Shown here: positions 1 to 64,000 of the stretch, piece after piece
How positions within the stretch are numbered: position 1 is the first letter of the stretch
Layout of the letters: each line of letters begins with the position of its first letter
NCBI GenBank assembly: GCA_029953675.1
Contig: JAMWBK010000001.1
Coordinates: 372,001-436,000, forward strand
Length of the DNA: 64,000 nt
Origin: Rhodosorus marinus CCMP1338
Lineage: Eukaryota; Plantae; Rhodophyta
Direction of reading: 5' to 3'
Program-made: the position numbers and the translations under genes
Notes under the pieces: model-generated
Database searches by the model: none
The model's input: only the letters and a program-made list of their open reading frames with translations
Told to the model about the DNA's origin: nothing

Positions 1-1240
1 ACACAAAAGTCAATTTTCCCAAACTCCCACTCTTTTTACTTCTCCCCTCCCCCCCCTAAAAAAGTGAAAAAAGTGCCGGAGTGAATATATTATCATATCT
101 ATAGACATTATAAAACTTTCCTCCGGAAGAGCCCTAATCACCCTCGATAGACGAACTAATTTTAAATTAGTGTAGTTTTGGACATAACATGGGCACTGCG
201 ATCAGCAGATTATTATCTTATTTATACTAAGATTAAATTACTCGGTTTTTAGGTGGGAAAAAAAGATGTTTGCTTCGGTTAAGTTTTAAATATGTAGTAA
301 ACAGATAAGAAAATATGTGGAGCTTGGTCTTTTTTGGAGGACGATGGTGAAGGTGCTTATGCATGTCATCAGGAAACAATGGAGGGCTTTGTCATGATCT
401 CTTACCCCTCTCCGTTTGTTGGGACGTACAAGGAATATTTACCATATACATTAAAAAATTGAAGTAGGTTGTCCTTTGGATGCACTTTTTTTTGTACGGG
501 TAAGTAGGACGTAAGTTATTGACGGATAGGCTATCTTGGTGAAGCGTTTTAGGTTGGCAGATGAGACGATGATGGAAAAAGGTAGGGCAGGGGGGGGTTC
601 CAGGGGTTACGTTAGTCTGGAAGAAGTATCAGTGTGTGAATGGGAAATAAATACCGTTTTAGGTCTTCATTTTCTGAGCAATTTTTTTTGAGGGTGGCAT
701 GGGATTTCGTGGATAGGATTCTGGTTTACACTTGCGCGGAAGGAAGTTGCATGTGGTGGTCGTAGTGAAGAGCAACAGCGATTTGAGCTGTTGGCTCTGG
801 GCTGGTGAAGCCTTTGAGCGTTTCTCAGGTGGCGTTTTTGTTCTTTAGTAGCGCCGTCTTCCCGGATTTGGGGAGGGCGTGTTCGGTAGCGTCCTTGAAA
901 AGATTTGTGTAGGTTTGTTGCTATCCATAACCAATATGCACCGGAGATGCCAATCTAATAAGTAAGGAGACACCCCGGTCCAACCTGGAGCGAGGCTGGG
1001 GACATCGTTTCAGAATGATTGTCTCAGTCCTATCTCCCGTTCCAGAGCGATGCTCTTCATTAGATCGCAAGCGACGGTTCAAAGTACGCTACCCGCATGA
1101 CTAGTTGGCCTTCTGTACATCATGGCATTTTGTGGTTGCAGGTCGTGCCAAAAGCACATATTCAGTAATTCTCCAGCTCGGTATCAGCCAGACACCGCTC
1201 CAATTCTCGGTGGAACGAAACCGTCGAAATGCAGTCCGGC

Positions 1241-2144
1241 TTATACTTCCTGGAGCTTGCTTAGTGAAACATAAACCATTGCTGAAGCAGAAATGAGTGT
1301 CCCCAGGATAGCCAGCCCAGTCGCTCCCTCGCGCCTAATACGATCTTCGAGAATGTCCATCAATGATATTGCAGGCCTGTACTTGTCGTTGAAACTCAGC
1401 AACTGCTTCAGGCACCTTCGTGACTCCTGCAGCATTTGAGGTGAGGAAAATATGATCTCAGCCATTAATTGGTACGGAATACATGAATTTGAGTTCTTAC
1501 ATAGAGGTTATCCAGTCGATAATAGCCAACCGCGCAGTAGTACAAGCAATCTGCCGGTCTGTAGTGATCGAAGCTAAGCCCTGAAAGGTATAAGAGTGAA
1601 GATTAGGCAGAGTCATATACAATCAAAAAGTTGTTCGTTGATCCTCTACCTCGAAGCAGAGCGACTCCTTTCTTTATATGGGCTCGGGACTGGGATTTTA
1701 CCAATGCCCAAGCGTAATTGAACTTTGCTCCTGGTGCAGGTCGGTTCTTCGCACATTCCTTCAGATAGTCCTCCTCGAAGGCCTGAAGGATAAAGTCAAA
1801 CATAGACGGTTGAGCTAAAAAACGCTATGCTAGGAGACATTTACTGTTCCTACCTGCAGGCTCTGATGTAAATGAAACACGTTTTTCGGAGCATCATCGG
1901 GTTCGTCTGCAGCCTCTGTCGGTGCTATCTTCGGGATCGGTGAACACATGAGCCCGCTGGCCCTCACAGAGTTCTCCAACATTAAGTCATAATCCAGCTG
2001 ACTGGACATATCCATGGCTTCCATCGCTTCCAAAACAGCTCTACAGCTTCTATGATACTCTGTCAAGCCGCTTTCAGGCGACCTTCCTTCCCAACCACCG
2101 GCGAAGGTACCCAAGTCGTCAATTACCGACTTCTCCAAGGACAT
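1241..2144 (-). CDS. FIS1: Mitochondrial/peroxisomal fission protein Fis1 (4 exons, C-terminal tail anchor)
   Basis: Spliced translation gives FNYAWALVKSQSRAHIKKGVALL, DCLYYCAVGYYRLDNLY and a C-terminal hydrophobic anchor GLAILGTLISASAMVYVSLSK. Intron 1783-1853 (GT..AG) confirmed by eye. Confidence 0.88.
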
Positions 2145-2959
2145 TCTCAACCCATTCTGTTTTTTGTTGTTTTTTTTGTTGTCACAACGTACACCATTGG
2201 AAAACATAAAAATACGGAAGAAAATAATTCAATCTATATATCAGTCATTATTATCAATCTTTTTTAATCGATATTTTACGTTCTAAGTGTTTTTATATTG
2301 ACAAACAATCTCTCGATAAATTTCTATTTTATGGGATTATTTTGAAGAATCTCGCGTTATTGAAAATAGAAAATATTTTATTTTGCTTAATATTTGAATG
2401 TTTGAAATTCATGCCGTTACGGGATCCCGGTGATTTTCTTGATTTGTTTTTTTTTAAAGAAATGGATTGTTGGGTTCTTTTCGGGATGGGAAGGTCCGAC
2501 GTGCACTGGTACGATTCTTGGGGAATTGGCGATGGTGTCGATGATGGTGTTGTTGCTGGAATGCAGGGCTTAGCTTGAGAGAAGAGCAGAGTCTTCTGAC
2601 TTTGTGACGAAATCTAGAGGTAAGAAAGGGAAATGAAACGTCGCAGATATGTTGGAGTGAAAAGTTTTCTGGTTGAAGTGATCCGCGAGCAGAGCGATAT
2701 TGAATCAAGCAGTTGAGATCTGAAAAGTAGTTGGATTACGTTGTCAGTCGAGGCAGGGCGTTCCTGGAAGTTGTTTTCTCCTTGTGGTTAAGGCGGAGGT
2801 GGCGGCGCGTTGCGAATAGGGAGGAGCGGCTAGCCGCAGATACTGGATTCAAGTGAAGGATTGAACTACGCCGTCGGCGGACTTTGGTCTAATGTTGGAA
2901 TAAACATTTGAGGTGACTATACTAGTCTCTCATCCCTGCACCAGTTCATCGGAGCGAGA

Positions 2960-4917
2960 ATGCTCAGGAAAGTTCTGGCTCCAAAGCGAGATAATCAGGG
3001 TCAGCCCTCGATACAAGCTATGGAGGGAGGGGAAAAAATCGCCACAAGGCCACCTTCAGGGGTGAGAAATGGAAAAGAAAACCACCCAGAAGACATTTCC
3101 CTTCCTGAGGATGTCCAAAGAAAAATGCACATATCGTACGACGAGAAGACGGGAAGCTATAGAGTACGTAAAAACCCATCCCGAAATTAACCAACACTGT
3201 TCTTTTAGCTAGATGACTCATTATTAAGATTCTTCTTCTTTTCTGTAAGGGAATCTCCGAGGTTTTAAAAGCGACCGGGTCCAGATCATCAATGACAGGG
3301 CGCGGTTCACTAGAGCCAGATACGAGTCAAGCTCCCGCTGCAGCTGTGAAACTTACAACACCTACCAAACGCAACCCGCGGTTGAAGAGGTTGAACAAAG
3401 TGTTTTCTAGAAAGAGTCCAGTGATCGGGTCTCCTATTCAGATTGCGCATACTGTTCACGTAAAGGTCGACTTGAGGAACAAATACGGCTTCACGGGCTT
3501 GCCAACTAAATGGGAAAAGCTTCTTGAAGACTCGGGAATTGACAGAGAAGAGGCTCTCGAAAATCCAAGGGACCTTATTGACGTGCTCAACTATTCTCGA
3601 GGCTCTTTTCCAAGGCTTCTCTACGAAGACGACGCTGAAAGCGAGGAGGAAGTGAACCCAGTGAATAGGCCCGCGGTTGCGGTGCCAAGGTCTCTTCTCT
3701 TCCTCGCGGAGCACCAAGAAGGTGACTTTATTGAGGAAGATCCCTACACGGCTTTTAAGGACATGCAAAAGATCGGAGAAGGTTTTGCTGGCTCGGTTTT
3801 TCGAGCGGTTGATCCACTCGGACGGGATGTTGCAGTGAAAAGGATCAAGGTGGGCTCCGAGGAGCAGCTCGAGATCGTCCGTATGGAAGTCAACATCATG
3901 AGTTCCATCAATCACAACTGCATTGTCGCTTGCTTCGGATCATACTTATGGGAGGATGTTGCTTGGATATCTATGGAGTACGTGGACGGTGGTTCTCTAG
4001 CTCAGCTCCTCAGGGAGCTTGACTACAACTCAAGTGGCTCGCTCAAGGAAGCACATATTGCGTACATAATCTCACAAGTCCTCTGCGTACGTGAATGCAC
4101 TGCAAGACCTATTTTACGGTGTTCTCGTTCGTTATGAATGGACCGAGCGGCGAGAGATTCTTCCCGCTACTGCATTGAGGACCTCGTGAATGCGCTCGAT
4201 AACGAATAAGCCAACAGAACTAGCTGACGCTATTCTTCAAAAACTGTGATTCTTTAAACAGGGGTTGGAAGCGTTGCACCAAAATCGATGTGTCCATAGA
4301 GATGTTAAGTCTGACAACACGCTGTTGGGAGCCGATGGAACCGTTAAGCTTGGAGACTTTGGATTCTGCGCTGAGCTCTCAGATGGTCGTTCGAAGAGGA
4401 ACTCGGTGGTCGGAACACCGTGTTGGATGGCGCCCGAGGTCATTGGTGGGGAAAACTACGATACTAAGGCAGATGTGTGGAGTGCCGGAATTCTTACGCT
4501 CGAGTGTGCAGAAGGAAACCCACCATATTATAGAGAGGATCCTCTTCGTGCGATGTTCATGATCAAGACCAAGGGACCCCCTCCCCTGCAAGATCCAGAG
4601 CGGTAAGCTCAGTCAAATCCAGCACCTTGGGAAGCTTGTCTTTTACTGAAGCGTACGGGTGCTACTTTCCTTCAAATAGATGGTCTGAAGAATTTACCGA
4701 TTTCCTCACGAAATGTATGGCAAAAGAAGCCACAGAGCGATGGACTGCGACGCAGTTGCTGGAGCACCCGTTCTTGGATACGGCTTGCAGCAGAGTGGAG
4801 TTTTGTGAATTGGTCCAGTGCGCTTTAGAAGAACGGGAACTGGAAAAGACCCAGTTCGAAAACGAGTCTGCACTCGATTTTCTTAATGGCGGATCTGATA
4901 TTTCAGAGTTCCGATAA
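2960..4917 (+). CDS. STE20: PAK/STE20-family Ser/Thr kinase with N-terminal CRIB (p21-binding) domain, 4 exons
   Basis: CRIB-like IGSPIQIAHTVHV...GFTGLPTKWEKLL, then kinase motifs IGEGFAGSV, VAVK, HRDVKSDN, DFG, VGTPCWMAPE. Introns near 3166-3249, 4087-4261 and 4603-4677. Confidence 0.92.
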
Positions 4918-5030
4918 CACTACTGACTTGTAAAAAAGGGACACTTGAACCCCTTTGTTCTCGGGGCTTCTGGAATCGTATATCTAATTTGCGCGATTCA
5001 CCTTGGTCGAGACCCGATTATAGAGCACCA

Positions 5031-7363
5031 TTACTGACTGGGAGGACGGCGCTTGTCAATCTCACAAGCTATGGCAGAAATGAAAGCTTTCAGAGGTGCC
5101 ACGAACGATCGTTAGCGCCCACGTGGTTCACGGTGTTTCTGCTTCGTGCTACTATGCTTTACCCGCGAACCCTTCTTGTCGGATGGACCACTGAAAGACT
5201 TCTCTGGTGTCCCACCCGCTGACTGTCGGAGGCTTCGAGCGTCGCAGAGTGGGTGCCCTGGTCGCCAGATTCGCCAGTTTAACGTGCACAGAAGCAGTTA
5301 CTCGACCTGGTAGCGTTTCAACCTTGGAATTTGCAGTCACAGGCGTTGATCCCTGTTGCGCTGGCTGATCCTGCGGCGGCTTGCAGCCGTGGGTGGAATG
5401 GCTGAGCTTCGACTGATCGATTTGACGTATAACGTCATGTGCAGATTGGGCAGCCGGTTTATAGTTGGTGGGATGGCTTGGAGATGGGTTTTCTCGAACT
5501 GGCTTCTCCACTAGATTTTCTGCCGGGTCTGGACCTTGGACAAACTTGGAAACTCTGATCTTGTCATCTGTGTTGCTTGTGGGACCTGGCGCGCCTCTCA
5601 GAATTGTTACCGGGTCACTTGCGCAGGTGTCTCCCCGGGCCATGCTGGATAACACCCCTTGACTGTGATTCCGTTGGTCCTGCGCATGCTCAGGAACGCT
5701 GGTACTCGGATTGTACAAGCTTGTGGACCCAAGTGCAACCTTCGAGGAGCCGCTTGTTAGGAGATATGTGGATGAGTTTCCTACACAGCTCCCTGCGAAC
5801 AGCCCGGAGCTGGGAGTTCCGCTCAGAGCGTGTGAAGAACCAAACCCAGCTGCAGGGACTGCAACTGGCCGCACCGAAAGGATTTTGGATAGCTCTCCAG
5901 CTAGAGAAGCGGCGACTGTCTGGCTTAGTGCTTCGAGTACGAATTTGCCGAACTTCTTTCGAATCGGATTGAAGAAGAACGTTGTCCCCAACAGAGCTAC
6001 TTCATAACATCGGGCTGGATTCGTGTTGCGTTCGCTGTTCGAAAGGATCAGACGTTCATAGTTGGCCTTTCCACATTTCCGTCCCATGTCAGAAACGACG
6101 AGCTTCGCACCAATTTTGCTGTGATTGCGCAGCGCACAGTTTCCGGCCAAAAAAACGTCCCTTTCCCATCGCTTAGATCTCATCCAAGAGATCGAAACGC
6201 ATGGCCAGTTCCGTCCTTCAAGTTTGGTCATCAGCAAGAGCTCAATTGATATCCGAGCAAGACACCTGTCTGATTCTTCCCGTTCACTCCAAGTCTCTTC
6301 TCGAAAGATTGTCCACCTATCTCATTCAAGAGCAATGATCAATACGGAAACAAACTGTCATTCGCAGTGCAGGAACAGCCGGCCAACGAAGCACATAAGA
6401 CGACCTAAGCTACCGCAAGAACAAGGCCAAAAAAAAATTCACACAAAAGGCGAGCAGATCAGCCCTTCATCTGTCAAGTTGTCGAACGACAGAAGGCTAT
6501 GACTGCCAAGACTTTCCCTCCGTGAGTTCTCTATACGTCTATAGCCAGAATTCCTACCCACGAGTCTCATCTGTACTCCCTGTTCGTCGTCAAGACCATG
6601 ACTTTTTGTCAGTTCTTCTAGGACCAAGCCTAGCAGATCAGAAGCGCTTGCAGTTAGGTTGGTACCGCACCAGCTGGGAGATCACTATGTTCGGCCGAGA
6701 ACTCTAGTAGTAGGCAATCTTCGAGCACCTGAGGATCAAGGCTCTTCGAAAGAGTCCGGCCAAGAGTTTCCAACAGATGCTAGCAAGAAAGGCCTGTGCT
6801 TTCAACTATGGAGAATCCCGACCGCTGGAAGAAAAACAGACGAGCGCCAATGGTCCAGCGCATGAAGAACTGATCTTAGATCTTTCTCACTCGTCTGTTT
6901 TTCTTCCCAAAGCTGAATGTTCGTGCATCTTGGAGAGGTTGGCTTCGGGATTACCCCTGCCGGTACTGAGGTACGCTTTGTGCTGAGCTTTCCTCGGTGC
7001 AAACGTTGATGACTTGAATTCCACTATTGTGGATAGCGGTTGCGGATGATTTGTACCAATTGGTCTACGGGTGAGAAACATGGTTGGAAACCAACTGGAC
7101 TATCCCTAGCATGCAAAGTTAGAACGGGTCATGGGATTCAAAATATAATTGTCGAGAGCGAGGTGCTAAATGAATCCTCGCCATCTCCTTGCGCGGAAAA
7201 TCACGTTCAGAACAACCGCAGAATTGAATGCTTGAGATCCGCGCAACTTGACGTTGACAGAAGCTTAGGGTTTTCGGCCGGAGAACAGACGAGATGAGAT
7301 CGAGCAGGATACCGTCCTTGAAACGAATCACAGATGCGAGCGCTCTTACAGAGCTGTTGACAT
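5031..7363 (-). CDS. Multi-exon hypothetical protein; 5' exons unresolved
   Basis: 361-aa ORF 5152-6237, extendable upstream to a 3' splice site near 6315. Further exons have GT/CTAAC/AG signals at 6500-6780. A terminal exon ends at TAA 5031-5033. No family recognised. Confidence 0.45.
6827..6907. repeat. Perfect 18-bp inverted repeat with 45-nt spacer
   Basis: GGAAGAAAAACAGACGAG (6827-6844) is the exact reverse complement of CTCGTCTGTTTTTCTTCC (6890-6907). Confidence 0.95.
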
Positions 7364-7480
7364 TCTCGTGAAGCGCTGTTGTATCCTAGCGTAGGCTGAT
7401 GACTTCAGGAGTACTGTCAGGTTGCTCGTCTTTTTTATTTTAGTACATGGTAACGTCTTAATTTCTCTCATCGATTCTAT

Positions 7481-8359
7481 TTAGCTCTCCTGACCCTCGA
7501 TCTTGGGAGCAAGATAATATCGGACGTATCCGACGTCCTTGTCAATTGCGAACTCAATACGGATGGGGTACTCCTCGCTCATGGACAGGACCACGGTGTC
7601 GCTCAGTGCGGCAGCTTTGGCAAAAATGTTGAGGAACTTGAGCGAGAACGTGGACTTGACTGGTTCCACCATTGTAATCTTCACTCCGTCTTTGGGCTTG
7701 TCTACGGATGCGCTCTTCTGAAGGCAGATGTTTCCTGAACCAATATCGCCCTTCGTGCTGAAGCTTGCGCCGCCCTTGTTGATCTCGATTGTTACAGAAT
7801 CGCCCATGGTTGAGAGGTCACCCATAATCCTTCGAAACTCAGCGGAGGACATCTCTACTGTGCTCGTGTAGTCGGATTCAGGGATTCCGAGCATTTCTTG
7901 GTCGATGACCATCAATTTCAGCTGGAAATCAGAAATCCTGTCGTTTTTCTTCGATTCGAACAAAATGTCCATCGTGTTCGGCTCATTCTCATCTGCTTTC
8001 AACGTCACGCTGTCGTCCGAGGCCGCGCATTTCAAAACCTTCGCGAGCGAGTCAATCTTCACGCCAAGGGATACATTCCGCTCACATTGATACACTTCAA
8101 AACTCGAAGCTCGGACCATGAAGCAGACCAGCGATATATGTGAAGAATCCATTGACTGAAGCACGCAATAAGACAAGAACAGACAATCTAGTTCAGAACC
8201 ACCGAACGAGAAACTGCAAACCGCTGAGGAACACATCACACGTACCTGCATAACAATTCCATCATCGTTGCAGTCCCAGTTGGCCTCCTGTACAAGATCC
8301 CGAACACTGTCCAGGATCTTCTTCAGCACAGCCGACTCCTCCAGTCGAGCTTCAAACAT
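7481..8359 (-). CDS. PCNA: Proliferating cell nuclear antigen (2 exons; 90-nt intron 8156-8245)
   Basis: MFEARL..., MQ|SMDSSHISLV, CERNVSLGV, and C-terminal YYLAPKIE. Confidence 0.98.
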   Translation of the reverse strand: MFEARLEESAVLKKILDSVRDLVQEANWDCNDDGIVMQVRVMCSSAVCSFSFGGSELDCLFLSYCVLQSMDSSHISLVCFMVRASSFEVYQCERNVSLGVKIDSLAKVLKCAASDDSVTLKADENEPNTMDILFESKKNDRISDFQLKLMVIDQEMLGIPESDYTSTVEMSSAEFRRIMGDLSTMGDSVTIEINKGGASFSTKGDIGSGNICLQKSASVDKPKDGVKITMVEPVKSTFSLKFLNIFAKAAALSDTVVLSMSEEYPIRIEFAIDKDVGYVRYYLAPKIEGQES

Positions 8360-8569
8360 AATTTTTCTCCTTTCAGAAAAGAAAAGACAACAAAAAAAAC
8401 AAAAACTGCCTTCGTATTCCTCCCAAAAGAGACAACACAAGCTCTTCCTCTAACTCTTACAGAAACACTAACCTTGGAATCCCCCTTCCCCCAACCCCTC
8501 CCCAAAGAAGAAGCTGCCTAGCTTAATGGCGTGTATATAAAGACGGCATCCCCGCGCCAGCAACATCCA

Positions 8570-9183
8570 CGCGGGAAGAAGATCTGACAAATCTTGTCAC
8601 TTCACAATGTGTAAGAATCCGATACGTTCAGCAGCAGCACAAAATTAAAAGGTATTTAGTTCGACGGGACGAAGGTCACATGGAGATCTCTTTCCACAAC
8701 TTGGAGGGAGCGATGTGGTTTTTCCAGTTTCAGCAAAGTGTCCCGCGCATCCCCACTGCAGAAAGCAATGAAATTGGTAACGGTCCATGTGGTCCCATAC
8801 ATCATCCGGAACAGAAAACCAATATCCAGCCAGAGTCCGTTTAGGTCTAAAACAACGACAGAAATACAGATGAACCGAAAGAAAACAATTATTAAGCAAG
8901 GAGAGGGAAGTATTAGTTGGACAAAATTATGTTGGCTGCGGAACAGAAGGAATCCACCACCATCGTCCCCCACGCCATTTCGCGAAACGTACGATAGGCG
9001 TCCTCCCGCGTTTTCGCGGGAGGACGCCTAGTTCCTTTGTGTTCCCGCCAATATAACCGGACCCGAATCTCTATTTCCCGCCAAAATATCTGGTAGTGTT
9101 GAATATTTATTAAATATCCGTCGTTTGTAGACCAAACAGTAATCTGAGGATTTGGTGAGGTTTGGCGAAAAGTTGGCGGGAAG
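8570..9183. promoter_or_regulatory. Cluster of E2F/DP-like sites upstream of PCNA
   Basis: CGCGGGAA 8570-8577, TTTCGCGAAA 8978-8987, TTTTCGCGGGA 9011-9021, TTCCCGCC 9042-9049, TTTCCCGCCAAAA 9074-9086, TTGGCGGGAA 9174-9183. E2F control of PCNA is established in plants and animals. Confidence 0.7.
8995..9030. repeat. Perfect 16-bp palindrome with TTTT loop
   Basis: TAGGCGTCCTCCCGCG-TTTT-CGCGGGAGGACGCCTA. Confidence 0.95.
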
Positions 9184-9267
9184 GGATTGGCAAGAAGAAT
9201 GGGTGGGTTGGATGATCTGGTAGGGAGGTTGGTCTGGTTCGGCTTCGGGAATGTTTGGCGTTAAATA

Positions 9268-10466
9268 CTACGATTGGTTTTCTTGAGATTGACCCATGCT
9301 TTTCCAAATGCTGATTTGTTTCCCAGGCTTCTGCGGGTTCTCGTCGTCGGCGGAATCAGTACTCGGGCTGCTAGCTGAAATGTCCGGCTCAGCTTGCGTT
9401 TCGAAACACCTCTCTCCGTAAATAGTACAGAAGAGGTTCGCGTCTGGATGCACTGAGACGTCGCTCAAGCAGTCATCAGCGCACTGCGCTGGTTCCCATA
9501 GCTCTGACGTCTTCAGGTCGAAGCGCCGTAGGCAGCCTGATCGATCGCCGGAGTACAAATACGTTCCGCTTCGATCTATGTCGATTCCGATTCTCTGGTT
9601 GGAATCTGAAAGTCGCCCGAACGGCGAGATTTCGGAGTCGGTATTTCTGATATCCCAAACTGTTAATCGAGTAGCACGGATTAGAGGGACATCTGTGTGA
9701 TCTGTTGGGTTAAGCCGAGCGGAAATATCTCCTTACTGTGGATTACGTTATCACGACGACCGGCGACGAAAATTGTGTTGCCGTCTGGAGATCCACAGAT
9801 GTCAATAACGCCAGTTGAATTACATCCTAGTACCGCTGTGGGGCCCGCCTTCTGCATCGTTCTTGGGTCAAAGATGCCGACGGATCCGGAAAAGGATCCA
9901 ACGAGCATCAGATTTGACTCTCCCGGCATCCAAGAAATCGTAGATAAGACGCCTCGCAGTCCCCTGTGCTTACTTTTCTGACCGGTGGAGATCTCGATGC
10001 AGTCCCTTCCAGGACTACTGATGTCGAAGACCCTTATGAGAGATTCGAACCCACAGTAGAGCTTCTCTCCTGACGTAGGGAAAGACACGCTACAGGGTGC
10101 GCTGATTTCGTCCATCCGGTCGAAGCACCTGTAACTAGCGCGCAGGCTTCCAGAATATGCATCCCAAAGATGCACAGGAGTGTCTTTGCAGCAGGTCGCA
10201 AACACACAGGTCACAGCGTCCCAAGAGTTCATCAACGGATACCATGCCAAATCACGGACAGATTCGCTCTCAGAGAGCTTCACGGCAGGCTCCAGAGTTG
10301 CCATCTGCTGGGTTTCATACAGCTCAACAAAGCCGCCTTCTCCGCTTACAATAAAGCAGGATCCATCTGGGGACCATTCCGCACGTCTTGGCAGCTTCCT
10401 TTGCTCCTGGCTTGAAACCCCGATCTCCTTGAGCTCATCTCCCAAAGACCTCTCAGTCACCGTCAT
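9268..10466 (-). CDS. WRAP53: WD40 protein WRAP53/TCAB1 (telomerase Cajal body protein 1; Swt21-like), 2 exons
   Basis: Family-typical WSPDGS, WYPLMNSWDAVTCVFATCCKDTPVHLWDAYSGSLRASYR and LYCGFESLIRVFD. The second exon is in ORF 9268-9558. Confidence 0.85.
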
Positions 10467-11543
10467 CCTTCAGATTTTCGCTTCTAGATGCGTGCTCTGC
10501 AGGATCATCCTATGAAACCAGTCGTGCTCATGTGCCTAGCATCTCTACTGCAATCTCCTTCATCCAATAGGCTTCTACGGCCACCCAGGGCGTTCTACCT
10601 ATGTACAGCCCCCGAAAGTCTCTTCAGGAACCGGAGAGCCCTTCTCTCATCCTACAATGCTTTTGAAGTCTTCTCTACGAAACAAAACATTTGTTTTCCT
10701 CAGCATGTATCATCCTCCTGCACAAGCACATATCCTACGCCCAACTTCGAACGCCGTAAGCTTCGGAAGGAGTTTGGCAATGAGTGCTGCGCGTGGAAAC
10801 TAGGCACACATCTTAGACACGAAAAATCCTGAGTATTATTTGTGCTGATTCGATCTCTTGTACATATCGCATGTGTACAAATGGAAGTAGTTACTGCTGT
10901 CGTCTGCAACAGTTCTCACATAACCCAGTTTCAGGCATGGTTTTTTGGTACTGGATCTATGCCGCAGCGAGCTATCCAAGCAAAATAGCAATCTATTTCG
11001 GCGGACAGAGCCGCATGCGACAATGAAGAAGTGGGCCGCCGCTTCTCAGCGCTGAACGGGTACCTCACTGGTATCCATCGCATGATACACACTTTACTTC
11101 ATCAAAGCTCTGGCTAGCTCAGCTTTCGCTGACCGCATTGACCAACGTTGTAGGCTTCATGCTAGTTCTTCGCGCAACCGTTGCCAAATGACATTATCTT
11201 CACAACCAACTGTATGGTATCTCATCATTGATACGGTGCTTTTCACGACTAGATTCTTGTTCCGATTGCTAGTGACAACCTCAACAGAATATATTAGAGG
11301 TTAAAAAGGTAGATGAAGTCTTGGAACGCGGTTTCCAAAGACACAAGCTTGCAAACAGTCCCTTCTCCTCCCGCCCCGAAAACCTCTGCTGACTTCTGAG
11401 ATCGAGATATCTGAATTGGTGGAGAGGATGGATACGGTCGGGATTCCTGGTTACTGCGTTTCTGGATTATTTGAGTTTTGAAAGCCTTATCAGAGGTACT
11501 TTGCTAAGGTAGAATTCTTCCACGAAGAACGGCTGTTGGGCAA

Positions 11544-12352
11544 ATGGCGTTTGTTTTAGGTTTATCGAGTCAGAATGTGAGAACCCAGGCTGGAAGTGTG
11601 CGGAAGTGCAGTCGTGTTCGGATTCGGAGCTCAGCTGTTGAGAGCGGGGAGGAGATTTCTGAGAAGTTGAAGCAGCTCTTTCAGAGACAGAAGGAAAGAC
11701 CTATATTTGATCACGATAGGTTTGGCGGAGCGTGGCTGGCCGCTGAGAATGAGCTGAGGTGAGGTGGTTTATACCCTTATCCATAAAAAAATTCGTGCTT
11801 TGATTGCGGATGCTGAGGGCGGTGAGGCTTTTGTATCTGTAGATTTTTTTCGGATGAAGAGCTGGCTAAGGTTGGGAACGCAGCGCAGAGAAGTTCCGCT
11901 ACTGCTCTTCGGGATGCGGTTGAGTCGATCGTGACCGAGTCGCGCGAGAAGCTCCTCCAGGAGTTTCCAAATATCACGGTAGGGACTGAATATCACCGTG
12001 CAGAAGCATATGGACTCGTTAAAGTAACAAAAAATCTGATCTTCAGGAGGAAGGAGGTGCTCTGTATCCTCCTTTCCGAAGCGAGGCCTGCTGGCGCGAC
12101 TTTTGGCACTTCACCAGAGTGGCGAGCTATGGTTGCTCCCTCGACGAGTCAGCGTTCCTGAACAAAGACGGACTTGGAATCTTGGAAGAAGTCTACACAG
12201 AGCTTTCAGTGCCTCTTGATGCAATGCTCTACGGCACACGGCAGTTGAAGATGGAATCGCAGAGGTCGGTAAATTCGGAGGAGGAAAAAGAAATCGTTGG
12301 AAGATCCTTCGACACAGTGATCAACAGTCTCAGCGACTTCATCAAAAGGTAA
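11544..12352 (+). CDS. Nucleus-encoded, plastid-targeted phycobiliprotein-fold protein (allophycocyanin-alpha/AplA-like); exons 11544-11758, 11843-11978, 12047-12352
   Basis: Spliced protein: MAFVLGLSSQNVRTQAGSVRKCSRVRIRSS (transit peptide)...AAENELRFFSDEEL...IVTESREKLLQEFPNITEEGGALYPPFRSEACWRDFWHFTRVASYG...GLGILEEVYTELSVPLDAMLYG...SFDTVINSL. This is colinear with the phycobiliprotein motifs ADAEARYLS.GEL, PGGNAY..., CLRD.DYYLRLVTYG and G..EMY.SLG.P. Confidence 0.85.
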
Positions 12353-12565
12353 AAGGTGATGCTGTTTTCCAAACGTTAGTATCTGCAAAAGGGCATGCAC
12401 AGCGGCGCTTTCTCCGTTCAGATCAGCTGATTATATAGGAGAACAAGGCTGAAAGAGCCAGCAGATTTTAGCGAACGAAGCAAAATCAATCTATAGGACA
12501 TGCTACCAGAATATTAGCTTTTCTTTTCTTGCTGCTCGTCTTCCGCTTCTCTCTTTTCCTTTTCC

Positions 12566-13314
12566 TCAAAGTGGAGCCTCTTTCGGATTGCATGCGAATA
12601 GTTCTCAATAGGGGGAGAATCCTGGCGGAGCGCCAACAAGGCCAACACGATCAGCAGAGGATACAAAACTGTGGTGGGTGAAACGAATTGCATGGCGTAC
12701 CAGTCGTTGGTAAAACATTAAAGGGTTGATTTTCAGATCTAGCTTTTCAGCTTCGTGACGTCTATTCTCTGGGAGCTCATAGTATGCCAGCATCCTCGAT
12801 TCGATAAGTCTATGTCGAAACCTCTGCTCCATTCTCTTCTGCCTAAACGTTGCTATCGAATATGCCCGAGTCTAGGAGACGAGAGATAGCCAAAAGAGTT
12901 TAGATCGGGATCCCGAAATAGACATCTTAACACAAAAACTAGAATTATCGAATACCTCCGCTTCCGCGGCGGCAGCCTCTTCCTCCGTCAGCGGTTCCGG
13001 TTCCGGTCGAGATTTTGAAAAGAGCGCCTGCAAAGCTCGTTCCCTACGGCCCGAATCTGCCTGGTTTGCAATGGTTTGCCCATCTAATGGCTATCATACG
13101 AGAAAAACAGCAAGCAAATTCGATTCAGTCAGGTTCCAGGCCCAACGAGGAAGCGGGTGTCCTCCATTTCCAAGGTCAACGGTTCGTGAACACTCACTCC
13201 CGAATGCCCCTTCTTCTTCTTGGCCTTTCTCGTATTGACAGCCATCCACCTCCATTGGCCTGAGGGGGATGTCGCGCGCAAGGCCACACCTAGATTCAGA
13301 CGACCCAACAACAT
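12566..13314 (-). CDS. Probable mitochondrial ribosomal protein mL40-like (multi-exon)
   Basis: Basic presequence MLLGRLNLGVALRA..., Lys tract, RERALQALF...EPLTEEEAAAAEAE, and C-terminal DSPPIENYS resembling the mL40 TPPIPNY motif. Confidence 0.5.
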
Positions 13315-15169
13315 CTAGACAGGAGTTTTTATCCTACATAAGAGCTATTAGTTTCCTCACTGCCTGCAAAACCTTTGATTTAAGGCCCTCTTCACTCTGA
13401 AAAAAAGTGAAAGACTTCAACAACAAGTTTCTCTACTTCGCAGTTGCTCCTCGGCCTCTTCGAACGCGAATTCTTGTCGAAACACTCCCGGGCCGAAGCC
13501 GTCAACTGGAGGTGAAAAGCTCATATAGCAGAGGGGAGCTGGGAAGCCTGATGCAGCTCAACTTGGCTTCTTGAAGGCGACTGTTTTGGATCCCAATGTG
13601 ACATGATCTGCGGCTTTGGGACTCAGGCTCTGTCGTAAACCATTGAGGTACTTCTGGAACAGGGCGATCGAGTTTTTCCTAGACATGAACCGATCCAGAC
13701 CGCCGATATTCGTAGTCTTTATTGCCCAGAAGTAGTTCGACTTTGAAAAGAGGGAGTGAACTGATGGGGATGATGATGATGTCGAATATGAGTACTTCAG
13801 CTCTGGTTGAGAGATGTGGTACCGAGCGCAGGGCTTCTGTCCCGAGATCTCATTGAGTCAATTGAGTGAGGCTCAGGTCGCTCGTGAGAAATGTCAAAAC
13901 TCGGCTGGGGGCAAGGTATAGGCTAATGACGAGCGAATGATGAGTGAATCGCTATTTAGGGAAGCCGAAGGGGTTCCAAAATCTACAAAAAAACCGCGGA
14001 GAACTCGCTCGAAGTCCAGGGAAAGCCCAGTCCACAGGGTCATCAGCTCGAAGTGAGAGCTAGAAAACCGGAAAAACGACTCACAGGTCCACAGTGTGTG
14101 GTAGGTGAATCATGAAATGAAGATAGTTCAGAGTCGTCATCGACCTTTCCAATCGAATCATCCATCCACCGCATCCATGCCCGTCCAAGGCATCACCAGA
14201 TACACATCAAGTTCCTCTCTATATTTAGACCAAGTGCTCTTAGTATAGAAATGAACCTCTCAAGATTAAGCTCACATAAAAGTATGAAAAACTTCAAAAA
14301 CAAGAGTTTTGTCATTATTATTGTAAAAAATATATCTAAATATTGTCCAGTAAATTTCTAGATATTCATAATCTAATATATATAATCGGTAATTGTTATT
14401 AATAATAATATACAACTTGCTTAAATATAGTACTACCCGTTTAATAATAGACTTATTTCAGACTGATTTTGTATGAATGACAGATTGGCGGGAAGGCCAG
14501 GAAACCTGTTGAGGAAGATGAAGTGAGAGTTGGGTCGCTGCGGAGAGACCTGGGCTACGGAGGATGACAGAGAAACCCTTTTAGTTTCTTTATCACGGAC
14601 TCCATTGAAGTGGAGGAAAACGTTGAACGGAGGTTTTGTACTGGCTTCGTGTCCTCATATATTTTGATGAACTGTGTGGGAGTTTGTTGAACACCCGCAT
14701 TTTAACCCTCTTCCTCCTTCACTCCTCTCGGCGGCTGAGGGTTTTTTGTTTGTTTCAGGACGGTGAGATTGGGATTGTTTGCTGGGTTTGGTTGAGGCTA
14801 CTTGAAGAGGACGTAAGAAGGATAGTTTTAGACTGTGGTAACAGTCCTTGAGGTTGAACGTGAGACGCCTCGGATTTTCGAGTCGGTTTGGTTGTTTTGG
14901 AAGGATTCACCTCCCCCCTTTGGCTTCTTGAGGTTTCTAAGGTGGAAGGAGAGGAGCCAGCCTGAAGCGTTACGGACATGTGTATTCTTCTTCGAGAAGG
15001 TTGAGGGCTTTGGTTTGGTTTTTGATTTTGGATCTGGCAACTCCGTCGGGGCCCCTTCTCGTTCAGTTTATGGATCTTGGGGAATCCCTCGCCAGGTAGT
15101 AGTTAGACTATTTTTAATATATATATTTTTATTTAGAAGGAGGGAAGGGGAATTCTGTTGGCATTCGAG

Positions 15170-16838
15170 ATGAAGCCGAGGATACTACGGTCCAGAACGA
15201 ATCGAAAGCGAGGATCTGTGGATGAAGCGGCAATCCAGAATCCGAAGGATGGGAAGACGGAGCATCCACTGTGGGTTATGAAGCGTCAGGGAGCTGCTGA
15301 CAAGAGCATGTCGAAGAAAGTAGATGAGAGAACGGTCGATGATCAGACTACGGATGACGAGGTGGACAAAGAAATCGAGATTGAAGACGTGACTTTGGAG
15401 ACCATCGATGCTGATGTGGATGGGAGCAACTGCGCCAAGGATACGAAGCGTAACTCTGCCAACTCGGTTGTTACGTTGGATAAGGAGCCGAACCAAAGTC
15501 CTTCCACTCCAACAGAACGGCAGAGGTATGTCGGTTAATGAACTTGTCCATGCTTGGGGCTGGCAGATGTCCTAAACCTCTTTTTCTTTGAATCCTCTCC
15601 GAAAGGGGAAGCAACTGGTCGAAAAGGGTGAGCAATTGGTCTGACGAGGAAGATAGAATTCTAACCAAGTGCGTGGCAAAGTTCGGAGCTAAGAATTGGA
15701 AAGTCATTGCCACGCATTTGCCGAACAGAACGGACATCCAGTGCTTGCATCGCTGGAATACCGTGCTTAACCCACAGCTTGTGAAAGGACCATGGACAAA
15801 GGAGGAGGATGACGAAATACGGTTCCTAGTTTCACAGTACGAGACGCCCCGCTGGAGCTTGATTGCCAAACATCTTCCCGGACGTATTGGAAAGCAGTGC
15901 AGGGAAAGATGGCTTCATCACCTGAGCCCAGAGGTCACAAAGAGTGCTTGGACAGCACAGGAAGAGGAGACTCTCAGAGAGGCACACTCTCGACTAGGCA
16001 ATCGCTGGGCGGAGATTGCCAAGCTGTTGCCAGGTAGGTCCGACAACGCTGTAAAGAACCACTGGAATTCATGTATGCGAAGGAGCAGCGTGAGAAGAAA
16101 ACGGAAGTCTGGGGACCCAAGTGACATAGAGAACATTGAGGTAGATAAAAATTCCAAGCGTTTCCAACCCACGTTTTCGGGGGGGCTGAGGTCTAAGCGC
16201 TATGTCTTGTGTTCGTTTTTCAGGTGGAAACCAGTTCACCGGTCCAAGGCACGCCCGAAATGGCGAACAAAATTTATCTTTCTAGTGAGGAGCTACGACA
16301 GCAATCACCTCAAGAGTACCAGGCCAGCGCAGTGCTTACCGCGATGTCAAGTTGCGCCCGGGCGATGCAGCAGAGCTCGCCCGTTCCGGAAGAGAAGAGA
16401 GCCGGGGACTCGCCTCCATTGACCTCTCCGGTCGGAAAAAGCCCTTTCCGATTCGTCACTTACGAGCCCAACTTTCATCGGAAGACTCCGTCCATTCTAA
16501 GTCGAAAGCAGTTGACAGCACGTATTGCGAACGCAGATACAACTTCCAAGGCGCAAGTTGCTGACCCTAGCGAGAGGCAGCAGAAGGTCCCAGCTATATT
16601 CAACCGGGGGAAGACGTCCCGAACAGAGCGAAAACCGGACGCACGAGAGCAAAAGAGCTCAATGTCATTTTTTACAAAGGCTTCAGCGTCCGCAGCAGCG
16701 AATTATTCAGCAGCACACCGTCCTGCTCATGCAACGCCAACAAAGCAGATCGTGAAGAGGAGCATTACGACGGATTTCGATTCCAACGCAAGAAGCGGTC
16801 TAGCATCCGACCAAGTCCGACAAATTAGTACAAAGTAA
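15170..16838 (+). CDS. MYB3R: Three-repeat (3R) MYB transcription factor, c-Myb/MYB3R type, 3 exons
   Basis: Three repeats: WSDEED...[16 protein letters not shown]...[14 protein letters not shown]...[25 protein letters not shown]. Confidence 0.92.
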
Positions 16839-16975
16839 AAACGGCGGCTGGAAGGTTCTTCGTATTTGCAAGTCATTATGGCGAGTAGAACTCGAATCCC
16901 GTGGGTTCAGAACTCAAGACAGAGCTACGGGAATCTCAAGATCCCCAGAAGCGACGGCCATGGTGAACTACGCGA

Positions 16976-17055
16976 GACTTGCACGTTTCATGCGGTATAG
17001 ACCCTGCGCAAACCTGACTTGCACATTTCAAAAGGTACAGACCCTGCGCAACCCT
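16976..17055 (+). repeat. Imperfect 40-bp tandem duplication downstream of the MYB gene
   Basis: GACTTGCACGTTTCATGCGGTATAGACCCTGCGCAAACCT followed by GACTTGCACATTTCAAAAGGTACAGACCCTGCGCAACCCT. Confidence 0.9.
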
Positions 17056-17648
17056 AGGGTGTACTGAATACTAAGTTTGATACGTTTCTTAGTTTGAAAC
17101 TCGTACGTCCTCATCGTGGTTTGCAGCTTTCAACAAGTAACCATTTGCCTATCTTTGTCCCAGTACTAGATCCTCATTCGGCCCTGTGCTTGTTGTAAAT
17201 CAATTCCAATTCAACAGCCCTTCTACCTGTGCGACGTCCGTGCCCACAAACGCGGTGCAGTTGGTCACTACTAAACCAATCGCAGACTCAAGAGCGACAG
17301 CAAGCAAAGCGAGAGTCTAGGACACAGTTTCCTACTAGAAGGATCCAGCAAAAGCGATGTAAGCGAGGGCCGCAAAGCGAGACAATTCGAGCCTTTCCCG
17401 ATTCATAAAGCTGACAACTTATGCCAAACGTCCCAAGCTGTTTTTGCCATTGCTCATTTTCTCCTTTGCGCAAATTGTGGTTATATCATCATCTCTGACA
17501 AATCTTTTCATTTCCCATCCAAGCGACAGCAAAGCTATCCCACACCCACGAAAAATTCGGGGGCTTTCGATTCTAAACCTTCCTAATAGAAGCGTTACGT
17601 GGCCCGTCCTCGGGGACCAGGTACATATTATCCCCGTGATTTCAGAAT

Positions 17649-18394
17649 CTACTGCGGACCGCCGGGGGGAGCTCCCGGTCCCTCGCCAATGTTTGCAGGG
17701 AGGCCAAAGCCTGGAGAATAGAAAAGATACGTTAGATTTGTGCTTCACCTCTGCCTTTGGAGGCGATTTTGTGACACTCTTTCCGAAGAACGTACTAGCT
17801 GTTAAGTTACTCAAGTTGGTCTGCATGTGTGCCACGCTAATTCTGTGAGCTTCCTTGAACGCCTCAGTGCATGCCTCTGAAACCTGTAATCCGGTCAAAA
17901 ACGTGACCTCGCTGAGAGATCATTCTAGTGCAAACAAATCTTGCGCGCATGGTTTTACTCACTGCTTCTGAGCCTTCCCCCAAGAGTTCTTCCGAAACTT
18001 CGACACTAAGCGGTACCTGATTCCCAGTCATCACGACTTTCACCAAACCGTCACGAGCCTTCACAGACGAGAGAGGATGCAAGTTAGCTAAGACTACGAG
18101 CACATACATCGATTTTGGCATGATCAATGTTTTCCAGAAAAAGCCACTCACAGTTCCCTCCAGCTCAGTAGCCGCAAGCTCCTCCTGCATAATCTTAGTC
18201 TCCTTTGTAAACTCCTGCGCCTTCTTGTAGGCATCCATGATCTTTCCCATCTGCCCGAACATCCCGAAAGGCTTGTTAGCATCACCACCCCCCTGAGCCA
18301 TCATCATCGGACTACGGCGTGTTCTTCTAGACACACAAGTCCGTGACCCAGACTTCAGAGGCAGAGCTCCCACTCCCACAAATCCAATACCCAT
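17649..18394 (-). CDS. Plastid-targeted YbaB/EbfC nucleoid-associated family protein (STIC2-like), 4 exons
   Basis: Transit peptide MGIGFVGVGAL..., then MGKIMDAYKKAQ...MQEELAATELEG, DGLVKVVMTGNQVPLSVEVSEELL, EAFKEAHRIS...LTASFGLP. Confidence 0.88.
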
Positions 18395-20067
18395 AGTGAA
18401 CCAAAAAAAGGCCTAAAAACCGGTGGGAATGACACAAACTAGACACACAAAAACAGAGTAGAAAAAAGGAGCTTGAAATAATATCAAAATTCCAAAGACG
18501 TCTTCTGCAAGCAGATCTTCTTTCTTCACTCCCCCAAAACACTCACATGGAAACACATCCTTCCCAATACCTCCACCCGCCCTCCCCCTTTCCCCACTGC
18601 CTTTTTGCATTCTTCGTCGCGTGCTTTAATATCTCTCTTAGATCTAGAGTTTCACGTCAGAGATCGAAACGATCCACCCTCCCTCCTAAATTTATTCCAA
18701 AAGAATAACAGAAATGTATAGACCACTATGGGGGTTATATTTCAAGTTCATTCTCACCAAATAAAATTTTTCAGATATTATTTGAACAAATTCTTTGAGA
18801 CGTTTATTAAAACTTACCCGTTGGGTTGTGTCAAGTAGGATCTTATTTCTTCTAAAAACTTAGGTACGTAAGAAGTCGAATTTTCAATGTAATTCAACTT
18901 TCTAGACCAGGGTTGGTATTTTTTTCTTATAAACGATGATTTGGAGTTTGGGTGCTCTCGTGGGATGTTTCCTGGAGCTTTGAAGGAGGCTTAGTGCATA
19001 AAGCAGGAGGGATAGGAAGGATCATCGACGGAGGTTTAGATCATCTGAATATCGTGCTTGGCCTTCTTTTCCTCCCTCATCCCCAAGGCCCCAAACTGTG
19101 CTGCTTAGTCCTGAGTACGTTTAAGGGCGAATGAGCTTTGTCCGTACGATCCAGATAGATCCCTTACGTACTAAGCTCGTGCACTTGCTTCGATACAGAT
19201 GGATCGAGCATCCACTGTGAGTGCGATGCACCTCAGATGCGCTCTGGGACTTGAAGACTGGGAGGAATGCTGTGCTTGATTGGGCGAGGAGGAGTGGTAT
19301 CAACGGCTGAAAGGAACGCCAGCGCTGCTACAGTGCACTATGACGTACTTGTCAAGTCCGAGAGGTTCAACTATCACCAAACTTTTAGAGTAGAAAGGAA
19401 CCTGAGTCCCGGTTGCGTGCTAACAGCCAAGACGAGCATCAGCAACCATGACAGAAACTGCTCCTCCGGGCCGATTGACGAATATGGAAGTTATGCATCC
19501 GCTTCATCTCATTTGTTCATACCCTTTCACCCATGGGTCCTCTGGAGCGGAAGAGTGGGGCAAAAAGCCCAAGGAGAGCTGTCAATAAAGCAAAAAAAAG
19601 CCTGACAAACTCGCTCAGCTACTCAGCGCTTTGAGCTTCGTTCTGCGACACATAAAAAACTCCACATCAACGTATGAAACGTTCTACCGAAGACACCTGA
19701 ACGCTCTCTTCTCGGGAAGGCCCTCAGTCTGTGGACGAGGCCGAAGCTTTCTCCACGAATGTCTCCGAAACGACCGAATCCAATAAGCTCGAAACAAAGT
19801 CATCTTCACGGTATATCTACAGACCTGTCCGCCGTCGAGAAAATTCTTTAAATACAATAAAAATAATTGTTTTACCGTCTGTCTACACTGTTTGCTATTG
19901 GGAATGTGTGGTCGGGCTTCTTCAATGGACGGGCAAGAAGACGTTTTCGGGGCATGATTGGGCTGCTGCAAGAGGTTTTTGGTCTTGTTAGTTTGTGCGA
20001 GGTCGTACTTTCCGTACATGGAAATCTTGTAGAACATATATTGAATCGTTTCTGAAAAATAGGCAGG

Positions 20068-21296
20068 ATGAATTGGGGTGAGTTGTGTGTTTTGATGGTG
20101 AACGAATTCCCTAACCAAGTGCAGATGTGCTGACCAGATTTGTTTTTTTCTACTTCGTGGCTTTGATTTTTGTTTTTTTCTACTTCGTGGCTTTGATTTT
20201 TGTTTTCGCTCGCGGCATTTTGTAGAGGATGAAGAGGAAGAGTTTGAGCATAAGAATTTAAAGGCAAATTGGGACGATGAGGAAGAGGAGGAGGAGCCAG
20301 AGGAGGTACGTGATAGAAATGCACGAGTCGGAGACCGATTCCGTTGGTCCTAGAAAGGGGTTTCCATCTTGTTCTTAAGCCAGTTCTGGTTACCGTTTTT
20401 CTGGAATTGGTGTTCTCCTAGGCCCCACCTGCTGAGCCTACCCAGATGTCAGCTAGAAAGAAGAAGGACAAGGATCTGCAAGCGAAGATCAAGGAGAGAG
20501 AGGAACGCGAAGCTCAATATAGAGCAGCTCAACGGAAGCAGGAACTAAATCTGGAAGGTAACTACGAGAGGGTTTTAATTGCATTTCTTTTCCTAGACAG
20601 CTGATCATGAATAACGAGGATACCTGTACATTTCGCAGGTCTAACTGACGCCGAGAAGAAATTGGCGAGGCAGAAACTAGTCGAAGACGCGGACTTTCAG
20701 AATGCAAAGGATATGTTCATGGATGGGGATTCCAGCGATGTTAAACCAGAGACTGGGACGGAGACATTAGATGGAATGTCACCCAAGGGTTCGAAAGAAC
20801 TTAAGAAGTATAGCGACTTGCTTGTGCCGAAGTTGATTATGGTTATGGTAAGCCCGTGCACATCCACAAGCGTTATTTCATTCCCAATCTGCGACAATTG
20901 TCTGTGCTCGACTGGCCGCTGCTAATGACTTTTCTCCCGCTGCATGTGCTGCATAGGATTCGAATGTACGCTCTCACCGACTTCAATTTTTAAAGGATGT
21001 GCTTCGAGGGGCCACAGCTGACCTCTCCGTTGATGATACGAAGTAAGCCGCCTTCTCCATTCATGTTCCGATGCGCAGAAATCTCTCTAGTATTACTGCT
21101 GACAATCAGCTTTTCGCACAATGGTACTTCCAGGGAACTCTCAAGCCATTTGAACGTGATTTCAAACGAGAAGATTCAGGTTCTCAAAGGGCCGCAGGCA
21201 AAGAAAGGGAAAGCTAAGAAGAAGACAACGGTTAAGATGGAAAGATCCCAGGTCCTCGATGCATATGTTGATGACGAATTTGACGGCTTTCTGTAG
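20068..21296 (+). CDS. EIF3J: Translation initiation factor eIF3 subunit J (multi-exon)
   Basis: Acidic N-terminus MNW..EDEEEE...NWDDEEEE, RQKLVEDADFQNAKDMF, and C-terminus KAKKK...YVDDEFDGFL. Confidence 0.85.
20138..20206 (+). repeat. Exact 30-bp tandem duplication within eIF3j intron 1
   Basis: TGTTTTTTTCTACTTCGTGGCTTTGATTTT occurs twice, followed by a partial third copy. Confidence 0.92.
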
Positions 21297-21529
21297 ACTT
21301 CCATGGTTCCAATGGTACTTTTGTAACCTGCCCCCAAAGTTGATGCTTGTTTGAGGCGCACGATTCCCAGCAAGGAAGAACTTCCATACGTTCAATAGTT
21401 TTCTTTTACTTTAAAAACAAGCATGTTCCATTTTGTACATTTCTTTGCAAATGACCTTGTCTGTTCATGACATAAAACCAAGAATTACATAGGCGTTATG
21501 CACACATAATAACTACTAAGACAATTTGC

Positions 21530-22284
21530 CTACGTGAATAGTAAGCAGAAGATTATGAAAAGGGCAAATGCGAGCAGCAGTTTGGAAATTAAATCATGTT
21601 GCTCTTGGTCCGCTGACGTCACTCTTTGCTGCTGCTGCGCTGCCGGATTTGCATCAGGGGAGTTCCCGAAGGAGGCTTGAGGGTACTGAAAATGAAGACC
21701 AAACAACGACGGGACAAGAGTGAACGAGAAAGTGCCGAATGCCGGATTGCCGAAACGGTTCTGCGGTATTCCATATGCTCCTCCTCCGAAATTCATCTGT
21801 CCATTCGTAACCGGGACCTCTGTTCGATGTCCCCTGGGCCTTGGGGGAAGCCTCTCTTCGGAAGCGGTCGCTTCTCGAGGATCCTTGCTGTCCTGCATAC
21901 CCCTCCCATATACAGGAATTACCTTGCTTTTTTCAATCTTTGATTTACACACCGGGCACAACGGATACGCCGACTTAGTTTGCATCCACTGCAGAATACA
22001 GGCAAATGGGTCTTTAGTACGGCTCCAGGACTCGAAGAAGCAAGTTTTCTTACACGTGACTATAGTGAAGCACGAACCTTGAACAGACATCTCCAGCAGT
22101 ACAAGTGTCCACATTCAGTTACCACTGGATCATGCGGCGTCTCAAAGCAAATATTGCACTCAAACGAAAGAGGCGAGGAGCCTGATCCTGCGGCAGTTGC
22201 GGCATTCGACGAGGACGAGGCATTTCCACCATTTTCCGAAGTTGACGTTGACGAGTTCCTCGCCGTTGGCGTTGCACCATCCAT
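21530..22284 (-). CDS. RING-HC E3 ubiquitin ligase, RNF185/RNF5/RMA1 family, with C-terminal TM anchor (2 exons)
   Basis: [29 protein letters not shown]|WMQ...CPVCK...VIPVYGRG...PRPRGHR, and a hydrophobic C-terminus [16 protein letters not shown]. Confidence 0.9.
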
Positions 22285-23418
22285 CTCGCCCGTGCTTCCC
22301 CCACAAAACAAAAAAAACAGACAAACCGACCGCTCACCCCAAAAAAATTACCTCCACACAGACGAGGTCAACCCCTACACTCAGCACACCCAGCCTTGTC
22401 TCCAGAGAGACCCTCAGCAATTCGCTCAAGTACCAAAAGCCCTCGTTCATTCCTCCAGGCGCGTGACTCAAAAAGGTCCAAATGGCTTCCAATCATTCTA
22501 AGAAAAACCAGTAAACTGATTTTACCCGTCATATGACGTAACCGACACACGCGTTTAAGAATGGAAAATTTCAAATTAAACCACATATTTAGTTTATAGA
22601 TGTACATCAGAGGGTGGTAACTATTTTTTTCGGGCAATACTTATATTCAATCCAGAATCTATCAACTTACGTAATTGACTGAGTTGCGAGCTATGTCTGA
22701 ACCCCCTGGAACTTGGCATTTACTGGGGGGTAGGATAAAGGTATTCATCGAAAAAGGTTTTTGAAATATTTCTTAAAGCAGAAGGGAAAAGTAATGGTCG
22801 TGGTGGAGGTGGGTAAGGTAGCGAGTAGGAAAGGGGGGACTGTACATCAGTCATTTCATTCTTTCTTGATTGCACTCTTAACAGCTCCCGGATTGGAAGA
22901 GTAATCAAAAGCGCCCCCTTCACTCGGCCATGATTTGATGTTTTCCCGAAGATTTCCCTTAGTACCATCTGTTCTGCATAGTACATGTACTATACATTTT
23001 TCTGAGGACGGTCTGTCAACACATGATTATGATTTTCAACGCCTTAATAATTCAGGAATTCAACAACGCTTTGTACACACCGAGGTGCTGGTGTTTTCGA
23101 GCTCGGGTTGCAGTGGAGAACTTGGTCGTGAGTTCGAGGCCTGATAGCGCTACGTCGTTAAGTCATTGACCCTCCAGATGCATGCTGTAAGTGTATGGGG
23201 GCCTTGCTTTAGATTGCTACATTGTCGTCCAAGCATGCTACTACGACAAGAGCAGTACTTGCTTGCGGACGAACAGTTCAACTCTCTAAACATCAGTTAT
23301 CAGTGTGTTCGGCGGGGTATTTCGTCTTACAGAAATTTAACTGTTTCTATATTCTTCCTCGTGCCGCGCGTCTGAGATCGTCTGTGACGACTCTACGGCG
23401 GCCTTTCTTATTCATATG

Positions 23419-24821
23419 TTAGTATACGCTGAGCGGTGGTTCGTCCTCCTCAGGAATTGGTGTTTTCGATTTCCGCGCCTTTTTTTGTGTTGACTTAGCT
23501 TTGCCCTTGGCTTTCGACAGCGACGCCTTCTTCTTCATCAAGTCTCGTGGGGGCATGACGAGGGCCGTGTTCGCAAAATGGCCAACCAGCATTTCCCATT
23601 CCTTGTCCGGAATTTCGTACGGACAGTACTCCTTCGATGGGAAAATCCTGGACTTGACCTCTTTCCTGAACGTTGAAGAGGAAGTTAGTTTTTTTACGGA
23701 AGCAAACGTTTCACCTTGCGGTCTGATGTTTCTTACTTGTACGTCTCCAATCCTTGTTGAATAAACTCGGCACATCCAGCATAGCGTTTAACGAATTTCG
23801 GAGTAACTTTTGCATGGTGAGGATGTTGCAACATCCCCAAGACATCGTGGTAGACAAGGACCTGTCCTGATGTCCCTTGACCAGCACCAATTCCAATCGT
23901 TGGAATGTCGAGCTTGTCCGTTACAAACTGGGCGACTCTTTCTGGTATGCACTCAAGAACAATTGCAAAAGCGCCCGCATCTTGCAGCGCCAGGGCGTCC
24001 TCAGTTATAGTTATAGCCTCCTTTGCATTCTTACCGAACGACCTGTATTGCTACGTAGATGCCGATTTAAGAGTTCTGATTAGAAATTGACAAGTCATCC
24101 ACACGCTTCTTCTTACTGACAACGAACCCCGATTGCACTGACGCTCGCTGGCAGCAACCCCGTGTGACCCACCACTGCTATTCCACCTTGCACTACCCTT
24201 CGTACGCTTTCTTTAATGGCCACCCCGCCTTCCATCTTCACCCCGCCTACGCCGGTTTCCTTTATGAAACGGTACGCATTGCGCATAGCCTCTTCCGGAT
24301 TCAGTTGGTAAGATCCGAACGGCATGTCTGCAATAACCAAGCAACGTCTTGTTCCTCTCATGACTGCCTTGGTGTGGTGCAGCATCTCCTCCATAGCCAC
24401 CTTGATATATAAACATCAGAGCACGACTGGTTAGCACAGGAAACTGATCAATAAGGAATTAATCTACAATGGAGGCGCTTACAGATTGCGTCGTCTCGTG
24501 CCCAAGTTCAACCATCGCCACGGAATCTCCAACCAGTACCATGTCCATCTGAGCGAGATCGGCATGAACTGCACTAGGGTAGTTGTACGCGGTCAACACC
24601 GAGATCGGCACTCCCCTTTCAGTCATTCGCTGAATATCGGAAATATTTAGACGGCGCGGTGTTGCAGGCGCCTTCGGCGCATGGTGCGACTGAACTTCAG
24701 CTGTTTGAGTTGTTGATGCCGTTCCTCCCTTCGTTGAGCCCTTCCCCGAGCTCGAGCTTGCATTTCGAAACCCTGACAAAGTCCGCCCATAGTTCCGGTG
24801 CCATCTCCCTACTGACCTCAT
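23419..24821 (-). CDS. panB: Ketopantoate hydroxymethyltransferase (mitochondrial), multi-exon
   Basis: [12 protein letters not shown]...[56 protein letters not shown]. Confidence 0.95.
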
Positions 24822-25458
24822 TCCTATAAATTAAAATACTACCGAACTATGCAAAATGGACAATCTGAATACCTGCAGAAACCAGCCTCGTCTTCAGCAC
24901 TTCAATGCGCGTTCCCAAACCCATCCCCACCTACCGCGGCGAAACCCACACTACCAGCTCAGCCAAACCCACGACAAGCTTTCAATTCCAAGCGAATCCA
25001 TGCACTCACGTTGAATGGAAACCACAGTGAGATTGATCCAGTGCATCCGCCACTGAAGCCTCCCCCCCCCCTCTCCTACCGTCCACTCTGTCACCGCGTC
25101 TGTAAACTCTATCATTACTCAGCTCAATTACCCGCTCCATAAAATCCCCTCATCGATCCAAAAAAAAAAAGCCACTTCTTGATTTTCGGCAATCAAGTTC
25201 ACTACCCCTTAGAAGCAATCAAGATCCTGAAAACAGTACATTTTTGAGTTATCATAGAACCTTCTAAGATAAATGCTCGTCAGCAATTCCCCCCTCTTCG
25301 TTATTCGATAGTGTTAATTCTCTGCTCATTGGGTCTTCGTCGTGACCGTTCGGGCGGATTCTTGCCCTTAATGATTTGTAAATGAGAATTGTGGAAATGA
25401 AAGAATTCACATTCATATTTTCTGCTCTGATGATGGGTCACTTTTAGGGGAATAATCT

Positions 25459-25599
25459 TGTGAGAGTGTCTGAGTCTTTTTCTAGTGGAACCCTACACAG
25501 CCCTTTTTGTGTGAGTGCCCTTTTTCTAGTGGAACCCTACACAGCCCTTGTTGTGTGAGTGCCTGAGTCTTTTTCTAGTGGAACCCTACAGCCCTTTTT
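25459..25599 (+). repeat. Three-copy minisatellite, about 45-bp unit
   Basis: Core TTTTTCTAGTGGAACCCTAC(AC)AGCCCTT near 25477, 25521 and 25570, separated by related TGTGAGTG(CCTGAGTC) linkers. Confidence 0.9.
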
Positions 25600-26413
25600 G
25601 GAGGTCGGGCGGCGTTGTGGTATGTTGGACGAGGGGTTTTCAGAAGTTTGGCTTACTTAAGAGGGAGGCATTGGCTATGTTTTCGTATCCAACGAGGAGA
25701 ATTTGGCTGCTTGTCCCAACCCAAAAAAGCGGACGTAGAATAGAAAAGAAATGGAGTCTGAGATCGGGAGCCAAAATGTTTTGTCCAGCTGATTCGAATC
25801 AGGACCTTACGACTCAACTAGACGCATGATTTCGCTCTGGTTCCTCTTCTACTCCACTCCCTAGCGTTTCTCAGAACGGGTTGTCCTCGAAAGCATAGAG
25901 GCAGGCAAATTCTGCACAAAACCACCAAAATCACGGAAGGTAGCTATCTGGTAATCATTGCTGCAAGTGTAGATTATCCAGGTAGTGGTCCGATCCTGAG
26001 CAGAACTAAAACTTTGGCATCGTACTCAGTCTCCGGGACCCCATCCCTTGCAAACCACCACAGGCCAAAATCGAAAAAACAAAAAAACCAACTCCAGCCC
26101 GAGACCAAACCTCGATCCAGCAACCCCAGCTCACTGCCGATCAACCAAACACACACACAAACACAGTAGCAAAAAAAAACAACTGACGGATCATCACACA
26201 CTGATCAAGTCTCCCAAAGCAGCCAGCGCACTCATCATCCCCTTCCCCAAATTCACATCTCACCACTTCTCCTCACCCTCCCCTCTCTAAAACTTTGAAA
26301 AAACCATATACATGATATTTCAATCCATCCATCAATATTTCTTTTTTATTCATCTATCCAACATGTAAAAAACAACCCAATACATATAGGCTTAGCCAAT
26401 CAAAAACCCCATT

Positions 26414-26443
26414 GGACAGTCTGTCGAATATGACAGACTGTCC
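26414..26443. repeat. Perfect 12-bp inverted repeat, 6-nt loop
   Basis: GGACAGTCTGTC-GAATAT-GACAGACTGTCC. Confidence 0.9.
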
Positions 26444-27478
26444 TTGTCTGGTGCTGGTTACCTTCGAGAGATGAGGTCGAGAAGGTTACGAAGAGGATTT
26501 GCTCTTAAAGAGATGTTTTCTTAGATTGGCATTCTTCTTTTGCGTTCTTTGAGGACTAACGGTCTGAGTGAAGGTTTCTTCTTGGAAATGCAAAGCAAGG
26601 GTACTGATCAATCAGAGGATGATGGTCCAGGTGACGAACTAGATCTTTAGTTTTTGCTGGAGAGACGCTTTTGCTAGTGTAGGTTTTGTTTTGGTGTTTT
26701 TTTGGAGGGTTTGTGTTGTTTTTTTTGGTTGTGGACAGGACGAGGGCCCAGTTGTTCACCTGAGTTGAGCGCGGTGCTGTTGGTTTTTCTTTTGCGGGGA
26801 GGGTGGGAGGATGGGTGAAAGGTAGTAGGGTAAGGAGGTGCGAGAGTACAGGCGTTTTCTTTTTTTGGGAGGGAGGGGGGGAGGGAATCGTTGGATTGTT
26901 TTTGTTGGGGAGCAGCCTTTAGAGTTTGACTGTCTGTACTTTCTGGGAGCGGTACTGGGAGGGAGCTTGGTGGCTGCGGATTTGTTTTCCTCGGGTTGGC
27001 GCAGGGTGAATCTTGAGGACGGGGGCGGTGGGCGAGTGCCGATTCGTTTTATTCATTTTGGATGTCCTGATAGCGATTTTATGTGGGCTTCTTTCCGAGG
27101 AGGGGCTTGCTGATAGCGGGTGTACAGTGAGGGGAGTTTGATTCTGGACGGGTTTGCTCGGCTTTGTTGTTTTTGGTTTTTGGGGGAGTGGCGGGTGGGA
27201 AGGAAAATTAGATTCGCTGCGCTAGAAGAGGTTTGTCATTCGTTAGGAAAGGCTAAGGATCAACGTTTTGTCTTTTTTTGCGGGTTGGTTTGTCTGGGTT
27301 TCGTGACTGTGTTGTTGGGTGTTTGCTGTCGATTTTGGATCTCGGGAGTTCCGTTCATATTGATTGTACAGTGCGCCAGTATTTGCAGACCTTGGTTGGA
27401 GGGAGAAGCTTTGCCATCTGCTTGGCAGTGAACAAGGGGTCGTCGGGCTTCGGCTGCAGATCGAGGGGAAAGGGAGAA

Positions 27479-29362
27479 ATGGAGTCCGAATTCGAGACGC
27501 TTTATGAGACCTTTTCTACTCAGGTTCGCGTTCTACAACAGATTCGAGCGGAGTGCCTGAATAGCATGGCCAATCTTCAGCGTGCATATCAGAGTTTTGC
27601 ATCATTCGCTGGAAGCATGCAGAAGGGTATTGCTGCGGTCTCAACGGACAGTATCGAGACTGCGCTTCAAGCCTCCTCAGTGGTTTTCAGAGAGCAGGTG
27701 AGCGTCTTATCTCTTGCCACCATGGTCAAGCAGATTTCGGAAGATGGAGAACTATGACCGCTCATTCAAGAATGTCCTATGTTCCGCTCTTCAGGAGGCA
27801 ATGATCAGTGACACTTATGCTTCAGCTGAGGGGTTAGCAAGGACAAGCATTCTGAGCCCGATCGAGGAGGAATTATTGCGGGCACGAGACGCAATCTTTC
27901 GAATGGACACACGAAGACGAATGGTGCAAGAAATTGAAACTTTGCGGCCGCAAGCACAGGCTTTACCTCAAGTACAGCAGTATCTCCAAGACAAACGCAC
28001 TGAGTACGATGCTACGACGAAAGGACTCATCGATACATTGAGTTCATCCATCCCAAGACAAAGAAACCTCCTTCCCGGCCTTGTTGCAGCGCTGGTTGAA
28101 TTGCAAGCTGGTGTTTTCAACAGCTCGCTGTCTCATATTCAGAATGTAAGCCAATTGTTTCCAGATGAAGAACAAACGAAGCTTGCCCCTAAGAAGTACC
28201 TGTTTTATGTTCCAGGCCAAGGACGCTATTGGTCCCAATACCTTTGATGAACTGAAAAGTCAGCCGGTATCTCCGAGTGATGCTGACCACGAGAACCACA
28301 CGACAGAGGCGGGGATAGTTGCTCCAGATGCTACAGAGCTGAACTCTCTTGGAGACGATTTCGATCTTGGAGGGTTGCAAGGTGCTCTACCTGAAGGTAT
28401 GAGAGGGAAAATTAATTTCAAGCTGCATCTTATATCGCAGGGGATTTGCTGACATTTGAGTGGATACACAGACCCCCCGGAGCTTAATGAAGAACTAAGA
28501 CGACGAGAGGAGCTCAGAAGGGAAAGCGAGAGAGAGCTGAAAGTTCGGGCCGATAGCAAATTAGCTGAGGTCAAGGAGCGACAAGATGCAGAGAGCAGAG
28601 AGCAGGAAGAGGTTAGCGAAGCGAAGAAGCTACTGGAGCAGAAGATTTTAACATGGACCCAGAACGACCAGTTCAGAGGAAGCATGATCCCTCTGCTCAC
28701 CGGGCTCGAGAAGATCATTCCAGAGGATTGGAACTGGAAAGGAGTCTCAAAGGAGACCCTCCAGAATCCGAACAAAGTTAAACTTCACTACAACAAGGCT
28801 GTAAGTGATTTGCGGTTCCAAGACCCCTCTTTCGTTGCCGCCCACAACTGCAATTAGTTTACTAATCTGGTTTCTCCGTGCTCCGTAGATACTTGTCGTC
28901 CACCCAGACAAATTGCTTGGGCGTGACCCAGAGAGCAAGGCGCTTGGAGAGCTTATTTTCGATGAGCTTCAGAATGCTTGGAAGGTTTTCACAGCCCTAC
29001 AGGAGGGTCAGCAACCTCCTCCAGGATCCGTTGGGCCAAAGCAACCCAACTTTGGAGAACATGCTCAATCCTCGAGTATGGGAATGAGCGCACAGGGGAT
29101 GAACTATAATAATGCGGGCTACATGGGGAGCATGGGCCAAATGAATTCGATGGGCTACAACATGGGTTTTGGCAACATGGGGTACGGTGTGGCGACGGGC
29201 GGAATGAACGCAATGAATGTGCCGCAGTACAACAATATGGGCTATGGGATGGGAATGGGAGGTTACCAGCAAGTGAACAATCAGATGAACCGTGGTTCAA
29301 TGAACAACATGGGTCAGCCTCAATCGGGAAACCAAGGTGGGAACTGGGGCAACAGACAGTAG
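27479..29362 (+). CDS. Auxilin-like J-domain protein with N-terminal BAR-like helical domain and G/M/N/Q-rich tail (multi-exon)
   Basis: C-terminal auxilin-type J domain WKGVSKETLQNPNKVKLHYNKAV|LVVHPDK...ELIFDELQNAWKVF. The N-terminal ~250 aa are amphipathic helices with a BAR-like pattern (ILSPIEEEL...KRTEYDATTKGLIDTL). Confidence 0.75.
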
Positions 29363-29641
29363 CAATGGATAATCTCTTGCTGTCCATGTTTAATTTGATT
29401 AACTTGCAAACGAGCTGTATTTTTTGGTAGTGAATTATAAACCTTGTCGTACAAACTTCTCGGTTAGTTGTGCAGAGTTCCTATGGTCTGGCTCAAGCGC
29501 AGCGGCGCGTAGAGTGACGTTGGTGGATAGGGTCCTTGACCTTGCTTGCCTTGCGCTTTCGGGTAGACTCAACTTCCTGAACGTGAGGACGTATTAGATT
29601 AGTGCGGGCTTGGACCGGGGTAGCTCTGCAGTCTAAGAGTA

Positions 29642-31127
29642 TCAAACCTGACTGCACAGGACGTTTTCCAGGAACTTTTGCTCTTTGTCATCGGGGTTGG
29701 GGACTTTCTTGTCTGTGGTTGTTTCCTCGGTGGTTGTCTTTGGCCGTGCTTTGCGACGAAGCCTCAGTGTACTCTCGCGTCCAATCGTAAGGTTCGAGAG
29801 GTGGGACTGTACATCCCCTGGTGGGTTTTTTGCAATCGCTGTGTGGGGAGATGCACCTAGGTCGGGATGGATCATCGTGAGCTGGTGGAAGAATGTGTTG
29901 GTCTTATTTCTCCCGTACCTGCAGAAGCTTGCGGGTTTGGGGTAATGTTCTTGAAAACATCTTTGTTCTTGACGTGAATCTTAATTGCGTGGTAGGGAGA
30001 AGCAATATCGCCAATCTCTTTCCCAAGCTCGAGCTCAGAGAACCAAGACGGGCTGCTGTCGAGATCGTCACTCTGAGTACCCTTCCTGGTTAGCACTTTG
30101 AACGTGGATTTGTAAAAGCGTAAGTGGGCGTTCGATTCCTCACTTGGAAGAACTTAGGCTCGTAGTCCTCTGGAGTAACCTCGTCCCTATATAGCAACTG
30201 AGGATAGGTTGCCAAACTTGCTTGTTACCGGGATGCGACCACAGAAAATTATGGTTTTGCGATGATACCTTGATTGAGACCATTCGATCGTCAGGTAGTG
30301 CTTGCAGATCATTGGCGTAGTTGATCAGGTTTTGAAGTATTTGGGTTCTAGCACGGGCGGAAACAATTGCGGGATGAGCCAATATGCACTGGTAACCACG
30401 AGAGTTCGCAGATACGCTGTACGTTGATTCTTTCAGCTGCTGTCTGCTTGATGTTGGTGCAGATCCTGTAGACCCGAGCCGCGGTTGTCCCCCAGCAACG
30501 TTCTTGTTTTGCGACATCGCCAGTTCCGGCATGTCATTGGGGTAAGAGACAGAGAAAATGTACTGCTCAAGAAGTTGGGAAGGGTCGCTGATCAAAGACC
30601 CGCTGACGCTTTTTGGGGCCCCGTCAAAGATCTCAAGCAGTATGCTCTCGAGATACTTCTTTTCCAGCGCATCAAAGACCTGTACAAAACGAATGTAAGA
30701 TATGCTGATGCAAAATGAACCAACCGCTTGAGGTACATTACTCCCTGCTCTAGCCATTTGATGAGGAGCTTTGCCTCCCCGTTGTCGGATCCAGTCAGCT
30801 TTTGGAGCTTCATACCCCCGACTAAGACGAAACGTGTTAGTCTGAGCAAAGGATGAACTGGGCTCAAGAAATTCTCCCGACTTACTGTGCTGTTCCGTGA
30901 AGCAATCATCAGGAAAGAGATTTCGAATATACGCAATGGAGGATATAGACGTCCGGACAAGATTCTTTGTCAGTGTCAAGCTCTGTTCTATATTAACTGT
31001 CTCAGACGCCTGCTTCTGCTGATTCCTGGTCTGCGAAGCCCTATGAACTTGTATTTGAACCTTTCGAACGGGAAAAGCTCAGATCGAAACCTTTTCTGTC
31101 GCACCAGGAACAGAAAACGTTTACCAT
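29642..31127 (-). CDS. HOP1: HORMA-domain meiotic axis protein HOP1/ASY1/HORMAD (multi-exon; 3' end approximate)
   Basis: [101 protein letters not shown]. Confidence 0.88.
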
Positions 31128-32098
31128 GGTCTCCTTATTTTCACTTGAGTTGTTTTCTTTAAAAACAAGTATGTAGTTGCAGGTCCTTAAAAAAGCGATA
31201 GGCGACTACACGCTAGGAAAGCTCCACCTCAAGTCTCTCGGCGGCTAAGAACCTTGTCGACTTGATACGGCGAGACTCAATTCCACTAAACAAAGGGATC
31301 CTAACACTGTCTACACGCAGAAGGTCCCCTTCTACTTAGTCCTCCCCCTTCCCCACCCTCCCGAATTCCCGCGCCATTTTCAACTCCAATTAACATCTCA
31401 TTTTCCAACCTTCAAGAAGCCAATTAATTGTCCATCACAATAACATCAGCTAGTAACATTTGCACAAAAACTTGGCCCTCGTTTTTTTCCCCAATTTTCA
31501 TACTTACGAGATCTCCCGGAACATTCATAATTTCAATAATTTTCAAACAATCTACTTTTACGAAAAACAATTGGATGGCGTTGTGATTTTATTGCTTTTT
31601 TTAAGCGTATACGTTAAGTTTTAGCACTATTCGATTTTAGAACGGAAAATTTTGTGGCCAACTAAAATCTTGATCTTTTTGAGAATGCCTTGTAGCATTG
31701 GGCAATGAATTTTTTTTCGGGGTTTCACGTCCTGATTGGGGACTCCCTGGATAGTTTTTGTGTTGTGGGCGGAAGGACTTTAGTGCTGCAAATGCGACGA
31801 GCCCATTTGACGCGGACAAACAGTTTGAGTGCTCACGGGGATAGGATAGCCGTTAGGACTCATGGTTGAGTTAGATGCTTGCTGGTCGCAGGGTGATATT
31901 TTCGATGATCCCATAATTAGATATGGGGCTCTGAGACATTTGCTGGGGAAAGAGGCGCATGATAATTACAACTTTTTATTATACAGTATTACACTAGTTC
32001 GGAAAAGCATTTCATTGTTGATCGCGAACTCAGAACAAACTTAGATAGTGCAGCTCGTTTGGCGTCATGAAGTCAGTTAGCATGTTTGAACGTCATTC

Positions 32099-32935
32099 TC
32101 AAGATTCCATTGGCCTCGAGCTTCTCTGTTCATAATTCTTCGCCAGCAACGCAACGTTCAGAATCAAGGCAGCGCATGCGGAAACAGTGTACGGTATGAA
32201 GAATTTGGCTATTGATGGCACCTCGAACAAGCAATATACTACAATCGAGATCATACAGAAGATCTGCATTCCAAGAACCGTGATACCACCTAGCAGATCG
32301 TGTTGCACAAACACAACTTGATTCCACATGTTCCCAAAGACGTACGTCATCACCCCAAGCATTACTGGCATGCTCATCGAGTTGTGCTCCAAGCTTTCCC
32401 ACAGAAGGCTGTGACCAATGGCACGAACGAACTTTACTGGAATCCATACCAACGGGAAGAAATATCCCTTTGGAAACCAAGCAGGGCGCTTCAGCTGTGA
32501 GTACCAATCCTCACCAAGCGGCCTAAAAGCTTTCGTTAGCTGTATTCTTTTCTTCCAAAGACTCGGCAGATGAAGCAAAAACTGAGCTCCATACCCGAAC
32601 AGTACCCATAGGACAAATGATGTGTTGCTCCAATATTTCTCGGACTGCTTGTCAAGGAAAAGCGACGGTCTGAAATCCACCACCGGTTGCAACAACGCAC
32701 TACTACCAAAGGACTCCTCCACTACCAAGGACAGAGGAGTTAGCGCAAATCTCTGAACCAACTGCAGGCCCAATGTAGTCAGCATCAACAGCGATACCTC
32801 AGCCAGAGTGTGCGGTAAAACATGTCTCAAGTAGTCAACCTGCATGTCTAGTCTGTAGGGAACTCCGCCTCCCGTTTCAGACAGACTTCCCTCCCGAGCG
32901 ACCTTAACCCCCGCCCGCGTACTCACCCTCAGCAC
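32099..32935 (-). CDS. TSPO: TspO/MBR-family membrane protein with long N-terminal extension (true start uncertain)
   Basis: DWYSQLKRPAWFPKGYFFPLVW followed by TspO-like TM helices (GNMWNQVVF...LLGG). Confidence 0.8.
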   Translation of the reverse strand: MLRVSTRAGVKVAREGSLSETGGGVPYRLDMQVDYLRHVLPHTLAEVSLLMLTTLGLQLVQRFALTPLSLVVEESFGSSALLQPVVDFRPSLFLDKQSEKYWSNTSFVLWVLFGYGAQFLLHLPSLWKKRIQLTKAFRPLGEDWYSQLKRPAWFPKGYFFPLVWIPVKFVRAIGHSLLWESLEHNSMSMPVMLGVMTYVFGNMWNQVVFVQHDLLGGITVLGMQIFCMISIVVYCLFEVPSIAKFFIPYTVSACAALILNVALLAKNYEQRSSRPMES

Positions 32936-34708
32936 ACCTATCTAAAATGTCGCGGATCTAAAAACTGTTTCATCGAGCAACACCACATCACGGCTCACGA
33001 TCACCCCGACTATCGCAACCCATAAACATCCGCTTTGATCAAAACATTCACAAACTTGCAAATCTACTCCTACAGCCCAGCTTGTCGGAAAAAAAACTTA
33101 CCAAACTCTCGAAGACCACCACCAAACGCTTCCCCCCCCCCTCTCTCAGATTTACCCGCAGTCTCCGACTTCCTCGGAACAATAGTTTTCCCACTCCAAA
33201 CCCCAGTCAGTTGTCACCCGCAGCACGTCTCTGTCTTCATATACGCCGCCAGCCTCGTCTCCCAATCTGTGCATTATTTCTATCTGTCACCGCGACCTAA
33301 ATTGTCTCCCCCACCCCACCCCCCCAAAAAAAAAATCCGACATGCCCTACTCACCATCCAGATAAGAAACAATGCCTCATTTCTCATGTTGAAAAATTTT
33401 TCGCCGATTCTCCTTTTTTCCTATATAATAAGTTTCCCTTTTTTTAAAACATTCATTACGCCTTCAAATAGGGACAAGTGTCCTTTCCAAGTAAGGAAAC
33501 AATTGAATTTTCTAACCTTTTACCAATGGAACACCACGAAACCGAGGACCAAATTTCCAATCTTCGGGATACTCGTACATCGACTTGTATTGAATATTGA
33601 AAATAATTGCTCACCATTCTATTCTCATTTCGAGGCGAGGAATGAATCCTGATTCAACCAAAATAGTACGTATTGACTGAATAACGAATAAATGTATGAA
33701 AATATTGATGATTGGAGACCGACTCCCGTGGCGTGGCGGGGACCGGTGGAGCATTGTTTTTTGGAAGAACGGTTGAAATGCTTCGTTTCCGTTGTTTTTT
33801 ATTGGTGAAGAGACGAAGAGAATTGAATGTGGAGGTCAATCAACGGAGGATATTTCTCTAAAATATCCAATGAATATCTGTTTTTCAATGATACTTTTTG
33901 ATAATATCCAATTATCTGTGAGATATTTTAATGAGCTGGATTTTTCCACCCTGAAATTATTTTTTGTGGATGGCGGTCCCCCGTCACCACGTCCAGCTCC
34001 CCTTGGTATCGGATCCGCCTTCTAGCGAGCGTCGGATGTTTTTTCGCCCTGAGAAGTTCTACATTGCCCGTAAGTCATCCGATATAGTCCTGGAGTTGGT
34101 CATGCGTCTCCCAATCGATACCAGTGGCACCAGCTTCCAGATGGCTTGTCTAGAACAACTGAACAATTGTATTCTGGACTAAACTGGTAATCGTTGTTGG
34201 CTCGCGGTGTTATGCATTTTGGTGTAGCCGACGAAGACCTGAAGATTACCAGTGGACAACCTATAGTGCGCGATGATCTTGGCAGTGATCGTCATTGTCG
34301 AATCCAGGCTTCATAAAACAACCTTCAGCAGTGGCTAGCTTTGCAGAGAGAATGTTTTCTAAGCTGACCCATCTGCAACATCCGCCCTATTTCCGCAAGT
34401 TTCGTTTTAGTCCAACTTCCATATATAATCATACATTTAAAAAACAGGTCAAGCGAGCAGGACAGCCAATGGGTAAAAAAACATTCCGACCGTGGATGCG
34501 AAGAAATAAAGGGTCAAGGGGCAACCGGGCTGGACCAGTGGAGAATTGTCGACAGCAACCAAATTACCCGTAAATGCGATTGGTTCACCAAACATTTTGC
34601 GGAGAGCTCGGGAACCTGATCTATTGGCTTCGACATTGACAGACGCCGGAGCAAGATCCCACCACTCTCCTGATATTATATTCATGAGCCTGCGCCCGTC
34701 TGAAGCAT

Positions 34709-36886
34709 TCAAGTCTTCTGCGCCTCCAAGGCATGAAGCTCTTCCAAGGTTGCCGTAGTATGCTTTTCGTCCAGTGGAGCTATTTCCATTTCCACGCCAT
34801 CCGCATCAAGCGGCAATACTGGGTAGTTGGCTGAGAAACATCCGAAACAGTATGTCGCGGCTTCTGCACCCAAAAAGTCCTGTCCGGCAAGCCCACGTGC
34901 CAATTTGCTCAGAAACCCGGTAAGGAAACGCGCTCCCGTTGCATCGAGGGGATAGAGTCGGGCATGTATTTGAGCTTCTGATGACTAACCTGCAAACGGT
35001 TAAGTGGCAAATAGGCCAAGCTGTCCGCTCCGATGTAGTCGCGTGTCTCTTCAACAGTCTGTTTAAAGGATATTAGTTCACCCCTGTCGGGTGTATCGAC
35101 TCCGTAGTAGCAGGAACCAATAATAGGTGGACAGGCAATCCGCACGTGGATCTGTGACAAGTAGAAATTTCAGACGAGCCCTGCGCGTGAGGCAAACACC
35201 CGATTGACAAGCTAAAGCTGCCTTCCAGACTCTGTAGGAATATCTCTTACCTCTCGTGCACCACATTCACGAAGCATCCTCACGATTTTCCGACTTGTTG
35301 TTCCTCGCACGATGGAGTCATCCACGACTACTAAACTCTTCCCTTCTATTAGCTCTCGGACTGGTGACAGCTTCAACTTGACACCAATGTCGCGGATCGA
35401 TTGGGTGGGCTGTATAAACGTACGCCCTGGAAAAGAGCACACGGGAGTTGGGGTTTATGCCACGCCTGAAATTCTTTTCAGGAGATACATAGAAGAGGAT
35501 CACCCAAACCTACCAACATAACTGCTCCTCATAATCGCCATCTGGAATGGTATCCCAGAAGCCTGCGCATAACCTAGAGCTGAGGGTATTCCCGATTCTG
35601 GAACTGGAACAACAATGTCAGCGTCAACCTGTCATAATCCCAGGAATGGTTAGTACGCTCACAAGCACTTCCAAACGCGTTCCATTTTTGATCGCTTACC
35701 TGGCTAACACCTGCCAAGATTTCACCAAAGCGATAGCGGCTCATATACACACTCCTGCCGAAAACAGCGGAGGAGGGTCTGGAAAAATAAATGTGTTCAA
35801 AAACACACGCTCGACGTCGCTGGCGCGGAAAGGGACTGCTGCTCTGTGTTCCGTCGGAATTAACTACGACCATTTCACCCGGCTCTACCTCACGCACATA
35901 CTCAGCGCCGATAATATCGAAAGCGCTGGTCTCGGAAGCAAAAACTACGCCGGTGCCCAGGCGGCCCATTACGAGGGGTCGGAAGCCGAATGGATCTCGA
36001 ACCGCAACGAGCCGATCTTTCACGAGCACAAGAATAGAAAAGGCCCCCTCCACTCGGTTCAATGCATCCGCGACTCGCCTTTGGAGTCCGAACGCCTGTG
36101 ATGACCGACTAGCATGCACAGATCCTGCCATGAGGTGCAGCACGACTTCTGTATCCGAAGACGTTGTGAAGATCGATCCTCGAAGCTCTAACTCGCTTCG
36201 TAGGACCGCTGCGTTGGTTAGGTTGCCGTTGTGTGCAATCGACACCTATTGCAACGAAAGTAGCCTCAGCACACTTCTCTTCATTAAGGAAACCGCGACC
36301 AAGCTTAGGAATGCATATCTGTTTTTGGATGCGCACCTGTCCCTCTCTGAAGTCCACAGTGAACGGCTGAACGTTCTTGACATTTTTTCCACCGGCAGTC
36401 GAGTACCTACTCATACACATTTGTTTAAAGGATTACGAAGAGTGGCAAATCGCGTCAGGACGGCGGCCCAAGTTGCTTTCGGCCTCCCGTCACGAAGGAA
36501 GACGAGTACCTATTATGTGCAATAGCGCTTGAGCCAGGCAAAGACTGCAGGAGATTCTCATTGAACACCTCTGACACCAGTCCAAGCCCCTTTTCTTCCT
36601 TTAAATACTCCCCATCCGAAGCCACGATACCCGCTCCTTCTTGTCCTCGATGCTGAAGAGCATGAATCCCATAGTAACAAGCTCGCGCGGCGTCTGGCAC
36701 TCCCCATGCACCGAAGACTCCGCACTCTTCCTTCAATTTATCATCATCTGGGTTCACAACCTCCGTTTCCAGCCTCGTTGGTCCGTTGTCGTCTCCAGCT
36801 GAACAAGACACGCGGGCTCTACCGCAGGTCGACGTCCTAATCCTAGACCCGTTGGGACCTAGAACGACTAAAAATCCTAATGTCAT
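34709..36886 (-). CDS. purF: Amidophosphoribosyltransferase, plastid-targeted, multi-exon
   Basis: [73 protein letters not shown]...CYYGVDTP. Confidence 0.97.
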
Positions 36887-37709
36887 CGTGCTCGTACAAC
36901 CAAGTAAACTATCCCAAACTTGGCTTCAAACACCCCACAGCCCTTTGCCACACATAGAGACCATTCCTTCAATAACCGTTTCCCCTATAGCCAAATTAAC
37001 ATTCGTTCACCGTCAGCTTGGCCCCAGAAAAATGGCTGCATGAAGTAACATTCGCCAACAACAACCATGTCAATTGGCCGGGAAAGCGGGGCCATGCATG
37101 GGTAACAGTCGTCACCGCCGGGAATTTTGCAAAAAAGGGTTATTTTCTCTGGCAATGGGTTCATCAGGGTTTTATTTTGGGGGTGACGCTAACCTTGAGG
37201 GTTTGGGGTTGCTGTTGAAAGGTGACGGTCCAACACTACCGGACCTGTTCATGACGTAGCTGGGTTGTGCATCACGATTTCGCAGTAAAACTAAATACCT
37301 CATCATCTCCTTGGAGTGGTCAAGGGTTGAATGAATCAGAATGAAAACGCTCGCTGCTCCACTAGAAGGCTTCCCGAGGATATTCCTTTCCATCGTCAAG
37401 GTGGTTTGAAGCCAACCGGTCAGAAAGACGTGTACAGCTCGTCCTTCCAGGAAACGTTGCTGCGTTGCTGGACTAGAGGACGCAAGGCGAGGTTGCGTGA
37501 ATCCTGCAAAACCCCACTCCTGAGTTCAGACCTTAAAAGCGCGACCGCTGGCCTCATACCAGCTTAACTAGCCCTTTAGATCGCGAATGTACCATGCTAT
37601 TTCCTTGATAAGACAGGAGAATTTCAGTACATCGACTTCAACAAGTCCTGCCAAAACCCGCTCCGCGTTCGAGAAGTCTCGAGGCCTCCGGAGACAATAT
37701 CTTCAGATA

Positions 37710-38386
37710 TTATAAGATAAACCGTTTCGGAACAATATATCTTGGAAAGGCAAAATATCTTGAGAAATTATATCTTATCGGTCTGGCATGAGTCGATGAG
37801 GACTTCTTGGTCGATGCTAACCGCTGCGGGTAATGAGAAGCTCTAGAATCGGCGATAGAAGGAGAACCGATCGTAATGTCAGTCCTTAACTTGTCTAACG
37901 ACGTTGACTCTTGAGCTTTAAGAGATCTGTTGAGCTTTTCTTGCTTCTTTTCTTGATTTTGGGTTGGCGAGGTTCCGGGAGTTTTCTGAGCAATAACGTG
38001 TTCTTCTCGAGGTGGTTGAAGTGAGCTGTGGTAGATTGAAGGTGGAAGACAACCAGCTGAGCGTAATTTTTTTGCCCCTCTTACGTTTTGTCTCGAGGAG
38101 TGGGAGTTGATGGCACCGCTATCGGTGCTGTCATTCTGCTTGGGTGGTGTTGTGATGCTTGCGGGGATTGTTCTACCTATAGTATGGATGGTGAGTACGG
38201 AAGAATTAAATCTGTCGTGGATCCCTTCACCTCTGTAGCATATGTGTGAATCACTCTAACGGTTCCGTGGCTTGCCTTGACTCGCTCTACCGTAGATCGT
38301 GAAAAGTAAGAAAAGTTTTGTGCGCCAGGAGTAAGGAAGAAACTTATGCACATAGAGGGCTTTGAGAATTGAAAGCCACCCGTCAC
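37710..38386 (-). CDS. Possible hypothetical protein (open frame of about 150 codons at 37710-38178 after an AG; 5' exon uncertain)
   Basis: Long stop-free, low-complexity frame (S/P/K/Q-rich) preceded by CTATAG. No recognisable domain. Confidence 0.25.
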
Positions 38387-38606
38387 TTGAGTGGTTCTAC
38401 TATATGTGAGACCTATTGTCGATAGCTGCCCGGAGAGGCATCAACCTTACTTCATTTGAGAGTCGATGTGCAGGAAAGCGCGTGTTTGCTACTGGTTAGT
38501 TTCATTTTTGTTTGCAATCACACAGGTTCCAGAACTTCTATGAGTCGCTTCTGCAGCGCCTATGCTCGAGTACTGGTTTTTGGGAGAAAATCGCGGGTCC
38601 TGTGGA

Positions 38607-40886
38607 TTACCAGATGTCAGCTGCTCGGAAAATATTAAGGCCATCTTCAGCTGTGCTCATTAAAACAGAGGGTAGCTGACGATGCCAGTGAACTTCTTTG
38701 ATGTTTTTCTGCCCCATATGTAAGAACAAAAGCTGTGGAGGTAGATCCTCTGCGCCGGGTAGAACCTCCCCAAGTGCGGCCTCCTCCTCAGGGTCTCTTT
38801 CAACGGATAAATCCCAAAGACTGTACCGGCGTACAGCAAACAACAAACAGCGCGGTTTAAGCATTCCCACAAAGTTCCATGTAATTGGACGAGAACAGCA
38901 TACCTAACGCTGTGATCTTCACTCGAAGCAGCCAACATGGAGCTCAGCGTTGGATGCCATTCCACAGAAGTTATTGGTTTCCGATGATATCCAAAGAACG
39001 CGGCCGGCAATGATTCCCCATCCTTCGCTGAGCGCAAATCCCAAACCTAACACAGCAAAGCAAGCAGCGTCCACCCGCGATTCAGCCGTACTGTCAAGTG
39101 CAACCGTCTGCATTACCAAAGTTTCGTACCTTCAGTCCTCCTTCATCGCCACCGGAGACTAGGAGGTGGCTATCGATTCGGTTCCATGAGATAACATTCA
39201 CGTCCATTTCATGTGCTTTTGACAGAGTGAGGGCGCTCTTCTTGCCAACTCGTACGTCCCAAAAGCGTATACTTCGATCAGCTGAGCAAGAAGCGAACAC
39301 ATCCGTTTCGGTTGGACTCCACTGTAAGTCCTCGATAGAGTCCGTGTGACCACGGAACGTATCCGGGTCCACGGAGAACCTTTGCGTGAAGAAGACGACC
39401 TCTGGTTGACTATCTCAACACCTGTCTCCAAGCTTTGTCATCAAGCAAGCTCCGAACAGTTTCCGTCTTACCTTCCATCTTCGCGTTGAGTCCAACTCAT
39501 CAGCGTTCTGTTCATTGCGCCGGTTACCATCCTACCTTGCTGGAGAGGGCTCCTGACCGCAATCAGAGAAGGGGCAATCGTGATTGAGTACATGATCTTC
39601 ATCGCGATTGATCAATGCAACTAGAGGTTCCCACCAGTCAATAGCAAACCCTTCAGACTTGTGGGCGCTGAATACGAAAAAGGGCTTCACCGCCGTGGGT
39701 TTCTGAGCATCTGGATGAGGCATACGGCTGCCTCTATCCAAGGCTGAAATGGCGGGCTCGACGTCAAAGATATTCACGCGTCCAGTCTCAGACCATGTCG
39801 CGACAATGTTTGGTTGTTGAGGCATTGACCTTATTCTGTTAATCGCGCCGTCATGCTTTATCCTGTAGCTCTCCAGGAGTGGATCCTCCTTCTTCTTGTC
39901 CTGGTCATTCCCAACAGAAAGAAAACAACGATGTATGTTTAGGAGCTCCTCTGGGGCTGGAACAGGCCAACAACGGTGTATGTTTAGGAACTCCTCTGGG
40001 ACTGGAACAGGCCAGGGAGGTCATGGAAGAAATGTGCTACCTCGTCAGAATCCTCATCCGATGACTCTTCCGCTTCATCTTCGTCTCCGTCCAGTTGGTT
40101 TTTTCGACGTCTCCTTTTGGTCTTATGAAGTTGGGACATTTTCATTACTGTTATAGAATTCTTTGAAGAAATTTGCGCTTGAGACCCGATAACGCTATAG
40201 GCCGTCATTGGAAAGACGTTTCGTGAACCTTGAATCTGATCGGGAAGAAAATCAAAAGAAAGCGCCGGCCTGTGTGTGCGAGGTTTCAGCGCGAGCGCCG
40301 TCCGAAAATTCCAGCAGTGCCTTGATGCATCTACCTTACCACTCAACGTGAATCTTGTGCAGCATATCGTATGCGGAGGCGTCATGTATAAGTTCCTCGT
40401 TGTCTCCTATTGTGTCCACTCCAGGACGGTAAACTCTCCTCTCAGTCTGTGAGCCACCCGCAGCACCTCTAGCGCCATCCTCGTCGGCTGCTTCATCTCC
40501 ATCGATTGCTTCCTCGTCTTCTTCAGACTGGAAATCGTCATCGAAAGTATCTTCAAATTGCAAGATATCCCCATCCTCGCCCTGCTCCTCCTCTGCAGCA
40601 GTAGATTTCTTCACGCCAACCGACTTTCGGCCTTCCGCCTTTTCCTAATCAAAAAGGCCGTTGTCGTTGAGGTTCAGTCTCTGCTCCGCTTCGGATCTGA
40701 CCAGCTCAAAACTAGAGTTTCATTATAGCATGCCCGCATTTCAGATCCTGCGTAACCTCATACTGGGCTAGGATGAATGGAAAGCAAAAAGAAACCAGAA
40801 CCAGCAAGCTGTAAGCACAAACCCACCTCCCGCGGTGCACGTCGTTTCCGACTGGATTTACCAGACCTCATCGCTTTTTCCTTCAT
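38607..40886 (-). CDS. GRWD1: Glutamate-rich WD40 protein GRWD1/RRB1 (ribosome biogenesis), multi-exon
   Basis: FEDTFDDDF, RRVYRPG, SAYDMLH, KHDGAINRIRSMPQQPNIVATWSETG, HKSEGFAIDW, GHTDSIEDLQWSPTE, HQLPQLLFLHMGQKNIKEVHWH-like C-terminus. Confidence 0.93.
39924..40013 (+). repeat. 45-bp tandem duplication (3 mismatches) inside a GRWD1 intron
   Basis: AACAACGATGTATGTTTAGGAGCTCCTCTGGGGCTGGAACAGGCC / AACAACGGTGTATGTTTAGGAACTCCTCTGGGACTGGAACAGGCC. The flanking exons join in frame (EDSDE|DKKKEDP). Confidence 0.92.
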
Positions 40887-41668
40887 TTTCTAAAGCAACG
40901 ACAGCACTCAGCTGCCAGAAATAACAAAAAGCACCGTTGGTTTGGGAAAAACAGTACAATCAGTCCTACCTCACGTTTCAGCAACTGTACTGAATGACAT
41001 TGCCTAACCCTCCTCCAACTGCTTTTCCCGTCGAGAACTTCACGTTTACCGCCGTCAACTAATGTCATCCATAAAAAGAATTGACTACACGAAGAAAATT
41101 CAGCATACGAAAAATTTTCTTCTTATTTCTCCCCGAATAGTCATGTTTTTCTTTACAAAACAATCATTGAACTCAAGAATTACTGTATTGCTCCAATAAA
41201 TGATATTCTCCTTTTAACTGAAAGCTTCTTGTAGTATAATTGGTTAGATGGAACACTTAAGATATGCTTATATCCAATAAGAATGCTTAACTATGATTTA
41301 GGATAACTTCGTAGAAACTACTATAATTCTACAGTTGGGTCCTGCGCCATTTCAAGTTCACCATCGGGTTAAAAATGCTCATACTCCAACAGGTGGGTAT
41401 CCTCTTCTTTCAAGTCACAGGATTTTCCAAGTACATATTGATCAACGTACTGAGAACTAAATATACAGGCCTAACTACCCACCGAAAACTACAGTGCGTT
41501 CCTCAAGAACTTGAATGTCCTCTTCAGCAATGAACGGCCCATGCAGTCTCGCGCTCGTGACGATCTGCTGACTTCGTCGGGTATATTAAGAGCGAGAGCG
41601 TTCTAAAAGTTGCCCAGAAGCCTTAAGTTCAGTATGTAGTCATAGCATACTTCATTTCCCGGGTATGG

Positions 41669-42551
41669 TCAAGAGCGTCCTTCTAGATCCGCACCGCGGA
41701 CCACACTTTCGAATACCTTTTTCGTTTCCTTATACACAGATTCGATATCCAAGTTTCCATCAACCACAGACAGCTTTCCTTTGCGTGAAAAATAGTCGAG
41801 CAAGGGTCGTCCTGTATCAGCAAAGTTTTTCAGTCTCCTGTCGATTACGGTTTTTTCGTCATCTACCCGGTCAGATGTCGCAGAGCGCTGCAATAGCCTT
41901 TCCCGTAATACCTAAGTCAATATCATAACTCGAAGGATCAGTGCGAGCACTTCAACTGTGGAGTGGGAATCAAGCAAAGCCCATTCTCCCGATGCCAAAC
42001 AAGTACCTCGCTGTTCACATCGAAGTAGAGAGCGTGATGGAACTGCCCAATAGCCTTCTCGTACTCCTCCATTTGCTCTAGATTCCGCGGAAATCCATCA
42101 AGCAGAACCCCTTCAAGTCCCGGCGGAACTACACGTTCCAGTTCCTTCCTCAAGATCTGTATCGCAAGGCTTCCGGGTACAATGGTCCCTTGGTCGATCA
42201 TCGTTTTGATCGTGACACCCAGACTTGAACTGCCCTGAGCTTCCGATCGAAGTAATTCTCCCATCGTCATTTGGCGGAAACCGGAATCTGTAGCAATACG
42301 CTGACATTGCGTCCCCTTCCCGCACCCAGGACCGCCAATCACGAAGATCACTTTTGGGATCTAAGAGCAATACGCACAAGAGTCATCAGAGACAAACAAT
42401 GACTCATACACTGACAAGGAGGAATCCACGAGAAGCCACGTCTCAATGACGCTTGTGTACCAACCTGAATCAAACACTTTGAAAGTCCCCGACCACGACA
42501 CCTAGATGCGCGACCCGACACGATCTCAATCCCTTTCGCGATGAACGCCAT
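41669..42551 (-). CDS. Adenylate kinase / UMP-CMP kinase family, probable plastid transit peptide, 3 exons
   Basis: MAFI... N-terminus; IFVIGGPGCGKGTQC, GELLR, LLDGFPRN, RVDD...IDRRLKNF. Confidence 0.92.
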
Positions 42552-42740
42552 TTGTCCCTTATCCAAAAAGGCCACAAGACAATCCCTCCAGTCACTGTGC
42601 TTCAAATGCTACTCAAGGGAATGTATTGCCGTTAAGCCATGATGACGACGAGTACGTACGCCGGCCAACACTTTCTCCTCGCCTTCTCATGGTCCGTACC
42701 ATGTCTACCTCCTTGGCAGATGTCATGCTATGCTTATTTC

Positions 42741-43395
42741 TCAGAGATACGAGAAAAGCAAGGTGCTGGTCAATATCAACCGATTATCGCTTTGATGGAC
42801 TGTTCCTTTCGCACGTCCAAACCGTCCATTTAGACGGAGAGTTTCGACCACCACACGAACCTCGAGCGTGGGATCCTCATTGAACTCTGCCGCAGGGTCA
42901 GTCCAAGTAATCTTGTCCATGCCAGCGAGAACAACGATCTTGCCAGATGAAGCGTTGATCTTCATACGGAATAGGAAAAAAAGGTGAGTCAGTTTGCTGC
43001 GAGGCACGTAGAAAGGACTCCCGTCCCCTTCGCACCTGGTTCGCGAGGATCACGCTCGCCTGGCCCATGGCCTCGAGAATCTCGAACTTCGTGTGCTTCC
43101 TCGGGAATGTCGACGCCACCAAGCTGGCACGTCTCCCTTCAACCACATTCTCTTTTGCGCAGTCGATTAGCAAAGCCGGAGGCCGATGCGGAACGAGTTC
43201 GAGGATCTGATTATGACTGAGACTGGTCCCCACTGATCCCGGTTTCTTGGTGCGCGAAACCGTACTAGACGGCGATGAGCTATGGCTGAAGCGAAGGAGC
43301 CGGTAGATCGGCTGCCACCCATTGCTTTCTGCGCAAAACCTCCTGACAGCATATTCTTTTCCCATTGCTTTCTGCGCAAAACCTCCTGACAGCAT
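42741..43395 (-). CDS. FabZ-like hotdog-fold (3-hydroxyacyl-ACP dehydratase-like) protein, 2 exons, divergent active site
   Basis: LSHNQILELVPHRPPALLID, ILEAMGQASVIL, LAGMDKITW, and C-terminal GRAKGTV...LLFSYL match the FabZ layout. Confidence 0.75.
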
Positions 43396-43403
43396 ATTCT
43401 TTT
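43318..43403 (+). repeat. Exact 43-bp tandem duplication spanning the start codon of the FabZ-like gene
   Basis: CCCATTGCTTTCTGCGCAAAACCTCCTGACAGCATATTCTTTT at 43318-43360 and 43361-43403. Confidence 0.95.
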
Positions 43404-44213
43404 CCTCAGACTGTAGGTAAAAGCATTCGACCTCAACTAATGCAACGTCACGATCGCTCCCAGAGGGTTAGAAGACGATCCTAGTTCCTGCAGCCCCCCC
43501 TTGATCCACACAATCGAACTGCCACGATTAGAATCCCATGCTAAAGGCTTCCGGTATGGGATCCGAGAAATCCAATAGGTTCATGTTGAGCAACACCTCA
43601 TCCATGTTTGAAAAGAGAACCCTAATCTTCAGGCTTTGCGAAAGCAGAAGCTCACTTGAGAACCTTGGTGGACAGTTGCTCATTTCTGCCACGTGGTCCC
43701 ATGTTTCTTCTGACTTGTACTAAGCCAAACAACTTAAAGAGTGACGTTTGGTAGTAGCGATACGAGACTTTCTGTCAGTGCACTGCCCACCTAGGGAATG
43801 TGAATTTGTACTGGTCAGAGTTGTGGTTTTTTGTAATTGGATAAACTTTGTTTCAATTGAATGTTTATTTTTCTTTTTTTTCCCGTTCGCGTCCAGTATT
43901 TGTACTCTTAAGTTCAATCCGGAGCTCATGTATGGAGATGAAAATAGGTTGAGATTTACAAAAGACATCAACGGAGCTTGGCCTGCATCCTCGTGGAACG
44001 AAAAGCTCCACACGATTCCATGCCATGGTAAGGAATATGTAGTCGCAGATTCCAAAATCCCACTAGTCCTCCTAGCCTCGACATTGTCCGCGGTCCAGAT
44101 GTGCATACAAGGAGCCTCTAGAAGGCATTCTGCTCCTGTTCTGCTATTTTCAAAGAGACAAGACCACAAGGCTTGGTTAAGTGGAGGTCGAGGAAACGTG
44201 TTAAGATTAACAA

Positions 44214-44435
44214 TCAAACAGATCGGATACAAAGCCTACCGTTATTCCGCTTCGCAGCTGCCTCCTCCTGCTTCGCCATTTGTATACTCACACGCAGCTC
44301 CTGAGCTACCTTCTTGACATCCTGCAGGGACTTCCTCGCTCGTACTCCAGCGGCCTTGTTGTTCTTGTTAAAAAACTTATCGGAGTCCTTGGAGATAGCT
44401 TCCACCAGGTCTTTCAACTGCTGAACCTTATCCAT
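44214..44435 (-). CDS. Histone H1-like protein of the Hc1 (chlamydial HctA / Bacteroidetes / NCLDV) family; probable intron 44172-44239 and further exon(s)
   Basis: MDKVQQLKDLVEAISKDSDKFFNKNNKAAGVRARKSLQDVKKVAQELRVSIQ carries the Hc1 signature NKAAGxRxRK in a helical hairpin. Confidence 0.82.
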   Translation of the reverse strand: MDKVQQLKDLVEAISKDSDKFFNKNNKAAGVRARKSLQDVKKVAQELRVSIQMAKQEEAAAKRNNGRLCIRSV

Positions 44436-45953
44436 CTTACACTTCTCAAATCTGCTTAAAACCTTCGGACTGGGGCTGGGGCGGGGTCAATTCGTAGCTG
44501 TCCAACTTCAACCGAAAACTTTTTCAACTAACTTATCCTGCACGTAGTGCTTCGCTGTAGTGTCGCACAGGAGACTTCATCGTCATTAGCCTCTTTCAAG
44601 CCTATTTCAACCCTTTCAGCAGCAGCCCGAAAACCGCTCTCCAAAAACAGGTACGAAAAGATAATCGTTGACGAAAAAGCCAATTTCCGGCAACCAGTCA
44701 CCCCCCCCAATGGGTTAATTTTGGCCTCGAAAATGGCTCCATTTTGGGGGGTGCTTAAAACCCCCTTTTTTCTAGCCCCCAATTCCAGCTGGTTAACGCA
44801 TCCCCCGAAAACGATACCATTTTCAACGATTCGCTTCTATGGCAACAAAAAAAAGGGTATTTCACAACCCCCCCTAACACGCGTTCCTAGCTTGGAATCG
44901 AGGGATTCTAAAACCCCCCCCCCTTCCTGAAACCAGGACAATTCAAGATTACCAATTGCAATCGGCGCGTATGGATTTTTGAAACTCGTGCGACTGAAGG
45001 AACCCCCTAGGTGACCCAGGCTAAACGGGACATGCATATTAATCCCCTTGCCGGCTTCAAATCAAATTTCTCGTTTCATGAATATACATAGTTTAAGAAC
45101 GCATTAAGGGGTTTCTACGGAAGAGCTTCTCCCCCCTTAAACAAACGATGTAATAGTTTTCTTCAGAATCGATGAATTCTGCAAAGCCGGATAGTGCCCC
45201 AATTTCGAGCCCTATGTCTTACCCCGCAGTTTCGGTTTTCTGCTGCTTCCTCAACCCCTCCGAAGAGCAGATTTTTAGTAGATTCCCTCCAAAACCAGAA
45301 AAAGGCAGACCCCTCCGGCAAAACGTGCTTCCTCCCCACAAGATTTCAAATTAGTACTCTAATAACAAATAGCAGGGTTCTCAAAACAATCTTACCCTCC
45401 CCTGCGGAAACCTGCAAAAATCCGTTCGTGATATTTTTCTTCTCACGAAGGAAAACAAGAAAAGGGCACTACCAGTGCTGATAGAGTGGCCCTGTAGGGG
45501 TGCTCAGAGCGACATGATCATGTACTCGCTTTTTATTCGTCTATTGCTCACAAGTCGCCAGCAACCTGAAGTAAAGTTTTCTATTTTCAGGTATCTGGAA
45601 CTTAATATCTTCCTCGCTTTCCAAGCCAGTTTTTATGACAGTCTGTCCAATGAAGTCGTAAATTAATGACTGGAAAATCTTAAAATGATTGAACTGTAGC
45701 AACGGTGGATTGGGTTGGCATTGGATGGTCGGTTCTGAGCGTTGGAAAAATGGATTTTTCGATCCGATTCAAGTAGGAATTCTGAGCTATCGGAGATACA
45801 ACCTAAACGTATATGAGCTCATGTATAATCTTTTTACAACTACTAATGAACTTCCCTGTTCCAAAAACCGAGCATAAAGAGGGGGGTTCGAGGGCAACTA
45901 CAATCACGTTTTCGCGAATGGCTTTCATGCGATCCGAAGTATGGGACTCGATG

Positions 45954-45989
45954 CTTTAGCTCAAAGCTGTAGACAGCTTTGAGCTAAAG
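45954..45989. repeat. Perfect 17-bp palindrome with 2-nt centre
   Basis: CTTTAGCTCAAAGCTGT-AG-ACAGCTTTGAGCTAAAG. Confidence 0.95.
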
Positions 45990-46323
45990 ACGATAGGTAC
46001 AATCCACTCAAGAACGACGTTCCCATCTCAAGACTTCAAGTTTCCCTTGTACCTCCATTGTACTTCTCCACTACCACTACTGGGGGACTGGGAATTTACA
46101 AAGTTTACCTGTCGCAAGTCGACGATTGGAAGCACTAGCCTCGTTTTGCTTACAGCGTAGATTGCCGGTGCGTTCCCGTTGAGGCTCTTCAGGGCAGTAC
46201 AATCGCCTAACTACAATGAGCCATGAACTGATCCCATCCACATACTAATATGCCCGTCCCATCGTCGTCCATTCCTCCCAAGAAAAGCAGGAATTCTGGG
46301 TTTCTGAAATCAGCTGTGCGGTT

Positions 46324-46865
46324 TCAACGGACGAACTTTGCATCATCGAAGGACGCCACGAGTATCATCGCGACTGTAGGTATATAGTCTTCGCCTCTGT
46401 CAGCATCTCTCGGTTCCTCCTCTCCATCTTCATACTCCTGTTGCTTCTCGCCAGGACTCCGCAGTTCTACTTCTTTCACGGCAGCTTTCTTTTTGCTTTT
46501 CTGGGAGAAATAGCGCATCAAAGCGTTCGAAAATCCACTCTGTTGCTTCATGATCTTTTTGTGTCTTCCGGCGAGGTTGAGATTAGAATGGCAGGGCAAT
46601 GCTAAACGTTGACTTCTGTATTTGTTTCTCCAACGTATGCACATCATTGTGTATTTATTCAGCAGCCTAGCTACCCTCGATATCGAAGATATCAGCTGTT
46701 GGGCTTTTGTGACGCCTCGTGATTACCGATTGCTTTAGTGCATGAATGAGCTCTACAGACGATTGCGGGATGTTTGAGAACTGCCACCACCATCCGTACC
46801 CCCGTGGCTTCTACCTACTGGCACACCAAAACACCATCCGAGTCTTCGGGCCGTCTAATGATGTC
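46324..46865 (-). CDS. Possible multi-exon hypothetical protein (structure unresolved, may be degenerate)
   Basis: 107-aa ORF with K/E-rich segments, plus upstream ATG and splice-like signals. Downstream frames are interrupted by stops. Confidence 0.25.
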
Positions 46866-47421
46866 CATCTTGTCGGCCTGTGAATCCCTGTTTCTTGTTC
46901 TGTTTTTTGGAAAACTTATATTCAGGATTGATGATTGATTCTATTTTTGGTTTGCAACATTGAAAGCCGGGCATATCTTAGGTTGTTCGAGATTAGGAGT
47001 AAGGTCTCTCTCCACAAGGCGAGATGCCTTGCCTCGGTTCAATGCGTAGTCACAGATACATGTCCACAGACATACATAAGTTGTTCAGGGTTTCTGTAGT
47101 GCCCGTATTTTAACTAGCGTACCCTGGAAGAATGCGATACAGCAATGGAACATTGTGTTCTTCTCGAGTTCGTCCTTGTACATCCTTCAAGCCCGAAGCC
47201 AGGGCTATCGATGTTCTTGACTCCTCATCGTCCATCATCCCCAGGAATTGAAAAGACTGAGTTGTATATATGTCACTCAGGATGGACGGAATACTGAGAA
47301 GAACCATATCTCCGGAAGGTTCTCAGCGACAGGTCTGGATCTGGAAGTTCCTCGAGTCGCGGCAGAAGGCGTGTTACTCCATTAAGGATGCAAAAGATGT
47401 TCTGATTATGCACAGTCATTT

Positions 47422-49684
47422 ATGGCTAAGCTGGTGCTGCAGAATTTCCTGCTGATCCTGGTCGCGTGTGTGATCGGGAGGGTGGCTCAGTGGTTCTCCT
47501 CGCTTGATGCCCAGGTTCTGTCCATAGCTCAAGTAGCCCATCTTCATGGGGACGAGTCGCTCGGTGGCTTTGTGCTCCTTAACGACAGGTATGGAGATGC
47601 ATTTCCTCGTCTCGGGGAAAACATGAAGGCGACTCACTGAACAAACTATTTGCCTTGCCTTTGTCAAAGCGAGTATGTCATCTGTGAAAAGGATTCGATC
47701 GTGTACATAGGACCAAACGGAGAGCGGCGTGAGACTAGTCTAGTCCGAAAGGGTCATCATGGCTCATCAGGACGAGTTGCGATCGCCGTCGATGCAAATC
47801 GTCTGCACAGCACGCTACGGTATACCCTTGAACCGGACTTTCGATTTATCGCAGCGTCAGACTGCTAACATCTGCATGTTCTCATGTTGTAGGATGGCTA
47901 TCTTAACAGATGGATGGCGGCTCATCCTTTTCAAAGATCAATTGACGACGGTTTGGGAAGCGGACGTGCTTGGAGATGAGATTGACAAGGCTCAGATTAA
48001 TCCGCCTTCGGAGTCTTCTGTACTATAGAAACTCAAAGCTGCTGTGAAGTGATATACAACCTGACAAGGACGTCTCCGCTTGCACTAGGTTCTAATCATG
48101 GAGTCGTCAGTGATCATCGTTGGAGCTGTTTCTCTGGAAGGCAGGGTAAGCACTACTTGCGCCCTGGCGCTTTGACGGAACTCCCGAAAAAAGCCCTTTT
48201 TCCTGAATAGTTTCTTTTGATCGTTTTTCTCGGCACAGGAGACTGCAACCTACGCCTCTTTCTCACTACTGGATGGCAACCTCCAGTGGCGTAGGAGAGA
48301 ATCAAAACTTGATTTCGAGTCAATCTATAAGGAACGTGAAAAGGCTGAGAACCAAGACTTGATATGGCGTGTTTCGGATGACCACCATATTGCGCCGAAC
48401 GTAAACCTCTACTGTTGACCAAATAGAGCCTCCTGGCAGGGTTTTGAACGAGCTGACATAAGATCCCAACCGAATACTTTCCGTACGAACTAGGCCTATC
48501 GAGAACAAGCGTTACGCTCTCTACCTCACTTGTGGATTGACCCTTGGGACACGAAGCTCATCCCAACCAAGTTCAACGTCGAGCTCGGTGAGTCGAAGCC
48601 TTGGCTGCTGTTGTGGAGAACCCTTCAGCAGGAAGTCACTCGCTGATAAGCATGGCCAACGTTTTATCCTTTCGCACAGAAAGCAGGAATACGAACGATG
48701 TGATCGTTTTTCACTGGTCCAGGGGAGTCGAGATCTTTCATCCAGAAACTGGAACACCTGTTACGGAGCTGTTGCTTGAGCCAAACATGGGACATGCTGA
48801 CTACACTTTGGACGGTAGTATTGAGTCCTTGGCTGTAGCTGAAGACGAGAAGAAAAGGTAATAGATGAAACCAGTGCGAACTTGGGAATACATACCTTCC
48901 GGTTGTAACCACCCCTTTTGTATTTTGTCCGACTAAACAAACTGCGAATGGGCTCTTCTAGCTGCACAGTTGCACTTGGGACCAGGGTTTCCCTGGTTTA
49001 CAAGAAGTCCTTGTGCCACCGAAGCGAGGGCTATGAGTCCACGGTAGCTCTGGTTTATCCAGTCGTGTCTGCTACTCAGGACACAGACTTGTTGCCAAGG
49101 AAAAGAGCGATTTTGATATTTGATAACATCGTGTACTGTATAGATACAATATCGGGGCGGTTGATCTGGAAGAACGAGCTTCCCGTCGAAGTAGGAAGTC
49201 GCTCCAATTTCCAGGAGGTGAGGCCTAAAACAGCGTCAGAACGCATGGAAAATCTCAAAAGCACGCTCAGCTGCTCAACGTTCTCAATTGCTTTAATTCG
49301 CTCGACTGACAAAAGAAGCATCGGTATCGGACGATCTTTGTCGAGCCACTCAAGGACGCGAGTGGTAGCATCTACAGGATTGCTTTGGTTGGAGGTGGAG
49401 AGGTTGACTTCATAGACGCTGGTTCCGGCCGAACAGTCCTTTTCACATCGTTATCGTTCAGCGCGTCAACTCCACCCATTGCGATTGACGTGGACGGCGA
49501 CGGGGTGGAAGATGGAGTACTTGTGCGAAGCGGTGCCTTCTTGTACAAGGTTTCCTGCTCATCTCGAAGTAATAATGCCACGCTGACGGTCGCAGAATTC
49601 TGTACCTCAGCATGCATCATAGTCGCAGCGATCATATGCGTCATGCTTACGCGGGCGAAGAAATCAGCGCCGAAGAACGAATGA
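47422..49684 (+). CDS. FG-GAP/beta-propeller type I membrane protein resembling the Arabidopsis NERD1 family (multi-exon)
   Basis: N-terminal signal anchor; segments MAILTDGWRLILFKDQLTTVWE, NVIVFHWSRGVEIFHPETG..., GHADYTLDG, IAIDVDGDGVEDGVLV; C-terminal TM ACIIVAAIICVML. Confidence 0.6.
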
Positions 49685-49844
49685 TGAAGTGGAGGTTTTC
49701 GTTTGTTTGTTAGGAAAACGCAATTTTTTTGAAAATGTACATTTATCTGCCCCGAGTTTGTCACAAAACCACGAAACCGAGCCGCAAGCAAAACAAAACG
49801 GGTTTTCGTCCTCGGGTTTAAATATGAGTGAAATACGACGAAGA

Positions 49845-51092
49845 TCACTGGCTAGCTTCGTCTGCAGACTTTTCGGACGAACTGCCCCGTCTACCCTGTT
49901 CCCAATCCCAAGTGTTTTCGGGTTTGAGGTACCGTTGTTCACGCTTCGGGGGTTCCTGAGGCGGGGGCATAAACCTGAGTTCCCTATTCCTCAGTCGTCC
50001 GCTTCTGGCCCTGTTGACGCATCTTCGCAATTCGTCAAGCCTCTCCTGTACATGCTTCTCATCCATTCTCCCTTGCCGCTCCAAGGCTCCCCGGAGCATC
50101 TCCACAGCCTCTTTCGTACTCGCTGCAGGCAGCATGGTAGTTTCGTTCTCTAGGTAGGTCATCAAATTTTCGAAGTCCTCTAGTTTCCCTTGCTTAGCGT
50201 ACGCACGGAACATGGTATTGAAGATCATAATGTCCGCTGAGTACTTGATTTTTTTGAAAAGCATGTCCGCAGCCTGCATAAGGTCGGCTTCGACAAATAC
50301 TTGAATCATAGCATGGTCGAGTTGCTTTGGGAAGCGGTTTTTGTACCGTCTCTCGGCAATCTGGTACACTTCAGTGGCTTTCTTCACCTCCCCCATCTGC
50401 CCGTATGCGATGATAGCCTGGAGATCTGAAACTCGATCAGTTTTCCGCCCCTCAGCATTGTAAACCTCATACATTATTGCTGCTCCTTTGTAGTCCTCGC
50501 ACCTTACATGGGCCCTCATGTAAGCGCCGAACGTTTGTACCTCTGGCTTAACTCTTCGCGCTAGCATCTCGTTCCATAGCTTTCTTGCCAGCTTCATCCG
50601 CTGGCTCTCGCCCGCGGAATTGATCAATGCCGTGTATGTAACATCGTCCAATTTCCTCAACTCCTTATCCAATTCCTCTTTGATAAGCAGACACTCCTTC
50701 ACCCTGCCATTTTTCCCCAATGCGAACAGCGCCTCGTTGTACACAGACAACGGAACATCCCTGTTCCTCGCACGCATGTGATCAATCACGGATCTCACTC
50801 GATCAACTTGATCGCCCCTCGCTAGTGAACGAATCCAGTGTCCATAACACTGATCAAGCGGCTCTCTTCCATGCCCTTCCACCTCGAGCATGGTGTACGC
50901 AACTCGTCGAAAATCCCCATAACTTGCAAGCCCTTCTGTAACACGAGCGACCTCAATATCCCTTCCTATATACCCTTTCTTCAAGCGACTATTAAACACA
51001 TTGAACGCTTGCAGTATTGATTTCTTCGTGCGCTCGAAGGGTCGTAACCCAGACGACCTCTCCCAACCTTTTACAAGTTCACGCGAAGACAT
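49845..51092 (-). CDS. P-class pentatricopeptide repeat protein (probable upstream exon near 51162-51362)
   Basis: 35-aa repeats VYNEALFALGKNGRVKE, VTYTALINSAGESQRMKLA, QTFGAYMRAHVRCEDY, MIFNTMFRAYAKQGK. Confidence 0.9.
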   Translation of the reverse strand: MSSRELVKGWERSSGLRPFERTKKSILQAFNVFNSRLKKGYIGRDIEVARVTEGLASYGDFRRVAYTMLEVEGHGREPLDQCYGHWIRSLARGDQVDRVRSVIDHMRARNRDVPLSVYNEALFALGKNGRVKECLLIKEELDKELRKLDDVTYTALINSAGESQRMKLARKLWNEMLARRVKPEVQTFGAYMRAHVRCEDYKGAAIMYEVYNAEGRKTDRVSDLQAIIAYGQMGEVKKATEVYQIAERRYKNRFPKQLDHAMIQVFVEADLMQAADMLFKKIKYSADIMIFNTMFRAYAKQGKLEDFENLMTYLENETTMLPAASTKEAVEMLRGALERQGRMDEKHVQERLDELRRCVNRARSGRLRNRELRFMPPPQEPPKREQRYLKPENTWDWEQGRRGSSSEKSADEASQ

Positions 51093-52469
51093 CCTATCCC
51101 AAAAGTCATCCAGTTTTCACAAGACAAGTACGTCATTCATCGAAAGTTGGACCGGTCAGAGCTATAAACCTGAACCTAAATCGTTTAGTTTCTTATCCAG
51201 AGAAATAGGCAGTCTCTCCAGCGCCCTCCTCCTTCCCCGCAACAATTTTACTCGCCCAGCAGCCGATGGCCTTTTCATACTGCAGAGCGGCGAGAAACCT
51301 CCGTCTCTTTTGAGCTTTGGACTGAAAGTCATACCGTATGATCGTGGGATAAGACTGGTCAAGGTTCTCGCTAGAATTGTATTACCTCTTGACAGGTTAT
51401 GAGCTCAGAGTACTGAGCATAGTACGTAGCATGATGAGCTTAGATTAAAATCGCGAGGACACACACTCGTTTCCAGAACAAGTAGTCTCTGATCACGGGA
51501 GATGGCTGGAGAAGCAAGCCAGCAGCGCGACAGTGAGGATTCAAGCGACGGAGAGAGGTTATGAATTCTACTGCGTTCAACTAGAGTCGGATCAACCTGT
51601 CCCCGGCTCTTGTTTTGCATCAGTTATACGGCAGAAAGCTCAGTAGAAAACACTCAAACAATGAGCGGAAGACGTGACAGAAGAAAGAAACATTGTATCC
51701 AACAGGTTGTTTCTGTTTTCAAAGCTATGGGAGCCACTAGGAGCGTCATCATTGGCCGTTTCAGAGCCCTGGAGTCCCATCACACACGATGATGTACTGG
51801 AGCAGCTACCCCCCAGCCAATTGGACTGACATGAAACTCCACCAGGTGAAGAATCGTTGCTGCTGACATTGAAATAGCCTTTCCAATGAACCAGTTTCTT
51901 CTACATTCATTAATAAATTTGCTTGGACAAATTCGAGCGCAATGGATTGGCAAATGATACTTGGAAGAGACGCATATGGCGATGTGGCGGGGCTCAGAAA
52001 TCAACTGTGAGCAGTGGTTGTGAGGGAATGCACGAATCTGTGAGGTGCAAACTTTTCTTAAAGTCACCGATAAGCACCGGATTCTCATGATTCTTGTCAC
52101 GTAGTGTGAAGATAGGACCTTTTAGCCTCCGATTCCGACTATTCAGCATTCAGGCCTGCTTTTGGCTCGACTTGGGCGGGATGGTGACGGAGACTTTCTC
52201 TGCTGGATGTAGTTACCTCAGCAGTTGTGAAGGTGGGTAACCCCCAAGTAGCTAATGATGAAGGGTACGGCGAATCTGTTCAGGTATTGAGGCAAACGGA
52301 TACTGCATTGATCGAGGAGCTTTGGGTTTCGCCCATCGGCAGTTGTTGCGGTACCAGGTTACCTCTTCAACAGGTGTCATAGTAATATACAAGAGATTTA
52401 TTAGAGTCTTCCTCCATTCCCAGAGGAATCTAGAGATTCGAATCGGTTAACCGGCCAGTCGCCTTGGTT

Positions 52470-53750
52470 TCATGGTTTGTTTGAGTTAGTATCCATCACG
52501 AGGGCCTGCCTTTCTTTAGAATTTCCTGGCCTGGCACCTTCCATTTCTTCTACGAAACGCGTTCTCCTTTCCACATCGAGTTGCCTCTTTGACAAAAGCT
52601 TGTCCATATCTGCAAACAGTGGCTTATCCTCAAAGGACATAAGACCTCTGTGCTCGATAAGCTGGCACAGTTCTTTCGCTGCCTGCAGGGACTCAACTGA
52701 CCAACTTCCAACGTAGCGAGCAATCATCAGACGAATAGCGTTCTGATAATGCTCAGGTACCGGAAGGCATTCCAACAAGACCCTCTTCAGAGACCAAACA
52801 CACACACTCTGCCCCACTTTCAAATCTGCAACATTCCACGCTGCAGTCATGATCGAGATTGTGATTCCCAGTTCAAAGCGCTTCTGTTCAGCAAGGAACC
52901 GTAGAAGAAACTCACGAAACAGCGGTCGTTCTCTGGCGTGGTTAAAACAGCGAAAAATTGCCGCAAAATACACCGGCGTTGGTGCTATAGATAGCTCTGC
53001 CCTCTTCGAATCCAGTAGAAGAGCAAGTCTAATGTCCCTCAGCTCGCCAATTACCGCGGGAAAGTGGTGAATACCTATCTCATCGCTGGAAGCTTTTCTC
53101 AGTATGTCCTCCGCCGCTTCCACAGCCCTCCCACTATGAGCGTAGGCCGCGTAAAGATGTCTCTGGTAGTCTGGATACGTGGAATTCCTACCGACGAGCA
53201 CCTCCAGGTGCTCCTTCATGACTTCGGGGCTACAAATTCTCGATAACTCCATGAAATACGAGTCGAGGTGTTTGTTGTAAACGCTTAAGCTGCTGCTCCT
53301 CCCGCGCGCTCTCCTCAGCAGGGAGAGCGCTTCGTTGTACCTCCGTCTCCGTACGTCAGCGATCGAGAGGAGAACCAAATTTTCCACGTCCAATTTGTCA
53401 AATGTAGCCTCCAAAGCCGTCTCCAAGAACGCTGCAGCCTCAGTTTCGCCCTCTGAATTGGCCATCCCCAAAACGTTTTGAACACTCGCTGCAATAGTCG
53501 AGGGCGATGAAGTTCCCTCAAGTTGTCTTCGTAGATCCTCCGTCGCTTTGGAAAGACTAGAAGACGTCCTCTGTCTCCTCTCACCCCAAGTATCCAGAAA
53601 AGAAAGCAGGCTTCGTTGTACCCCATCAAACTCGCCCTTCTGAACCACCTCACCGCTCAACGGGTTGACCCAGCACTTATGCACACCTTCAGCGTCTACA
53701 AAAACATGCCGAATGAGTGCCGATCCCAAAAGTCTCCCCCTAGACCCCAT
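52470..53750 (-). CDS. Divergent helical-repeat (PPR-like) protein
   Basis: 426-aa ORF of paired amphipathic helices with degenerate PPR-like units (LYAAYAHSGRAVEAAE, VYFAAIFRCF, ISIMTAAWNVADLK). Confidence 0.6.
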   Translation of the reverse strand: MGSRGRLLGSALIRHVFVDAEGVHKCWVNPLSGEVVQKGEFDGVQRSLLSFLDTWGERRQRTSSSLSKATEDLRRQLEGTSSPSTIAASVQNVLGMANSEGETEAAAFLETALEATFDKLDVENLVLLSIADVRRRRYNEALSLLRRARGRSSSLSVYNKHLDSYFMELSRICSPEVMKEHLEVLVGRNSTYPDYQRHLYAAYAHSGRAVEAAEDILRKASSDEIGIHHFPAVIGELRDIRLALLLDSKRAELSIAPTPVYFAAIFRCFNHARERPLFREFLLRFLAEQKRFELGITISIMTAAWNVADLKVGQSVCVWSLKRVLLECLPVPEHYQNAIRLMIARYVGSWSVESLQAAKELCQLIEHRGLMSFEDKPLFADMDKLLSKRQLDVERRTRFVEEMEGARPGNSKERQALVMDTNSNKP

Positions 53751-54830
53751 TCCTCACCCTCACTCAGTCCAGCTCAGCTCGGGGCCGAGAAAACAAAATG
53801 ATTACGTAGAAGAACCACAGACAACACTTCGCTCCATCTCCTCAAAACGGAAAACCTACTTCTACACGAAACCCTAGGAAACTGAAAACTTTAGTCTTAA
53901 CTTTCACGACCACAGAATAAATAATCCTATCTCAATAATGGTCTTTACAAGTCTGCCTTAGCCCAGAAAAGACCAAGCTCAAAAATTGGCAAAAGGTCAC
54001 GAGCTTCAGGTTCCTTCAGCCTATCACTCTAGTCGTCGTCAACGTGCCTTATCCATCAGTTGTCAAAAGTCTCCCCGAAGCGGTGAAGAAGGGAAGAAGC
54101 TGAACAGGTGCTTCGAAGAAGTGAAGAAACGACCCCGCTCTGCTCCTTGAGGGCTGCTTTTTGCTCGCGCGGTCCTCAATCGTTCACACCGGTTTGGTAT
54201 AAACGTATTTCGAATGTAGCAGAAAATTTATCCCGGCCTTTGAGAAGAAGCAGAGGCTGTACTACATTTACGAAAGTCAAAGCATCCCGACTGGATGTGC
54301 TAGGGTGTAGATATCTTTGCGTGAAAATAGGTATGCCCCACGTACGCATCCGCGCCCGGCCATAGCTTCTCTAAGCTGTTTACTGAAACTATTCGAAGAA
54401 ACCTCCGAGTGAATTAGACTGTTTCAACAGCTGCCATAGCTTTCGCCAGCGATTCAAATATTTGCAGGGGATGAACTGAGAGGAGATTCCAGGATTTCAA
54501 CCGAAGCATGTACGGACCTCCGTTCAACCGCTGAGACTACTTGCACGGCCGATGTAGATGGTTGGCAAATACAGAGGGGTGCAAACAAGGTTAATGTTCT
54601 TTCCCCGAGTTTCTTTTTGGACCAACGACACGCTACTGATTCCAGTGCCTTACTACTGCAAGGCAAGATTTCTGCAAGCACTTCACTTCAGAGCATACTA
54701 GAGGCTTTGTTTGGTAAGCTCAAAATTAACGGATTTGGTTGATTTGATTTAGGTTTGCAGTGCCTCTGGACGAAAGCTGGTGCGGGTAGATTGTGAAAAA
54801 GCTAGTGGTATAGGCCTTCTATATTGCTGC

Positions 54831-57210
54831 TCAATCTCGGCTCTTCCAATCCTCTCGCTTGGAGAGCCTCTGGTACATTTTCTTCCGAGACTGAGACATG
54901 GCCTTGTTTGGTGCACCATGGTGCTTCCGATAGAGGCACAAGATTCTCTCGACTGCATCCGTCTGTTCAGGGTTGGACGAACATAGAATGCAGCAGCACC
55001 GTTAGCTAAGAAGATCTCACACCCATGGTTTGATTACTGCTTACCTTGTTCGCTCGACACAGCATGTCAACAACGTGATCAACATCTTTGAGGTAGTCAC
55101 TGTACGATGAAGCGAGCGCAGAAATCCTCTCTAAGTTCTGCTGCATACCATATGCATTTATCATCACATTGAAAATGGATTCGTCGATCTCTTCTGGACG
55201 CAAGCTATAAAAAACTGTTTCTGCTCTCTCAACGCGGCCCTCTTTGAGGAAACATTCGAGAACGCTCTTGAACGTGCTCCGCGCTGGTGATTTTCCGGTC
55301 ACTTCCGGAAATGCCGACAAGCACACTTCAGTTTGATCGAAATGGCCTATTCGGGCGCTGTATATTGTAGCTTTGTCCAAAATTGTTTGGATATCCAGTC
55401 TCTTCTCGTTTTCCCGCATGAAGGACATTAAATGATCAGTGGACCCATGGTTGGCAAATGCACTCGCAAGGGCTGAGTGTGTCCCCTCGGAAGGCTTAAT
55501 TCCATCTCTTAGTAACTTTTCGTAGTGATTCAAACATCCTTGGAGGTCGCCTCGAGTAGCACAAATCTTCATCAACGTAGCGTAGGTCACTTCAGTCGGG
55601 GCAAGACCGCGGTTTCGCATCTGCTTGAGAACCGGTTTTGGATCAGTTCCATGGACGGCGCAAGTCGATAGCAACGTGTTGTAGGATATGATATTCGGTT
55701 CCACGCCATGGGAGATCATTTCTTGAACCACAGCGAGTGAACTTTCCAGCTCTCCGTTCGCCGCGAATATCTTCAGTATAGTATTCCAGGTAACCACGTC
55801 TACCTTGACATTCCGCGCCCTCATTTCGAGGAAAGCACACTCCGCCCCTGTCATATCATTGGCTTCCCCGAGTGCGTTGATATACGTGTTGAACGAGACC
55901 TCGTCAGGTTGGTTCCCGTTCAAAACAAGCTCTTCGAAAATTTGTCTCACTTTTACGACGTTTTTCTGTGAATTGTACAGCTTCAGGAGGGTATTATACG
56001 CAACAATTCCGAGACGCATATCCGCGTCCCTCATCTTCTCAACCATTAATTCAGCACCGTCAAACTTTCCGGAGGAGGTAAACGCGTCGATCACCTCACA
56101 GAACGTTCGTTCCGTGGGTCGTAGCCTGGACTCCTCCATCGACTTCAGCAGGAAAAGCACTCCGGTCAGGTCACCCTTCTGAGCGTACCCTCTGATGAGA
56201 GACGTATAGCAAACGATATTCGGAGACAGACCGCGAATTGTCATTTCGTCCATAATCATTTGTGCCCCCACGAGCTCTCCAGCCTTTCCGAGACAGTCAA
56301 TCATGACCGAATAAGTCACCAAGGACGGGTCAATTCCGGCCCGCTTCATATCCTCAAAGAGACTTTTTGCCGCCTCGAACCTGTTGAACTCGGAAAACGT
56401 TTTCATCAAAGTAGTAAACGTGAAAACGTCGGGGCTGGGACAGTTCTTGAAAACCCGCTCTGCATCGGCGATACGACCCGCTCTCCCCAATGCATTTATG
56501 TACGTATTGTATGTGATTCCATCGGGATGTACACCTTCAGCTTCCATTTCTAGGTAAAGCGCATCCACTTTCTCAAAACAGGACCGTTTAGAGTACATCT
56601 CAAGCATGATATTGTACGTGATCGCGTTTGGACGGATCTCCTTGTTCCCCTTGAGCTCTTTGAAAATTTCCTCCGCTCCTCTGGTATCATTGCCATGTGC
56701 AAAGCAGTTGATGAGAGCGTTGAAGCAACTTATATCGGGAGAAACCTTGAACTCTGTCATACTGTCGAACAAGGTCACAACCTCATTCATTCTCGTTTCC
56801 CTAGTAAAAGCTCCGAGCAGGGCCGAGAATGTCCTCGTGTTCGGTTGGAATCCTTTCTCACAAGCTGCCAACAAAGCCCACTTGGCTTCATCCGCCGAGA
56901 CATGCTTTCCTAATCCAAAAATAACTTGATTCACCAGCTCTGTCCTTCTCATCAGTTTTTGAGGCAGTCCCAGTATAAGTTCCCGGCACTTTTCATTGTT
57001 TCCATCCACAGCTTCCCTGATAATTCTGTCAGTTGCCCTCGCTGCTGGATCATCCTCGTAACCCCGCCGCTCCTTGTGGATCCTGGACGATGTCGACCGA
57101 CGTCGCCGGTACTTCCATCCCCCAGTGTCGTCCTTCCTCCGCCTTGCCTCACAAACAACCAACCGGCTGCAATCATATCTTTCCAATACAACCTGCACGA
57201 CAAATCCCAT
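54831..57210 (-). CDS. P-class PPR protein, about 15 repeats, probable plastid transit peptide (MGFVV...); short terminal exon 54831-54963
   Basis: Repeats such as PNTRTFSALLGAF, PDISCFNALINCF, PNAITYNIMLEMY, PDGITYNTYINALG, PNIVCYTSLIRGY. Confidence 0.95.
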
Positions 57211-58472
57211 CACTCCAAAAAACAACCTTACGTCAACCAAACGAACAAGCCCCGTACACATTACATCTCCACCGTAAGCAAGTCTCAAAAGCCCACGAAG
57301 GCCAATATTCGTCAAAACTTGCTCTCGAAAAGATACGACTCACCCAGCTACAGGACGAATCTCCCTTCACCAGTTCGGCGTGGTCACCTCCCCTCCCCTC
57401 CATCACCCTCAGCAGCGTCCTCTAAATCTCTATATACTTCGCAAATGTTTCATGTGCCAATCTGCCCCGCCAGACTTTTGGCCAAGAAAAATTAGTAGCG
57501 AAATGATTAAGTAAAGTCGGCTTGGCTGACCTGTTTTTAAGTTTAAAAAACAGGGCTCATCGGAAGTGAAGAGTTTTGCGTTGGGCCAACTTGACAATTA
57601 AACTCTTGTGGGGATGCTAGGCTTGCAGTATTATGGGCCACTCTCTTGGCCAAGAGTTTTTATCAACCAACTGATTAAGCAAAGCAATGGCCTCGCGTCG
57701 ATTTTGTGTTCAAAAGCTAGTGTTTGGGGTGGTGAGAGGCTGTTGGTCAAGTCAAGCGGATTGTCCTCCTGTTAATCCACATTGTCAATGTCGAGATTAC
57801 AATCGGAATTGGTTCAGGTTCTGTCCTCGGGTGGAGGAACGCTCTAGAGCAACGAACGGGGTGAAGCTCCTTGTTCAGTGCTTATGCGATTTAACATTGG
57901 AACCACCGCAGATAACTGCGCTGCCACGAAGCATGCGACGAAGCCTCATCTCGACAGGTTGGATGAAAAGTATAGCAGGCTCAGTTTCAGCAGCCACCAC
58001 TCTCAGTGTTTTCACGCCGGAGGTGAGTATCATGCAGGATGTTGCTCGTTCTTTGTTCAACTACGAGACACGGGCACCTTCCTCGGAGCAGACTGTTTAA
58101 TCCCCAGAGGTAAACGGCAAAGCAAGATACTTCGAATGGAATGAACTGGCACGGACCAGGCTTTCTTTCCATCCAAGGTAGTCCTCCTTGCCGTTTGTCT
58201 ATATCGAGTACACAGTCCATGCGCGTCTTTTCTTAATATTTGAAGTAATGCTCCCTTCCCGTTCAGCTTCGGACACCTTACAATGTACCGGGTCGAATCC
58301 GCAACAGTATATCCGAGTATTTACTCGGAACAACCAAACCTCAACTATTCACTCTTCAAAGCTCAACCTAGTTGCAAACGTAATGTTCGTTGGAGAGGGC
58401 GCAACAGTTTCAAATAGCAAGTTAGGATGTTCTTTTACTTTTTAAGTTGCCTAGTATTCTCGTAAGATGGCA

Positions 58473-60995
58473 TCAGAGGAGTACGCCGACATCACTTCTT
58501 ATCGTTCTCTTGAGTGCACGTCGGATGACTCCAACAGATTTTTTGTTACCTTTCAGCGCATATATGTACATCATCGCATTGTAAGTGAAAGAGTCCGGGT
58601 TCACCTTGAGCTCGGTGAGTCGGTTCATCACGTCGACCGCGGTTTCAGTTTCTTTGAGTAGTGTACAACAGGCCAGTAGGGAGTTGAAAACCCCCAGGTC
58701 CGGCTTCAGGTTCTCCGATTCCATATCGTTCAGCGCGGCGATAGCCGCGGGCAGATCGCCCTTCGCAGAGTAGGCCTTGATCAGAGTAGCATAGCCAACA
58801 AAACCGGGCGACTCACCGCGCTGCTGAACTCTTTGAAACGCCCGCTCGACTGCATCGGCGCCTAGCTTCTTCGCAGCCACGACTACGCTATATCCCGCAG
58901 GTAGATTCTCCGGAAGTCCTGCGTCTAGCGCGGATTCTTCTCTAGTCGATGTTGGTAGGAAGGTTTGAGCAACTGACCTTCGGTTCCGAACACCATCAAC
59001 AGCTTTGAACCTCGTTGCCGAGGGTCCGATCGACGAAGACAACTGGAGATGCGAATCGTCTTGATTCGCGAAAGCAAGGAGAGCAGTAGGGCTCGTATCG
59101 AAAGTCCAGCCGAGACCCCTTCGTTGCATCTCCTCAAACGTCTTGATAATTCCCCCAAGATCACAAGCCCTCGCATGAGCATTGATTACTTGATTGAACG
59201 TAATCATGGACGGAGCACAACCCGACCTAAGCATTTCGATAAACGTCGCCTGTACTCCGACCAGATCCATCTGACCGGCATAAGAGCTGATAATGCAGTT
59301 GTAGGTGGCCGTGCTCGGTGATATTTCAAGCTCTCGCATCTGTTCTACTATTTTCAAAACACCAACGTGGTTTCCCCTTTTCGCGAACCCATCTATAATC
59401 GAAGTAAAAGCAACAACGTTCATCTTGACGTTGTTTTGGTTCATGATCTCGACCAGCTTTTCGGCGCCTTCAAAATCATTGTTCTTAACCATAGCATCCA
59501 CCATCGCAGTGTACATGGCCACATCTATTTGGACGCCATCCTCTAAGCATTCCTCAAAAACATGGATGGCGTGCTCCAGTTGCCCGCGACGTCCATATGC
59601 ATGAATGAGGCTCGTGTACGCCACTGGATCGAGGCGTTGACTCCGAAGTTTCACTCCACGCATGTGCGCCTTTGCTGCCTCCAAGTCTCCGTTCTTTAAA
59701 TACGAGTCAATTATTATATTGTCCGTGTATCCGCCCATATGAATTCCCATCTGTTTCATCCTTGCAATCAATTCTTTGAACTTCAGCATCGAGCCGAGCT
59801 TTCCATAGGCATTCAGCAGCGTGTTGCATGCGTTCTGAGTAGTACGATCCACGCCAAACTTAGTGAGGAGATCATCGAGGATCTTCTCTGCCCCCAGAAT
59901 ATCGCGACCTCTCACGTGGGCGAGGACCAAGCTGGAGTACGTAACGGCATCTGGTTTGGCACCAAGCCTTTCAATCACAGCCTTGGCCTCCTCCGGAAGC
60001 CCGGCTTGTGCGTAGCTGTTAACTACTACGTTCATATCCATTGTCCTTGGCCTGAGGCCGTTCGCCATCATTTCGTTGTACAGCTCCTCAGCTTCCTTCA
60101 AGCCTCCGTGTCGGCATAGAGCGTCGATCGCCAGATTATAAGTTGTCACGTTTGGTGTCAGTTCTTTATCTTCCTTTGAATACTCATCTCGAAGTTTGTA
60201 GAACAGTTTTATCGTTTCCCTCAGTTTTCCACATCGTTGGAAAGCGTCCATCATCGAGTGGTATAAACGGATGTCGAAAGTCAGCCGCTGCGAGGCCTCC
60301 TTTGCTACCCTCACCACTTCCTTGTACTCCTTTCTGCGTCCCAGGGCAATTATGCGCGCCGTGTAACAGTATCGGTCTACATCCACCGGAACGCCAAACT
60401 CACGCAGCTCGCTAATCATGTCCTCAACTGTTTCCAGTTGGCCATTCTTCGCCACGTCAACCATAAGCCTAGTGAATACACTCTTGTTCTCCTGAACGGC
60501 TTCAGGACCCAAATTGCTGATCTCCTGGCAAACACCATAAAGCTCGGCCGACCGCCTGGATCGCTTGTTTACCACGATGCTTTTACTGTAGTCGGATAGG
60601 GCCCCACCGCTCAGAGGTATGTTCAATTTAGAAAGATCCTCCTTGAACTTGCTAGCAAAACGCTGTTGCTGCATGATCCCGCTGTCCGCCATTGCAAGAA
60701 ACACTTTTCTGATGACACCATCAGACGGCAACCGCTTGTGCTCTTTAACAAGGTTCCAGGCTGCGACGAAGGATTGCGGTTTCGCCGCGGAACTTTTCAA
60801 GAGTTCGTCATATATCTCCTGGCCAACTTTCTTCCCATTGTGCTCAAGCTGATAGATGCTTCTGATGAGCTGTTGATGCTTCTTCTGTGCCACTAATTGT
60901 TTCAGAACCATCTCAGGCGGCATATCAGGCCTAGCCACCAGGTCTCTTCCGAAACCAATTGCCATTGCAAACGTGTTCATCTTCTTCTCCACCAT
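58473..60995 (-). CDS. P-class PPR protein (840 aa), probable plastid transit peptide (MAIGF...)
   Basis: Repeats PNVTTYNLAIDALCRHG, PDAVTYSSLVLAH, DPVAYTSLIHAYGRRG, NVVAFTSIIDGFAKRG, PDSFTYNAMM. Confidence 0.96.
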   Translation of the reverse strand: MVEKKMNTFAMAIGFGRDLVARPDMPPEMVLKQLVAQKKHQQLIRSIYQLEHNGKKVGQEIYDELLKSSAAKPQSFVAAWNLVKEHKRLPSDGVIRKVFLAMADSGIMQQQRFASKFKEDLSKLNIPLSGGALSDYSKSIVVNKRSRRSAELYGVCQEISNLGPEAVQENKSVFTRLMVDVAKNGQLETVEDMISELREFGVPVDVDRYCYTARIIALGRRKEYKEVVRVAKEASQRLTFDIRLYHSMMDAFQRCGKLRETIKLFYKLRDEYSKEDKELTPNVTTYNLAIDALCRHGGLKEAEELYNEMMANGLRPRTMDMNVVVNSYAQAGLPEEAKAVIERLGAKPDAVTYSSLVLAHVRGRDILGAEKILDDLLTKFGVDRTTQNACNTLLNAYGKLGSMLKFKELIARMKQMGIHMGGYTDNIIIDSYLKNGDLEAAKAHMRGVKLRSQRLDPVAYTSLIHAYGRRGQLEHAIHVFEECLEDGVQIDVAMYTAMVDAMVKNNDFEGAEKLVEIMNQNNVKMNVVAFTSIIDGFAKRGNHVGVLKIVEQMRELEISPSTATYNCIISSYAGQMDLVGVQATFIEMLRSGCAPSMITFNQVINAHARACDLGGIIKTFEEMQRRGLGWTFDTSPTALLAFANQDDSHLQLSSSIGPSATRFKAVDGVRNRRSVAQTFLPTSTREESALDAGLPENLPAGYSVVVAAKKLGADAVERAFQRVQQRGESPGFVGYATLIKAYSAKGDLPAAIAALNDMESENLKPDLGVFNSLLACCTLLKETETAVDVMNRLTELKVNPDSFTYNAMMYIYALKGNKKSVGVIRRALKRTIRSDVGVLL

Positions 60996-62548
60996 TTTGT
61001 ATAGATACTATGTCCAAACGCTGACCGTCCACACAAGAAATTTAGCGAACGGCTTGGACCCAGATTTTGTTCGTTGATAAAAACCAGCCGAGCCGGTTCT
61101 CAACCTCTCAAAACCATCCCATCATGACTATGGCCCTAGAAAATCAGAATCTAAGGTTTCTTTACAGCGCTACCAGCATTGTACGAAAAAGCAGATTAAG
61201 ATACAACAGTCCAAGAAACCCTACCAGCCGATTTTGCATCGCGTTATCGTTAACGACCGGAACACATTTCCATTCTGCTGAATGATCATCGTCGTCGACA
61301 CTAAAAATGTCCAGAAAAACGAGGAGAGGGGATGAGGGTGAGGTGTCGGGCGTGAGGCAAAAAGCACTCTATGCTAAATCAATTGAAACAGACTTAAAAA
61401 TATGATTCAGTAGATACTGACCTGTAGCTGGGAAGTGAGAAACACGAAGGCTATTGAGAGAAAGACGACACGCTCAACTATTGGTCATCAGTCCGCCAGC
61501 AATCTCCAGGCAGGGGACCAATTCCTGAAACACAAAGCAAGGAGTCTGAAAACTGACACAAAAAATAGTGCTTATCTTGATGTACTAAGCTAAGACATCA
61601 TCGTCCACTCAATAGGCTTCTTCCAACGATCCAAAAGCCAAGCCCCCGTCCCACTTCCCCTCCCAAGTTATGCTTCAACCAACCCACCAGCTAAATGACT
61701 GCATATCAATCAAAAACCTTAAAAAAGAAAAAAAATACGAAATTATCTAAATATCCTGAAGCTATTGGCTAATGCTCAAAATTTAACAAATCATAATTTG
61801 ACACGACACCCTATCGAGGTTCATATTCCGAAAAAATAGTGAAAATAGAGTTTTTTGATGATAAATGAATTAGTGTAGATTTTTTAAGGGCCTTCTCATG
61901 AAAAATTCCTTTGTGGCCGAAAATTATGGATTGTCACTTTTCTTCATGTGAAGGGTAACTCTTGTTTTCAATTGAGGTGGGACGCGAAGGGCGACTCGTT
62001 CCTAGTGGGAAGGGGATGAAGAGGATAAAGGGCAGAGGACAGGAAGTGTCTGGAGAGGACGGAGGTGATGTCGTGAGGATATTGAGGAAGAAGGGGGTTT
62101 ATTTGCAGGCAGTTAGTATTTGAGAAGGGGATTTTTTTTTGGAGGGGGGGGGGAGATTTGTTGAAGCGGCGGTCGGGGAGGTGTTTTTTGGGGGGGTGCG
62201 GGTTAGGAGTTGGGTTGCTAAGGTTTGGAAGAGTGTGGAACATTGACTAGCTGTGTTCAGAAAAGTGGCTTTGAGCGGGATTGGGAATGAGGTTTTGAGT
62301 TGAGAGACCCCGCTTTGGATCGTCAGAGGACGGTTGGGTGAGATTGGAATTGTTGGGTTCCTTCCTGTTCGGTTTTAGGGTTTTTGGGCTGCGCAGTAGG
62401 GAAACCGTTGTGCGCGTGAACGCGTTTGTTGTCGGGTGGGTTTCAAATTTTCGGTGTCAACCTGCTGGGTGCTAGTACGTGACCTATGAAATGGTACGGC
62501 CCTCCTAAGCGTGAGTCGGGTTAGATTTGTCGCTGTTGCTGGAAGATA

Positions 62549-64000
62549 ATGTCGGGAGCACTTTTGTTGCTTTCGGGCATTTATAAAACCACCATATGCC
62601 AGCAGTTGTTTAGCCTGGGTAAAATGCCCGTTGGGCGTACCCCAGTCTTGAGTGCAAACCGGTTTACTGCGCGGTTCTTGGGTATTGGACCCGGAGATCC
62701 AGAAAACGGGACCTTTCGTCTTGGGGAACGGGACAAGGAAATCAGAGATTCGAGGCCAGCCCGGAACAAGTGGGAGGCGAAGAATGGACGAGCCGTTAGC
62801 TACTGGGCAAGGGAGGCGGATAAGATGTACAAGGAGTTTCGGTTCATCGTGCAAGAGTCCAACGAAGTTCCCCAAACGTCGAATAAGTTATTTTCTTTGT
62901 TCAAAAGCCTGGGACTGGCTGGGGACGTTGAGAGACTAGATGAGGTACTCCGAATGTACCGACACGCTGGGCGCATTCCGGATCGTGTGCATTTCTGGAA
63001 GATGAACGCTTTATCCGTCAGGCGAAGGCACAATGAGCTCCTTCCGACTTACGAACAAATGCTACAAGACAACATGGCTCCCGGGAACCACGTCTTCAAT
63101 CTGCTCGTGTCCTCGCTTGCAAGGTCTGGTAGACTTGCGGAAGTAGCATTTGTCGTCCAGGAGATGGTGAAGCACGGGTTCGTTCCGTCTGCGGAGATGT
63201 ACAATACTTTGATCGATTCCTATGCACGGGCTCGGAACAGAGAAGGAGCTATGTGGTGGTTCGAGAGAATGCTTGAAGCACAGATTCAGCCGAACGTTAC
63301 AACGTACTCTACGATGGCGAGGATGCATGCGAGCTTTGGACGAATGGAGGACGTACTGTTGACCTTGGAGGACATGAGAGCAGCTGGCGTCCAACCGAAC
63401 GTGGTCACCTATGGAGGTCTGATGAATGAGTTTGTGGTGCACGGAAACAGAGATATTGTCCTTGAAATTTTTGAAATGATGCTCGCCGATAATATTCGTC
63501 CCAACTTTATCGTGCTGAATACGCTCCTGAAGTCCAGCGTTTATAGCAAGACTGAAGCGTTCAAAACGTACGAATTGTTCAAGAAGTATTCAGTAAGACC
63601 GAGCATCGTAACTCTCTCCTCACTCCTGAAAGCAACAGTTAGGACCGCGGATGTAGAGCTTGCGGAGCGCGTGGTAGCGGAAGTCGCTGCTCATGGATTG
63701 AAGATGGATCATATAATATATACGACCTTGATGAGCGTATATGCCAAGGCAGACCTGGTGGAAAAGACAGAAGAAACATTTCTAAGGTTTCGATGCTCAA
63801 TCAAGGAAATCGATGCACTCGCCTTTGAACCCATTGTTGATGTTCACAGCCGAATAGGGAACTCAGATAGAGCCATCGAGCTATTAGTAGAGGCCCGGCA
63901 AATTGCAAGAGCTAGCCGGCTTCTTGGTCTGATAATGAGGAATTTCCTCAACAGAGGAGATACGAACGCGATCTCCAAGCTGCTACGGATTGGCGGGAAG
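62549..64000 (+). CDS. P-class PPR protein, runs off the window end (absent from the ORF track because it has no stop)
   Basis: Continuous frame from ATG 62549 (MSGALLLLSG...) with PSAEMYNTLIDSYARA, PNVTTYSTMARMH, PNVVTYGGLMNEF, IIYTTLMSVYAKA. Confidence 0.93.
   Translation, partial: MSGALLLLSGIYKTTICQQLFSLGKMPVGRTPVLSANRFTARFLGIGPGDPENGTFRLGERDKEIRDSRPARNKWEAKNGRAVSYWAREADKMYKEFRFIVQESNEVPQTSNKLFSLFKSLGLAGDVERLDEVLRMYRHAGRIPDRVHFWKMNALSVRRRHNELLPTYEQMLQDNMAPGNHVFNLLVSSLARSGRLAEVAFVVQEMVKHGFVPSAEMYNTLIDSYARARNREGAMWWFERMLEAQIQPNVTTYSTMARMHASFGRMEDVLLTLEDMRAAGVQPNVVTYGGLMNEFVVHGNRDIVLEIFEMMLADNIRPNFIVLNTLLKSSVYSKTEAFKTYELFKKYSVRPSIVTLSSLLKATVRTADVELAERVVAEVAAHGLKMDHIIYTTLMSVYAKADLVEKTEETFLRFRCSIKEIDALAFEPIVDVHSRIGNSDRAIELLVEARQIARASRLLGLIMRNFLNRGDTNAISKLLRIGGK

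Follow-up and report, generated by a model that had tools for sequence, protein, structure and literature searches.

The 64-kb stretch of Rhodosorus marinus CCMP1338 DNA analysed here (the window) contains on its forward strand a three-exon gene for a divergent phycobiliprotein of the Apl family (Table 1). The spliced coding sequence of 657 nt was in frame and predicted a product of 218 aa. This product matched, residue for residue, KAJ8908408.1 (P0025; "hypothetical protein NDN08_005117 [Rhodosorus marinus]" in GenBank, an entry placed on a 3.8-Mb contig), so the gene model is the deposited GenBank one. Two proteins from R. marinus MMETSP transcriptomes (P0001 and P0002), 89–90% identical to the window protein over 100% of its length, spanned both exon joins (...AAENELR–FFSDEEL... 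and ...FP(N/T)IT–EEGGALYP..., the dash marking the join), and introns 1 and 2 were thus confirmed by transcripts of sister strains. The Rhodosorus Apl gene is a real, transcribed, three-exon gene, and the exons and canonical introns read by the first-pass annotation were exact to the nucleotide. That annotation had also remarked that the protein escapes the open reading frame track: the list held only fragments of 72 and 77 aa at the locus, so the protein was not visible as a single ORF.

Table 1. Coordinates of the Apl gene, its parts and neighbouring genes in the window
Feature	Position	Strand	Remarks
PCNA gene	7481–8440	-	neighbour
WD40 protein gene	9681–10466	-	neighbour
Exon 1	11544–11758	+	codons 1–71 and 2 nt of codon 72; start ATG, presequence, family-specific N-terminal helix
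Presumed plastid transit peptide MAFVLGLSSQNVRTQAGSVRKCSRVRIRSSAVES	11544–11645	+	residues 1–34; no cyanobacterial counterpart
PF00502 phycobiliprotein domain	11739–12331	+	residues 66–212; split by both introns
Intron 1	11759–11842	+	84 nt, GT..AG, phase 2; crossed by P0001 and P0002
Exon 2	11843–11978	+	136 nt; residues 72–117
Intron 2	11979–12046	+	68 nt, GT..AG, phase 0; NIT–EEGG junction crossed by P0001 and P0002
Exon 3	12047–12352	+	residues 118–218; stop TAA at 12350–12352
Apl-family signature GGALYPPFRSEACWRD	12053–12100	+	residues 120–135
Cys132 codon tgc	12089–12091	+	presumed bilin attachment site; equals ApcA Cys81, alpha-84 in consensus numbering
3R-Myb gene	15628–16422	+	neighbour
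YbaB-type protein gene	17864–18394	-	neighbour

The two GT..AG introns are spliceosomal, and the surrounding genes (PCNA, WD40, 3R-Myb and YbaB-type) are those of a nuclear setting; the gene is nuclear, as had been claimed. A tblastn search of the 64-kb window detected no second phycobiliprotein-like gene that could supply a partner subunit.

The first-pass annotation had further read the product as a complete phycobiliprotein fold with a bilin-type cysteine behind a transit peptide, and all three parts of this reading were supported. Residues 1–34, missing in cyanobacterial homologues, contained six basic, one acidic and eight Ser/Thr residues with a Phe at position 3, and residues 1–27 were disordered in an AlphaFold2 model (pLDDT <50). 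A Phe-containing N-terminus was also found in most other eukaryote-type Apl members; such a Phe typifies the transit peptides of rhodophytes and glaucophytes. Being absent from the prokaryotic homologues, basic, hydroxylated and provided with a Phe near its start, the N-terminal segment of ~34 residues is presumed to be a plastid transit peptide of the red-algal type.

The match to the Pfam profile PF00502 covered profile positions 5–155 of 155 and, with an E-value of 6.9e-32 (111 bits; cut-off 22.2), was well beyond what chance would give. In alignments with PDB sequences, Cys132 in the motif EACWRDFWHF fell on the bilin-binding Cys81 of ApcA (TATCLRD), and C132-W-R134-D135 paired with C81-L-R-D of ApcA, giving the Cys-x-Arg-Asp pattern in both. 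Across 55 Apl members, G120, L123, R128, A131, C132, W133, R134, D135, Y167 and P173 were invariant and R141 was nearly so, indicating that the Cys-x-Arg-Asp core of the bilin site is strongly constrained in cyanobacteria and eukaryotes alike. Arg141 is the equivalent of a conserved Arg of the canonical subunits; since it is kept in the window protein, the latter may pair with some partner as a phycobiliprotein-like dimer.

The AlphaFold2 model, built from the 55-sequence alignment (pLDDT 86.3, pTM 0.81), was all-helical. A Foldseek search of the PDB with this model returned ApcD/ApcA chains first, with probability 1.0, and CpcB chains were matched at that probability too. The modelled globin core fitted the cores of solved phycobiliproteins (smURFP 7uqa, 9ka8 and 9wg7_P2) at 2.0–2.2 Å over 129–135 columns, but superposition with the N-terminal X-Y helices included gave an rmsd of ~8.3 Å. 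These helices, which in canonical subunits clasp the partner subunit, were thus modelled in a different place; as a feature of a single-chain prediction, the altered placement is no proof of a different oligomer.

The protein shares with canonical ApcA/ApcD (4f0u_A, 4po5_A and 6kgx_AH) the globin-like fold, the alpha-84-type Cys and the Arg-Asp that follows, and ApcA chains were its best matches among solved structures (~2.5e-12 in a PDB sequence search). It differs from them in being nuclear- rather than plastid-encoded, in its identity of only ~25% and in its N-terminal helices modelled elsewhere. The NCBIfam equivalog models of the canonical subunits (ApcA/ApcB/Cpc/Cpe) all matched weakly (6 of 6) and far under their cut-offs, the highest score being that of ApcA, 56.8 bits where 270 are required, and ApcB reaching 49.3 of the required 228. 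The motif at the Cys was CWRD in nearly all Apl-type matches, whereas canonical phycobiliproteins have C[LI]RD, and the Apl family carried ~30 extra residues ahead of helix X that canonical subunits do not have. On its sequence, the window protein is not a canonical antenna subunit.

Canonical Asp13 forms part of an alpha-beta salt bridge with Arg93. Of 34 cyanobacterial Apl proteins, 30 had Asp at the equivalent position, which in eukaryotic members was occupied by Gln in 14 of 21 and otherwise by Glu (as in the window protein) or Ser. The segment KARIVSF of cyanobacterial Apl proteins was replaced by Q..xRPIFD in eukaryotic members, in which alone Gln49 and Pro53 were invariant. The changes at the Asp13 equivalent, together with Gln49 and Pro53, suggest that the N-terminal interaction surface was altered after transfer.

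The nearest relatives outside Rhodosorus were cyanobacterial "phycobilisome proteins" of ~192 aa (41–46% identity, E ~1e-33), followed in the search ranking by longer proteins with N-terminal extensions. From the alignment made in this analysis, and not from a published definition, a family signature GGxLYPxxRxxACWRDxxxFxR was derived, of which GGxLYPxxRxxACWRD is present at residues 120–135. When one genome per species was scanned with a sequence pattern, 477 cyanobacterial genomes proved to contain relatives. An exhaustive profile search yielded 318 cluster representatives, and N-terminal extensions were present in over 30. The cyanobacterial AplA/Apl proteins (cd12130) resemble the window protein in this signature, in an N-terminal extension of the form LSxxAKxLIxK..., in domain length and, for the Calothrix type, in the identity of 41–46%; the window protein is set apart from them by its predicted transit peptide, its introns and its nuclear gene.

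In a maximum-likelihood tree of 94 rows (LG+C20; canonical outgroups assigned by NCBIfam), canonical ApcA/ApcB/CpcA/CpcB/CpeB were split from the Apl family with 100/100 support. The window protein and the MMETSP Rhodosorus sequence paired at 100/100, and 46 eukaryote-type sequences with presequences formed one clade (100/99) inside the non-picocyanobacterial Apl proteins; no cryptophyte member, G. theta XP_005827057 included, was located in this tree. Lying outside the canonical clade, the window protein does not nest within ApcA/ApcD. With this placement, the PF00502 match and splicing as modelled, the observations that would have spoken against the first-pass annotation did not appear, and its assignment to a divergent AplA-type branch agrees with both the missed equivalog cut-offs and the tree. 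The roles it proposed (bilin carrier, sensor or assembly factor, in a nucleus-controlled bilin pathway) are conjectural, the sequence offering no sign of them. Because the eukaryote-type copies all group together within the cyanobacterial Apl proteins, a single early transfer of a cyanobacterial aplA-type gene to the nucleus of the red lineage is the simplest reading of the tree.

The founding AplA is reportedly that of Fremyella diplosiphon, described by Montgomery and colleagues in 2004. The name AplA is used here for the family on the strength of the gene context of picocyanobacterial aplA and of the cd12130 assignment (PMC6811547), rather than of the F. diplosiphon protein itself. The locus of the Synechococcus member P0014 reads cpcBA, a cpcG-like linker, an unknown gene, P0014, a pentapeptide protein, ferrochelatase and rod linkers. 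This cluster agrees with the unk4/aplA/unk5 layout of marine Synechococcus (Six et al. 2007; Grébert et al. 2022; PMC2246261), and it is the "Type IIB" arrangement of the phycobilisome rod region, to which aplA is assigned in PMC6363710. As its gene context equals the described layout, P0014 is aplA.

Lee et al. (2019; PMC6811547) have already described this nuclear-encoded, plastid-targeted APC-like protein and count Rhodosorus marinus as one of the species that have it. That paper, which credits the first report to the P. purpureum genome paper of 2013, groups the protein with the cyanobacterial APC-like globin domains cd12130, a placement reached independently of ours, lists Erythrolobus, P. 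purpureum, Rhodosorus marinus and cryptophytes (e.g. G. theta XP_005827057) as carriers, and confines the family among red algae to the Proteorhodophytina; it also gives the rule that phycobiliprotein subunits of red algae are plastid-encoded. Earlier work had thus already reported that the gene exists, that its product is plastid-targeted, that it stems from cyanobacteria and that Rhodosorus marinus itself carries it. With all four points in print, the core finding adds nothing new, and the novelty implied by the first-pass annotation is lost. A search of the later literature found no functional study, Lee et al. 2019 being the only paper on the protein; papers on the cryptophyte scaffold and on Neopyropia linkers made no mention of the family. 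What goes beyond PMC6811547 is a homologue in a Florideophyceae assembly, a second, short eukaryotic subgroup and a recurrent linkage to rod-linker genes in cyanobacteria.

In a tblastn survey of 80 cyanobacterial loci, rod-linker genes lay within 4 kb of the Apl gene in 33, from at least 14 genera, and a gene for an unk5-like pentapeptide protein was near it in 35, often at a constant distance; these 80 loci, among which many are from Microcoleus and the F. diplosiphon/Tolypothrix PCC 7601 locus is not included, are partly non-independent. In Calothrix the Apl gene was ~3 kb upstream of three cpeCDE-like linkers, and the picocyanobacterial Apl gene lies in the phycobilisome rod region. By our informal estimate, a linker gene would be rare in a random 8-kb window. 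The repeated occurrence of rod-linker genes beside the Apl gene suggests a phycobilisome-related role for the cyanobacterial proteins and points to where the function of the family may lie; it need not carry over to red algae.

The P. purpureum orthologue KAA8495026.1 (P0149), the nuclear-encoded "PBS protein" treated in PMC6811547, resembles the window protein in its presequence, its N-terminal helix and its PF00502 domain with CWRD and falls in the same 100/99 clade, but the two are only ~37% identical. With a best PDB match of E=1.3e-12, P0149 does not occur as a chain in the phycobilisome and megacomplex structures solved for P. purpureum (6kgx, 7y5e and others), from which loose, rare or substoichiometric parts can escape.

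Taken as a whole, we consider it probable that the window encodes a nuclear, plastid-targeted Apl protein, derived from a single transfer, which acts as a rod-linked, low-abundance accessory biliprotein. The aplA-type gene would have passed from a cyanobacterial genome into the nucleus in a single event, at an early stage of the red lineage, and would now be expressed as a precursor with a transit peptide of ~34 residues and a mature Apl-branch protein of ~184 residues. In the plastid stroma, Cys132 would receive one bilin, most likely by way of an S/U-type lyase as at other Cys-82-type sites. The mature protein would not be a bulk antenna subunit; it would be present in low abundance, tied to phycobilisome rods, and serve in assembly, turnover or bilin-dependent regulation. 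We infer the rod link of the eukaryotic protein by analogy with the cyanobacterial loci.

A free-standing photoreceptor or bilin sensor, not tied to phycobilisomes and reporting light colour or free-bilin status in the plastid, is the main rival to a rod-linked accessory biliprotein. A passage of Six et al. proposes a photoreceptor role for cyanobacterial AplA, and the invariance of the bilin motif and the absence of the protein from solved phycobilisome structures would suit it. The protein is, however, a bare domain of ~184 aa with neither an output nor a signalling domain, the recurrent linkage to rod-linker genes argues for a phycobilisome-related role, and photochemistry was reported for no member in the literature found; we regard a photoreceptor as unlikely. 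A rod-connected accessory biliprotein is favoured on three indirect grounds: the absence of P0149 from the phycobilisome chains, the linkage to rod genes and the bare domain. Were the protein instead an apoprotein scaffold or chaperone that carries no bilin and docks, for example, on rods or linkers during assembly, the clustering of Apl genes with linkers would be explained, and so might the N-terminal helices modelled off their canonical position (~8.3 Å for the whole chain against ~2 Å for the core). A protein that carries no chromophore would hardly be expected to keep the Cys, Arg and Asp of the bilin motif invariant in cyanobacteria and eukaryotes, and we give this alternative little credence.

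Database labels point in another direction, namely to an ordinary light-harvesting allophycocyanin subunit of the ApcA/ApcD core type that was moved to the nucleus: GenBank labels KAA8495026.1 "Allophycocyanin alpha chain", and the top PDB and NCBIfam matches of the window protein are ApcA/ApcD. Against this stand the ~30 extra N-terminal residues, CWRD in place of CLRD, the loss of the Asp13 equivalent in most eukaryotic members (with Gln in 14 of 21) and the absence of P0149 from the phycobilisome structures of P. purpureum. An identity as ordinary ApcA was rejected on the missed equivalog cut-off (56.8 of 270 bits) and on the separate clade, divided from the canonical subunits by a 100/100 branch, and a transferred core subunit is highly improbable. 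Even slighter is the chance that the locus is not a functional red-algal gene at all, being a cyanobacterial contaminant or a decaying transferred pseudogene, as the general rule of plastid-encoded subunits in red algae (PMC6811547) might lead one to suppose. This was rejected in view of the two spliceosomal introns and nuclear gene neighbours, the intact frame with full-length transcripts in two other R. marinus strains, and the presequence-bearing orthologues across red algae that keep the invariant core residues.

Phycobiliprotein apo-subunits are textbook examples of genes retained in the red-algal plastid genome, so a nuclear, non-antenna member of their superfamily is a useful exception. 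The Rhodosorus gene offers a way into the function of a family found in the genomes of 477 cyanobacterial species, and its practical value lies in the cleanly resolved gene, the confidently predicted structure and a set of invariant or near-invariant residues (C132, W133, R134, D135, R128 and R141).

The evidence also points to a wider spread of the family among red algae than the literature gives. Besides the published carriers, more than 30 further eukaryote-type clusters were obtained, and the members that could be placed taxonomically came from Rhodosorus, two Porphyridium species and Agarophyton. The Agarophyton homologue, P0179 (CAN8064224.1), is from an assembly of A. chilense (Florideophyceae; GCA_965643885.1), in contrast to the distribution given in PMC6811547, which among red algae is restricted to the Proteorhodophytina. 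Its gene had no introns and adjoined a phosphoglycerate mutase gene, and the protein fell in a large sub-clade of eukaryote-type sequences in the tree.

Within the eukaryote clade, a long-branch subgroup of short proteins (P0209, P0212, P0216, P0217, P0306, P0214 and P0304; 171–209 aa) formed a clade of its own at 100/99, which may be a paralogue. A wider proposal, that a pan-rhodophyte nuclear Apl family, the Florideophyceae and a shortened paralogue lineage included, regulates phycobilisome rods or helps to assemble them in a bilin-charged form, as its cyanobacterial ancestors encoded beside rod-linker genes may do, is speculative and in our judgement rather unlikely; if it were true, the nucleus would gain a bilin-dependent handle on antenna construction.

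Three other sequences (P0239, P0211 and P0283) were high in GC and contained poly-Ala/Gly tracts, and by impression only they were Bangiales-like.

Among 80 cyanobacterial loci (L007–L086), phycobilisome rod-linker genes adjoined the Apl gene at 33, and an unk5-like pentapeptide-repeat gene lay close to it at 35, often at an almost fixed distance of ~2–2.7 kb upstream. The trio of linker, aplA and pentapeptide gene was also present in picocyanobacteria (L003, 5001–5600 with neighbours).

An Apl-type gene with a presequence and without introns was detected in an assembly of the florideophyte Agarophyton chilense, which is at odds with the published confinement of the red-algal family to Proteorhodophytina (Lee et al. 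2019, PMC6811547). Two gene-dense eukaryotic contigs shared the gene order Apl, D-Tyr-tRNA deacylase (−), WD40 (+) and Fcf1/PIN (−); this microsynteny around the Apl gene was not observed in the Rhodosorus window. The nuclear genes that neighbour the Apl gene in the window are given in the table. The PCNA gene matched the N-domain in two pieces, and this split suggests an intron within it. The YbaB/EbfC-type protein was extended at its N-terminus and is possibly plastid-targeted.

Apl-type genes outside the window, shared gene order and window neighbours
Feature	Location	Strand	Remark
Apl-type gene, Agarophyton chilense (Florideophyceae)	L091 1589–2323		GCA_965643885.1, contig CBFFQO010004832.1
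Apl / D-Tyr-tRNA deacylase / WD40 / Fcf1/PIN	L002 6001–9711		microsynteny
Apl / D-Tyr-tRNA deacylase / WD40 / Fcf1/PIN	L090 2416–5834		microsynteny
PCNA	window 7481–8440	−	nuclear neighbour of Apl gene
Three-repeat Myb	window 15628–16422	+	nuclear neighbour of Apl gene
YbaB/EbfC-type protein	window 17864–18394	−	nuclear neighbour of Apl gene

A second eukaryote-type subgroup (homologues P0209, P0212, P0216, P0217, P0306, P0214 and P0304) was shortened to 171–209 aa and carried the pattern “LSxxAxxLLxAYxxxPLY...CWRDLxxFLA”. It formed a long-branch clade within the eukaryotic Apl clade (support 100/99) and may be a paralogue.

In the 290-aa homologue P0239, of high GC content, the motif region read “...RPPAGATFGTL...”, which is the EACWRDFWHF region translated in the +1 frame; an alternative-frame ORF of the window (11931–12161) likewise contained “ARPAGATFGT”. 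The P0239 copy is therefore either frameshifted in the assembly or a pseudogene.

Several cyanobacterial Apl proteins, among them P0131 and L059 (Okeania sp.), bore an additional N-terminal extension of ~75 residues, which looks like a coiled coil; the proteins so extended were 261–273 aa in total. P0155 was 353 aa long, and the Apl domain of P0208 was preceded by an ABC-transporter C-terminus; both look like fusions or miscalled genes.

The UniRef100 entry A0AAV8V408, linked to the GenBank protein of P0025 (identical to the window product), was named “BSD domain-containing protein”. This label is at variance with the P0025 sequence, in which PF00502 was the sole confident Pfam match, and therefore appears to be an error in the source's naming.

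What the first reader, a model, noticed from the sequence alone, without database searches (positions are those of the whole stretch)
44214..44435. Bacterial/viral-type Hc1 histone-H1-like gene in an algal nuclear genome
Seen: a 66-73 aa basic helical protein with NKAAGVRARK, no transit peptide, and a plausible spliceosomal intron (GTAGGC...CTTAAC.AAG, 44172-44239). Established: the Hc1 family includes Chlamydia HctA, which condenses the elementary-body nucleoid, plus short homologs in Bacteroidetes and large DNA viruses; it is not the canonical eukaryotic winged-helix H1. Inference: a horizontally acquired chromatin-compacting protein, domesticated (intron gained), which may act as a linker-histone substitute or condensation factor in this alga.
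Basis: partly seen in the sequence, partly recalled or inferred. Interest (0 to 1): 0.7.

Follow-up and report, generated by a model that had tools for sequence, protein, structure and literature searches.

The report
Red-algal Hc1-core helical-hairpin gene
This is a real, expressed, spliced nuclear gene of the red alga Rhodosorus for a 73-residue protein related to bacterial "Hc1/histone H1-like" proteins; the gene is old and shared by all red-algal classes sampled and by cryptophyte nucleomorphs, and it lacks the basic tail that makes chlamydial Hc1 condense DNA.

Summary
The ORF is real. Joining exon 1 (44435..44240) to exon 2 (44143..44118) across a 96-nt GT-AG intron gives 73 aa, identical at 73/73 positions to a Rhodosorus marinus transcriptome peptide.

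PF07432 (Hc1) membership is confirmed. The protein is not an HctA ortholog (18 bits against a 100-bit cut-off). It matches only the N-terminal core of Hc1, not the Lys-rich DNA-binding tail.

The gene is not a private acquisition of this alga. Named orthologs exist in five red-algal classes: Cyanidiophyceae, Stylonematophyceae, Compsopogonophyceae, Bangiophyceae and Florideophyceae. They also exist in cryptophyte nucleomorphs (Chroomonas CMESO_300, Cryptomonas paramecium). The nearest non-eukaryotic relatives are 57-62-aa proteins of Bacteroidota and Balneolales (50-62% identity) and many viral contigs. Composition and codon use are host-like.

The best reading is one ancient bacterium- or phage-to-red-alga transfer followed by vertical descent. 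The product is predicted to be a helical hairpin with an invariant Arg/Gln/Lys ladder on helix 2, probably a small dimeric nucleic-acid-binding protein.

The "linker-histone substitute or condenser" reading is not supported. The core carries only +2 to +5 net charge, several orthologs are net acidic, and C. merolae has a separate H1. Interest is moderate.

The parts
44240..44435 (-). Exon 1 coding part (ATG at 44435..44433; codons 1-65 plus the first base of codon 66)
   Evidence: ORF list and sequence. Joined to exon 2, it reproduces transcriptome peptide P0001 at 73/73 positions.
44265..44435 (-). Region encoding the conserved Hc1 (PF07432) core, residues 1-57: helix 1, the N-x-A-A-G turn, and helix 2 with the R34-Q38-K41-Q45-R48-Q52-K55 ladder
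   Evidence: HctA model aligns residues 2-55. PF07432 is precomputed on the identical peptide. AlphaFold2 pLDDT 94.9 with helices 3-24 and 27-73. Column conservation over 478 domains.
44144..44239 (-). Spliceosomal intron, 96 nt, GTAGGC...AATAG, phase 1, GC 0.41
   Evidence: Removing it gives a product identical to the transcript-derived peptide. Intron GC is below exon GC.
44176..44181 (-). CTTAAC, candidate branch site 33 nt upstream of the true acceptor
   Evidence: Read directly from the sequence. The assignment is an inference from its position.
44118..44143 (-). Exon 2 coding part (last two bases of codon 66, codons 67-73, stop TAG at 44120..44118)
   Evidence: Encodes (A)EQEQNAF, the C-terminus of P0001 and P0002.
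44214..44435 (-).

Best explanation
The locus is a bona fide two-exon nuclear gene of Rhodosorus (Stylonematophyceae). It encodes a 73-aa member of the PF07432 'Hc1' family that consists only of the family's conserved core plus a short neutral tail.

Origin (inferred): the gene entered the red-algal stem lineage once, from an FCB-group-like bacterium or one of its viruses. This happened before the crown red algae diverged and before the secondary endosymbiosis that produced cryptophyte plastids. It has been inherited vertically since, acquired host codon usage and, in Rhodosorus, a 3'-proximal intron, and was kept even in the roughly 500-gene nucleomorph.

Mechanism:
- Shown by prediction and alignment: the protein folds as an antiparallel two-helix hairpin. 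Each helix has a heptad-like hydrophobic stripe. One face of helix 2 carries a near-invariant ladder, R34-Q38-K41-Q45-R48-Q52-K55, preceded by R32 and K35.
- Inferred: two hairpins pair through the hydrophobic stripes into a four-helix bundle, as the N-terminal domain of chlamydial Hc1 is reported to dimerise. The Arg/Gln/Lys ladders contact the phosphate backbone or groove of DNA, or possibly RNA.
- Inferred: with no presequence and a mass of 8 kDa, it acts in the nucleus or cytosol (nucleomorph or periplastidial space in cryptophytes). It would be a low-charge architectural or regulatory nucleic-acid-binding protein, not a polycationic H1-like condenser.
For: - Gene model: 73/73 identity of the spliced product to transcriptome peptide P0001.
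- Family: every listed hit of 5449 carries PF07432; 989 representatives in the exhaustive search; HctA model aligned in register over residues 2-55.
- Red-lineage distribution: Pyropia and Porphyra; Agarophyton; Gracilariopsis and Cyanidium; Madagascaria; Cyanidioschyzon and Cyanidiococcus.
- Nucleomorphs: Chroomonas CMESO_300 and Cryptomonas paramecium. The Hc1-bPH_2-RPL6 order, with NOG1 adjacent, is conserved on 18-26% GC nucleomorph contigs.
- Nearest prokaryotes are Sphingobacteriales, Cytophagales, Chitinophagales and Balneolales at 50-62% identity, with no chlamydiae in the top 80.
- At least 421 IMG/VR contigs carry a relative.
- The 11 named eukaryotic sequences are monophyletic against the 74 nearest genome-derived bacterial and viral sequences, with 76% bootstrap.
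- Host-like GC, GC3 and codon adaptiveness.
- Flanking eukaryotic AK/UMP-CMPK and PPR genes.
- Structure: pLDDT 94.9 hairpin.
- Conservation: R32, R34 and R48 at 100%; K41 100% basic; Q38 and Q45 at 97-98%; hydrophobic heptads on both helices.
- N-terminal domain of Hc1 assigned to dimerisation (PMC2848022).
Against: - No experiment on any core-only member was found, so both nucleic-acid binding and dimerisation are inferred.
- The only biochemical assignment for this domain, in Hc1, is dimerisation and not DNA binding.
- The core is only mildly basic and some orthologs are acidic overall. That fits weak or regulated binding, or a non-nucleic-acid ligand.
- The tree rests on 58 columns. When unlabelled metagenome proteins are added, short bacterial-looking sequences fall inside the eukaryotic clade.
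- Absence from non-red eukaryotes was inferred from labelled hits of word-index-limited searches, not from a complete survey.
- Foldseek finds only generic hairpins.
Confidence: 0.6

Rival explanations
1. One reading: a horizontally acquired chromatin-compacting protein that acts in this alga as a linker-histone substitute or condensation factor, in the manner of chlamydial Hc1.
For: - The gene is a PF07432 member, and databases auto-name relatives 'histone H1'.
- The conserved Arg/Lys ladder could bind DNA.
- Nucleomorph copies are strongly basic: core +9 to +12, and the Chroomonas tail +13.
- Nucleomorphs lack a recognisable linker histone (PMC4822330).
Against: - The Lys-rich C-terminal tail that binds DNA in Hc1 is absent. 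The Rhodosorus tail is 16 aa and about neutral, and the whole protein has net +4.
- Orthologs in Pyropia, Porphyra, Madagascaria, Agarophyton and Cyanidium have pI 5.5-6.7.
- The HctA equivalog score is 18 bits against a cut-off of 100.
- C. merolae has a separate H1 (CMN183C) in its histone cluster, and red algae are reported to have H1 or H15-domain proteins.
- The C. merolae, Cyanidium, Gracilariopsis and Agarophyton copies are not next to histone genes.
Confidence: 0.12
2. Same gene and same history, but the conserved ladder binds RNA, ribosomes or another polyanion (for example polyphosphate or a phosphorylated metabolite). The protein would then be a translational or stress regulator rather than a DNA-architectural protein.
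For: - Hc1 and Hc2 are reported to bind RNA as well as DNA and to repress translation (titles and text cited).
- The low net charge fits a specific ligand better than bulk DNA coating.
- Nucleomorph genomes mostly retain expression and translation housekeeping genes, and the gene sits beside RPL6 and NOG1 there.
- Weak, sub-threshold similarity of a bacterial member to PhoU.
- MEcDP releases Hc1 from DNA in Chlamydia (PMC11192765).
Against: There is no direct evidence. The PhoU hit is at E=0.015, far below its cut-off. Gene neighbourhood in nucleomorphs carries little functional meaning. Fold hits to ribosomal hairpins are at E>3.
Confidence: 0.2
3. The gene is older than the red algae. It would have been inherited from the Archaeplastida ancestor, the cyanobacterial endosymbiont or a chlamydial partner, and lost elsewhere, rather than coming from an FCB-type donor into the red stem.
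For: - The family's founding member is chlamydial, and chlamydial gene contributions to Archaeplastida have been proposed (review text).
- A 58-column domain cannot resolve the donor.
Against: - No green-plant or glaucophyte hit appeared among labelled hits.
- The top 80 of at least 557 GTDB matches are all Bacteroidota, Balneolales or Rhodothermales, with no cyanobacteria or chlamydiae.
- The algal proteins are as far from the HctA model as the Bacteroidota proteins are.
Confidence: 0.1
4. The locus is a bacterial contaminant or an assembly chimera.
For: The nearest non-eukaryotic relatives are bacterial, at up to 62% identity.
Against: - A GT-AG intron is confirmed by a transcriptome peptide.
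- Composition and codon use are host-like.
- The flanking genes are eukaryotic and contain introns.
- The best matches are red-algal, not bacterial.
- Orthologs lie on chromosome-scale red-algal contigs.
Confidence: 0.01

Closest known systems
Red-algal and cryptophyte-nucleomorph PF07432 proteins already in public databases: C. merolae BAM81398.1 (UniRef name 'Histone H1'), Cyanidium CDCA11G3306, Gracilariopsis BWQ96_06815, Pyropia KAK1858494.1, Porphyra OSX71723.1, Chroomonas nucleomorph CMESO_300 (AFP65470.1), Cryptomonas paramecium UXY86892.1 ('histone H1')
   Same: Orthologous core at 57-68% identity over 58 columns. The core starts at or near residue 1 with no presequence; some florideophyte copies have short or Q/P-rich N-terminal extensions. 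They carry the eukaryote-typical residues D2, K16 and N25 and are nuclear or nucleomorph encoded.
   Different: The tails differ: short and neutral here, acidic or Q/G-rich in Bangiophyceae and Florideophyceae, long and N/K-rich in nucleomorphs. The 3' intron was seen only here.
Small 'histone H1' proteins (57-62 aa) of Bacteroidota and Balneolales, and their counterparts on viral contigs
   Same: They are essentially the same single domain, 50-62% identical, with the same invariant K20-F21, N26, A29-G30, R32, R34, Q38, K41, Q45 and R48, and a similarly modest charge (median core +2).
   Different: They are prokaryotic or viral and intron-less, with almost no tail. No function has been tested for them either, and no paper was found.
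Chlamydia trachomatis Hc1 (HctA)
   Same: Its conserved N-terminal domain is homologous to the whole algal core (model positions 5-58 of 121).
   Different: Hc1 has a Lys-rich C-terminal tail that binds and condenses DNA, which is absent here. The algal protein scores 18 bits against a 100-bit equivalog cut-off. The developmental and sRNA control of hctA has no counterpart that could be tested.
Canonical eukaryotic linker histone H1 (winged-helix GH1/H15 domain plus a Lys-rich tail)
   Same: Only the database nickname, and a possible chromatin context.
   Different: There is no winged helix and no Lys-rich tail. The predicted fold is a two-helix hairpin, and no H1 structure was matched by sequence or by fold.

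Membership tests
PF07432 (Hc1 domain family) | Significant match to the family profile over the conserved core | tested here: met
   PF07432.19 is precomputed on P0001, which equals the spliced window protein. Profile searches return 5449 proteins, and all those listed carry PF07432. The exhaustive search finds 989 representatives at E<=1e-3.
PF07432 (Hc1 domain family) | Signature residues K-F at the end of helix 1, N-x-x-A-G at the turn, R-x-R-K, then Q, K, Q and R at i+4/i+3 spacing | tested here: met
   The window residues K20, F21, N26, A29, G30, R32, R34, K35, Q38, K41, Q45 and R48 are shared by 93-100% of 478 aligned domains.
PF07432 (Hc1 domain family) | Known three-dimensional fold of the family | not testable with these tools
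   No solved structure was found by sequence or by fold. Only the AlphaFold2 hairpin is available.
HctA (chlamydial Hc1, NCBIfam NF051889 equivalog) | Whole-protein score at or above the curated cut-off (100 bits) | tested here: not met
   18.1 bits, E=0.0032. C. merolae scores 18.5 bits and Bacteroidota members 15-26 bits.
HctA (chlamydial Hc1, NCBIfam NF051889 equivalog) | Lys-rich, acid-free C-terminal nucleic-acid-binding tail | tested here: not met
   The match covers only profile positions 5-58 of 121. The C-terminal 16 residues carry net charge 0 to +1 and include Glu. The feature definition comes from PMC2848022.
HctA (chlamydial Hc1, NCBIfam NF051889 equivalog) | Condenses DNA / nucleoid | not testable with these tools
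   There is no experimental handle here. The composition argues against bulk charge neutralisation.
Canonical linker histone H1 (PF00538) | Winged-helix globular domain | tested here: not met
   The prediction is a two-helix hairpin. No H1 chain was matched by sequence or by fold.
Canonical linker histone H1 (PF00538) | Long Lys/Ala/Pro-rich C-terminal tail | tested here: not met
   The protein is 73 aa in total, with K11, R4, D5 and E6.
Recent, lineage-private horizontal transfer | Restricted to one species or genus; atypical composition; no introns | tested here: not met
   The gene is present in five red-algal classes and in nucleomorphs. GC and codon use are host-like. It contains an intron.
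Ancient bacterium/virus-to-red-alga transfer | Eukaryotic copies monophyletic and confined to one eukaryotic lineage, within an otherwise prokaryotic/viral family | tested here: inconclusive
   The eukaryotic copies are monophyletic at 76% bootstrap against labelled bacterial and viral sequences, but the clade is not clean once unlabelled metagenome proteins are added. Only red-lineage organisms appear among the eukaryotic hits that carry an organism name, but the survey is not exhaustive.

The most novel reading that the evidence does not exclude
The Hc1-core protein is a red-lineage-specific chromatin component. It would be important enough to survive nucleomorph genome reduction, and in nucleomorphs it would serve as the missing linker-histone-like compaction factor. 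Nucleomorphs encode no recognisable linker histone, and there the protein has become strongly basic. Its DNA binding might also respond to a plastid MEP-pathway metabolite, as reported for chlamydial Hc1, which would tie plastid metabolic state to nuclear or nucleomorph chromatin.
Probability: 0.08. Interest if true: 0.8.

Novelty: new member of a known kind. Interest (0 to 1): 0.4.

Why it matters
The family assignment is ordinary, and orthologs already sit in public databases under automatic names.

What seems unreported is the distribution (no paper found). A family otherwise known from bacteria and viruses is fixed across the whole red lineage and is retained in cryptophyte nucleomorph genomes, where a dedicated study found no linker histone. 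That makes it a clean candidate for a very old prokaryote-to-eukaryote transfer that became indispensable. It is also a candidate for an unrecognised conserved nucleomorph protein.

The result also warns against reading the database label 'histone H1' as a function. The conserved part is the domain assigned to dimerisation in Hc1, not its DNA-condensing tail.

Tried and rejected
2. Exact-sequence look-up of the unspliced ORF in public contigs: not on record.
3. PHROGs and PADLOC: no hits.
4. PDB by sequence and by fold: nothing significant.
5. tRNA and Rfam scans of the window: nothing.
6. Histone-cluster linkage: the C. merolae copy is on chromosome 14 but lies among TPT, SHMT and PIP5K genes, not histones. 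The Cyanidium, Gracilariopsis and Agarophyton copies are also not near histones.
7. TPT-Hc1 microsynteny between C. merolae and Agarophyton: the two TPT genes are only 21% identical and the window has no match, so it is coincidence.
8. Full NJ tree including all unlabelled metagenome proteins: no clean eukaryotic clade, because the alignment has too few columns.
It was redone with A5.
10. By-eye FabZ/hotdog guess for ORF 42898..43395: no PDB support.
11. Pedersen 1996 primary paper: not held, so the domain assignment is cited second-hand from PMC2848022.
12. Repeats around the gene: none.
13. Cultured-phage collection: only one hit, an uncultured 462-kb phage.

Full report
**Observation.** The minus-strand ORF 44214..44435 exists and encodes 73 aa containing NKAAGVRARK.

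- The annotated protein search returned two near-identical transcriptome peptides. P0001 comes from Rhodosorus marinus MMETSP0315, and P0002 from an unidentified MMETSP1475 organism at 86% identity. Both carry PF07432.
- P0001 departs from the unspliced ORF after ...AAAKRNN and ends with AEQEQNAF, which is encoded 96 nt further downstream.
- Joining 44435..44240 to 44143..44118 as they stand gives an in-frame 222-nt CDS. Its 73-aa product equals P0001 at 73/73 positions. P0001 carries one extra terminal K where the window has TAG.
- The intron is therefore 44239..44144: GTAGGC...AATAG, 96 nt, GC 0.41. Its acceptor at 44172 is wrong and reads into junk.
- An in-frame stop lies 18 codons upstream of the ATG with no intervening ATG. 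Residue 1 aligns with residue 1 of the bacterial homologs, so exon 1 leaves no room for a transit peptide.

**Genomic setting.**
- Window GC is even, at 0.45-0.51.
- The neighbours are eukaryotic. One is an AK1/UMP-CMP-kinase-type ORF whose match stops at residue 118, as expected at an intron. There are two PPR genes and PurF pieces in different frames.
- The CDS has GC 0.505 and GC3 0.66. Its codon adaptiveness, measured against pooled neighbouring ORFs, is 0.85, compared with 0.78-0.80 for the neighbours themselves.
- There is one copy in the window.
- Contamination or chimerism is effectively excluded.

**Family.**
- NCBIfam gives only a weak, in-register hit to the HctA equivalog: 18.1 bits, E=0.003, residues 2-55 on profile positions 5-58 of 121, against a cut-off of 100.
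- The exhaustive HMMER search found 989 cluster representatives at E<=1e-3 and 74 at E<=1e-10.
- A 51-sequence profile found 5449 proteins, and all those listed are PF07432.
- The protein is therefore a member of the Hc1 domain family but not an HctA ortholog. Bacteroidota 'histone H1' proteins score the same 15-26 bits on the HctA model.

**Distribution.** The best hits are eukaryotic.
- Named red-algal members: Pyropia yezoensis and Porphyra umbilicalis; Agarophyton chilense; Gracilariopsis chorda and Cyanidium caldarium; Madagascaria erythrocladioides; Cyanidioschyzon merolae and Cyanidiococcus. With Rhodosorus, that makes five red-algal classes.
- A second group has N-rich tails and lies on 18-26% GC contigs packed with eukaryotic housekeeping genes and Tic110.
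- Named members of that group are CMESO_300 on a 232.7-kb nucleomorph chromosome of Chroomonas mesostigmatica, and a Cryptomonas paramecium protein annotated 'histone H1'.
- The local order Hc1-bPH_2-RPL6, with NOG1 adjacent, is shared between Chroomonas and the metagenomic contigs.
- The gene was therefore already in the red alga that became the cryptophyte endosymbiont, and it has survived extreme genome reduction.
- Outside eukaryotes, at least 557 GTDB species genomes carry a relative. The top 80 are all Sphingobacteriales, Cytophagales, Chitinophagales, Balneolales or Rhodothermales at 44-62% identity (most at 50-62%), with no chlamydiae or cyanobacteria among them.
- At least 421 IMG/VR contigs carry one, many of 100-430 kb.
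- One uncultured 462-kb phage in GenBank has one. BFVD gives a probable Klosneuvirus relative.
- A 2025 paper notes PF07432 in 'moraphage' jumbo phages.

**Origin.**
- On the 58-column core, the 11 named eukaryotic sequences average 59% identity to each other, 48% to the nearest bacteria and 46% to the nearest viral sequences.
- They form one NJ clade against those 74 labelled sequences in 76% of 300 bootstraps. The nucleomorph trio groups in 90%.
- Adding all unlabelled metagenome proteins blurs the clade, so the tree is suggestive only.
- The domain is single-exon in Gracilariopsis, Cyanidium, a florideophyte-type contig and the nucleomorph, so the Rhodosorus intron is lineage-specific.
- The most economical reading is one ancient transfer from an FCB-type bacterium or its virus into the red-algal stem, followed by vertical descent. 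An older origin with losses is not excluded.

**Structure and mechanism.**
- AlphaFold2 with a 53-sequence alignment gives a two-helix hairpin at pLDDT 94.9, with helices 3-24 and 27-73.
- Foldseek finds only generic hairpins: designed homo-oligomers and the PRC1 and ING4 dimerisation domains, all at E>=2.
- Across 478 domains, both helices carry heptad-like hydrophobic stripes.
- Helix 2 carries a one-sided ladder, R34-Q38-K41-Q45-R48-Q52-K55, preceded by R32 and K35. It is conserved at 97-100% for R34 to Q52 and at 86% for K55.
- I infer a dimeric four-helix bundle that presents two Arg/Gln/Lys ladders to a polyanion, most likely DNA and possibly RNA.

**Why the 'condenser' reading fails.**
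- In chlamydial Hc1 the conserved N-terminus is assigned to dimerisation and the Lys-rich C-terminus to DNA binding (PMC2848022).
- The algal protein has only the former.
- Core net charge is +2 to +5 in red algae, with a bacterial median of +2.
- The Rhodosorus tail is about neutral.
- Full-length proteins of Pyropia, Porphyra, Madagascaria, Agarophyton and Cyanidium have pI 5.5-6.7.
- C. merolae has a separate H1 gene (CMN183C) in its histone cluster, and red algae are reported to have H1 or H15-domain proteins.
- The C. merolae Hc1-type gene lies elsewhere on chromosome 14.
- Only the nucleomorph copies are strongly basic. Nucleomorphs were reported to lack linker-histone genes (PMC4822330). 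That leaves a small chance of a histone-like role there.

**Novelty.** I found no paper that links PF07432 or Hc1 to red algae or nucleomorphs. The orthologs are nevertheless already in databases, some auto-named 'Histone H1'. The gene is a new member of a known family. The phyletic pattern is the interesting part.

**Limits.**
- No functional data exist for any core-only member.
- Absence from other eukaryotes rests on labelled hits of capped searches.
- The phylogeny uses 58 columns.
- The primary Hc1 domain papers could not be read.

Noticed in passing
L162-L164 (ENA marine metagenome contigs) and L171 (Chroomonas mesostigmatica nucleomorph CP003681.1:121590-137985): Cryptophyte nucleomorph contigs (GC 18-26%) carry the Hc1-type gene in a conserved block, Hc1-bPH_2-RPL6 with NOG1 adjacent. 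In the metagenomic lineage Tic110, importin-beta and TAF6 lie upstream. A published survey reported no linker-histone genes in nucleomorphs.
   Followed up: partly
window 41938-42351 (-): An ORF with a strong match to eukaryotic AK1/UMP-CMP kinases (E=9e-24). The match ends at residue 118 of about 194, so the rest of the gene probably lies beyond an intron.
   Followed up: partly
window 49845-51092 (-) and 52470-53750 (-): Two adjacent same-strand ORFs of 415 and 426 aa. The first is a clear pentatricopeptide-repeat protein (E=2e-39 to designed and plant PPRs). The second looked PPR-like by eye only.
   Followed up: partly
window 35574-36886 (-): Two ORFs in different frames that look like pieces of amidophosphoribosyltransferase (PurF), implying an intron. 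This was judged by eye from the translations and not searched.
   Followed up: no
window 42898-43395 (-): A 165-aa ORF directly downstream of the Hc1-type gene. It has a hotdog/FabZ-like motif by eye, but no PDB sequence match at E<=1e-3.
   Followed up: partly
window 44680-44930: The stretch upstream of the gene is rich in C and G homopolymer runs (C8-C10, G6). No direct or inverted repeats were found in 43400-49000. About 4 kb upstream of the gene has no ORF of 110 aa or more.
   Followed up: partly
window 44118-44120 versus P0001: The transcriptome peptide P0001 ends ...NAFK, whereas the window has a TAG stop straight after ...NAF. This could be a strain difference or a peptide-calling artefact.
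   Followed up: no
P0159, P0160, P0027 (metagenome proteins): Some family members contain two tandem Hc1 cores. P0027 also has a signal-peptide-like N-terminus. P0160 (300 aa) also carries a PF05596 label.
   Followed up: no
P0193 (Bacteroidota member); P0289: A weak, sub-threshold similarity of a bacterial core-only member to PhoU (TIGR02135, E=0.015). JGI names one member 'phosphate uptake regulator'. This may be a distant helical-bundle relationship or noise.
   Followed up: no
L166 (Gracilariopsis chorda NBIV01000125.1:92843-93659): The annotated 96-aa model adds a 32-aa N-terminal extension from two small upstream exons. The conserved domain starts at an internal Met that aligns with residue 1 elsewhere, and 64-aa versions exist (P0272, P0273). 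The extension may be an annotation artefact.
   Followed up: partly
BFVD A0A1V0SJN2 (Klosneuvirus KNV1); GenBank LR756500.1:253604-253768: A giant-virus protein (31% identity over 51 columns, Foldseek probability 1.0) and an unannotated 462-kb uncultured phage both appear to carry the domain.
   Followed up: no
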